From: Ptychomitrium polyphyllum
Taxonomy: Eukaryota
Reading direction: 5' to 3'
DNA length: 64,000 nucleotides
NCBI GenBank assembly: GCA_973851085.1
Contig: OZ316776.1
Coordinates: 14,074,001 to 14,138,000, forward strand
The notes beneath the pieces are model-generated. The model was not told the origin of the DNA, did not search any database, and saw only the letters and a list, made by a program, of their open reading frames with translations. Each line of letters opens with the position of its first letter. The first letter of the stretch is position 1. The position numbers were made by a program, and so were the translations under genes. This document shows positions 1 to 64,000 of the stretch, in pieces.

Positions 1-225
1 ATCGCTTTTATCCTTTGACCTTGTCTAATACACAAATCACGTGATGTAAATCTAAGCCTCCTTAAAGCTACTAACACATATACTGTTTAGAATAAAAACT
101 TTATTCCATGTTCTCAACCAAAGGTATACATATTATCTCCTCAACGACACTTTACTGAAAGTAAAACCGAGACCTTAATATCACACAATAATTCCTTGAA
201 TCTAAACGACTGAATTCGGTTGCAC

Positions 226-3200
226 CTGCGCAACTGCCGTTGAAGTTGTAAGAGTTGCAACTTCTTTAACTCGATTACACTCCTAGTCTTGATAGAAATG
301 TCATCAGTTGAGCTCACGGTCTCCTGAGAAAATGACATGTGCAACACGGAATCGTCATTAAGTATATGATCGTCTCATATATAAGTAAAAGGATTATTAA
401 CTGCACTAACTATAAACACTACATCTGAACAACCACAAATTATAGAGTAAGTAGGAAGACAAGAAAATGGCATATTCCAAACATTCAATATATATAATCA
501 CCTTCACTTCATGATAACGGGTTGCTATATTTCTTTCAGTTTTCTTCTGTTTGAATGCCCAGTTTTGATCAGCAACAGCTTTCCGCTTCCGTTCATAGAG
601 GGTCAACTTCTCCAAGATGGTGAACTTCGGAGGACCACTCTGAGGAACACTAAGCTCTGGAACGTCTACCTCCATTCTTTTCATTGCAGACACATCGTCA
701 GCAGATGTTTTCCAGTTCCCTGGAAACTCACTGCTGCTTGATATTGAAGTCCTATCGGGCAGCTTAAATCCCTGCTTGCTCTGATTTCCAGTGAACATCC
801 CATTGCGTTGATTAGTTTGAGGCAATTGGTGAAGAGACAAGTTATTTGACGTCGTGCCAGTAGGGTAAAGACCACTTCTCCTCTTAGGTTGGGGTGGAGT
901 CATGAAGCTAGGGTCTTCAGGGGGTGTAGTGTTTGCCCTCATAGGAAGGTTATAAGAGTTGGCAGCCTGTAGATAGGTTTGAACAGGAACTACATCTCCA
1001 TTTGGCAAACGGAAGAGCTGGTTTTTAAAGGGATTTGGATTTTTGGACGCTTCCAATTTCCTCGCAAGCTCTGAAAGTGCAGCAGCATTTCTTGCTTCAT
1101 GATTGGCCACAACGCTTGGATGAAGCTTTGGATCTGGTGTCTGGACAACTGGATGCAATTCAGAGACTCTCTTCATCCCTATGGGAGGAGAGAAAGAAGT
1201 CATAGAATTTTGTCCTTCCTGAGACATTTGTGATGCTGAACTTCTTAACAGCCCTGACGCAACATTTTCACTATATCTCTTCGGAAGCAGGTCGCTGCAA
1301 TGTTCACTTACTTCTGCTTGTATCTCAGCAGCTAACGCTAAGACCTCGGCTCTTTCACTAGCTGCTTTTGCTGTGGCTACCTCCATACCAAGATTTCTCG
1401 GAAGGATATCTTGGGAGTTGTCTGCTGTTGGTAGTGGGTTGTTGTCACTGCTCTCAGGAGCGCAAATAGGATCAGCAGCAGAGTGGTTATCCTTGCTCAG
1501 TGACTGCATCTCTCTTAGTGCAGCTTTGTTATCCTCAAATGATGAGAGAGCGTGCGTATTAGGCTCAAGTACTGGTTGAGTCACCTGTTTCTCAATAAAA
1601 GAAACCGTGTGTTCGGTTATTCCATCCACGTCCTGGTTCTCAGCCGGTCTGGATAGAGACCTACTATTGATATGCCCAGGGGACATCTCAACTGTGCTGC
1701 ACCCTCCAGATTCAGGAACTGTTAGCGCAGTCTTCATAACATTGGTTTCCACATTTGTTGGAATCAACTCTACAGTCCTTGTAGTGGTGCCCGAGTCTTG
1801 CTTATTTCGTTTCTCCGCTCCTGCCAAAACGCTGGTCTCAACGGGTCTTTGAACATGAGCCTGTTCCTGACTTCGCGTACTCACTCCCTCTGGAGAAATT
1901 GGGTTTGAAAGCACCGCAGAATCTGTGCGCACACTGTCTTCATGAAGCTTCACAGGAAAAGGCCTAACAGCAACTGTAGGAGCTATTGTACTTGGCACTC
2001 GGACCTCAGCGTTCTCTGAAGTAGTCAAAGGTGGACCTGATGGTAGCTCAGACACATATCCTGATTTCTCCTCTGGTCCAAGCTCGTCACCTCTTATCCG
2101 CTTTCCACCCCTTGGGACTTCACAACAAATAAATCACAAAGACAGGATAATGAGAATCTTAGATTACGCCAAATATCTAGATGCAAACTCGGTAAAATCG
2201 TTAATCCGAGTCTGCATAATTTTTGAATAGCCGACATAAAGGTGTCACATGAACACCTTGTCGCAGTTACACTTCCAGGCTTATAAAGTTTTAAAGAAAA
2301 CAACAAAATGCAGCAAGGTAAAAGCTTGTCCTAGAATCTGACTATGGAGTATCCTACGCTTTATAATAAACTACAAGTTACGAGTTTTTAATTAATCTAG
2401 AATACTAGACTTACAAAGGAAATTATATTTCAAATTATACAAGACTAGAGCAGGCAAAATTAGAAAATTCAATGTACAAGTTTCACTGGCAGTTTCAGAG
2501 CCAGACAAACAAATACTAGTAAAATTTGATTCACCTGTCTTAGGGATCTTGATTTAGGAATCAAATGACAATAACAACCTTCTGACCAAGCGGAGTAGAC
2601 GATGATACCTTTCTTCTTCGGGGTGTGCAAAGCAAGTGTCATCTGGGTTTTCTTCGGTTCCTTGGACGCTCTGGAACACATGAGTAATTAGGTCAACCGT
2701 TAAGTATAAGTCAATGAAAGCTGACTTCTTATGAATTGTGACATGATTAAAAAATCTGTCTCATATAAAGCCATATTACAAGTCCGTAAACGCTAGAATA
2801 AACGGACTACGGTGGTATCAAATGCACTAACCTCATAGCCAAAAACACGAGACATTGTGCCCTCAGCTGCTTCAACTGATACTCAGTAAACACGGGCGCA
2901 GAGGTGGATTCGGGAGGAAGGCTAGACTGCATATCACTCAACGAGCTACCAGCGTTGCCAAGAGTTGCAGATTGGTCCGACTCCTTCAATAGAGAGCTGA
3001 ACTCTGCTGACTTCTTTTTGGGACCTTTTGCAGCCTTTCTACCAGAGCTAGTTGCCTCCGTTCCGACCTCATTGCTGCCAGTAGCATGACTGCTCTTCGT
3101 GGCCTTTCCTTTTCTCTGTAAATAAGTTCAAAGTTTTCGATATTAACAAAAATTACAAGTTAAAACGGAGGACAATTTTAAAGTACAAAAGTAAACACGA

Positions 3201-5760
3201 AAGCAAATCACAAAAACAAAATGAGGAAGTAACTCATACTTGATTTCTACAGCAGTTTTCAAGTCCCCAGTGTATTTTGTTTGCAATAGCAGTTTAGCGG
3301 GAAGGTCCAGAATGTTCACAAAAACAAAATCAAAACTACGGTTTTGGTTCGCTTTGTATTAAAAGTGAAGCCCTAAAAGTAAAAGATGGGTTAACTACAA
3401 TTTACGTATTAAGTAACATAAAAAATGATGAAGCGTCATCATTACCTGCTGAGGTGTTTGAGCACCACCCTTTCCTCCAGTTGACGACTTATCAACAACG
3501 GGCACAGCATTGACAATAGTTGGGACGCCGGAAGACAAAGCTGTCAACTGCCCTAAGGTTTTCCCCTGACTGATGGTGACGTTATCGCTATTTTGGATTC
3601 CCCCAACGTCAAAACCAGAATGGTTCTCATGAACGAATGCGTTATTGCAACCCACTAATGCAGGCTCCATGTATTGAGGATGACCACCACTGAAATTATC
3701 TCTGCCAGTACCCGCGGGTGATTCTGATATTATGGAACCTTGAATACTACCCATAGATTTAAATCCAGTGCCCTGTATATCTGGTGCTTCAGTTGCAAGA
3801 GAGCCATCTGTAAACGACGACGAAGATACCCCAAGGCCCACAGGAAGCCCATCGCCAACCTGCTTCCCCGCATGAACTTCAATTCCAGGTTCTTTTAACC
3901 CATCTTTAGCACTTTCAGCTTCTGAATTCCCATGAGGATGTACTGCTGGAGTTGTAACTGGTGCTCCAGCGCTGCCTCCAGAAGCAGTCCCATCCTGATT
4001 CACACCACTAACATCTGTTCTCGTAGCAGCTGTACTCTCAATTTTCTCAGAACTATGTCCTACATCGGAGACCTGAGCCCCTGTACTAGAGGTACCCGCA
4101 CTTTGTGTTGGAGTTGTCGATGAAGGATCATCTGCATGGCCCGTCTTCTCACCTTTCCTGGTGGCTGCAGTACTAACTGCCTTTTCTAAAAGGCGAGCAC
4201 GAGTGCGAGTTACAACTACAGGAGAGGAGGTCTTTGGAGTCGATTCACCAAGGCCAAGCTGTGCAGCCTTTGCTTGTCCTCTGGTTTTAGGAGGATCAAC
4301 TGACTTAAGACCCACGCTTTCGGTACTGTTTGTTTTCCTACGTGTTTGCCTCGGAGTGATCTCTACCTCGGGTTTTGGCGTAAGTTGCTTCCGTTTCTTT
4401 CCTCTACCTACAGAAGTATCTACAATAGGTGCAGTTGAAGTGGCACTAGTAACTGTATTAGCAGCAGATGTTTGCAGTGGAGCAGAGGTTGGTAAGGGAG
4501 CAGATATTTGAGGAGCCGCAGATGTTGGAAGAGCACCAGATGTAAGTGGAGTAGCAGCTTCTGTTCCTCCTAAATGCAGCTTAGAAGGTGTCGTTGGCAA
4601 AATTTGTTGACTAGTTCTCTCTGAAACACCAGAGGCTTGCTCTATTTGACTAATCCCGTCTGGCACCTGACAGTTTTCTTGATTGGCAATGACAGCATGT
4701 GATACTGGAGCCACTGTTGGTGCGGCAAGCCCTGCAGTAAGAACTGAAGCTTGGGTCACAACCAATCCTGCGGCTGGAGCTGGGATTCTAGAAGTAGCAT
4801 CCTGAGAGACTGCAACCATAGGAGTATCATCCAAAGCCTGAATTCCTTGAGGCTGAGCTGCTTCCTTCTTTACTTCAGAAGCGCCACTAGATTGGTTGCC
4901 TTGTACAGGCTGAGCTGCGGATGTAAATGGTGATTCCTTCTTTTCGTCAGAAGTTCCACCAGCTTGGTTACTATTACCAGCGCTTACGCTTGCAGCTGGG
5001 CCCTGACCAGTAGTCGATGCAGAAAAGTTGTACTGCTTTACCACTATTTCAAGTGCCCTATAAGCAACATAAAAGGTAAGTTGCAAGACCTTGAAACGAC
5101 AGCTCAAGAAAAAAATCGATGACTTTACAGTCCTCACTTAGAAATACGAATATGATATAAAACATAAAAGAATCAACAAAGATGCAATCAAGCAGATTCA
5201 TAGAACTCACAGTGAACCAACGAGAGTTGGACAGAGGTAGATGAAGGAACAGATTATTGCATAGAATTGCATAATCTACTACAAAAACAGATTACAAAGA
5301 ATTGTCGATCATGAAACAAGATTACTATTTATCTGGATGAAGTTATTGTGATCTTCAGATAGTCAAACCCATTGGCATAGCGCCCTCATTTTGATGGTTA
5401 TCCAGACCCTAAAACCAGACAAAATATAATAAGACAAAATCTTTAAATTGCGAAAATTTGACTCAATGAGTAGATTCCAACCTTGAAACTATTTTGAAAG
5501 GAAGTGTCGATTCCTTCCCAGATGATTTCATATGGTTACAAATCTGCAGATAGCCACGGCAATTAAAGTTAGACCATAAAGATTTTCTACACCACCCACA
5601 CACGTTCGCTCTATATATTTTGTCAACAAAGTTGCACAGAAAGGGAATTGTAACGGACCGCATAGAGCTTAGATGCCAATTTTTTGGGGTCCTTCTTATC
5701 TTCATCGCCGACCTTGTCGAGAAATTTGGCGGCCTCCTGCTCCACATTTGCATCGGCCAT
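226..5760 (-). CDS. SYD: SPLAYED-like SNF2 chromatin-remodelling ATPase, N-terminal part (QLQ domain); gene continues beyond the left window edge
   Basis: Exons read with GT-AG boundaries and consistent phases: 5760-5659, 5543-5482, 5057-3446, 3115-2832, 2670-2609, 2117-502, 323-226. The N-terminus MADANVEQEAAKFLDK...PKKLASKLYA/ICNHMKSSGKESTLPFKIVSRALE matches the SYD N-terminus as I recall it; QLQ motif FTEYQLKQLRAQCLVFLAMR; SSTDDISIKTRSVIELKKLQLLQLQRQLR is typical of plant SYD upstream of HSA. The ATPase domain is not in the window. Confidence 0.85.
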
Positions 5761-6676
5761 GATTGCCTGCAGCTGACCTGCACGATTAGAACAGAGGGCT
5801 CTTAGCTACATGACTAAAACAGCTTCCTCCGCCTCTTGACCTAATCCATCCCAAAGAACCTCGCCACCAGAGTTTCTAGAACAGAACTGTAGTACGGTAC
5901 GCTATCAGGGAGTACTCTCATGTATGCCAATCATACTGATCACGTGCATAAAATTTCACTTTCAGGGTACGACCCCAAAGAAAGCAAAAAAACTTGCAAG
6001 GCAAGCCAAGCCATTATAATCTAGGTATAGTACGGCTGACACACAACGGCACCAATTCATCTTCAACCTAGACTTCTCAATTGCAGATGAAAGTAATTCA
6101 ACAAAGGAGAAATGCGTTACAATTCGTCAGAGCCCTGAAACCGTGTCCCTCGTATAAAACGACTTCCAAGGAATAACATAACCAGAGACTAGCAGATACT
6201 GTGGCACTATAGACCAGCCCTAAAGTTACAAGCCATCATGTAAGAGCAATTCCGCAACCCCGAAGATGGTATCCAGCGTCTGATGGAAATAAGCCTTGAC
6301 AGTATTTTGATTTACATTCAAACTAGATGTTTGGAGGAAAAAAAATCACAGGCCAGTGCAAGTGCCATCGTTGGGAACATAGGTTTCCCATGCAAGGACC
6401 CCTAATCGCTGAGAAAACCCCATTTTGGGTAGCATTCAGCACACAGTGAAGACGTTGAGCCCACGCGGAACCTCTGGCAGAATTTAAGCGGAGAAAGTAA
6501 AAGCGCGGGAAGAGGAGTACCAGTAGGACGCCAATGCCGCAAAGAATCAGCGATAGACGGATCGCAGAGCAGCAACAGAAAACCTGGAGCGTCGTCTCCG
6601 AGGCCAATGTATCATCCTTAGGTGGCCAATTCCAGGTAGTAGTAGTGTCGGAAATACAAAATGGCAAGGCGCGTAC

Positions 6677-6754
6677 AACCCTAGGGTTTGGGCCATGTCA
6701 GTTGAAAGCCCACCGGGAAACCCATTCGACGCGCATGGTGACGACAAACCCTAG
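6677..6754. promoter_or_regulatory. Telo-box / site II-like motif cluster upstream of the SYD-like CDS
   Basis: Palindrome AACCCTAGGGTT (6677-6688) followed by TGGGCC (6689-6694), and AAACCCTAG at 6746-6754, in the GC-rich region 5' of the gene. The motifs are short and function is not shown. Confidence 0.35.
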
Positions 6755-7726
6755 GTGGTAGCGAGCGAGCGAGCGAACAAATTGGGGGTGTGGTCGCAAA
6801 GAGAGAGTGGGGAATTGAGGGGGGTGGGAGGGACGAATTTGGAAGGGAGTCGAAGGTAAGGTGGTGATGAGGGAGCGTAGGTGCGGTGCCCTGCCCTGCC
6901 CTGCGAGACTCCCACTGCCGTGCGTAGGCGTGCTGACGGGCAGCGCCACTAGGCTACAGCAATGGGACGGCATGGCATGGCATAGGATGACATGGCATGG
7001 GATGACATGGTGGAGATGCAGAGCAGAGGGGTGAGGGGGTCAGCTACGACGAAGGCGATGAAAGGGGACCCTGCCTGAGGGAATGGAGGGAGAGGCGTGG
7101 GGTCGAGGCGAGCATGGAGCAAGTTCGTAGAAAAGCCGCGAAGTGCAGCTTCATTATCGGAGCCTGATCATCCTGTATTATGACGAAGACGACGACTCCC
7201 GCCTTCGGGACGGCTGCAGGGCAACAACATCATCATCATCTCCTATGGTCCGGGTTCTGGCCCTCCTCACTTAACCTCACTCAGCCTCACAGCCTCACAG
7301 CCTCACAGCCACATAGCGTCTGTGAGCAGAGGAGCGACCCGCGCTCGGCCTTCCTATATAGTGGATTCTTCGGTTCCCTGCCCACTGGCTCTCACCACAG
7401 TACCGCTGCCCTTCAACCGGAATCCTGTAACCCTAGCTCAGGTTCCCCACCTAAGTATTTTTCAGTTTGTGCTCCCCCTCAATTACGGCTCCATTACATA
7501 CACTGCTCCTGCAGTACGGCGCCTCATGTGACCACGGTGCCACAAGTTATCATGTTACAGTGCGCCATCTCATTCAAACACAGCGGGAATACAGCCCGGC
7601 TACAGCAATTCGTAATCGTATCACTCGGGTCACACTGCTTTTTTGTTCCTCCGTGGATTATTGGCACTCAGGCAGTGAGGACTCAGGGCCCACACGCAAG
7701 GGGGGGCCTGGCGGCGTCATGCCAGG

Positions 7727-7781
7727 CCATGAGAGCCATGAGAGCCGTGAGAGCCGTGAGAGCCATGAGAGCCATGAGAGC
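7727..7781. repeat. 9-bp tandem repeat (GAGAGCCRT), about 6 copies
   Basis: ccatgagagccatgagagccgtgagagccgtgagagccatgagagccatgagagc read directly. Confidence 0.85.
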
Positions 7782-7882
7782 CCAATCAACGTGGCCGGGC
7801 CCCACTTGTCACTTATCGCCCGGGTGGCCGGGTCCCAGTGCCTTCGCTACGGATAGATGACATTCACACATTCGTATACCGT

Positions 7883-7929
7883 GACCACTGACCACTGACC
7901 ACTGACTACTGACTACTGACTACTGACCA
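7883..7929. repeat. 7-bp tandem repeat (GACCACT/GACTACT), about 6-7 copies
   Basis: gaccactgaccactgaccactgactactgactactgactactgacc read directly. Confidence 0.85.
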
Positions 7930-10900
7930 GTACAATGAGGAAAATCAACCGCGCTTTCCCAGGACTGTTTCAATACCGCGGCACTGCTCTGGCAGATGCT
8001 TCACACTCTGCCCGATGCTCGGATCAGTTACCTTGGCCACAATCTCTTCCCATAGTGGCGACGGTTTCTTTTGCTGAAACTTGCATTGCAGTCTTTGTGG
8101 AAGGCCATCTTGCACTATAGAACATCCTCCGCATGTTTTGTTGCCATACAGTGCTCTTGCCATCTTGGGTGACGTGAAGTTGATTCACTTCACCCACCAA
8201 AGTTGTCCATAAGTTTACCACTTCATTTGCATCAGGTATATTCTATTTGAGATTTTTCACCCTTCTCATTTAGCACTAAAACCTTTTAGAATTGTTCCTC
8301 CTTTTCTACTATTTGTCTTCTATTTTTTTTCCTTTAGAGTCTTTGCCTTCTTAATTTTTTCAATCTCTAGTTACTCTCTAACTTTTTAGCTTGTCAACTC
8401 AAGCCCCTCCTTCACTTCAAATTTTCTATTGCACTTGTAGTTCATTCTTCAACTTTTCAACATGGATTCAAACCAAAATTTGAATTTTTGAATTACTATA
8501 ATTCTAAAGTATGTATAATATAGACATCTATATTGGTGATTTTATATTCATGCATAGTATTGGATTTGAATTTGCAATTCAATTATATTTAAGATTAATA
8601 AATTGTAAGATTAGTCCTACCACAATGGATGTAGAAGGGCAAATCTACAAGCCAAAAGCATTCTACTACCAAAGACAAATGTACTAGTAGTCCAAAAAAC
8701 CAAAAATAATATTCTTTTTATAAAAATTCAACAATTCAATGTTTACAAGATAAATTAAGTACCATTACATCTACCATAAGTCATCTACCAGTATTTTTGA
8801 TTGTAAACTTATTGAAATAAAAAAATTAATTGTATGTTTTGTACAATGTGTAATAATGAAAGTTTTAAAATATGACTTTGTAAAAAGATGATTAAATTTA
8901 TTATTTTTTAAAATATGGTAATAATTCAAATTAAAAATTTATTGAAATAATCTAATACAAAGATTTAATTTTCCATATATCATATGAAAATATTCATTTT
9001 CAATTTTCCATGCTAGGAAAAACAAATCAAGGTTGATTTTATATTAAAAAGTCACATATGCATGTATTGTGTGTCAAAAGTGATTTCTTAAAAAATCAAA
9101 GATCCACTTATTAGAACTTATATTAAAAAAACATCAATTCAAACCTACAATTTTTTTAATCTATATTTAATCTATACATCATTAATAAAGAATTTCTTGT
9201 TTAAATCTAGGTTTTTTTTGTCTCACATAAATTTTAAATATATTGGCATGTACAAAAAGCAATTCAAAGCATAACAAATAAATTCATAAAATTTATTATT
9301 GTCTTCATTTTATAATGTTGTTTTTTAATCCAATTTCTACTTTTGAATTCTATTCATTTAAATTCTTTTTAATTTTTTTAATTTAGTGATATTTAATTGG
9401 AATTGATAGCACACAAAGATGTATTTACATTAGATTGTATTTACAAAAATGGATACATACACTTTAAATATAACATCATTTTAGTCTATTATGGTGTATA
9501 TTTCTAAAATAGTATCATTATGAAATTGAAATAAACCAAATTTCATATAAAATCAAAGAAATTAATTAAAAAATATCATTGTTCTAAATACAGAATACGT
9601 TTGCATTTGCATTTCAAATATTTTATATTATAATTATTTAATATTATTTATTGTAAATAAATTATATAAATTTAATTCCAATGTAACTTTAATTTAAATT
9701 TTGAAGGTCATTAAACCAAGATATGTATGTAAAAATTATTAAATCTTTTTTGTGACTATTTAACTAATGATGATCAAATGCTCTCTATATACTGTTATAA
9801 AATGGATTAAAAATAATTAAACCTTATATAATTTTATCAAAATAATTTATATTGCATTTTTTCCAAAATAAAAGATAGAAAAATGAAATTCATTTTAAAT
9901 TAAGTGAATCATAATACAATATAAATTAAAACTGAGATTAATATTTTAATGGTTTTAGACCAATAAAAAGGTGGCATTTTACTAAAGAGATATTTTAAAA
10001 ATTCAAATTTAAAGTTGTTGAATCATACTTAACAAAAAGAATGTTATATTATTTATATAAATTATATAAATTATATAAATTATACTAATTTTAGAAATAG
10101 CATTATTTTAAAATGTTATAATGATTATAATTTTTTTTTAAACTACAATTATTGTGATACATCTAATAGAACATTCTCTTAAATAGTAGAATAGTCAATT
10201 GCATAATTTATTTATATAAACAAGGACAATTCCTTAAAATTTGATTTTAGTTATATTTTGTTTCATCTTTTTTCTTTGTATATATAGACCATAATTAAAA
10301 AATTAGACCTTACATGCACTTATAAAATAATTTATTTAAAACAAAATAAAATAAAATTATATAGGTGTTGTATTTCCAATAAATTTTAAAATTCCATACT
10401 TTATAATATGAATACATGTATTGTTGTAAAACACCGAATATATATTTTTTATGATAATTAATGCAAAAGTTAATTAAATATACCATACTTTAAACAAAAA
10501 CTTGTATCATCTATATTAAATAATAATCATATCAATTTGAAATATAAGGATGTTTTTGATAAAGTTTAGAACTCATTCATAACATGGATTGGTTATTTAA
10601 TATAAAATATTTGATTTATTCATCATTCAAATCAACAATTATAATTATAAATATTTATTATGATTAATCCTATTTAGACATGAAATCATTGGCAATCATC
10701 CATTCCTTGTTGATGACTAATTTATTAAAATATTTATCTTCCATATTATGGATTGCATCCATTCATAACAACTATTTTGTGAGTCCATTTGCATTTTAAT
10801 TTTTAAAATTCCACCTCCAAATTTGATAAATGAAAAATATGTTGTTTGTAAAGAAATAAGAGGTATAGATGTAACAATAGTAAGAAATTTCAAGAAGATT

Positions 10901-12599
10901 TAAATATTAATATTTGCAAGCTGAATACTAAATAGTACATCAACAAGAAAGACAAATATCAAAGTTATTTGATAAATTAATTAAGTAGTTATGCTAACAA
11001 TTTATGTTTACAACCAATTTTAGTTCTATTACTTCCGTTGTTGAATATGCGTTTAGGGATTAATAGTCTTTTGATAATCAAATTGTGGAAAAAAAGGAAT
11101 AATGAACCTGCCCACATTTAGTTATACATTATTTTTTGGTTCCACTAGAGAAAAAAATTAACATGTTATTAAAACTATTACATTGATGACATGTTACAAT
11201 AAGCAAATGTAATCACTTATATAATGTTTTTGATATTCTCAATATTTAGTACAAATAATAATGCTGACAGTACATATTGTATGGCACTAAGCTACAAAAG
11301 GAATTAAACCACCACAATATTATCAATGATAAGTATTATCTAATTTTTATGTAAGTAGTCACACATTGATCATTCTGAGTTTGGGTTAAAAATATTAAAT
11401 TTACGCTTCCAAACTATATTTAATCCATCTCTGATTATCTTGTCATAATGATGTAACACTCAGATTGGTGGTTCACATACTTCTTCTGAGCACATCACAA
11501 GACTTGACATGTACAGAATAAAAAATAGGTTCTGGAATTGACATGTACACAATACTGGCTTTTGAATTACATATCATAAACACCTAGATTAACATTTAGA
11601 TCCATTAGTGATAGATTTAGCAGTATACCTTATTCAGCTAACTCTTTCTTCTATATTTGTTGTTCAACAAGAAATGCCCTTCTCATCATTCCAAATTCAA
11701 CACCTCCATTCAAAATAAGAATACTGCATGCATCAAAACATAAAAATATAGTGAGTAAAAACTTACTGTAAGGCAAATTTCTAAAACAAGAAATTCTACT
11801 GTAAATTATACTGTTGTTTCCTGAAACATCAAATTACGTCTTACGTATTTAACAACACACACTTTTTGTTGACAATAGTGACCACCTCTGTCCCACAAAG
11901 TTTTGCAACAAGTGATCATGAAGCATGCTCTTCTGCACTCACCATTCACAACAATGATCAAAAGTTTCCTAAAAATAATCTAAAAAAACACATATACTTA
12001 AGTAACAAATCACATTGTTCATAATTTTAAGTATATCAATTAAGGTTATGTATAATCCAATTAACTCTATAATCTTGACACTTATCAACTTCTAAGATGT
12101 TCCTCATATATAAGTATATAAAGGATACTATCATTAAAAATATCTAATAACCAAATCCTTTGTAAAGAAATACTTGTCAAAGTAAAACTCATTCAAAATG
12201 CTCTACAACCTTCTATACACATCTATAATCTCCAATTATATTCTACAAATTTTCATATTTTTTTTGAAACGACTATAGACTAATAAAATGTTTCAAAGAT
12301 TTCCAAGAAGATATAACAACAAATCCGTAGAAATCTAGACCTTCTATTATCTTTTCTATGACCATCTATCATATATCACAAATTGCGTTTGGTAAATCTT
12401 AAAGGTTTGCAATAGTTGCAAACCTATTCTTTAATGTATCTAATACGTTAACCATATTTAGACCAATCAACTTTGTAAAATTTTTTTTTTTTAAAAAAAC
12501 AAAGAATTAGCTTAGAAGAAGGTATTCTACAACCTCCAAGGATCTTTTATATTTTAAAGAAAAAAACTACATATTTTAAGACTGTCAGAGACCAAATGA

Positions 12600-13490
12600 C
12601 TATCAATATCTTCAAAAGAGGATAATTTGCAATCTTTCAACAGTTCGTATCAAGATTTTAGAAGTTGTTCTTTGAAATCTTTAGGGTAGACATCAAACTA
12701 TCTTTTTATCTTCCATCCTCAGACCAATGACCAAACAAAGCAAGTCAACCAAATCTTGAAGTAATATTTGAGGTGTACCATCAACTACCAACAAGATAAT
12801 TGGACTTCTGATTTGACATTGGCTGAGTTTGCCTACAACAATACTGCTCATGCTTCCATCCAACAAATGTCATTCTACTCCAATTATAGACATCATCCAA
12901 AGATGAATATGTTACAGCTTCCACAATTTGAGAATCCAGTCGCACGAGAATTTATCACAAGTATGGCAAAGTTTCAAACAACCATGAAGACTCAATTAGA
13001 AGAAACTCGGGAACGATACAAAATGGCAGCAGATGCAACAACAAAAGAATAATCTCCATTGCAAGTTGGTGAGAAGGTGTGGCTCCTTGAACACAATATA
13101 AGGACCAATAGGCCATGTGAGAATTTGGATTATTGCAGATTGAGACCATTTGCAATTGGAAAACAAATCAACCACGTAGTTTATCATTTGGAACTACCAA
13201 CATCAATGAAAGTACATCCCGTCTTCCTCATTTTACTTTTGGAAACCTATAAGGAATCAAGTATCCATGGACAAAGGCAACTGCTACCACATGTGGTCAA
13301 AATAGACGATCATTATGAACTTGAAGTGGAAAAAGTGCTTGGCTCACTAATAAGATGTGGAAAGCTGGAATATTTGGTCCACTAGTGTGGATATGATATC
13401 AGTGAACGTACATGGGAGTCAGCTAATAATCTTGCCAATTCACCAATAAAAGTTTAGGAGTTCCATCGACACCATCCATTCAAACCAAAG
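12600..13490 (+). mobile_element. Degenerate Ty3/Gypsy (chromovirus-type) integrase C-terminus and chromodomain fragment
   Basis: HPQTNDQTKQVNQIL*, YQQDNWTSDLTLAEFAYNNTAHAS, QVGEKVWL...RPFAI...VYHLELPTSMKVHPVF, YELEVEKVLG...GKLEYLVH*..YDISERTWE; multiple stops. Confidence 0.85.
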
Positions 13491-13529
13491 TAGCAGCACA
13501 AAGAATAGCGGCTCGGTAAGGTTGCGTAA

Positions 13530-14412
13530 CCTTGAAGGCTTTTGATGCTTGGACTTTTAAGTAGGGAAAAAAACAATTCCTAGACCATAAGTTTTCAAAG
13601 CCCCAAACATGGTTTAGAAATTAGTTGTTTGTATTTTGAAGTTTATCATAGTTTTTTTAAAATAGCTCGGTATATAGATATGAATAGTCAAGATGCAAAT
13701 ACCATGCCAATGGTGTCAATTCAACCAAGTGGCTCTTGTTGACAACCTCATGACAAAGAACAGATTTGGATCAAGAAGATGCCAAAAGATACCTAGTTAC
13801 AAATTATTGATGATTGTCTTTGAAATGGAGCTAGCCTACGAGGATTATCCAGAAGCGGTGTTTGAAAGACGCTTTCACAACAAAAATACAAAAGTTCATA
13901 CTTGGTCCCAATTAGAAGGCGTTGGACTCTATTGGTGGTTACAAGGATTCATGAACTATTTGAATCGTGAAAGGCAACTGAAGTATGTTACAGACACTAT
14001 GCAATAAATTTTGGACTTCTTACAACTCTGAGCACTTATTGAAACTTGTTCCTTAAAGACCTCAGAGCTAGAATAAGCGGTGATGTCATGGACATACATA
14101 TTAGAAGCATCCAAAAAGGTTCTTAAAAGATTTAGGAAGCTTCCAAAGAAGCAACTAAAAATAGCTTGACTACAAAATATTATTATAGAAGCTTTGCAAG
14201 AAGCTTCCAAGGTTTGTAGTCTTAGGATATATATGAGTTGAGGCTTAAGAGATCTTCAGTCTGAACAACACATCTTTTGTGGTACAGCTTTGACTTTCTG
14301 GCCTTATCTTTTTACTTTGTTATAATTCAGTACTTCTAATATACCATGGACATATTTTGTTTCACATTTTGAAATCCTGAAGCCTTATCTTGTCGTTATT
14401 CCATTTGTAACA
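13530..14412 (+). mobile_element. Probable degenerate LTR following the Gypsy fragment
   Basis: Directly follows the chromodomain. Contains the block agaagcttccaaggtttgtag...tatatatgagttgaggct...caacacatct that recurs at about 27440, 62450 (minus) and 63070; ends in TGTAACA (14406-14412). Left boundary approximate. Confidence 0.5.
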
Positions 14413-17400
14413 CCACATATATTTGTAATATTTGATCATTTTTTTGCACAGATAGTATAGCAAGTATTTTGGATTATTAGAAGAAGCCTTTTTCAAAAAT
14501 GATCATCAATGTATTTTTTCAATGTTACTAGCTTGCCAGCTTGGTTTGTGTTGGATTGTAGATATGGCCAAAAGATACTTGTATTTCTTTTTGTAGCTTA
14601 ATAGATTAGTTGTAAGATTAAAGCGTTGACAAAATGTCCTCAATATTCTTTGCATATATGTTCTTATTGTTTTAATTTTGATGAGGTATATCTTGAAGAA
14701 CTTCTTTTGAAATAATAGTCATTGCATAAAATGCAAACATTACATTTCTGCTTGTTCCTTTTATAAATGCCTTAGCTTTAAAGAATGATGGCTTAAAGTG
14801 GCTTGTACCTTGACTCCTTGTTTTAGAACCAATATTTTGCAAGCACAAATTCATATTGGAATGATATAATTTAAATAAGGCATGTCTAAGACCACTAGAT
14901 TTTTTAAGACTATATTCAATATTTCTTAAATTCTTGCAACGATATCATTCTAATCTTTGATGCCGCTTGAAAATCATAAAGAATTAGATTGTTGAATTCT
15001 ATAAATGAAAAGGTGAAAAAAAATGCATAGAAATGCAACTTAAAAGAGGGTAATTGACAATTTCTACAAATTGTATATATTCTTTAGCAAGATAAACCAT
15101 GCAATCAAGAAAAACAAAGTTTAGAAGAATAGATGTCAATTTAAAGGAGGATAAACTGCAACATCATTGACACTTAGTTACTTTGAATAAAATGGATAAT
15201 TTTCTCTCTTTTTAACAAAAACTTAGCTTTAACAAAGACAAAGCATTCTTGCCAAACTTTTAGAAGCACAAAAAACAAGAAATTAGATAAAATTTAATCT
15301 CAAGATTTTGCTTCCAAAGTGTTATTAATTTAGAAGAATTAGTATAAGAACTAAAAACAAGGCAACACAATGGATGTCCTTTACAATTTATATTGGCAAA
15401 ATTGAAGTGTACTTTATCTTATTCCTAATTTGTAATGTAAAACCTATGCTTTTGAAGATATTTCTAAAAGATTTTCATACCAAGGTATAGGATATTTTAA
15501 AGGTCTATAAAACTTTTTAAAAAAAATTTCCTAAAGAAAAAGCTTCTAGAAGCCATTGAAAGCTACTGGAAGCTTTCAAAAATTTCTTTGAAGTTTTAAA
15601 AAGGCTTTAAAGGCAATGAAAGGTCATTTATGAATTTGAATTGGCCTTTAAGACTATATTGCATGTTGCATGTGTGTAACACTTCCAAGCAGCTTTTGAA
15701 GACTTTATTAATTTACCTCCTTATTAATATTGTAATAGTGAAAGTAAAAATAAAGTATCCTTTTTAATGAATAGTATTATTCATCACAAATAAATACATT
15801 TTGTATATCATTTTATTCTTTTTTCTTGTCTTTACATAATAATTTTAGTATAACTATTTCTAAATTCAAAATACCTTATTCAAGATATACTAATATAATC
15901 CATTTTAATTCCTATAAAAAAATTATTAAAATTTGACATTATTAATCTTGAAGATTATTACTACCATAATAATTCCATGAGCACCTTTTTAAGTTCAAAA
16001 GCAAATTGAACTAGATAATAATTCCTTCACAATAATAAGCAAATGAGTTTATTTCATTATAAATGCAAGCAGCTCATAGTAATAGCCATGCAAATTCCAA
16101 ATTCAATGCATCTTTAAAGATGTAGGATTTTACATAATGAAGCTTTAACAATTGCCTTAAAATATTTGATAAAATCCATTGCAAGGCAAATAAAAATTCT
16201 ATTACAAATTTGAATTCTTAACAAGATTGTAAAAAATAAAGATGTCATATTTCAAAGATTGGAAACTCTAGCAATGCACAACTTGTAGCATTATAATAAC
16301 CTTATTCAAACTTCCAACGTTCATTTTTTCCACCTAAATTCAAAATACCAACATCTTTAGTTGCTTTATTTCAAATCCTATCTTATAACAAAACTGAATC
16401 CATCAAATTGTAGATATGATAAGAAAAATGACAAAATTTCAAAATAAGAAGAATACAAATACATCTATAAGCAAGCACTCAATAATAAAGAAGGTGACTA
16501 TGAACAACAAACTTTTAATTCAAAAATTTGACCTTTCAAATATAATCAAGCTCCAAAATGACTATACTCAAATTTCAACAAATTAACATTATATCTTGAA
16601 CATGGTTATATTTGAATCCACAAAGGATGCAAATATGTTAAGATGAAAACAACTTCTTTTATAATTCTATTTCTTCTTATAGGTGCCTTTATAAATTTCA
16701 CTATTTAAAAAAAACTCTTGTATATGATAAGTGTGCGGTCTTTAAGATCCATTTGTTAAATGGCATCTTCACTATTGTTACATGGTGACTTAAAAAATTA
16801 AATTTATGAATGCAAACTTGGCTTCAATCTCCAATTTTGTGAAATTGAAATCAACTTATTATAAATTGTAAATCATCAATTTTATTTTATTTATTCAGTT
16901 GATAAATTCTTCATAGTGTGCTATCATGTTCATGCCTAAGATGCTCAATTGGATTTAGATCTGTAATTTGAACAACAATCCTTGTACATGCAACCATTGA
17001 TGCACCTTCCTTTATTTATGGCAAGAAACATTGCCACATTGGAAAATCATCTATGACATATTGATATTTTTGCAACTCATGAGCTCATTGACTGTTTGAT
17101 TCTATAATTCATACAATATTCTCCCATATTCTAGAGATACCAAACCAACCCTAAAATATAACTAAACCTTTGATAGATTTTATTGTCTTGAGCTATTCTT
17201 CACCATGAATACAAACACCAAACTGCAACCATATCAACAAAAGAAGACCTATTTATTTTGGTTTCATTAGAGAGGACAGCATGTTCCCACACCTGTCTCA
17301 CAGAAATGTCCCGTTCTCACAAACTCACTGTGGAGTCTGTGCTGAGGTTTTGCAGCCTCCTGATGCAACTGCTTAAACAAAAGCTCTCTTCTGGACAGAT

Positions 17401-18310
17401 GTAAGAAGCTGAGGTCTACTACCATGTTTGGGTGTAAGATCATGAGAATGCTGCTTTCTGATGCCAGCTACATAGCACTGGAAAACGTTGAGATTTCTAG
17501 CTACTATCCTGTTAAAGAATAAGTACCACCTACAATATACACACACAACAAACTGTGACATTTCAAAAGTTTGATTTCCATCTTTTCTGTGCATGTTTAT
17601 GTGCAGTCAAACACATGCACAACTTTAAATTTGGGAAATGGTTGATGACGGAGATGAAATAGTCAATGCAGCTATACATGCATGAATTGGACTGGTGAAT
17701 GTTTGCCAACATTCTTGTTTGCCATATCAGTAGACTTGAATCCGCATATCATTAGTGCAGGACACGGGCCAAAGTACACATGTAAGTTGCCCATTATGTC
17801 GTCTCACATTAAATGACATCACGAAGTTGGTCTTGTGAGTTATATTCATATTTCGTTCCGTAACCTGTATTTAGCTTCACGTCGTTCGTGTAAACGGACT
17901 TCCTCACTTTAATATGCCAAGTATACTCAGGAATGTACTACATAAGAACAAAATTTCGTACAAACAACAGAACTACAAACATGTACGTGGATTGGGCCAC
18001 TTCAATTGCAAACAGCCAAGCCAGTCTAGTGACTTCACGTTACTGCCAAAAATAAGCACTGATGACTGCACATAATGTTGATGAGCTCTACATCTGGTTA
18101 ATTCCTTGCCAATTGAAAGTCCTAATAAAAGTAAAAACAGAAAGGCTTACAAATTACAAAGTCTACACTGCACTAAATGTATCGAGCTGACCTCGATTCT
18201 AATGAGACATTCAAATGTTTCCCAACACAGTGGGATTCCAGCAACATTCAGGACTATTTTAACAGGTGCAAGTATGCTTGTTACATTTCAGGTGTCGGCT
18301 CTTTAAGGAC

Positions 18311-21300
18311 TTAAATTACCTGAGCTGGACTTTGAAGAGCATCATCTGTTATATTTGCCTTACTTTCTATATGATGCTGCTCTTCCACAGACGATTCTTC
18401 CGTAACTTCATTGGCATCACCTCTACTGTTAGTCTCATGGTCAGCCACGGAGACCTTGTTAGCAGGGACCAAACTCTCCGGAGGCCGATTAATTGAGGAA
18501 GTAGAGACCCAAGCAAGATTTAAAGACTGGCCATGAAACCACCTGCCTTGGGTCATAGCTCTTTCTGCACTTCGTCGAGTAGTGTAGCTTACCCGCATAG
18601 AGCAGTTCGTATTCCATGGCTGTCCTAAGCCCATTTTTTGGCTGTCTAATTCCTCAACTTCCACGCTCAACAGCTCACCAAATACTGCAAAATGTTCTCT
18701 TACGGTTGAAACCTGTTCAAATAACAAGCACAAATCTTTAAACTCGGAATAGAGTATTAGTACTCCACCTCGTCAACTCGGCCACAAACCATAATAACAT
18801 CCTGCTTATGCTACGCCCAAGCCAGCAACATTCTTGCTCACTTCAACAAAGGAAAGAGAAACTAACACTTACATCAGAGATAGTAGCTGGAAGGGGAGGC
18901 AGCACTCTAAAAGTAGTAGTCCGATTATCAAGTTTAAATCGTGCAGGACCCCAAGCAGCTGTGGAATGTCCAACTGATACTCCAGAAGTTGTCCGAGGGC
19001 GAGGAGACCTTGTAGGCTTCAACAACACCTGTTGCACTCCTAGCTGTGCAGCTTCACCTGAGCTGGTCTTTCTAAGGCCAGGACTGGCTTGTGAATTAAT
19101 AAGTAGGGTCTCTTTCGAGACTCTGACGTCACCAGCATTATTCACTTTCTGCCGCTTGCTAGCCTGCTCTCCTATATGTTCCTCAATTCCTGTAACTCCC
19201 TGAAATGAAGTAAAAAAGGTCAGACACAAAGATAAACGAAGCAACGATGTTGCTGAGGGTCCTATACGGATGACCTGTAAATCCTTAAAAACACTGTAGG
19301 ACATCTTTCATAACAAGACCCAACCTATAGAGGGTGGTTTGTGAACAGGTGAAACACGTATAAAAATAAGAGGATATTCTAACAAATTATAAACGATGAA
19401 GGTGCACAATTTACCTGACTAGCAAGCTTGTCGAGCTTCCGCCGGAAGTCGTCGCGTTTCTGAGCAAGAGCCTCTTGTTTTTGACGAATCTTCTCACGCA
19501 TGAGCTCAAGTTCTTCCTGCTTCTTTGATGCCATTGCTACGGGGATAGGTAAGGAAGACGCAGAATCGTTTGAAGTGGTGGCTTTGTTGTTACCTTCTGT
19601 GATTGAAGCTCCTGACATGCTGGCAACCACTCCATTCAGACCAGTAAAACCCAGCTTTCCCCTACCTTTACCTGACTGTGCAGCAGCAATACCACCTGTA
19701 GGCTCAGAGCCAGCGGTTGGCGACTGACCAGTAAAAGAGGTGGAAGCACCATTATCACCAATGATACTATCCCGATTAGCCCAAGATAGCCTTATAAAGC
19801 GATTTCCCATTACAGCGTCAGGGGAAGCCAGTGCCGATTCTGCCTCCTCGCGAGTAGCAAACTGGACAAAGGCTCTGTCACTGTGAGGTGGAATTCGAAC
19901 ATCCACAACACGTCCAAACTTTTCAAAGTGCATGAGCAAGACTTCTGCACGATTTGAATTGGGAGGTATGCAGCTCACATAAAGTGTGCACTGAGCACGT
20001 TCTACAGTGCGACCAGAAGCACGTGGCCCTGAGATGGTCCCCTCTTTCGGGCGGTTGAATGGAGGACCTACCTCTGCCCACCCGGCAGCACCTCGTCCTC
20101 GTCCAGGATTTGCAGTCATATTGGTGGCTCCATTATCAGGTTCACGGTCTCCCCATCTTCCTGGCTGCCACGAAACTCCTCTGCCTTGACCCCACTGTTC
20201 CTCTGGCTTGACCTCCAAACTTGCTGCACTTACATCTACAGGTCCAATACGATCCCAAACAGTAGACCCTGCATCCACACCATGCAAGCCGGTATTGTTT
20301 GCACCTCTATTACCACCATCAATTCCCCGCACATCTGGATTCTTCTTTAGTTCTGCTTTCTCTTTTTCTTCCTCGGGATGTTCCGTCTGAAAAGATGACA
20401 ACTTCCTAATCCTTCCCGTCGCCTCAGGTCTGTCTTTATTCCAAAGAGGTTGATCAGGATCATATAAATCAGGTTCAGCACCAGACACTTGGCCACTCAA
20501 CATAATAGGGACTTCTAGTGGGGGAATGCTTGGCTCCCGGCTACCTCGGTTCCCCCGAGAACTTGAAGGTGCAACAGTGGGCAACATGGCATTGGAGGTA
20601 GCCATTTGGCCAGGCTGCACAACCATACCTCGGCCATTTGAAAGGTTGACGGGTAGGTTAAACTTGGAAAGGCTCTGCAAAGCGAGCAACAATCAATATA
20701 CTGGGTTGAAAGAAGGGAAACGACCCTGGCTAACAACTGACATTTCCTTCGTAAATTTCCAGACAAGTGAACTACAATACTCATGCTTCTCACTAACGCA
20801 CTAAAAGGGGGCATTATATTGCAGGTCAGCATCTGTAGATATGAGAATTTAACAAGAACCGGCTAAGTTCCATCGTGCACGCTTCCAGATAATATAAAAA
20901 CAAAACCCAATCAAAGACACGATGGACGCTACATGTAGGAGGGATATTGCATCATACCTGCACGTCCTCCACAACAATATGAGACCCATGATCCATAGGA
21001 CATAGATCTCCTCGCAGACAAAACCCCCGTTCTTCAAAATCCAGACACCTCGGTCGCACAGGTCCAATGCCCATTCCCATACCTAGATTCATAACCCCAG
21101 GAGGTCCTCGCCCAGCATGCGCATGCTCTAAGGAACCAGGACCCATGCCACCCGTGTGTCCAAACCCCACCGGCCACCCTGCTCCACGACCACCCAGGCC
21201 CCTGCCATTTGGGAAAAAGCCTGCATTCAGGGGCAACAAAGGCGGTGCATCACCAAAAGGGGGCGGCATAGGACCAACCCAATTACCAACCCCTCTGCCA

Positions 21301-23036
21301 CGACCCATGCGAATGCCATCAAGCCGCATGTTTAGTGCATCTCCTCGAAACGGAGGACCACTGCCACGCAAAAGACCTCGTTCTGACTGATCTCCATTGC
21401 TGAATCGACCTCCTCCATCACGGCCTGGTCGTCTTTCAAACTTCGACGGTCTTTCGCGATCAAACTGACCAGGTCCTCTCCCATGGTCACCGGTTTGGCG
21501 TTTCGAGTCATTTGAGCCAACTCCGTTATATCGAGAAACATTAGGTTCGTCAATTCGATCTGTAGATCTTGATCGAGAAACTCGGCGTCGATGCTTGTGG
21601 TTGCGGTCATCATCACTACTTTCTTCTTCCTCTAGTTCGTCTTCCCACTCCTGCGCACCAGTAATTGGCAGCCTCTCCAGATGAGAAGGTGATATCCTGG
21701 TATCCACAGCACTGGCAACCGTCTCTATATTGTCGAGTGACTTGACACCCTCTAAGTCTTCCATACTTGAGGGAAATCTTCCGTCGTCAAGAGCATTAAA
21801 AAGATTGACAACAAATGAGTTTGTTCCTGCACCCACGGCTGGTAGGAGATGATTAATAGAACTCCCCTCTTCTAGCAGTTCCAACCATCAGTACGTTAAC
21901 ATGTAGAGTGGTTCTTGAGCGAACTTCAAAGAGAGTGAACTCTTGATAGAAGCTCAATCCTGGGGAGAAGGTAGCTTGTCAGGCAAGGCAGATTCAACTG
22001 CAGAGCATGAACTGACCTTCTCCAAGAAAATCGTGGAGCTGATCCACGCACAACGTCTGGAGTTCCTTCTTCGACTTATTGTTCTTTAACAATGCTGCAA
22101 CATAGTCAGCAAGCAAAGTAGGATCTGCTTCGGTCCTGGATACGATATCAAAATTGGGTTCAGTCATTTGAACACATTCGAAAGGACTATTTGAATGTTC
22201 ACAAAAGGACATCCAGCAATGATGAGTCTCTGTCCACGTCAACAACTAATGAATCTTCTTGATTGATAAGTTTCACCTATCTAGCCGTCTTTTAAACGTT
22301 TACCGGCGTTGCAAGATACCTCATTATTTCCTACTTCTCAGCATATATTAATGTAACATGCTTCAAAAACTATAGTTTAAGACATCAAACCCCTCAGTCT
22401 ATCCAACAACGACAACCATGTGTTCAGCCTTACAATATGCTCTGCGACCGCTCTGCTTCGGATGCCTACGGATAGATAGCAATCATAATCGTTGGAAATC
22501 AGTCTGGCATAACCTATTAAATAGCGATTGAATTGCATCCTATGCGCCGAGTGAATTTCACATTCGAATTTTTGAAATTCACGGGTTGGTTGAAGTTTTG
22601 AATTGGTTAAGTTTTCTTCAAACAATGCCTGATGATATGAACTTATTTATGAGAAACAACGTATATGTAGGAACCTACAACCGTTTGCAGGAAAATATCT
22701 TAATCATACTAGGTGCGACCAGATAGAAGGCGTGAAAGCAGGACCTACTGATGTCTCGTGACTTCAAAATACGTAATTACCGAGAAAATTGAACGTATTC
22801 GCCAACGAAATGCAAACAGAGTATCCCGAGTCATCAAACAAAAGCGCTTTATAGTAGCACACCCTGGCAATAGCTCTACTGGTGGGACGTTGAACTTGTG
22901 TAACGCCTGAAATAGTCCGAGACCACGCGAGAAGGGGCTGAACCTAAAGACGGAAAGTAAGAAAGGATAGAGGTACTCACAATGGTTTTAGGTGTTGGAT
23001 CAAGTAGTGATTAAGCAGTGTCTCGTCAATCCTCAT
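18311..23036 (-). CDS. RBM26/RBM27-like RNA-binding protein (PWI, CCCH zinc finger, two RRMs)
   Basis: Exons 23036-22981, 22135-22017, 21826-20958, 20674-19415, 19199-18873, 18712-18311. PWI-like LKPLTEADPTLLADYVAALLK; CCCH RCLDFEERGFCLRGDLCPMDHG; YDPDQPLW; RRM AFVQFATREEAESALASPDAVMGNRFIRLSWA; coiled coil; second RRM (HFAVFGEL...SYTTRRSAERAM). The last exon may instead splice at 18320 to ATG TAG at 18093-18088. Confidence 0.9.
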
Positions 23037-23464
23037 GCTGCTCTCCTCGCCGCCCCTACACGACCCTCTATCTTACAAGCCCCATCCCCAAAGAACCGGC
23101 GCTAGCCGGACGCCAAGCCATAAATGTCGCGAGAGGCCGGCATGGCAAACGCACGAGAACAAAAAAGGCAGGAGTGAGGGACGGAGACGGCGACAATCGG
23201 AGCAAGAGAGAGGACAATGGAGGAGTAGGAAGGGAAGGCAACGGGAGCGGTTGGGGGTGGGGGGGGGGCAGGAATTAGATAGTATGAGGGCCAGGCAGAG
23301 CCAAGACAGGGAAACGACCGTGCAAGCGTGGTTAGGAATGAGCACCAAACCCTAATGCGGAATCAGCACTAACGTAGTCTGGACTCTGAACTCTGCACTC
23401 TGGTTGAAGGCCACAAGGCTACACCCAAAAGCCGAGCACCAGCACCAGCGAAAGGGGCCTGGCC

Positions 23465-23570
23465 TCCGGCTCGGGCTGGGGCTGGGGTTCGGGCTGGGGC
23501 TGGGGCTCGGGTTCGGCTCGTCTCCTCCCTCCTGCAAGCCAAACCAGCGCACGCACGCACGCACGCACTG
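23465..23570. repeat. GGGGCT/GGGTTC hexamer repeats and (GCAC)n microsatellite upstream of the RBM26/27-like gene
   Basis: gggctggggctggggttcgggctggggctggggctcgggttcgg and gcacgcacgcacgcacgcac read directly. Confidence 0.7.
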
Positions 23571-24299
23571 AATGCTGATGACGAGTGTGCGTCCCGTCCC
23601 GCCCCGGCTTCCCACCCCCACCCCCGCCCCCAGCCCTCAACTATAACTTCCATGACAGCCACCTGTACCACCCCTAGCACCCGCACCTCACCCGCAACTC
23701 TCCGCCCTCCCGTGTGCCACGGAACGTCCGGCTCTCTAACATTCCCCGGGCTGCACTCCCAAAGTTCCAACCCTCCCCCCTCCCCCTCGACGCATTCCCT
23801 CACCACACTATTCTCTCACCACATTATTTTCAGCATATAAGTGAATTTAAAATCTACATTGTTTTCATCCAATTCTAACTCCTAATATAATTAAACATTT
23901 TTTCATATGATTAAGATATTATCTTCTTATTAGTATAGATTAATAAGAAGGTATGATCTTTTTTAATTCAAGAGGCATTTTCCATTTTCAATATTAGTTT
24001 CCTTGGTTATAGCCTATAAGCCATAAAGGTATAAACATGCTTCAATCTACAATACAAAAATTGCTATTATTGCCTATATTATATTTCTAAATAAATAAAG
24101 AAGTTTTTTTTGGATAAGACCTTAATACAAGCTTTTAATTTTAATAATCATTTAATACCTCTAAATACATGTCTAAACTTATTAAAAATTTATTTGAGAA
24201 TATTATAAGACTAAATAAGAACTTTTAAGGTGAACAAATTTAAATAATTAGCATATAAATATTCAAGTGCTATAAATTTGTCAAAGGTTGTAAGAAATA

Positions 24300-25560
24300 A
24301 TCAAATGCACAATATGTTTGATGTAATTACTATGATAATTGAACAAAGGATTTAATAGAATTGAATTTGTGGAGGGCAAAAGTATTTAATCAAGTTTTTA
24401 ATAATTACTATCCACTTTAGCAAACCAAAATGTTCTTATACCTCAAAGAACAATTCAAAATACATCTTTGCTAAATCTTTATGTAGCTTGTAAGAAGCGT
24501 TGTAAGAGTACAAAGTTTAACAAATTAAATGCTTTTGCATCATATATTGCTAAGCTTTTTTGCATTGCTTTTTAAGTTGCACAATCTAAGATTGACCTAA
24601 TATTACAAATAAGAACAACAATCAAGTATCATTATATTTTATGTTTTTTATTTCAACAAAATTTTAGCATATACAATAAACTTTGTTTATGATAGAAAAT
24701 AAAATGACATCCATTTCATTACAATTATGTATTTGTTGTATAAATCTACATGAAAAAGTAGTTACATGTCATGAATTTGAATTTCCTCATTTCAATTGCA
24801 TGTGGAAAATAAAAAAATCATAAACATTATGATTTGTTTCAATTGAAAGTCTATATATATAATTTAGAATGAAACTTCATCCTTTAAGCTAACATTAGTA
24901 ATCAATAAAATTAAACTTTGGTCTAAGTTTTTTTTAATAATCTTCTGTATATATGAACAATGATTTAATAGCAATGTCTTCATTCCATTTTTATAAATGT
25001 TAAGTTTTTATTGCTTTATTCTTAGTTTGTGCAATTGTTGAATAATTACATATGGAACAATGGATTCAAAAAATAGATAGTCTTTGGAACTAAGCATTAT
25101 ATTATTAAATCATTAGGTAATATTATCCTTGTAATTTTATAATAATTTGGCTCCTTGTATAGTATCTTGTGCTTTATAGCAAAGTGTGGTTTTATTACAA
25201 ATATCATTTTTGAATTGGAATGTTTTAAATCTTAGGTTGTGAATTTGAATGTGCAATATTTAATTGAAAATGGAGCACTTATTTTTTTATTTTTTTATTT
25301 TAGCACCATTATAATTTTTGCATTGAATTTGCTTAAAAACATCTATATAGATGTTGTCCTCCAATTTGTTATATATGAATGCTATTGTCAAATCTAATTG
25401 ATGCATTTCTAAATTTGTAGCTACATAAAAAATAAGATTGATCCATATGTTTGTAAAATTGAAAATGGGAGCCAATATCTTATTGAAATCAATGCCATTC
25501 AATTGTAACTATCCCTTTGCTATTTAGTTGTGACTACCCCACTTGTTTAAAACATTATAA
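24300..25560 (-). mobile_element. Highly degenerate Ty1/Copia reverse transcriptase remnant
   Basis: ORF 25287-25502 GIDFNKILAPI...NLEMHQLDLTIAFIYNKLEDNIYI corresponds to the Copia RT GIDF.E.FAPV...HQMDVKTAFLNG.L.E.IY motif. Left boundary approximate. Confidence 0.7.
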
Positions 25561-25749
25561 TGATGCTTAATTTTTAAAAAAAATTATATGTGCCATTAGC
25601 CATAAGAAACTTCAAATTTGTTATGCATGGTTATAATCTATTTATATGCATTTAAAATTTTTATTCCTTTGCAAATGTCAAAAGATGTAGAAAAAGGGTC
25701 ATACTTGCAATATTTCCAAGCAGAGTTTCTCAAATGTTACATAAGCCAA

Positions 25750-27260
25750 AATGCTTATGTATACATAAGCTAAGTTCTCTACATTTGTTTGCAATCAATT
25801 CAATGGTCTGCATTCCTTAATATCACTCCATATCTTATAATAAACAAAAAAATCCGTCTTGAACCTCTAATTGCCTTTAAGATTAATCTTATTTACATAA
25901 CAAATGTCATTCAAAAAAATATCTTTACCTTCAAGTCTCAAAAGATTAGATACTCAATAAGCCTTTAGATATTACTTAGTCTTCTTTACTATAACACCAT
26001 ATTTACTATAATGAGAAATTTTGAATTTCCAAACGCTAACATTGTACATTAGTTATGCAATAGCTAAATAGTCCAAAGGTTATTGTTTTGTTCCATTATA
26101 ATGGATATGGCAATGTATAGCCTTAATGCAATGAAAATATGTTGACTCATCATACTTAATAAAAATGCACAATTAGCCAAAATACAAACCATCAAATATT
26201 CTACATCTATGTATGAAATGTTTCACATAATAATCTCTGAGGTATTATAATTTATTGATGTAGAATGTTGTTGGATGATGCAATGGAGTATGGAGCAATG
26301 AGAGACCTTGTACTACACACATGGATATGTTTGAATGCATTGCATATGTCAAAGTGCTCAACTGAAGAAAAAACATATTTTGTGCAAAGGCAAAAAAAAG
26401 GGCTTGTTCCTAAGATATTATGAAGGCAACAAGACATATAGGTTGATATACTTAAGTCTAAAAAGATAATTGGAAGCTAAAATGTCATGGTTGTAGAAGA
26501 CACCTATCTAAGCAATTTTTTTAAAAAACATCAAAGTAGAAGAAGTACTAGATAAAGCTTTCAAATCAACTTTTATAGCTGAAGGTAAGGCGATGATGGA
26601 TACATGGAAAAGAAAAGCAGGTGGTGAAGCTACAAATCCTTGCTTTAAGATAGTGAATAACTAAAGTTATTACAAAGTAACAAGCACAAAGTGATGAAGC
26701 AAGAAATTAATTAATTTAAAAACATTAAAATTTAGCACGGAGTAAATAAGTAAGAAACTAATTTATTTAAGAGTACCAATATCTAGCAAGAAAGTGCCAA
26801 CTACTTAGAGAGTAGTGGAAGTATTACATATTGCAGCAAGTGCACAAAGAGCATATAGATAGAGCATCTTTCATTGATCAGATCATCTTGAAAGTGGCCA
26901 ACTAACTTGATAATGCAAGCAATTGGAAGCATGCAATGAAAAAGAGTAGGAATTCCTAATGGCCAATGGAACTTGGAATTTGACTCTTGTTTAGAGGTTG
27001 CAAGAATGTGGAATATAAATGGATGTTTTATACTAAAAAATATACATCAAACTTGATCATGCATCACAAAGTGAGGCTTATAGTAAAGAGACATTCATAA
27101 GTTGCAAGCATAAATTTCAACAAGAATTTTGCACCCGTAGCCAATTTTACCACATTAAATGGATTTTTGGAATTAAAAAAGTCTAAGATTTGGAAATATA
27201 CCAAATGAATATGAAGATGACTTTTTTAAATGGAAAATTAGAAGAAAGTATTTAACAGGG
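25750..27260 (+). mobile_element. Degenerate Ty1/Copia integrase-RT remnant
   Basis: At about 26920-27250: WKHAMKKE*EFLMANGTWNL, KWMF, HKVRLIVK, INFNKNFAPVA, YQMNMKMTFLNGKLEESI across stops and frameshifts. Left boundary approximate. Confidence 0.7.
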
Positions 27261-27289
27261 ACGAATTCAAGAAATTTAGGCAAGAAAGT

Positions 27290-27790
27290 TTGATATTACA
27301 TATATATTAGAAATATATTAGGAAGATTTTTAGAAGATTTAAGAAGGTCAAAAAAACGTCTTGAAGAAGTTACCTTGGTTAAAGAATCTTCCAATAAAGA
27401 AATTTAAGATTACTTGAGTACAAAGCATTATGTTGGAAGCTTTTTTAAAAGCTTTTAAGGCTTGTAGTTCTAGTATATATAAGAATTGAGGTTGAAGAAA
27501 ATTTCAATTTTGACAACAATCTCTTATAATCTAATTCAAACCTTTTAGCCTTGTACCTTATCATGATTCTTAATTTTTGGTATATGGTTTAGTTATATTA
27601 TTTCTTTTACTTTGTCTTCCATTCATAATAGCTAAGCCATTTCATATACAAATTAAAGAGGTCTTGTACGATGTCAAAATATATGTGTGCTTGTCTTATA
27701 AACACAAGGCTTGTTTTTATATTAGGCTAAAATCCTTGTATTTTACTTATACCTCTTCTTTCTAGTTTAGGTTTCTACATCAACTAAATA
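27290..27790 (+). repeat. LTR-like dispersed repeat (same family as 13530-14412 and 62240-63360)
   Basis: gaagaagttaccttggttaaag...caaagcattatgttggaagct...tatatataagaattgaggttg aligns by eye with 62995-63110 (aagaagttaccttggttgaaaag...caaagcattgtattagaagct). Confidence 0.6.
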
Positions 27791-29666
27791 CTTTCAATTT
27801 CACCTATTAGATTCCATTTTACTTTAACATTCTACAATTTATATTTTAATGAGTATAAAAATTTTAATTTTTGTATTCTAAGATTAAACCTTATTAAAAA
27901 CATAAATTTACGTCCAAAATATTCTTCAATCACAATATAATACTTATAAAAATATTACATGGTATATGAAAATTTTTTGAATGATGTTTAGTAAATATCA
28001 ATAAGACCAACTAGAAAAGCATTATTTATAAAAAATGTCTAAAACCATATCAATAATTCATCTATAAATATAAAATAAAATATTACAAATAAGTATGACG
28101 TTTTCATGAATACAATGTTTCATGCACAATAAATTAAACTATATATTTCAAATTTAGCCAATTTAATATTTAAGGTAGTTGTTATACAATTATGCATATA
28201 GTGCATTTCAACACCTTCCAAACATGCTCCAACATACTAGATCCTTAAAAAATACCCTTACACTTTTTATCTATTTATAATCTTTTACAATACAAATCTT
28301 ACGTTATGATCTCTCATTCTACTCTCTTTTCTTTGAATCATTAATTCCACTTGATCTCCCAATTAATGAGAAGCACCCACCATATGATCATTCAAAAATT
28401 CAACACCATGCAATTTAATGAAAGCTTCAACCATTTGGTGCAATGGAAAGTTACCACCATTTGGCCGCTTAGAAATCATCACCATACAACTTAATGAGAA
28501 GCCACTACCAAACGATCTTATAAGTGGTTAGCAGAATTTAGTAGCTTGGTAAGTCAACATCATGCAAACTACTTGATCTTTCACTATTTTTTTACTAATT
28601 TTTCATCTACTCCCATCTAATCCATTAACTCAAGTCTTTTCCAATGACACAATTAGAACATAAAATTAAAATAACACCACAATAACATCAATTCAATTGT
28701 ACACTTAAATTCACAAAATATACATTGAAATGCCTACAATTTAAATTATATGTAAAACTGAGGTGCCCCACATTGACTTTGAAATAAATGAAAAAGACCA
28801 AATATTAAAAAAATGGATTATAAATTTTTTATAACATAAAACAATTAAAAAGACCTCCTACATTTTAGCAAACCGTATATGTCATACTACTAAAACTGTA
28901 CATGTCTAACTAGTAAACCTGCACATGTCCACTAGTTAATATTTAATTACCCACATTTCACAACAAGGTAGAAAGTGTTCCAACTATGGACAATAGAAAA
29001 CCTTTTTAAGGCCGTCCAACAAGGAACAATAGATCATTTCAAGCAATAAAAAATAATTTCAGGGAAGGTATACAACGAATGGCTGTACAGTACAATGAAT
29101 ATCGCTAACAGAAGTTATCAGAAGTAACAGTTTAAGAACCCAGAAGGCAGAAGAGCGGCACCCTCGATGCTGATGACTACTTCAAATCTTGGCAGGGGGG
29201 AGAATTAAGAGGATACATGTACGATTGACGAAGATGAAGGGGGAGGAAATTAATAGAGTCGGTTGGAGAGCACAGGGGAGAGGGTGGCTATGGCGAAGGC
29301 CAGGGGCGACGGGCGACGGGCGACGGGCGACGGGCATGCAAGGCGTGGGGCTGTGCAGGTGTGGCGTGTGTTTGGTGGCAATGCTGCGGAACGATTTGAC
29401 CACTTCTCTGTGTGGTTTGGCAGACGCACGCCATCGCGGTCACCCTACTGCGCGATTAAGTTAGCCCGCGCCCTGACCTGCCCTTCCCTTGCCTCGCTGC
29501 CGCTGTCTCCCATTCTCTTGCGTCTGGGTACTCTCTTTCCCTGTCACTCGACGACGTTGTGACCCGTTTCTTCTTGTGTTGCGCTGCGTTGCGTGGAGAT
29601 CTGGACTTAGGGTGAGCAGATCGGTCGCTGTGCTGCCGCTGGACTTCCTTCGCCGTGCCGGGCACC

Positions 29667-32600
29667 ATGAATCCTGAGTAGTAAGTACTCTTCCTTTCGC
29701 TCTGTGCTTTTCCGAGTGCCGCTTTCGTCGTGCGAGACACGTCTGTGCATGGGCCTTCCCTGCGATGTTGGGGGTTTGCTTGAATGCACAGGCTCTCTCT
29801 AAATTTCTCTTGCGGGGGGAGTAAGGAAAGCAGGGGCGCTGCAGCAGAAGTTTGTTAGTTTCGGCCGTACATGAATTCTGGTTGTAGATCGCTGGTGGCG
29901 TCTTTAACATAGAGTAAAGGGGTTCACTAGTTCTCTAATGCCGTCATTTGCAACATTGGCAAAGTGGACAAAGTTCTTGATGAGAGTGCAAGTAGGAGGT
30001 TTACTTGGGATGCTTCTCGTAAGGCGTAATTTTGCTCATTAGTCCTCGTTAGGTTTCACGAGCACGACGTGCACGAACATTTCGACCTGGGAGAGCGGGT
30101 GATTCACTGTGGAGAAGTATGGCGAGGCACTTCTGCTTTTTCGATGTGTTCCCGTTAATTGCTTCGGCCACGTTTCGCCTTCTTGATTTTGCAGGGAATG
30201 GCCCAGCTCGTATGTTTGACACGGCGTAGAGATCTGGCCCGTCCGCTCTTATTATCATAACGGCTCATAGCGGCCATGCAGAAGTAGATGTAACTTCGCA
30301 TGGAGGGCGTTGCGGTCATGTCTGGGAGGAAATGTTGAGAGATGCTGTATTGTTGGAAAGAATTCGGCCAGGATTTTACGTTGCTTGTGCTGAGTCCAAA
30401 CTTCGTAAGAAAAATCCAGAGGGTAGGGTTCGGGTGTTTCCAGGCGGACGGGACAGACGTCCACGAGAGTGGTGACGTCATTAGGTTTGTCAGGACGAGG
30501 TGTGGTTTGGACGACATATCGTTCTGTCTTGTTGAAACCGTCATTTTCGCCCTTGGGCTTTGATGATCGAATGCTTTTCTCTGAGGTGGGTGTGTGTTCG
30601 TGGGAAGTTTTACCTTGCGCTGAAACGATCATGCGTTCCCCAGGCTGATATTGTCACTCTGGTCCAAGATTCTGCTTCCAGTATTTCTGTATATTGCTTT
30701 ATGATCGATGGCGAAGATCCACTCTTAGTTTGGTGAAGACTTCTGAAGGGAAGTGTTTCTTCGCGAGGAGTTCCACCTGCAATGATTGTGCTTTGCTGAT
30801 GGTCGAAGGCCTTGTACTTAGGACGGTTGCGGTGGTCCTTGCTGGGCTCATTTTGTGCTCGTTCGTTGGCAATCCGATAGTCTTTGAGGCACCTGAAGAA
30901 GTAGGTGCTAGATGGCGAAGGCCCTCGTCCCGAAGGAGCGCAGGATCCGATTAGGGTAGTTGATCTTAGGGTTGCAGTGGATGTCACCTGGAGACCGCTT
31001 AAGATGACCGGACGTCTCCATCTGGCGCTGGAGTTCTCTGTGCGTGATGTTCTACAGACGGTGACAATTGCAGCATTGGAGTAGTGCTCTAGTGTGTTAG
31101 ATTGGTTGTCATTGTGGGTCCCATGTCTGTGGTTGGGTGCAGTGCACGAGTGTGCATTTCGGGTGGTTCGTGTTTTCTGCTATTCGTGGTTGGCAAGGGC
31201 CGTTATCGTTCCGCAGAGGCCGGACTGAACCTGGTGCCTCTTGCTTTCTTTTTTGCAGTGACTATCTTTTCAAGCTCCTGCTGATTGGAGATTCAGGTGT
31301 CGGAAAGAGTTGCCTTCTGTTGCGATTTGCGGTATTTATCCGATGCCCATTTTCTTCCTTTCCAGGAGTGTTCCCCGCTGCAGAGAGTGTTGGATGTGCA
31401 GGTCTGCATCGTGGAATCGTTTTGAGGTGACGGCGTTTTGCGGTCACTGTATGAACTTGAGAGAGGACATGTTTGGCACGCCACGTGTAATTCGTGCTCG
31501 GGAATGGAAATGACCGTGGACGTGTGTGCAGGACGACTCGTACTTGGAGAGCTACATCAGCACAATTGGAGTGGATTTCGTGAGTAACAGTGGCTCTCCT
31601 GTGTTTTCCGCAGTTTCGTTGTTTCGTGTCAACAGGGCCTGCTGTGTGGTTTTCGGCAGCCGGAGTTGATACGAGTGGTTGGCCGTGTCTGATGCAAATA
31701 GATGGAATTTCCTACCTGATGCTTTGGATGGCTGTGACAGAAAATTCGAACAGTAGAGTTGGACGGGAAGACCATCAAGCTACAAATTGTGAGTGGGTTT
31801 TGGATGCTATGTCGGGAGCAACGTGTTTGCAAGTAGTCGAGTCGGTCTGCACTCGGTAGCTCCTGTGTCGCAGCAGAAAGCTTTTACTACATTGGCTTGG
31901 TCTTTCTCTTGCACGACACGTTGAGTCCGTCGGTCGCTTTTGCATGGATTGGTCCTGGTGATTGGGTGCCTCTTTGGAGGCCTTGAAGCTGGTCTGTTGC
32001 AAGGGGTTGTTCTTATGGGGTGTTCGTAGCAAACGGGGTCATTCTACGCTCGGGGTGCGGTGCCTCCAGATCATGCCAAGGTTCGAGGCGGATGAGATGA
32101 GTTGACCGCGTCTGCTGTGCATGTGTGCAGTGGGATACTGCCGGTCAAGAAAGGTTCAGGACGATCACGAGCAGCTACTACCGCGGTGCCCATGGGATCA
32201 TTGTGAGTGGCTTTGCTTTTTGTCGGGAAGTTTGTGGCGGGCACTGTGGAGTAGGAATATGCTATGAATGTGGAAGATGGGCGGAAGTGTCGCTCGTTTG
32301 TGTTACCGGAGACGAGTGACCAAGTTCGTGCTCTGCTCTGCTCTGCAGGTTGTGTACGACGTGACAGATCAGGAAAGCTTCAACAACGTGAAGCAGTGGC
32401 TAAATGAGATCGACCGTTATGCAAGTGAGAATGTGAACAAGCTGCTCGTTGGCAACAAGTCCGACCTTGCATCCAAGAAGGTGGTGGACTACGCAACTGC
32501 AAAGGTATTTGAGCGGCACCTCACTCGATCTGCCAGCAGTTGAGTCGAGCTACATCTTGAGGTTCTCCTGGTTTGGTTACATCGCAGTATCACCTGAGCC

Positions 32601-33259
32601 CTGTGCCTCCTGGTGAGAGCCAAGTATTCAGGTGGAACATGCATCTTCGGTCCGTCTGGTGTCAATCAGGTTATCCCGTGTCAAGCCATGATCGTTGGTG
32701 GCCCCTTTCATTTCTGACGCATCTTTGGTCGATCTTATGTGTGTCGCGGCGATCAGGCTTTTGCTGATGAGATCGGTATTCCTTTCTTGGAGACGAGTGC
32801 CAAGAATGCCACCAACGTGGAGCAGGCTTTCATGACGATGGCTGCCGAGATCAAGAACAGGTGGGCAAGGCGTCTGTAGGTGTAGGTGGACTTGTTTTTA
32901 TTTCTCACATGCGGCTCTGCTGGAGAGATGTGACAACTGGGATCCTGTGTCCGCATGTACGCGCGGCGGCCTCCGGTCAGTGCAGGGGGCCGAGTCCGGA
33001 GTACATCGCTTTGTTTTGAGGAGATTGGCGAGCAGTGTGTACAGTAGATGCGATCCTTGGTGATTTGGTCATTGTCCCTCGTCAAACGTCGGAAAGCATC
33101 ATGAATGCGCTTCACAGGCCTCATGTGGGATCCTGATGCGATGGCTGTTTGATTTCGTGCAGGATGGCAAGCCAGCCTGCTTTGAGCAGTGCCAGCAGGC
33201 CGAACAATGTGCAGTTGCGCGGGCAGACCATCCCTCAGAAAGGTGGCTGCTGCTCATAG
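29667..33259 (+). CDS. RABD: Rab1/RabD (Ypt1-like) small GTPase, 203 aa
   Basis: Eight exons: 29667-29680, 31259-31331, 31532-31579, 31741-31788, 32131-32202, 32349-32504, 32757-32860, 33163-33259 (612 nt). [41 protein letters not shown]-terminal GGCCS prenylation motif. Confidence 0.97.
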
Positions 33260-34125
33260 GTCACCGGGCTGTTTGCCACTGAGTAGGTGCTGCAGTGCCT
33301 TTGTGATCGGGCATTTGTGTATCTGCCCTGGAGGCTACGTGACTCTGCGGCTGTCCTGTGGAGCCTCGCATACATGGCCGATTTGTGTCTCGGTGGTAGG
33401 CTGGCCTGGAGATGCTCGGGTGGTTCCTGTCTGTTTGGCAGGCAGGAACGTTGCTCTGTGACTGTCTATCTTGGTTTGCAAGACTAGTTGAAACATTTCA
33501 GGTGTCAGATATCCGCCTCGACGGGGTTGGAAGATTTGAAGGGTACACATGTAGGTAGGCACATTCATTTGTGTGTCCAGACTACTGTAAAGTGGGGACA
33601 GGGTAGGGGGGTGTATGTGGGCTTATATGTATACCATGCGTAGGTATGTGCCGTCTGGGGAGGAAAAGCTTGCCATCCATCCTCGCACTGCAATATTATC
33701 AATTTACCGTTTTTTGTCATTCGAACATTCAGCTATTGTCCAGCTGGTAAAATGCACATTCACTTTCGTTTCTTTGATATTTTGGAAGGTACCTTGTGAG
33801 GAACTGTGTTCTGTTCTGGGTGTGCCTTTTTCCTTCTCATGGTTGTCTGTGATGTTGCATCCTACTCAGCGTGGCATGTCTTGGAACCTTGAGTCTATTC
33901 CTATCGTATGCTAAGACTTGGGGGCGGGTGGGGGGGGGTGGGGTCTCTGCAATAGGATGGCAGCGATCTCCAAATGTGAATGTTTCAGCAGGGCTTCATA
34001 GAATCAAGCCCTCCACCGTTGCCTTTTGGTGCCAACTCTTTGTGTTACAAAATTGGAGTGTAACGCAATATTAGATTTTGGGTGTGATACATAATTAGAT
34101 TTGGGATTTGGGAGGTAAGTTGATT

Positions 34126-34262
34126 GATTGCATGTTTTATACGTGAGGGATTGCATGTTTCACATAGTTGAGCGATTGCATGTTTCACATAGTTGGGTGA
34201 TTGCATGTTAAACTATATAAAGCATGTTAGTTTATATAGTCAAGTGATTGTATATAGTCAAG
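34126..34262. repeat. About 25-bp degenerate tandem repeat (GATTGCATGTTTCACATAGTTGRGY), 4-5 copies
   Basis: Repeated gattgcatgtt unit at about 25-nt spacing, decaying rightwards. Confidence 0.7.
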
Positions 34263-34389
34263 AAATTTTGTGAAGTGCATAAGACACCTACACTACAAAA
34301 GCACAACTTTATACATATATAGGTTATTAATTATTGACTTCTATTTCCTAGAAATGTTATTCATGAGACAATCCTGCTAGAAATGTTAC

Positions 34390-37300
34390 AACCGTATTAG
34401 ATGTAACATTGTCAATTATAATAACTGAGTTGTATTCGGTAGCATTTGGTCATCATTTGACCCATTCATATTAAGACTTTTATGGCTTGAGAGATGTAGC
34501 CTACAAATACATTGGACATTCCAGATTGTAGTATATTTCTAGAAATAAAACTTGCTATTATTAAACCAATGAGTGGACCTTCAATGCCTAAGAAATACAA
34601 GACTAAATGGTTGTTGTTCACAAAAACAAGGGCATTCCTAAGAGAGTAAGGGGCGGCATATGCAAGCTATGCAACTTGAGAATTTTGAAGTTGTGACTAT
34701 TCCAACCACAATTCTTATTAGAACATTGCCCCTACAACCTTGCTATTGACCTCCAAAATAGTGCCCAACCACTTATGTAACAAATTGTGTTAAAAATGAT
34801 GATCATAAGGTAGAGAGAGGAAGCCACTTAGTTTCCTACTAAGCAAGGGCAACCGCTAAGACACAAGTGATGCTAGGTGGTTCCAAGGATCTAGTATTAG
34901 CATTAGTTGAGCATGGTTCAAAGACCAACATTATGTCTAGATAAGTATATGAGAAGGGCAAATAGCCAATTGGTATAAAATATAGTTGGGTGATGAAAGC
35001 GACAAACAACCAATAAGGTGATTTATATGGAGCTTGTCTAGCAAAGAATACTAGGATTGGAAATGTGGAGATGGAGTATAATTTCTTTGCGCAAAATTCT
35101 ACAACGTATTTAATAATATTTGGTCAAGTTTATATCTCAACTATTAAGATGAAAACTAGAATTTAAATGATGGTTTTAATTATGCCAAGATTTGTAGTAG
35201 TAATGGAAAGAAGGCTGTGCAATTTCTTATTGTTAGGCTTGTTCATGAGAGGTTTAAAGTCCAAATGAGAGAATTGCTTGTGGACAAAGAAAATAGATGT
35301 ATAAAAACGCTTCTCAAAAATGGGGGTATAAGGGTGCAATTAAGAATTAAAAAACTTCAAAGTAAGTAGTTTGGAATCTAGATTTTTGGATTTGAGTTGT
35401 GACAATCTTATAAGTTTTCAAAGAGCTGAAAATTTAGGTTTTGTAAATAGAAAAAGAGTGAAGAAACAAAAAATAAAGCTTTAAAAATTGGAATTTATTT
35501 TAATTGAAGAATAAGTAGGAGGAATAGTAGAAGAAGAAGGATAAAAATGATTTGATATAAATTTTGGAGAAGGTGGTAATGAATAAGAAAAGTAATGCAA
35601 TAGTGAAACTTCACTAAAAAGTGGCTTAAAAGGAATTGAAGGAGGTAACTACAAATCTAGAAAATGCTACAAGTTATGAGTTGTAGCATGAGGATATGGT
35701 ACAAACCATGTACTAATAGCTATTCAACTACAATCTAATATTATATAAGGCATTAAATAAATACTTAAAAGAGTTAGAATTAAAAAAAAAGTGTAGAATT
35801 GGACATTAATTCACTGAGGAGTCATTGGCTAAGTCAAAGATTAGAAGGAATGACTTTCTAATAGCAGCAAAGAAGGAAATATTCAAGAGATGCTTTTCAA
35901 ATATGGTAAGGCATTTTTATTAACTCTTAATGAAACTAGTTGTATAGATCTTAGTGTTGTAGCACCAATGATAATCTTCACAATGCCACATGTTTCATGG
36001 AATTTGAAGCATATTCCAATGCCAAAAGGTTTGTTTCTTAAGTTGATAAAGTTTTTGAAAGAAGAGGTGAATATGAGAATTTTAGAACCTTCAATTGCTT
36101 CCTACTCTAATAAAAGATTCATAGTATTTAAAACGTCAAGAACATTGAAGTTCATTTATAATAGACAGATAAATCACAAGATAACCATTAGAAACATGGC
36201 ATTATGACATGTAGTAAATGAAATAACTAAACAATTTGTAGATCATGTTATCTATTCTATTAAGGACTTGTATTCAAAATATGATTAGTTTGCCAAAGAA
36301 AGTAACAATCTTACTACCATAAAAACTCTTTTAGATTTTATGTGAATGTATACCTTACCTTAAGGTGTAACCAATTTAGTAGCTCCTATCCAAAATTCTA
36401 TGAATTAAATTTTGGAGGAGTTTATACTGAGGAAGTTCATTCCATCCTTGAATGCATGTGTATATAATCATATCTTGGGTGCCTCATTTTGCCCATAGTT
36501 TAGCGCTATTGTACTAGTTATTGAAGAACGGTAAGAAATTTATTTGGAAGGAGAAATATGAAGAGTCAATAGAAAGCTAAAAGAAGATTCTAAGTTCTCC
36601 ATTTGTTTTTAGATAGGTGGATTATTGGAGATTAAGGCCACTTGTTGTAATAGTAGATACAAGTCCAATAGCAATTGGTTGAATTATTAAGAAAGATGAT
36701 GAGGAAGGTAAGAGATTTGTTACAAAATTTAGAGCAAGATTCTTATAAACAGGCAAAGGGCATATCTACAAGTTAAAAGAGAGCTTGAAAGATTTATGAA
36801 AATTCTTTGTTATAAACTGAATGGATTTTGAAGATGAGGTTCAAATCTTCTAAAAGAAGACTTTTTGAAGATAGGCTAAAGAACATTGGAATTTATTTAT
36901 GCAGAAGGAAGAAATAACAAGGCTAGATGGATAAACCTTTAAAGATATCAAACATTAGTCCCATAATTAAATTTTTTGAGATGGATTTTTTTGGAAAAAG
37001 CCAAAGAATGGTGATAAATCAGTATTGAAGGTGGAAAAAGATCTTACAACTAAAAGCAAGGTTTTGTAAGAATTTCATAATTCACTTTAAGCTAATTATA
37101 GAAGAATATGGACTACTTGTATAAAAAATAAAGAGAAATATTGGTAGAAAGGTTTATACATAGAAGTTGGGGATTTATTATATAGAATGTTGATTGTAAT
37201 GTAAGATTAGATATAAGAATGAGCTTCATTCTACCTGTCTACCTTCTATTTTTTCCAATAAATGATTGATTTGGTATCTATGCCATTCAAACTTCTACCA

Positions 37301-38710
37301 CCTTCAATGGAAATTTATCACCTCTTTTTGGCATTAATGCCTCAAACTGAGTCATGGAATTCTTTCAAAGGATAAGCCAGTTCAGTGACTTAAACCACAA
37401 TCATTTGTTTTGTGGATTGATAAATACTATTCATAGCACATCTGCTGGTTATATGTCAATTAACTTGATGTTGGGGCAAAAATCAATAATGTTAGCTGAG
37501 AAATCTTATTCAACATGAATATTTCTTTCATAAGAAGTTGGTTTTGATAGAAAAAGCTTATAAAAGCTTCAAATTCAACAACCATAGAGGCTATTAAAAC
37601 ATTTAGAGGTGGCAAATTGAGAAGTTAAAAGAAATAAGATTGAGGAATATTTAAAAAAAAAAAAGAACTCGTAAATTGAGGGGGAAGCCTATTTAAGTTG
37701 GAGATTGGATTTTGTTTTATAATTGTAGCTTGGTATATCAATATAGTCTTGTAAAGAAGTTTGTAAAGAAATAATTTAAATAATATGTGGTATTCATATT
37801 CTATAATAATGTCACTTATTTTTTTGCTTAAGCTTGAAGGAATTGTTATAGAAAATCTAATGGTTGGTGAAAAGATGAAGGCTTTTAAAAAAAAAGATGG
37901 AAGGTTCTTAATGGACGACTTTGATGAATTCCAACTTCAAGAACTAGATCAAGATAAAAAAGGTGAAGAATTTAAGAAACAATTGTTGAAAATTGAAAAA
38001 GAAGAAGATGATTAGTAGGTGGTACAGGTTAGAGGATGTATAAGTTTGGAGGAATGGTTGTTGTATTGATATTTTTACAATAGTTAAAAAATTTAAGTTA
38101 AGATAGTTGAAGGCAACGTCTTAATGGTAGGAAATAAGGATGTTAAAGGAAGTGAAACCAGGAGTAGTTTTGAAGTTGCAATTTTGGATGGTTGTTTAAA
38201 AAAGTTACATTGAGAATTAAGCAAAAACAACTGATGTGGATTAGCTGGGCTACTATGGAAAAAAAGACTATGGGTAGGATGTTGATTAAACCTTGCATAG
38301 GCCAAACTAGGTGCAGATGGCAAAACCATTGGCCAAATTAGTTGTTGAATCAAAAGTTCCAAGAAGATTTGGAAATAGGTTGCAAAGATAAATATTTAAG
38401 GATTATAGGTTTTTTGAAGGAGAAAAGAAGGCCAAGTTAGGCAAGGAGTATAAATAGAGGAATTTAATAGGACTAGGTCATTTTTTTGAATTTTTTTGAA
38501 TTTTATGTCTCTATTAATAAGTATGGATTTTTATTGGATGTTAGTTTGAACAAATGAAGGTGGAGTTAGTATATATAGATGTGTAAAAGATAAAATTGAG
38601 GGAGCATGAAGTGTGAGATTGGATAGAGATGTGAATTCATATGAGGAGCGTTATTTTATTATAAATCCTTGACTTATTAAGGTTTTTAAATTTAAATGGA
38701 TGTATTACAC
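34390..38710 (+). mobile_element. Degenerate Ty3/Gypsy element(s): protease-RT-RNaseH-integrase remnants and a probable 3' LTR (about 38060-38709)
   Basis: Protease-like LALVEHGSKTNIMS (about 34900); RT-like PHVSWNLKHIPMPK...MRILEPSIASYSNKRFIVFKTSRTLKFI (35890-36207); purine tract near 38030-38057 followed by a TG...CA segment ending tgtattaca at 38709. Many stops. Confidence 0.7.
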
Positions 38711-38974
38711 CATATATGTAGGAGCCAGGGACCTAATGCTTTTTTGTATGTAGTTTTAAAATAGATTGAATATATACATAGATAAATAATGGAAGATTTT
38801 CCATTGCCAAAAACTTATGGCGAATTCAAAACACACGCCTACATTTACAATTATAAAATTCACATTTGTCTAGAGGGGGCCCGCCACGGAGGCCTGGGAG
38901 GCGTACGCAGGGTGAAGACAGGGACAACGAAATGGGCGAAAGGGGGGCATGGGGAACCAACATCGAGAAGAGCG

Positions 38975-39047
38975 GCAGCAGGGGGGTCATGGGGCCATGG
39001 GGGTGTCATGGGGGGGGCCATGGGGGCATGGGGGGCATGGGGGGCAG
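38975..39047. repeat. G-rich GGGGG(C/T)CAT minisatellite upstream of the DUF3504-BTB gene
   Basis: ggggggtcatggggccatgggggtgtcatggggggggccatgggggcatggggggcatggggggc read directly. Confidence 0.75.
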
Positions 39048-40424
39048 TTACGGAGGGAGCACCGTTCTGCGGGCACAACCGTCGGGGGAATGGGAGGGAG
39101 CAGGGGCGGAGAGAGGCGCAGGGAAGCCCAGTTTACGCGCGGAATAGGCGTGGCCTTCGGATCGCGTTCGGCGTCGTCGTCGTTGTCGTCGTCGTCTTCG
39201 GCCAGAGGGTGAGTGAGGCGACGCCCCTGCACTCCGTCGCTGGCCATGGCCTCCGTGGCCATTCTGCTCCGCTTTTTCCATCGATTTCCCCATGTCTTGT
39301 CTTTGTCGTTTGTTGGAGTCGTACCGTTGTTCGGCGTTTCGGGCGTTTCTCGTTGTTTCTCGTTGTTTCTCACTGTTTCCCCCCCTTCTTTCCTTTCTTT
39401 CGATTTTCTTGGTCTTTGTGCTTAGAATTCGTTGCACTAGGTTTCAACGTTACAGCGAGAAAAGATAGAAGTTAAGCCAAGGGAGCTTTTATTTCCCCCT
39501 GTTACGAGCAATTGTGTCAGTGACTGTGATATAGTTCGTTTTTGGCATGATCTGAAAAAGTGCGAGTTATTTGTTACGCTTTCTTAGTTTTCGGTTTTCG
39601 GTTTTCGGTTTTCAGTTTTATTTTTTTAAATTAAATTAATTTTTTTTAAATTTTCCATTTTTTCCCTTTTTTTCTTTCTTCTTGCTTTCTGTTTTTTTTG
39701 CGCTGTGGACGGGTTCCGTGCTGCACTCGCAATGTGCTTCATGGAGTTAACTGGTCAGCGACAGTGTTGTTGTTTGTGCATGCCTAACTCCGGAGCGGGC
39801 CTTCTTACTTCCTTGCGTTGTGAGCAGAGTTGTAATCCGTTAGTTTGTTTCCTGTTTGTGTCTGTTCGGTTGTTCTTGTTGCTATGCACATTTGTGTCAT
39901 TTCTTCTCTTTGATGGCAGTGATGGGAGCTTTTTCGAGGTGTGTGCTGTACTTGACTGTTCTTCTTGGAAGGATGTGCGTGAAGTTGTAGAACTGCTCAG
40001 TGATTGTCGGAACGATTTTATCCTCATGCGTTTGCAATGTATAATGCAAAGACGTTTCACCTTCAAGAGAGGCTCGTACGACCGATTTGGTGAATGCGTA
40101 GGTTTTTGCAATGGAGATATGCAAGTTCATGAGTAGAATCGCAGTTTTTTACAGCGATTTTCGCTAGAGGTTATGATATGAAGAATGAATGTCATGTTGT
40201 TCTGATAGCATCCGATCATTTTGAAATATGTGTTTCATGGTTTTTGATTTTTCTATCTGCATATCTAGCTCCTCGCGTTTCTTCAGTATCGTTCAAGATT
40301 GTCTATCAAATGTTGTTTTGGGTTCTGTTTAGGGATTAATCATACGACGAACTCCGAGGTCATTGAGTTTATATTTGTTTTGCATGCGCAGGTGAAAGTA
40401 TCGTAGGTTTAAGGCACATATTAG

Positions 40425-43400
40425 ATGGCAGATTCTATGGGAGAGCTGGCAATTAGTGGTGGTACATCTTTTTCTCTTACACGTTCTGATCCACTACCCT
40501 TAGTCGTGCCACCGGAGCCTTTACATGTTCGCCCTCCTCCATACGATCCACTCGAGCATCCACATACTATGACGTTGGGGGATGAACTTGTGTCAAATGG
40601 TGAAGAATCTGAGCAGAATGCGACGGCTATGGAGGCTCTCGCTGACGTGAATAGTCCAGATCCAGGAAATATGGATGAGGATGACGTGCCCTCTGACGGC
40701 GAAGACTCTGATGGTAATGACATGATGGGTGATAGCAAAGCCGAATCATTTGAGCAAAACGCGAATGCCATTAACGGGGAAGATTCACAGAATGCTCTCC
40801 GGGACGAAAGGAGGAGCAAACGGGCCGAGTCTTGGGCACGTGCTAGGTTCGATGCGTGGAGAGCTTTGAATAAGAAATCCACTGCGGAAACGATTGAAGG
40901 TTTGTGTGATCGTGATATGAAGGAATTGGGAGAGCTTGTGGGGCTATTCCTAACTCAAGTGCGTAAACAAAATGGCAAAGAGTATCCTCCTGAGACGTGA
41001 GTAGTGTCTATCTGTCTCTTTCTTTATTACTGTGAGATCCCTTTATTGTGCTCACTGGATGTCCGATGAACTACGGGAGTCTATGAATGCTTTGTTCAGG
41101 AGGTGCCAAACGTGATGTAGTTGAAACATTCTTACCTGTATCATTGTTCTGTAACAGCATTGGAAGTCTTCTCAGGGCCTTGGGCCGAGTCATCCGTGCT
41201 CATCAAGAGGCTCGTATTGCTGAGACACAAGTGCCTGAAGTACCATTCAATATTATGTCAGATGCTAGATTCAAGAAAGCCCGACAAGCTGTGAGCGACA
41301 ATGTAGCTTCAGCTGGTAGGCTTGGTTTGGGAAAGAGACGCAAGCGCATCGATGTCTTAACTTTGCATGATGAAGCGGCGATGCTTGCTCTTTCTACCTA
41401 CAAGGCTACCACTGCAAAAGGCTGCTCCATGCGGTTTGCGTATTTCTGCACCCGAAATTTCTTCATCCGTGGCCCAGCAGAGCTTCACGAACTCACCGAC
41501 ATGGACTTGACTTTGGGAAAGGACCAACATGGCGAATTCTTGCGGTATGATTCTTTTTATCATTTATTTGCGGATACTGAAACATTTCACTTCTTGTAAG
41601 GCAGGACAACACAAGATATTACCGGCATTACCAGATACGTTACTGAAATTCATGGATTCATGCTTCGTTAAATATTAGTTATCTGTAGATAATTTTGTAA
41701 GACTTGGGTAAGTAACCTAATCCAGGAGTTGTAAACCACCCATATAAGGAGTAGCTCCTCCAGAATGTTGTTTTTCTACTTACTTTCTGTGTAGCAGATA
41801 TTCTTGGTCATTCTGAAATTTAACTTGGCTGATTGGTATTACACATGCTCTTTGATATTGTTGCTACAACCTGATTAGTAATTTATTCATACAACGCTAA
41901 TGTGCTTCTACTTGTCTTTGGTGCTCAACATAATTTTGTCGATTATGTTTTGAACAGTTATGAAAAGCGGCCCAAAAGTTGGAATTCAGATAGTCCACAA
42001 AGCCAACCTGAGAAATTCTCTCGTCCTGTGACATGCTACATTGAAGATGTGGTTTCGACGTATAAAATTATGGTAGAACACAAACCGAAATGGGCCGAAG
42101 ACGAACCTCCTCCCCGACCATTTTTTCTAACAGACATTAAAAATCCAACTTCAAGAACTGTGGTAAGTTGAGACTTCGTGGTTTCATCATCATCTAGTCT
42201 TTCGCGTGTGAATCAAAGAGCTTCGTCGTGTGTATTTCTGTGCTACTCTGGGAAGAGATATATTTTTCACAATAACCTTGAGAGATGGCATTATACCTTA
42301 CACAAGCATCCATTTTTCATTCTCATACGTACTCTACCCATGGGGTCAATGCTTGATGACATGTAGACATAATGCAAATACATGTACATGCTTGTCAAAT
42401 ACTGTCAATACTTGACCACTCAGTAACTTTCCAGCTTGTTAATTTTCAACAACACCAGATTAGCGGCTGACGCTGATGTATTGATCGAGAAGAGGTTTGT
42501 TCTTGAACCTTGGGATTCAAATTTGCTTTGTACTAGAACTCAAGGCACTGGTTTTCTTAGATTATGTTGTGCCACTTTGAAATGATCTTGCAGTGGTATA
42601 CTCGGTCACCCGTGGGAGTTAGAACGCTAGCAAGCTGGTTGAGGATGATGACCAAAGAAACTGGTCTTGGAGGGGAATACTACACTAATAAGACGGGGCG
42701 GACTACTGGTCTTGGAAGGTATTTGCTTTTCAAATAGAGAATTTCTGGTTGCACTGCATCTATCAATGTTTTTGACGTTTGTACCATACTGTACACGCTC
42801 GTGGTTGCTATTTGACGGAAATCAAAGCATATAAGATATGAGTTTACAGTAGAATCGTGAATGCTTGATTTGGGTTGATGAGTAATTTTGATGATGCAGG
42901 TTGCAATACGCAGGAGTACCTATTGACCAAGACATGCTCGCAACAGGTCCTCGAGTTGCTGGAACATATGCCAGGTAGAAATTAATGCTCTTTTGTGGCG
43001 CTTGTTTCCCCTTTTCTCACTATTAAATCCCTTTTGCGCACTCCATGTGTTTGTGCACTACTTCCTTGGTACCTTAGTCTAGTTTTGACAAGGTATTGTT
43101 TATTACATCTTATTTGTAGGGACGATCCTGAGTTTGAGGGCATTCGGGAAAGAGCAATGCAGCGGATTGTGTCAGGAGAGGTTGATAAATCAACTGGAAG
43201 ACTTATTGATTGGTCGAAAGCTTTGGCCCTAGAAATGGAGCTGTCCAAGAAGCCACAGGTATCATGTTGGCATATTAGAAAGATTCTATCATCTGGCTAC
43301 TAAGCGGTGTAGGACTTTGTTAATCAGAATCTGTTGCTAAATTCATACATTTAGGAAAAACAATTACATATATATATATAAAGCGTTGGTGGGTTGCTCT

Positions 43401-44595
43401 TTCTAAATTACCACGCTGATTATCTTGAAAATTTTATTGCATATTGTTTGGCGTGTTAATGATATCTTAATAGATATTTCTGAGACCCAAGCTAATTCTT
43501 ATATTCGAATCACTGTTTTGTGTGTTCATTCAGTCTGCAGGCACAAGTATTCAAACAGTGGCAATTCAGTCATACAGTCGGGATCTCTGCACAAATATCT
43601 GTTGTCAAGATGTTGGGTCTGAAGGTTCCGAGCCTACTATGTACAAAGAATCTTTTGTCTGTGACACATGTAAACAAGATACCCACTCCAAGGATTCTTA
43701 TGAACGGCACCGTGCTTTGGTTGAAGAACTAGAAAAAACAAAGGAAAGACTAGTCCACCTCGAGCGGAGGTTGCAGGACAAAGAGTTCGATGGTGCAGGG
43801 GAACCAGAGCACCTTCCTCCACCTTATTCAGATATTGTCTTTGAGACACGAGAAGGTCGCAAGGTCTACGGACACAAAGCTGTCTTGGTTAGTTTATTTC
43901 ATTTATAAATTATCGAGTGACTATCATTATTTGAAGAATATCTGCTTTATTATATCATTATTCTAGGGATATCATTATTTGATTTTAGCGCTGCTCCTGT
44001 CCTGATGAGTCAAGATATTTCTGGTCGTGAATGCCGTGATTAACCACCTGTTCTTACAAATTAATTATGCCACTAATGTTAACAGGCCAGCCAATCGGAG
44101 GTCTTCAAGGCCATGTTCAGCATGCCCATAGTAGATGGATCTCCGTTACAAATGGAAATGGGTTACACAGCATTGGATGCTTTTATTCTCTTTTTCTATA
44201 GAGCCACTGTCAATCACTGCGTTCTCAGGAGCCACTTAGTTGCACTTCTGCAAGCAGCAGACAAATATGGTGTTGGAGCACTGAAGTCGCTTTGTGAACA
44301 AGAAATCCTGCAGTCTCTTAGTCCTACCAAAGTGCTAGTTACCTATGTTGTTGGTTGGAGGCATAACTCTGATGTTGTGAAAGAGGGAGTGATTGACTAT
44401 GCGGCAAAGGAAATAGATGATGTGTCAGCTCTTGAAGGGTACGACACTTTCTCAAAGAAATGCCCAGAGGCAGTTATGGAGCTTTATGACGGGGTAGTGA
44501 AACGGTTAAAGCGTAAAATTCCTTGCCGAGAAGCCTTGTCAACAATTCAAGGTCAGCCAGGTTTGTTGATATCAATATTTGACAATGAAATTTGA
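40425..44595 (+). CDS. Crypton/DUF3504-like (tyrosine-recombinase-derived) domain fused to a Cys-rich, coiled-coil, BTB/POZ module; about 788 aa, possibly longer by 3' splicing
   Basis: Exons 40425-40996, 41158-41544, 41958-42162, 42594-42718, 42900-42974, 43120-43258, 43534-43887, 44086-44595 join in frame (2367 nt, no stops). DUF3504-like motifs: FDAWR, GLFLTQVRKQNGKEYPPETIGSLLRALGR, NIMSDARFKKAR, GLGKRRKRIDVLT, NFFIRGPAELHEL, WYTRSPVG, YTNKTGRTT, TGPR. BTB motifs: YSDIVF, GHKAVLASQSEVFKAMF, FILFFY, LLQAADKYGVGALKSLCEQ. Confidence 0.85.
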
Positions 44596-47500
44596 GTATG
44601 TTCAGATTATGCTGCCATGCGAGTCACACATAATTGTCGTTTTGTGGCTTTTAATCTGATGACAATGAATGTATTCTGCTTGTGCTTTATATGTAAGAAG
44701 GGTTCTAAGCCTCAATTTTATCGTTATCTTGAATCTCTCTTTGATGTTTGGTATTGACCTGATTACAGTAAATCGCTATTTAAAATTTTCACATATTTTC
44801 GTTTGTCGTCCTTGACAAGTATATTACAAGTTTTGTTTTCTAGTTCATGCTTGTGGAGATGTCAAGCTTCCGAGTTCAGGGTTCATATGGACTTGACAAT
44901 CTAAGTCTAAAGATTCATGCTTGTGCTGAAGCAAGTATAATAAATAATAACGAAGTTTCTCGTCTTCACCACTGAGGATGCTATTGATGTGCAATATTTT
45001 TTCAATGACCATTTTCAATGCCAGTCAATGTTACAATGGCCTTTCTAAAATAGGCCGAACATTTTGATCTTGTACATACACTTTTTAAGAGATTTGCGAA
45101 GAGGGCAATTCATATGTATTACAGGGTTCATTGTAGTGGAGATCAATGGTTTAGAATGCGTTGTTGGTATCGTACATGATGACATATTGAAATCTATGAT
45201 GGGAGTGTGCAAGCTTGGTATTGGCAATCTCTATGTGGTTACAGGTGGTCTTGGTTTCAGTATGCCACCTCCTATATGATCGTGTCTCTTGCTGTTTCTA
45301 CTGTCTTTAGCTTCACCAATTATGCACATAGTGGTTAGCTGTGGAACTTGTTGACTGCAACCTTAGAGAGAGATTGGGAGTGGACGACATCGTACATCTC
45401 TCTTTTGGGTCCTAAATTGGGTTATTAGTCGACTTGGAACCTAGCACAGGGCAGCCTACATCAACTAAAGAGTGATTGATGAGGTTTTAGAACTGTACAG
45501 TCTTGCAACTAACTATGTGTATACAGTGCAGGCCATAACTCAATGAAGATTTAGAATATAGCAGATGTTTTTGAATTTTCTAAGTTACACAAGTTCAGAT
45601 GCTTTAGATTTTAATTCCTTTGCTGAAGAGAACAGGATTTCTGTTTGATTGGAGGTTATTAATATGTGTGGTGTGATGGCAGCTGCTGACGAAGCCTGTA
45701 CAGGGGATGATATGGAATTGGAACCTGCTGCTAAGAGATCGAAGGTATGATTTTAGAGCAACCCTTCAATTTTTTCCTCATTTTTCTGGGACACTTGCAA
45801 TTTTTCTCAGAAAGTTATGAACATGTCAGTCTAAAGGATATCAATTTAGAAGGGATGCTTGGTAATGCTATACAGCTTTGCATTTCTTTCTCATAGCTTC
45901 AGTTTTGGGAGCTTCCATGAAGTTGAATTTCCTCTTGTGCTTAGCAAATGCCTGTCATGAAGCAGAGCCTTCAAGGAAGTGAGCCGTGCGAATATGTAGA
46001 CAAAGACATAGACACTCAAGAGCAGGCGTTACCACTTGTCCAGGCGACAAGTAGTGAGTGGTAAGAAGAAGGTGAGCTACTTTTTTTTATATCGACTCCT
46101 GTTTTATCCAGACCTTGTTAAACATTCGCATCATTTCCTATATATATGTATGCTATTTTTTATTTATGATTCTAAGGTTAGGCGCACACTCTTTCTTAGG
46201 AAGAGAACATTTTGCTTTGTTCTTGCATGAGGCTGGAAATGTCCTTTTTGCGTTGATACTAAGACCTTCCTTATACTTCACATTGTGGTGTTGCAAAGGC
46301 CTCTTTTAGCGATCAAGTTCCCTGTGAGAAGGCTGGCACCTGGTGAAGTGAGCATTGCAAATTGTGCAAACTATATATTCCTGGCTTCTCTAGGTGGGTT
46401 TCATTAGGTTGGACTGATCTATTTATTACATCCAGTATGAATTTAGATATTTTCAGTCCTCATACTAGGGGCTAATTTTGGTAGTATTCATCTGTGACAG
46501 AAGTTGTATTAAAATATGTTATACTTTTCCACCAATTGAATTAGTCAGATAGCAATTCATTACATTGATGCTCACGGACTTTTGGTATGTACGAGGGTGA
46601 AGAAATAGACCAGGTAGGTTTTCTAAACCCTCGAATGTAAACTAAATTTTACTCCACCTAATATCAGATGTCATGTAAATTTACGCTGATCATATTTTGT
46701 GGATCATTTAATGAGCTCAACGGTGGTAACATGCTGAATTAAATTCCCTTCTGTCGCATGCATAAAATTCATGCATCCAGTTCAACATTGTACTCTAGCT
46801 GTTTGATTGCTATGCGACAGCGGTGAGCATTGAGCTGCTTCAAGATTGTGAATGGCCGCTTTCTGATGAACATCTTTGCTTCTACTGAGAATTTTTCTCT
46901 TAGATAAGATTTTGTGGATATCGAGCCTGGCGTTTGATGTACAGATTTAGATTCTCTTGTGTTTGGACATTTAATATTCTAGCCGTATGCCTGAATTCTT
47001 CCATGGCCTCCTTGTGATATGTGTCGTCCTATTAGGTTGTATCTTGTGTGTTTCTTTCGCTTGAATATTTCGGTTGTTTAGGTCAGAAATTTGTCGATAT
47101 ACCCAGATCCAATTATCTTTGAGTACGTGGTTTTTGTGATGTGATGCTACATTTTTTTGCTCGAAAAACTCATTTCCAAAACTTTCAACTTTTCATTATG
47201 GTAGGCCATCTCATATATCATACCCTAGTTGGCATATCATAGCTCTAATGCTTTACTGAAGAGGACTAGAACTACTTGGTGGCTGATTAAACAGGAGCGA
47301 CCAGGATTTAGGACCCTGAGAGTGTTTTCTCAGTTGTGCTGTTCCAAATATCATCATCTGGTTTATCCTCTCAGGGGTTGGAGTTTGGAGATCCAGAGTG
47401 CTTCTCTAATGGAACTAAAGTTACCGGTTGTCTCACTCAGCTGGGTCTGTCAGGCCGAGTCTAGTGTTTGACAGAAGTTGTACCAGCCTTGCACCTAGTG

Positions 47501-47679
47501 AACTAACGCTTGCTCGTTGTACTTGTATATGAGTTCCCTTGCGTGTGATGTCCTCACTTTGAACGTCATGCTACAAAAATGTGGGCGATGCAGACGCCAA
47601 GGCAGGAGACGAGTGACGACAATGAGGTCCACTTCATCTCGAATTATTCTCTGAAGGTGATATGCACACTTTATCAATT

Positions 47680-48820
47680 TTACAAGTAGTGTGATGATCC
47701 TTATGGTGATCTGTGAGCTTTGTTTCAGCTTCTTGAAAACGCAATTAGAGATTTTGGCAACAAGGTTTGGGTCATCTCTCAGGAAATCTTTGTAGCCGTA
47801 TGTTTCTGAGACGTCATTGTAAATGTTGGCAACGAAATTTATAATGGCGTGCACAAGACGCTCAGCGCCGCATTTCTTGTCAAGAAGAAAATACTAGAAT
47901 ATGAAGTTAGGGTGGATGGAGGTCACCAGATTCTCTTGGCAAAGATTATGAAGTAAATTGATGCCATGCTTGTGAGAAGCACGAAGCAATTTATCAGCAT
48001 TTACATTCATAATGTCATTTTTTACTAAATCAATGTGGAAGGGATGGACGAATGAATCCAAGCTTGCGTGGTCCATGTCCATTTTCACTATCTGTGGGTT
48101 AACAACTTCTCGTGTGGCCGAGAACATGATTTTTAACGCAACTGATTTACCTATCTGCATCACGGCAGACATAAGTGATTTTGACATTTTAAGAACTGCA
48201 AAAGTTTTTCTTTTGTAGAGAAACATCAGGCACGTTTTTGGTCGAAGAATGAGTGGTTTTATGTGAAGGAGGCGGTCAACTTTTATTTCAGTTTGTACGA
48301 GGCAATACGAAGGGCAAAAGAAAGAGGACTCCGGCGGTTTCTTCGGAGGCATGTGATATACTATAAAGGTTATGGAATATCAAGAGAAGGCTGAAAGCAG
48401 ATTGTAAATGAGTGTTCAATTGGTGCTTACCAGTGGATTTGTGTCCGTGGCCCAGCCTTTCGTCATCTGCCTCTAAGACAATATCTGTATGCGATACGAG
48501 CAGGGTTATAATGAAATTTTGCTTCTCCTGGTCTCGCAGTTCGTCTAGCTCGACATTGAGCACATACAAGGCAGAAACCAGCTTGTCATTTGAGATCATC
48601 AAAGATTTCAAGCTAGCTACCTTCATGCACCTACTACATTCCACAAGCTCCACTGACCTTCTAATCAGGATTTGGCCACAACACGAGGAAATACTGTTTC
48701 CAACACTGTCGTCGCCTTCCGCATCATAATAGGAGGACCTGCTTTTGCATTTGGTGTTATAATGAGGACGTAGAGCTGAGGTGGAAGATGAGGTACAACG
48801 TTTCCAATTTCGTTCTCAAT
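47680..48820 (-). pseudogene. BTB/POZ pseudogene paralogous to the C-terminal half of the 40425-44595 gene
   Basis: CCGQ...CSRC, HTDIVLEADD..GHK, intron 48430-48155 at the equivalent position, IGKSVALKIMF, MDMDHASLDSFV, LLRASHKHGINLLHNLCQE. In-frame TAG at 47896-47894, and the donor falls out of phase (TCC ACT G/gt versus GCT GTC TTG/gt). Confidence 0.75.
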
Positions 48821-50924
48821 GGTTTATTCTTGATGAACTGAATCCATGTTGAGACTACCGTGGCTAAATTTAGTTTTGAAGCTTTGAAAGCTACGGTATC
48901 CAACGTCCCAGTCTCTTTACAACCTAAAAGTGTGCTCGTGGTTTTCTTCCAAGAAACTGCATTGTTGAATTTACAACTACAGTCGCGGTTTTGGCAAGAA
49001 CCATAAATTGTTGGCTGCAGGGAACATGGTTCTGGAGGAGGCCTATGACGTACTTATGGGCCTTGGGCGGCATCGTTGGTTGTTTCTTGAAATCGTGATA
49101 TTTACGAAGGACCGAATGTGAACATAGGCATGAGTAAGGCAAGTTACTCAACGGGTATGACTTTCAAGGGGTGCACGCTACTTTCCAGATTGCGTCTGTT
49201 GGCTGGTCAAAGGTCATCGTTGAGGTGTATCGACCGTATGTTCTAAACCTTTTGCAGTAGTAATGAAATCTTCAGGTATCGTTGTTTTGCACAAAAGCCG
49301 CTGTTATGGAGGTTAGGATTTTGGTTAGCTCTAAGGTCCAGGTACTCAATCGACGACTCGTGATGTTTGCTCAGCCGATCCAATGTAAGACATCCAGAAG
49401 ATGGAGTTCCTACTTTTGCAACTTGTATGAATGATTTCTTGATTTCGCGCTGGCTAATCTTTGAAAGAATACCATGTGCAGATGGGCAGATTCCAGCAAT
49501 AGATTAAGAACTGAGTGAGAGCTGAAGATATTGAACATTATACAGTAGTAAGGACCTCCGTCGTTTTTGTCGCGACCAGGAGGTGAGAAGGTACTTAGAC
49601 GCAAGAGGGTCAGAGTGAATGTTTCAGTTTTGTTACGAGAAGTTAGCCGGTGTAGCGCGTTGGATTGGGGTGGTAGGATCAGCCTTCCGTTTCACTGCAG
49701 TAGCCAAACTGGCAAATTTTAAGGAAGTTTTCTACTTCACTTTGGCCTGGAGCGATCTCTTTCTTCTTCTCTTTCTGGTCACTGTGAAGTCAGTGGACGA
49801 TGTCATCCAGGACCTCGTCGACCTGAAGCGGCAATTTAATCCAGTGTTTCTTTTTCTGTAGCCAACTTGGTAGGATTAAACGTCGATGTGAGGCAAGCAG
49901 TGGCGCAAGTGAATCAAGTCTAGAGGAACTGATATACATGGACCCACTGAGAACGTTAGGTTCCGTTGAACGTCAGTAGAAGTCTAGCATGTGTCAATAG
50001 TGGACTTTTCATGTAAAAGTTATATATTGCTCTTAGCAATGGTGATGGAGAGCTGAAGAAGAGCGCACATGCACTGACTTACTTTGTCTAGACAAGAGTT
50101 TCTTGCTTTAGTACACATTGTGTTCACGATCAACCTCGAAAAGTATTTGGACCCTTATGTTTGCCATGATTTTAATAAGACCTAGGTGAGTTTCTGCAGA
50201 TTGCTTTGCAAGCAACAGAGTTAGACTTGAAATCTGCGTTTTTCAAGTTCTTCATTAGAATTGGCCGTGTCGCTATTCTCGACCTTGTTCTGAAGTCTTG
50301 CAAATCTCATTTAGTAATTGGCCGTCTTCCATTATCGGTCTTAGCGAGGACTTTTCGCCAATGTACTGCGGTACTCTTGTCATTAATCCAGGATGCACGG
50401 GGAATTTTCAGCGTACTAATTCTAATGATGCTCATTAACACTAATTCAGTTCAAGGATCTGTTGTCTCGACTAGTTCAATTCAGAGTTCCACAATGGTGT
50501 TATTACTGCCGTCCAATCGGAACATTTACTACAGCCTATTGTATTACAAAATCCTCTACCTTGCGTACCTATTATCCTCTTGCGGATGTCAGTTATGAAA
50601 ACGGTAAATAAATTATGAAATGCATACAAATGCCATGCCGTCTGAAGGCCGTAATTGGCCATTTAAAGTGAAAGCAAAAAGCTGCAACGAAGCACGATTG
50701 CTTTAGCATGTGAAATCTTCAGAAGTTACATGGTCGACAACATCTTGTGGTTAGCCAATTGAGTATCATCAAAGTTACTACTCTTTGTCATGCCTGTCAG
50801 AAAAAAGATGCCACTTACTTTTGGACACCAACGTGAACCGGCAATAATCTTAACGAGACGACGTCTAAAGCAACTAAATCATTTTGAACTCAACTAGGGG
50901 TAACATCATGTTAGCTGATAGATG

Positions 50925-52322
50925 TCATCTCTTTCCCCTCGAAGCTCCCGGAAATACTCTGCTGCTTTTCTGCAGAAAAAAAGAGGACGTCACGTCGAGA
51001 AACCTACCACAAGTTCTCATAGCTATTGCATCAGTGCTGCACAAATTGTCATAAAGACAAATGCATTTGTCGCTCATAAGCTTAAACATTTCCTTGAGAA
51101 CCCTGGAGAGAGAGAGGAGAGGGGTTTACTGTTCTCGAGGCCAGGAGATTTTTCCTCTTTTGATACTTGTACGCTTTCTCTTCAGCTGCTTGTGCTGCTT
51201 TAAGCTTGCGCATGCTTGGTCGGTACAGCAACAACGTTCTCCCCATCTTCCCCACAATTTGAGCTCCAGTTTTCGCCTCAAGCTGACTCGCAGTATCGCT
51301 AAGCTCTTCATCGAGGTTATCCAGTACCCTAATCTGTGAGAGTTGAAGAGTTCCAGTACACATGGTAAGCAACTGAGTTTTCATTAACAAATAAGCATTG
51401 CACACTAAAATAATTACCATACTTGGGATTTGAGATGATCTGTCGTAACGTGTCCTTTAAAGGACGTAGTTAACTCCATAGTAAGAGTGACAAATGCGTG
51501 AAGAGAGCAAACAGGTTGCTCACAAAAATTGAAGGAGTACTGCCAAAGCGCCCTAGTTCAATTAAAAACCCTCTGAGTTCAGACAGGGTTTAAGAATTTG
51601 CCATAAGCATAAGAGAAGAGGATCACCTTGACAAGCTCATTTGCCTCCAATGCATCACTTATAGCTGCAATAGAATTCGTGGTTAAGCCCCATTTCCCTA
51701 CCTGTAATTCAGCACACGAGGTTAGCAGAGCTAAAGATGTTAAAAATCTTCGCCATGGCACACATGTTTGGAATTGCGCAATCTGAACGTTCACAAAAAT
51801 CTCTCCCATGAAGTCATAGGGATGAATAGCGTATTAACGAGTAGGATAAGGAATTGCGGCAACCGAGGGACTAAAACTGACCTGGTGTATGCAAATGTCA
51901 TTGCCTAATTGATGCATATACGCGCGGAGCTCCTTCTTCTCTTTGTTCCCCAGCAACCTAAATGTCCTCTCTACCTTCGCACCCGTCGAGGCTACACTCT
52001 GCACCAGCTCATTTACTTCAGTCTCGTCATCGTCTTCCTCCAGCCCTAATTCATGCTTATACAAAGATAACCCACCTTCCTCCTCCTCCTCCTCCTCGTC
52101 GTACTCTTCCTCTGCCGCCACCGCAGCCACACCGCGAAAGGCCACATGAGCCACAGCCGGCGTCCACGACCTCGCGGGGAGCCGCTGCGTCAGACATTGA
52201 CTACGAAATATCTCAGCATGATGCGCACAGAGTTGGACGTACTGCGAGGAACAAAGATACGAGGAAGACGAAGAGGGTGTGAGCAAGCACGAGAAACTGC
52301 GATGCTGCAACGAGGCTGCCAT
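50925..52322 (-). CDS. Chloroplast single-CRM-domain (YhbY-like) RNA-binding protein
   Basis: Exons 52322-51882, 51701-51627, 51333-51130, 50969-50925. Ser-rich transit-peptide-like N-terminus, acidic tract, then CRM motifs LGNKEKKELRAYMHQL, QVGKWGLT, DALEANELVKIRVL, GAQIVGKMGRTLLLYRPS. Confidence 0.88.
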
Positions 52323-52699
52323 TGACCCCGCCAACGCTGCACTGCAGAACTGGTAATCTCGCACGTGAATGGTTCCAGCGCGGGCCCTAAATCGTAAGAC
52401 CTTGGTTGAACAGCTTCGAACGCTGCCAACGCTGCCAACGCTGCAGACGCAACAGATCCCGACGCGAACCTATCAACCCCACGACAAGCTCTGCATCTCC
52501 AAAGCACCGAATTCCCTCGAATGCTGCCTTCTTGTGTCGCCAACTCGGGATGCGTCCCGGGCACGGTTATGGGTCAACGCAGGTGCCTACATCCCCCGCT
52601 CCAACACCGCGTAAGCCGCCCCCTCTACTCGTGCGCCGATACGTAACAAATCTTTATGTGACCATGTTGATGAAGAAGTCTAGATATCAACAACCATGT

Positions 52700-54533
52700 T
52701 ATCAAGGAGTCCAAATATCAACAACAATGGGTACTTGGTTCTTCATTGTGACTTTGCTGAGGCCGCAATAATCAACACAAATCTTTGAAGATCAATTTCT
52801 TCTCTTCACAAAAAGTATTGCAGCAGCGGCAAGAGATTTCAAATGTCAAATGAAATTCTTTACTAAGGTTTTCATCAATGTACTTCCATATACCAAAAAT
52901 TGATTTTGAAATAAGCATTATTTTGGAAATCAACGATATTATATTGGAAATCAACAACAAGTTTACAAGAGCGGTGTTCTAACAAGGAGTCTGCATTTTT
53001 TTTTCAAAGAAGTCTTGAAAATCCTTATATGCTTTAGAATTTTGTGGTTGAAATAGTCATAGCTTGCAAATGACGTCTCTTGCTTAGTAGTCCTCATAAA
53101 TGCCCTTGCTTCAATGAACAATAGTCTTTTAGTCTTGAATTTTTGAAGCATGAAAGGTCCACTCATTGATTTGATAATAGTAAGTTCTATTTCAAGAAAT
53201 ATATTATGAATTAGTATATCCAATGTATCTGCAAGTTATATCTCTTCAACCATGAAAGGTTTAATATGATTGAATCAAATAGTAGCCAAATGCTATTGAA
53301 TACAACTTAGCTACTATGGTTGTTAATGTTCTACTAATAGTGTTAATTCTTAAATGACATCTCTAGAAAATATAAGTTGGTCATTTATAACCTTTACATA
53401 TACGACATTGGACTTTTGTATTATCCATGTTTTGTGCAATTTACAAAATCCCTCGTTTATAAAACATGCAGAAGCTTCCAAATCTAATAATGCATCACAA
53501 TTCAATTTTGTAGGATCTAGATATATTAATACATTAGAGCAATAAGTAGGATTTGAAAATACAAGACCTTTTTGGGCTTTTACGATAAGTGAGTCCAATT
53601 AAATGGTCCCTTTTATGGCTAAATGCCTTGGTTTTCTAACATAAAATTGATTGATATAGATGCGCTTTTCATTTAATGCTTGCATTGTCTTTCTTGACAA
53701 CTTTTCAATTTATGGATGGACTTTCTATAATACATACATAAGCCTATGTTGCAATAATAGTTTTTTTTTTGTTAAATGAGAGGCTTGAAGCAAACTGCAT
53801 CAATCTGCATATCTTTAACTTCCGTGTATATATTAGAATTAGATGATGTCAAAGTTGTTGAATAATTGGTATAATGTTACAATACAATTGTAAAGCCGCT
53901 AGCTTATTGTTGTTGAAACAATCAATTGTAGCATCTCACCGCTTGATCAATTGCTTTTATAAGGTTTTGAAAGTCATATATGGACAATAGTAGGTCATTT
54001 ACATTTCCTCTTAATCCTTTATAAAAATTATTAATTAAGGCTCTTTCATTCCAATTAATGATATACAATAGTTGCCAAAACTCTAATGCATATGCTAAAA
54101 TTGAGCATATTCCTTGCTACAATGCTAGAATTTTAGTTGTTGTAGAGCATAACTTGTCATGATTACCAAATAATTTTGCTTCTACTCCTTAAAAAGCATA
54201 AAATTTTATCAACATAGAAGAATATTTTTCAAAGAACAAAACAAACTAAAATAAAGCTTGTTCTATGTTTAAAGTTCCTTCCAATCTAAAGCATGATATT
54301 TCCTTCAAATATTATTATATTTGGAGCAAAATAATGAATTGCACTTAATTCACAAACCTTCAAAATTTGAAATAAGTATCATCAAAATTCTTTAGAAGGC
54401 TAAATTTTAACTCTTTGACTCTAGAACTTCTACCATAGAAAAACAGTCTACTTACTTAAGCTTAAGCAAAAGTTTATGTTTGTGCTATAGAAACTCCATA
54501 GACCAACTGTTATAATTGTTGAGATAGTGCATA
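52700..54533 (-). mobile_element. Degenerate older Gypsy gag-protease-RT remnant flanking the younger element
   Basis: Protease-like ALLDLEASACFINEGF (53350-53598), RT-start-like KYIDENLSKEF (about 52870), gag-like INWNERAL...GLRGNV (about 54000-54060); many stops. Confidence 0.7.
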
Positions 54534-55677
54534 TGTCGCAACCCTCGTAATGCACCTTAGCAAGTGTCACGCATGTCAATCCTGTACACCCCCACATGCA
54601 CATGGCTAACCCCATTCTCATTCTCCAAGTCCCTCTACTATTTCTCTTAGGATACTCAATTGATTGGTTGCTAATGGTTAGGTGCGGACTTCCATTCATG
54701 TCCAAGGCCTCACTTGGTATTACTTCCATTCTACACGGCATAACCGCACTTAGTAGTGTCTCCTCACCACCACTCATGATCCCCATGTGATCCTAAGATC
54801 AGCCCGGGTCATCATGGTGCCGGCGTGAAGACACCACCTCAACTTAGTGGTAATAAGTGTGTCTTTTTAAACGTACTAGTCTCCTCTATGAAACCGGCCA
54901 TCCACCAAATCACAATGGTGTGGAAGTCCCCGTGGTGAAGCCTCAAAACTAACTCTACCAACCGAGACTCACCCTTGGTTCCTAACGAGACATTAGAAGA
55001 GTGGGGAGGAGAACCAGCCCTCCCCTATAGTACTCTCTGTGGGATTTGGCAGGCCCCCTGGCCTTCTGTAGTTGGCTGAACCCCGACACATCCAAACTTT
55101 TGGAAGACCACGTAATCTCCCTTGGAACTTAGCCGCTGGAAGCCTCTGGAATTCCCTACGGACCTTTAGAGAGCCATATCTTTCATATTTGGTGCCCGAA
55201 TCTATCAAAAGACCACTCTATCATCATCTACTCTTTGTGTAAATGCCGATAGATTCCTCAAACGTCTAATTTGAATTAATAGTTTGGGAGATATGCCTCT
55301 CCCAAGGTTTGGGACTCCCAGGGAGTCCCTCCCTAGACTGTCCCAGTCCAGTACAGTCACTGTGTAGGGCTGCCACAGTCCAAAACAGCCCCTTGGCAAC
55401 TTCAACTTTGGGATGCCATATCTTTTAGCTCCCCTATCCGATTTGAGCAATCTTTAGCATTCTATAATTAGCTCTTTGTAATTCCTCCAATACCTATGAT
55501 TTATCCCTCGTGGCCCTCGGTCTACATGGACAAGGATGTTTCTCCTCCTAGGGGTCCTTCCCACGCTAAGCCTATTCGGTTCCCTTCACTATCGGCACTA
55601 CAAGTCCCGGACGTCACTCTGGGGTCCTCCTTGTGCTCTTAATGTTGCGGACACTCCTCAAGGAAAAGTGCGCGACA
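54534..55677 (-). repeat. 3' LTR (1144 bp)
   Basis: Starts tgtcgcaacc, ends gcgcgaca; aligns along its length with 61127-62239. Confidence 0.92.
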
Positions 55678-55686
55678 CTCACCTCC
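55678..55686 (-). promoter_or_regulatory. Polypurine tract
   Basis: Minus-strand GGAGGTGAG immediately before the 3' LTR. Confidence 0.7.
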
Positions 55687-58600
55687 AACGTAATGGAGTC
55701 GATGTCCTCATTGACTATATTTATAGTCGGCACATCATTTCCAAGATATCCATCCTCTAGTGGTGCAGCATTGTATTTCATCCAAAATGCAACTCCCACA
55801 ATGCACTCATAAATCTTTGGCAAAGTCTCAAAGGTATTGTTTAGAAGGTGGTCTGTTTAGGCACTCTAGACAAAATTCTTGGGGTCCTAAACTACTCTAG
55901 ACCTACCTATTTTGAGACCTTCCTGGGATAAACTCCCCAGGTTTACTACACTTCCCTAACTCTACCTTTTTTACTAAGGTGAACCTTGATGCTACACCAA
56001 GTTGTCTTGATTGCAAACCCAAGGTGGCTTTTACTCCACAACTCCATCGCACGGCGGTAATGCCAAGTTCCGCTCAATCTGGATCCTACTTTCCCTTTGA
56101 GATATGGATTCATGACTCCCATGCACTAATTTTTGTTGTTTTGTTGGAGTGGCGCTTATATGAGCACGCGCCATTACTTTGTCCTTGCCCAAACAAGCCC
56201 GAGGCGAGGAGGTTTCATGGTTTTAACCATTCTTCCTCCCAGCCTTGGTCCCCATTACTCGGCCTTCCCAACTTGGTTTCACATGTCTATTCCCCCTCTT
56301 CTACCAACTTAGCACAAGCATAAGACTAGGACGTCATCTTGTCCTCTTCTCTTTGCACACACAAAAGTTGAACTGTATTGCCATAAGTCAAAGAACCAAT
56401 ACATGATGTAAAGAAGTTACTGCTACAAGTCTCTCTTCCCCTACTAAAAGAGATTGATGTCCTCATCAATGCCGACGTTGTCTTTTGTTGGAGTTCCTAT
56501 CCCTTTCAAAAGGTTCCACCACTTCATTGGCATTTCCCAAGTCCTTGGCCGCTACCCAAGTTGCTTCCTTTTCATAGTACCTTCTCCACTTCACCAAATA
56601 TTCTTTTCCTATTTTCTTGTGGTGCCTACACTTGAGAATTCCTTCTACTTCGTATTCCAAGTGGTTGTCCACCAATTCCGGCAGTGGCCAAATCACTTGT
56701 TTGCGATTGGGCCACAAGGTATCTTTTTTGAATGGCTTAAGGAGTGAGACATGAAATGTTGGGTGCACTTCGATTTCAAATGGTAGCTCCAACTTGTACA
56801 CATCTTTAAATACCCGCTCCACAATAGAAAACGGCCCCGTAAACTTAGACATGAACTTTGGAGTGAGGCCTTCGGGCAAGTTAAAGTTCTTGACATTCAA
56901 CAACACCTTTTGGCCTACTTCATACTCCACTTCACGTCTTCCGGCATTGACTTGTTTCTTGTACCGCTTTTGTGCCTTTTCCAACAAAAGCTTGGTCTTC
57001 TCTAACATTTATTCCCGCGTTTTGGCCAAATTCTCACCATCTTGGTTAAATTCTAGTGTTGAATGAAAATCCTTCAAGAGCTAAGTCGGCAGGCTAGAGT
57101 GGCTCCACTCCATAGACCACCTTAAATGGCGACTATTTTGTCGCCAAATGATTGGCCGCATTGTAATTGAACTCCGCTAGGCTCACATAATCCACCCAAT
57201 CGCACTAGTCTGCACTCACAAAGTTCCTCAAGTATTGGTTCAAGACTCCGTTCACTTGTTCCGTTTGCCCATCCGTTTGAGGATGGAAGGTAGTGTTAAA
57301 CGTCAATTTGGTTCCAACTTTGCTAAAGAAATGTTTCCAAAAAGCACTAGTGAATTTTGGATCTCGGTCCGACACAATCACTCTTGGCAACTCGTGATGT
57401 TTCCACCATGCATCGAGGAATAGCTTTGCGGTCTCATGTGCAGTTTCGATTCCTCTACTTGGCACCATGTGCGCCAACTTGCTAAAGCGATCGACCATCA
57501 CGAAGATGGCATCATACCCTTGCAATTCTGGAAGACTTGTGATGAAGTCCATGGACATGCTATGCCATGGACTCGGTGGAATTGGCAAAGGTTGTAGTAG
57601 ACCGGCTTGCTTTTGATAAAAGGCTCTATTGAGTTGGCACTTCACACAAGTTTTCACAAAGTCGGTGATGTCCGCTTTCATGCCCGACCAATAGTACCTT
57701 CTTGACACCGCCGCTATGGTGGATTTTTCCCCTCTATGGCCGGCTATGGGACTATCATGTTCTTCTTTCAAAACCAACAACCGTAGTTTTTCTTGAGGCA
57801 CATACACCCGACCTTGTTTGTACTTTAGCAATCCCTTCTCCAACTTAATTTCCTTAAGTTTCTTACCCTTCTTAAGCTCACCGAGAAGCCTTTGTGCTTC
57901 GGAATCCTTCATGTACCCCTCTCTTATCTTCCTTTCCAAATTGCCTTCTTCTTTGTACATTACTCGCAGGACTTGGGTTGTGCCCTTTGCTAGCAACTCC
58001 TCCCGCCTACTTAGAGCATCCGGCACTACATTGTCTTGCCCCGGCTTGTGGATCAAATCCACATTCATGAGTGCCAAGGTGTCGTGCCACCTCAATTGTT
58101 TTGCACTCATTTGTGCTTGCGACTCAAAGTACTTCAAGGACACGTTGTCCGTGTAGACTTTGGTATTATGTAGGCCCAAGTAGTGCCGCCATGTTTTCAA
58201 ACAATGCACTACAACAAAGAGTTCTTTCTCGTGCATGGGCCACCTCTTTTGGCACCCATTCAACTTCATGCTCTCACAGGCAATTGGCATGCCTTCTTGC
58301 ATGAGCACTCCGCCAATGGCAAAGTCACTTACATCCCTGTGGACCTCAAAAGGCTTTTCAAACTCAAGAAACTTCAATACCGGCGGTTGAAATAATTTGT
58401 CCTTGAGTTCCTTAAAAGCTTGGTGACAAAATTCATCTCATATTTGGCTAGCTCCTTTCTTCAACAAGTCGGACAAAGGTCTAGTAATTTTGGAGAAATT
58501 GTATATGAATCTCCTCTAATAATTTGCTAGGCCGAGAAATGATCTCAGCCCCTTTTATGTAGAAGGTTGTTTCCACTCTCTAATTGCCTTTATCTTCCTT

Positions 58601-61112
58601 ATGTCCGGCTTGATTCCATCATCCGTTACTATGTGGCCCAAGAACTCAATCGCAAGTTGAGCAAACTCACTCTTTTCTCCGTTGGCATAAAGCTTGTGGT
58701 CCCTAAGTTTTTGAAGCACCACTTCGAGGTGCCTTGCATGTTCTTCTGCCAACTTGGAGTACACCAAGATGTCATTAATGTAGACAATGACAAAGTCATC
58801 CATCTCTTCTTGAAAGATGGTATTCATGAGGGTCGTGAACATTGAAGGAGCATTACACAACCCAAATGGCATCACCAAAAATTCATAGGACCCATACCTA
58901 GTGCGGCATGCGGTCTTTGGCACGTCTTCATCCGCAATGTGGATTTGATAGTAGCCCGACTTCAAGTCTATCCGACTAAAGTATTTAGCTCCCGCCAATC
59001 TATCAAAGAGGTCATCAATGCGAGGCAAAGGATAGTTGTTCTTGATGGTGGCTTTATTCAAGGCTCTATAGTCGACGCACATGCGGAGCTTGCCATCCTT
59101 TTTGTCTACAAAGAGGACCGATGCTCCATATGGCGACTTACTTGGCCTAACATAGCCTCTTTCCAACAAGTCATTCAATTGCTTCTTCAATTCCTCTTGC
59201 TCTTTTTGGTTCAACCGGTATAGAACCTTTGAAGGGGGCTTCATTCCCGGTATTACTCCAATTTTGTGATCCCCTTCTCTTCTTGATAATAACTCTGCGG
59301 GCAGCTCATTGGTGAGCACATCCTTGTAACCTTTTAGTACAATTTGAATGCACTTGGAAATAGTTCTTACCTCCTTGGCACTTGGCCTATTGCCTTCTTC
59401 TTGTTCCATATGCATCACAACAACAAATTGATTATTCTCTAATTGCTTTAAGGAGACTAAGTTCAACTTTCTTCCCACAACCATAGGAGTCCTAATCAAC
59501 TTCAATATTGCCTCCTTTCCACCACAGTGCACTACTAACCGTGTTGGCTTTCGCTTCACATCCACCACATGAATTTCAAAAAAGGTATCACCTAAAATGA
59601 GGTCTATCTCATCCATCTCACATAGTGTAAAATTTTCCTTCAATTCCAATGTTCCACTGCTTAAGGCCACATCCAACACCACCTCTTTTATCTCGTACGG
59701 TTTGCCTTTTGCAAATTGCACATTGATGGCAAGCCCAACTTCCTTGCTAGCTTGGAACTCATGAAGGAGTGCGTTGCCGCTGTGTCAATTAAACATAAGA
59801 CATTTTTGCCATTTATTTAGTTCTCAAGGTACAAGAGACTCAACCTTGCTTTAAGGCTACTAGCCTTAGCCACAAATCCACCTTCTAAAATGTGATCTAC
59901 AACACAAGTGTGACAAGCTTTGGTACTCAACTTTTTATCGGGGCACTCCGCAATGAAGTGACCAATCTTGCCACACCCGTGGCAATGCTTGTGCTTCACC
60001 TCAGCACCCTTATCTCCCAATTTGAATGGTTTTTTCTCATGATGGTCCACTTTGTTGTAGGCCCTTCCATCTACTTGTTCCTTGTGGTTGTTTCCAAAGC
60101 CAAATTTCTTGCGTTCTCCGCCGCGAGATACATTTCGGCTCAATCCATTTTGATGAGAGAGACCACTTGATTTTTTTTCGGGTCCGTCGGCTTCAATTCT
60201 TTCCACAATCTTAATGATTCTCGCCACGTTCTCTGGAGGCTTTGGGAACTTGAACAAGGCATCCACCACCCACTTTTGAAGCCCACCTAAAAAGATGCAT
60301 TTCTTTGAAAACTCATCCATTTTGAATGTGGCATTCATTTGGGCGTTGAAATATTGCACATAAGTCTTGAGGGACCCGGTGTGCGTCATTTGCACCAAGT
60401 TCATGCCCTCCCTCAACTCTTGATATTCCGGAGTGAAGCGTTCATTCAAAATCTCCTTAAAACCGACCCAAGACAAAGTCGCCACCAACTCCGGCTCTTG
60501 CTCCTTTTTACTTGTCCACCATTGAAGAGCATGGTCCTTTAGAAAGGTCACCGCAATTGAAACCTTGTCCCCCTCGTCCGGCTTTTGAACATCATAATAG
60601 TTGTCAATTTCCAAAAAAAACTCCTTCACCTTCCTCGCTTTACCTAGCCTAGAAAAAGTGCTTGGCATGTTCACCTTGGCCAACTTCTTGGTCAAAGATG
60701 AGGGTTGGGAACCTTGTGCCTTCAAGTGCTCAATCAACTTCTCTTGACAGGTCCTTTTTTTTTTTGCCACGCTTGAATTCTTGGTTCACACCGTCCGTGA
60801 ACTCAAGCATTTTCATGCGAAAACTTAAGTTAGAGTCGCGACTTTCTAGGCCTTCAGGTAGCTCAGGAATCCTAGCTCCTAAGTACTCTACACCCTCCAA
60901 CGCTTCGTCTTGTTGAGTTTCCTCAACTTCCTCGGTGACTCTAATGTCATTCCCTTGCTCATTGGAATTGAAGGTTGGAGCCTCATTAATCGGATCGGGG
61001 TCTTTGTTCACCTTCATGCGTAGTCGTTTAGAGGCCCCGGGCTCACCGCCATCACGGGCCTTCTTCTTACCCATTGCCTCTTTGCAACGTAGCACTTGGA
61101 TATTCAAAGTCT

Positions 61113-61124
61113 GCTCTGATGCCA
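61113..61124 (-). promoter_or_regulatory. Primer-binding site, tRNA-iMet type
   Basis: Minus-strand TGGCATCAGAGC, 2 nt after the 5' LTR; one mismatch to the canonical TGGTATCAGAGC. Confidence 0.85.
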
Positions 61125-61126
61125 AA

Positions 61127-62239
61127 TGTCAAAACCCTTGTAATGCACCTTAGCAAGCGTCACGCACGTCAACCCTGTATACCCCAAACATACACATGGT
61201 TAACCCCCATTCTCACTCTCCAAGTCCTCCTACTATTTTTCTTAGGACATCCAAATGATTGGTAGCTAATGGTTTAGTGTGAACTTCCATTCATGTCCAA
61301 GGCCTCACTTGGTGTTACTCCCATTCTACATGGCATAACCACACTTAGTGGTGTTTCCTCACCACCACTCATGATTCTCATATGATCCTAAGATCACCCC
61401 AAGCCATCATGGTGCCAATGTAAACACACCACCCCAACTTAGTGGTAACAAGCGTGCCCTTGTTATCTCACTACTTTTCCTTGTGAAATGGGTCATCCAC
61501 TGGCTCATAATGGTGTGGGAGTCTCCGTGGTGAAGCTCCAACACTAGCTCCACCAACCGGGACTCACCCTTGATTCCTACCGGGACACTAGAGGTGTAGG
61601 GAGGGAAACCAGCCCTCTCCTATAGTACTCTCTGTGAGATTCGGCAGGCCCCCTAGCCCTCTGTAGCTGGCTAAACCTCGACACACCCAAAGTTTTGGAA
61701 GACCACCCGATTTCCTTTGGGACTTAGCCGCTGGAAGCCTCAGGAACTCCATGCGGACCTTTAGGGATCCTTATCTTCCATGTTTGGTGCTCGAATCTAT
61801 CGAGCGATCACTTTATTGCCATTTAGTCTTTGCGTAGATGCCGATAGACTCCTCAAACGTCCGATTTGAGTTAGTAGTCTGGGAGATATGCCTCTCCCAA
61901 GGTTCGGAACTCCCGGTGAGTCTCTCTTTGAACTACCACAGTCCAAAACAGCCTCTTGGCGACCTCAACTTTGGGATGCCATATCTTTGAGCTCCCATGT
62001 CCGGTTTGAGCAATCTTTAGCATTTTAGAATCAGCTCTTCGTGAGTCCTCTAATGCCCAAAATTTCTCTGTTGTAGCCCTTGGTCTACATGGGCAAGGAT
62101 ATATCTCTCCTCGGGGTCTTTCCCACTCTAGGCCCACTCGATTCTCCTCATTATTGGCGCCACAAGTCCCGGACGTCACTCCGGGGTCCTCCTTATACCC
62201 TTAGTGTTGCAGACACTCCTCAAAGAGAGGTGCGTGACA
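61127..62239 (-). repeat. 5' LTR (1113 bp)
   Basis: Starts tgtcaaaacc, ends gcgtgaca; homologous to 54534-55677. Confidence 0.92.
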
Positions 62240-63360
62240 TTGGAAGTTTTCCAAATCCAAGATAAGTTTCTTGGAAGTTTTCCAAGTCAAGAAAACTTCC
62301 TTGGAAGCTTCTGAAATACTTTAAGAACATTTCTAGATGCTTCCAATTTGTATATTTTTGACAATATTTGGACTTGATATTAAAAATCAAAAATCACAAC
62401 AAGATATAAGGCCTAAAAATCTGAGCTAAACTATAAGAGATGCGTCGTTATGACTAAAGATTCTTTTAGCCTTAACTCTTATATAAATCATAGATCTAGA
62501 ATCCCTTGGAAGTTTTTCAAGAGGTTCACAATACACTGCTTTGTATTGAATCAAATTAAAATTGCATTTTTGAAAGCTTACTTAACATATTTTGATATTT
62601 TAAAATGAAGTTAGCTATTTCAATAACTTCTTAGAGATGCTTGAATCTTCTTAGAACCTTTTTTGATCTTCTACAAATATTTTCAAATTCTTTGGACCTT
62701 CTTAATTCTTTTAAAAGTTTTAATATATGTTCCAAATAACCAATGATTGTCGCAGATATACATTATACAACATAATCCTAAAGAACCTTTCAATAGCTTT
62801 TTACTAGCTTTAAAAACCTTTTAGTAGTTTCAATAATCTTTTATTTTTATTTTTAAATTTCTTAAAAAGTTCCATCGACCTCTAATGTCACGGATATATA
62901 TATATATATTAGAAGCTCTTAGAGAGATTCTTAACAGACTTAAAAAAGCCAAAGAAACTTCCAAAAAAATTATTTTATCTAAAAAAGCTTCTAAAGAAGT
63001 TACCTTGGTTGAAAAGCTTCTAAAGAAGTATTTCAAGGTTACTTGAATACAAAGCATTGTATTAGAAGCTTCTTAAGAAGCTTCCAAGGTTTGTAACTCT
63101 ATTATATATTGGAATCAACACATCTCTTTAAGCTTAGCTTAGAATATCTAATCTTGTTTCTGTTACTTTGTTTTAGCTATTTGCTTCTAATACAAATTAG
63201 AAAATCTTATTTCACATCCTAAAGATTTGTACTTTTGTCTTGTTGTTACTCTATTCATAACATCTAGAACATTCTATGGATTTATAAGGTGCACTTTTTT
63301 ATATGTATTAGGAAGCATGGATTTTGTGATATAAATAAGATATAAGATAAGGTACACTTC
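62240..63360. repeat. Two degenerate LTR-like repeat copies in opposite orientation (about 62240-62720 minus, about 62890-63360 plus)
   Basis: The reverse complement of 62400-62560 (aaagcagtgtattg...aacttccaagg...tatataagagttaaggct...gcatctctt) matches plus-strand 63050-63130 and 14190-14310. Confidence 0.55.
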
Positions 63361-64000
63361 TTTCTTACCAAGATAAATCATAGACCATTATCTATAATGT
63401 TGCTTTATTCCAATTCTTATATTAGTTGATTTTATACTATAGTCTCTTAAAAAGTAATAATGAAAATTAGTGCTTGTTTATATTCTTGTTTCTTGTAATT
63501 CTAATATTCACTCAATAAGGCATTTGAAATTTTATTATACATGGTCTTTTTTATTATAGCTATAGTTGTTTTTTTCTCTATTGCTAACAAATAAATTAAC
63601 ATAATCAATGACATGCAAGCTAATTCCAATTTACAAATATAGACCAAAAATAATAATATAAAAAAACCTTATCATTTTTATCACAATTAATTCTTTATTA
63701 CTTACAATAATTTAAAATAAAATCTAAAGGCTTAAATTTTAAAATATTAGAGATTTTAATGGTAAAAGCTTTTAATTCCATCACTTCCATTTTGGAAGGG
63801 TAGTGGCTCTTATTCAATACTATTTAGTTTTTTCACAACTAAATTAGAATGATTACAAATCCTTCAAAATAAAGACATTTTAGATAAATTATTTTTTTGC
63901 AATTAAGACAATAGTTTGATATAAAGAAGGATTTCTTGTAATAGTGCATATGACATCCCACCATGATGAAAATTGATTGTATAAAATAAAAAATACTCTA

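Follow-up and report, generated by a model that had tools for sequence, protein, structure and literature searches.

A conserved moss gene that joins a Crypton-type recombinase domain, predicted to be cleavage-dead, to a BTB-BACK module

In the literature that was searched, passages on the domestication of Crypton transposons describe it for animals and yeasts. For example, according to passages of PMC3212892, the vertebrate KCTD1 isoform b carries an N-terminal Crypton-derived domain of the DUF3504 type that is spliced before an older BTB gene, and it is a conserved host gene in which the nucleophilic tyrosine has been lost. The same passages state that all animal DUF3504 genes have lost both this tyrosine and the second arginine. 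QRICH1, ZMYM2-4, WOC and KIAA1958 combine a two-domain recombinase fold, devoid of a nucleophile, with strong conservation; titles place QRICH1 in Zincore, with a structure in PDB entry 9hjt. The elements CryptonA and Glomhopper possess QRICH1-like and DUF3504-like domains and, in passages of PMC3212892 and PMC13465315, keep R-H-R-Y. In plants, the ALOG transcription factors (PMC3537659) go back to transposons of the DIRS type, from whose tyrosine recombinase they keep only the N-terminal domain.

The gene described here lies in a window of 64,000 nucleotides from the moss Ptychomitrium polyphyllum (contig OZ316776.1, positions 14,074,001 to 14,138,000), which holds one copy of it. It shares with KCTD1 isoform b the position of the recombinase domain before the BTB part, the lost tyrosine and the status of a conserved host gene, and it differs in several features. 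First, the moss recombinase falls in a land-plant clade, which suggests an independent origin in a tree drawn without KCTD1. Second, its BTB part is At4g08455/SPOP-like and is followed by a BACK domain. Third, its recombinase domain is cut by five introns, whereas the KCTD1 domain is contained in one exon. Unlike the animal DUF3504 genes, all moss orthologues keep the second arginine (Arg424). The likeness to QRICH1, ZMYM2-4, WOC and KIAA1958 extends to the fold (the predicted moss model matches QRICH1 on DNA, 9hjt_H, with Z 13.4), but the moss protein lacks MYM fingers, a CARD and a Gln-rich region and instead has BTB-BACK and an Arg-Lys-Lys-Arg set. Compared to CryptonA and Glomhopper, the moss lineage has KxxR in box II, the moss gene has neither the box III histidine nor the tyrosine, and its nearest relatives stand apart as a land-plant clade with a long branch. 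Like the ALOG proteins, it would be a plant product of a transposon recombinase, but it keeps the full catalytic fold and a BTB domain rather than the N-terminal domain alone, and the predicted model matches the ALOG structure 8p5q weakly (Z 6.1). Finally, it resembles At4g08455-like BTB proteins and the SPOP/BPM adaptors in having BTB and BACK-like parts after a Cys-rich, likely coiled-coil stretch, and differs from them in its N-terminal, apparently dead recombinase and its lack of a MATH domain.

The gene has ten exons on the plus strand (40425-46064) and encodes 827 amino acids. Exon 1 (40425..40996) begins with the ATG, encodes an acidic, poorly conserved N-terminus (residues 1-125) and enters the helical core-binding (QRICH1-like) domain; it is joined to exon 2 at 40996/41158. 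Exon 2 (41158..41544) completes this domain, encodes a basic KRRKR stretch that is possibly a nuclear signal, and opens the catalytic domain with Arg295 of box I (CGT, 41468..41470) and Glu299 (41480-41482), both retained in the window, the latter being Ala in Sphagnum. Exon 3 (41958..42162) carries the catalytic Lys326 (41974-41976), kept in all orthologues, and exon 4 (42594..42718) carries the KxxR of box II with Lys421 (42690-42692) and the retained Arg424 (42699-42701). Exon 5 (42900..42974) has Pro447 (42949-42951) in place of the box III histidine, followed by Tyr453 (42967-42969). In exon 6 (43120..43258), the first whole codon after the joint 42974/43120 is Asp456 (43121-43123), in place of the nucleophilic tyrosine, and is followed by the last, conserved helix of the recombinase fold. 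Exon 7 (43534..43887) encodes a Cys-rich stretch, judged by eye to be a likely coiled coil, and the start of the BTB domain at about 43828; exon 8 (44086..44551) encodes the remaining BTB and the BACK-like domain, which are At4g08455/SPOP-like (BTB E 3.8e-8, BACK E 1.8e-4), and unspliced read-through of this exon would reach a stop at 44595. For exon 9 (45683..45744), the acceptor was picked by orthologue match and the donor was taken from RNA contigs of related mosses; exon 10 (45966..46064) runs up to the stop codon, with the joint 45744/45966 seen in runs X23 and X18.

The evidence for transcription consists of contigs from related mosses. The modelled borders were seen as GT..AG joints in all four runs, one of which is presumed to be RNA, and in three of the four a single RNA contig spans exon 1 to the BTB exon, with recombinase and BTB exons joined. 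The joint 42974/43120 appears in these contigs as a GT..AG skip in X20, X21 and X23 and with one letter between in X18, and the same reading is found in the proteins annotated for Physcomitrium, Ceratodon and Sphagnum. The five codons cited by an earlier note on this DNA (CGT, K-T-G-R, CCT, TAT and GAC) were all found as described at the positions given here. Its C-terminal box also reads as that note gave it after splicing of 42974 to 43120, but it is not present in the unspliced DNA.

Database comparisons gave a consistent order of parts: acidic N-terminus, helical core-binding domain, DUF3504-like catalytic domain, Cys-rich and probably coiled-coil linker, BTB and a weak BACK. Among Pfam families, QRICH1 matched the Physcomitrium patens orthologue with E 0.015, below the cut-off; DUF3504 matched with E 1.2e-4 (22.7 bits, below the cut-off of 29.7, which one close relative, P0089, passed with 31.7 bits); BTB matched with E 1.3e-16, and BACK_BPM_SPOP with E 0.006, below the cut-off. 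NCBIfam gave no match for the P. patens protein. In the Atlas, the first half lies near DUF3504/integrase clusters (0.98) and the second half near plant At4g08455-like BTB clusters (0.94). A profile of the land-plant relatives from which the moss gene was left out scored the model with E 1.8e-36 in a search of three targets, and a Crypton-like profile matched with E 6.6e-15 in a search of six; profile matches numbered 620 proteins at E<=0.001 among 1.84 billion. A second AlphaFold model, built with 54 sequences, had a mean pLDDT of 83.6 and matched Cre (Z 15.8, rmsd 5.0, 283 residues aligned; Foldseek E 5.5e-6) and XerA (Z 14.2). Residues 444-459 were the sole stretch with pLDDT below 50; modelling covered the moss protein alone, and the low values are not taken as proof of helix loss. 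The profile score and the Cre-like predicted fold bear out the recombinase-like domain proposed in the earlier note, and by sequence comparison the likeness to recombinases is beyond chance.

The BTB part, by comparison, was found among 254 collected proteins only in the clusters of the moss gene and in its paralogue, and a match to SPOP (E 6e-12) extends across BTB and BACK. BTB-BACK adaptors usually select their protein substrates through the N-terminal domain. The recombinase fold might by analogy persist only as a scaffold for protein binding, which would receive the substrates in a BTB E3 adaptor and no longer need DNA, and passages of PMC3212892 allow protein-protein roles for DUF3504. 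We consider this unlikely: the basic residues that face the phosphates are kept across mosses, the recombinase domain is net basic (59 K+R versus 46 D+E), and the animal counterpart QRICH1 was solved on DNA, according to the title of PDB 9hjt.

Which residue sits at the nucleophile position depends on the register of the box that contains Pro447, Tyr453 and Asp456. The earlier note had placed the losses by a spacing of nine residues, had admitted some doubt over the tyrosine at 42967-42969 (Tyr453), and had named alignment as the check. In 18 distant Crypton-like proteins, the spacing from histidine to tyrosine is eight in all but one (17/18). With these proteins, MAFFT did place Tyr453 in the nucleophile column, across a two-residue gap, a placement that the earlier note had given as grounds for its refutation; a local profile of them left the moss box unaligned. 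On the MAFFT alignment, Tyr453 seemed likely to be the nucleophile, reached through a two-residue deletion, but this reading was overturned by closer relatives, which align gapless at spacing 9. These are land-plant proteins 33-38% identical over the whole module, those named being from Riccia, Calypogeia, Marchantia, Adiantum, Diphasiastrum and Selaginella (liverworts, ferns and lycophytes).

The box II pattern was found in 68 of 150 matches. The register set comprised 24 relatives, hand-picked for Lys/Arg at box II and a box III His and without use of the tyrosine in the selection; it was made up of 23 pattern rows and P0084, with P0108, P0112 and P0150 (short or diverged box) and P0110 (part of the gene in Sphagnum) excluded. 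Counted from the box III histidine, these 24 have Tyr (23) or Phe (1) at +9, Tyr (16), Phe (5) or Leu (3) at +6, Lys/Arg at +8 in 18 and Asp at +10 in 16; the corresponding moss residues are Tyr (+6), Arg (+8) and Asp (+9 and +10). The moss box is gapless between two anchors that each peak at shift 0 (33.4 and 26.2 bits), and the HMM posterior is in the top class along the whole box. Moving Tyr453 to +9 by one deletion costs 58 bits, whereas doing so by a three-residue deletion plus a three-residue insertion scores 36.0 versus 35.2 bits, gap costs excluded. Tyr453 thus corresponds to a separate position of the clade, conserved at -3. The changes to Pro447 and Asp456 are present in six of six full-length moss proteins. 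Since the closer relatives align gapless and 23 of 24 have Tyr opposite Asp456 (22 of 24 in a second alignment), the sequences indicate that the nucleophilic tyrosine is lost, replaced by Asp456, and that the box III histidine, present in the Pro447 column of 24 of 26 relatives, is lost as well. The spacing argument of the earlier note therefore stood, and its doubt was settled in its favour.

A splice variant that would supply the tyrosine was considered and rejected. Eight alternative acceptors lie in or near intron 5, two of them in frame (43078 and 43093), and use of 43093 would place a Tyr at +9. Both are absent from the RNA contigs of related mosses, a negative limited by the fact that contigs drop rare splice forms and do not display every joint; the orthologues are annotated with 43120, and related mosses carry indels in the intron sequence that contains the acceptors.

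Five of the seven catalytic-face residues are kept (Arg295, Glu299, Lys326, Lys421 and Arg424). The column of Lys326 has Lys in 23 of 24 relatives and that of Arg424 has Arg in 28 of 29. The earlier note had cautioned that KxxR need not be inactivating, and Lys is indeed the normal residue of the Lys421 column (28 of 30 relatives); by this comparison it is ancestral in the plant clade and not a loss. Its description of the domain as "selectively inactivated" held only in part: two catalytic residues are lost, but the selectivity is weak (p 0.06-0.44) and most of the face is kept. The window keeps 35 of the 44 columns that are at least 80% conserved in relatives. Changes fall in 2/7 catalytic versus 7/37 other conserved columns (Fisher p 0.44), in 2/7 versus 4/37 when common to Sphagnum (Fisher p 0.24), and in 2/7 versus 1/37 when radical and shared with Sphagnum (Fisher p 0.06). 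A concentration of loss on catalytic residues is suggestive at best in these alignments. It is true, as that note remarked, that the Pro and Asp codons are each one base from CAT and TAC, but this carries little weight: a single base separates 7 of 19 residues from His, and 6 of 19 are that close to Tyr. Losing catalytic residues is in itself unsurprising, being the expected mark of domestication.

In passages of PMC2943603, none of the 19 substitutions of the Cre tyrosine was active, and H289K of Cre, which puts Lys at the box II histidine, was inactive; passages on tyrosine recombinases also describe the box III residue as a support of the tyrosine helix. Because no substitution of the tyrosine is tolerated in Cre, loss of DNA cleavage is strongly predicted for the moss protein, and we regard it as very probable. 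The converse is that the Arg-Glu-Lys-Lys-Arg pocket still nicks DNA or acts like topoisomerase IB, with a shifted Tyr453 or with a tyrosine or water in trans. The four non-tyrosine residues shared with topoisomerase IB include Arg, Lys and Arg (passages of PMC2943603), all kept here, and residues 444-459 are free in placement at pLDDT below 50. Active SSV1-type integrases have KxxR (passages of PMC8371274), and the titles of two references suggest cleavage in trans for these integrases. Such residual catalysis is nevertheless improbable: the box III histidine, which topoisomerase IB also requires, is Pro; Asp brings a negative charge to the nucleophile site; and Sphagnum lacks, in addition, Glu299 and two residues before Pro447. 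The invariance of Tyr453 in six of six orthologues might seem to favour it, but in 24 of 24 relatives the Tyr453 column, next to the true nucleophile, holds an aromatic residue or Leu, so that the conservation is explained without catalysis.

Orthologues were found across the mosses. A query with exon 2 led to a P. patens protein of 824 amino acids, whose cluster includes Ceratodon purpureus proteins, and a second cluster of orthologues includes Sphagnum magellanicum; a word-index search with the recombinase region returned three moss proteins only. Among five orthologues, identity to the window protein is 93% for Ceratodon, 87% for Physcomitrium, 90-94% for two further proteins and 63% for Sphagnum. 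All seven testable introns have position and phase in common with Sphagnum. The Nei-Gojobori dN/dS of the catalytic domain is 0.092 against the locus L001, at a dS of 0.69, and 0.081 against Sphagnum, for which dS, at 1.9, is close to saturation; that of the core-binding domain is 0.10-0.11; the acidic N-terminus has 0.52 against L001 and 0.25 against Sphagnum. Invariant columns number 168 of 230 in the recombinase part and 114 of 175 in the BTB part, so that the recombinase part is conserved at least as well as the BTB part. A 10-kb piece of the Sphagnum neighbourhood (L003) matches only the moss gene and a BTB paralogue and is uninformative for synteny.

These orthologues, shared introns and low dN/dS values show that the locus is a host gene, conserved in mosses and maintained by purifying selection, and not a free element. 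The expectation of the earlier note, exaptation with an intact frame, is supported by the same evidence. An element that is still mobile or recently dead, adjoining a BTB gene and devoid of host function, is scarcely credible and largely refuted. P. patens does have a decayed paralogue (P0006), which speaks for it, but the orthologues extend from Sphagnum to Physcomitrium with shared introns and a dN/dS of about 0.09, and spliced contigs cross both domains. Between 36 and 50 kb of the window, flanking repeats were limited to chance-level pairs, with none notable of at least 14 nt, and repeats of 4-6 bp were indistinguishable from chance. Nor does the locus have the intact enzyme of a Crypton transposon: the tyrosine and the box III histidine are lost, and the BTB fusion lies in a ten-exon gene.

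The origin of the domain was approached with a rapid IQ-TREE analysis of 58 rows, picked by hand from 102, with SH-aLRT support only and without the named animal genes. The five moss rows form a clade (support 100) within a 34-row land-plant clade (SH-aLRT 100, branch 1.19) that stands apart from the HxxR-type proteins; its named members are liverworts, lycophytes and ferns, and one row labelled beforehand as outside fell inside it. Several of these land-plant relatives keep R-E-K-K-R-H-Y. Copies in Adiantum, 98.6% and 89.6% identical, lie on different chromosome-size contigs, and near-identical dispersed copies are as expected of transposons. The nesting of the moss gene among land-plant proteins argues, in this tree, for a domestication event separate from the animal ones. 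A land-plant Crypton-like element would have inserted upstream of an At4g08455-like BTB gene, and its insertion and splicing-in would predate the split of Sphagnum from other mosses, a capture kept under selection for some 350-400 million years. Losing the cutting residues may have made the recombinase safe to retain.

A role in transposon control, for which the persistence of intact relatives in land plants speaks, would have the dead recombinase sit on the ends of elements of its own family, or join and poison their recombinase complexes, while BTB-BACK would deliver the captured enzyme to degradation through CUL3. The last helix of Cre links subunits, and in the moss protein this helix and the DNA-facing residues are well kept and resemble those of the Riccia proteins; furthermore, the recombinase replaces the substrate-binding domain of a SPOP-like adaptor. 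However, purifying selection that is strong, even and of long standing (dN/dS about 0.09) is more in keeping with a housekeeping or developmental function than with an arms race, identity to the sampled elements is only 33-38%, and the relatives compared include no named intact element from a moss. Such a decoy is accordingly rather unlikely.

The reading that we prefer, and consider probable, is that of a domesticated Crypton-type recombinase, cleavage-dead, that serves as a DNA-gripping module fused to BTB-BACK and makes the protein a regulator at chromatin. The core-binding domain together with Arg295, Lys326, Lys421 and Arg424 would hold the DNA backbone like a recombinase clamp, and BTB-BACK would dimerise and probably recruit CUL3 or co-repressors; the outcome would be a regulator of transcription or chromatin. 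Here DNA binding, a nuclear location and binding to CUL3 are inferred. Some observations speak against it. Five of seven catalytic-face residues remain, unlike in the animal DUF3504 genes, the alignment with distant relatives and, before gap costs, the two-indel register favour Tyr453, and the DUF3504 match stays under the Pfam cut-off. In addition, a candidate BTB motif, whose role we take to be CUL3 binding, aligns with SPOP in its Sphagnum version but ends in Asp, not Glu, in the window version. A bolder form of this reading is a tentative one: the protein, with its phosphate-activating pocket kept whole, may be a DNA-targeted ubiquitin ligase for Crypton-type sites or recombinases, and one of several captures (with BTB and with coilin-N in mosses, a lycophyte fusion and a single conserved Marchantia gene). 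If this were true, an undescribed land-plant Crypton lineage would have been captured several times independently, replaying the origin of KCTD1 isoform b in plants.

The literature that was searched held no account of this gene or of Crypton domestication in land plants; subscription journals, Repbase and supplements lay outside its scope, and plant DUF3504 sequences could appear in the supplements to PMC3212892 and PMC13465315. The domestication of a Crypton-type recombinase in mosses is real and conserved, and it is apparently undescribed. The capture and disarming would go back to a moss ancestor, and the fusion to BTB parallels that of vertebrate KCTD1 isoform b, apparently independently. 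No animal case has kept as much of the active site as the moss gene, which implies an earlier or different disarming step. With an orthologue in Physcomitrium patens, PHYPA_013307, the function of a DUF3504 domain becomes directly testable in a simple model in which knockouts and point mutants are routine.

The BTB half of the fusion gene has a relative nearby: at about 47720-48600 on the minus strand of the window there is a BTB-only paralogue, in tail-to-tail orientation to the fusion gene and sharing 26% identity with it over 143 aa (E 3e-14). This paralogue carries an upstream Cys pair and an in-frame stop at 47894-47896; it has probably decayed from an At4g08455-like gene resembling the donor of the BTB half. 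The host genes neighbouring the fusion gene were judged by eye: the one at about 31000-33000 (plus strand) resembles a Rab1/RabD GTPase, and the one at about 51000-52500 (minus strand) resembles a CRM-domain protein. Remains of a Ty3/Gypsy-type retrotransposon, with gag-, RT-, integrase- and chromodomain-like frames also judged by eye, occupy about 55900-61100 on the minus strand.

In the spliced contig L001 from another moss, the junction between exons 4 and 5 (about 2580-2600) contains additional bases that shift the frame and truncate the protein P0002; they perhaps reflect an alternative acceptor. In Physcomitrium patens, P0006 (PHYPA_017900) is a decayed paralogue of the fusion gene, and the annotated protein lacks boxes II and III. 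The P. patens protein P0243 (XP_024374408) is the product of a second moss gene carrying a piece of the same recombinase: a Coilin N-terminal domain is followed by a truncated recombinase module without Arg I, Lys or either C-terminal box, possibly another recombinase capture in mosses.

An intact R-E-K-KxxR-H-Y set is found in the land-plant Crypton-like recombinase clade (P0074-P0100 and others, from Riccia, Calypogeia and Adiantum among other sources), which is present in multiple copies in Adiantum. No account of this intact clade was found in the literature searched. One gene model, P0080 of Adiantum capillus-veneris, combines PPR repeats with an intact recombinase from the clade, a joining that may be an annotation artefact.

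The lycophyte proteins P0105, P0109 and P0111 (Diphasiastrum, Selaginella) form a clade with support of 100, in which a common N-terminal domain is joined to a fully dead recombinase module. This domain had no match in Pfam; it may resemble PAXX/XRCC4. Finally, P0082 and P0226 represent a conserved Marchantia gene (M. polymorpha Mp5g04240 and its M. paleacea counterpart) that aligns with Arg, Glu, Lys, RxxR and Tyr present, and with Thr at the position of His III, in a box where the alignment is less certain. The Marchantia gene is a possible further domestication, one that may retain the nucleophile.
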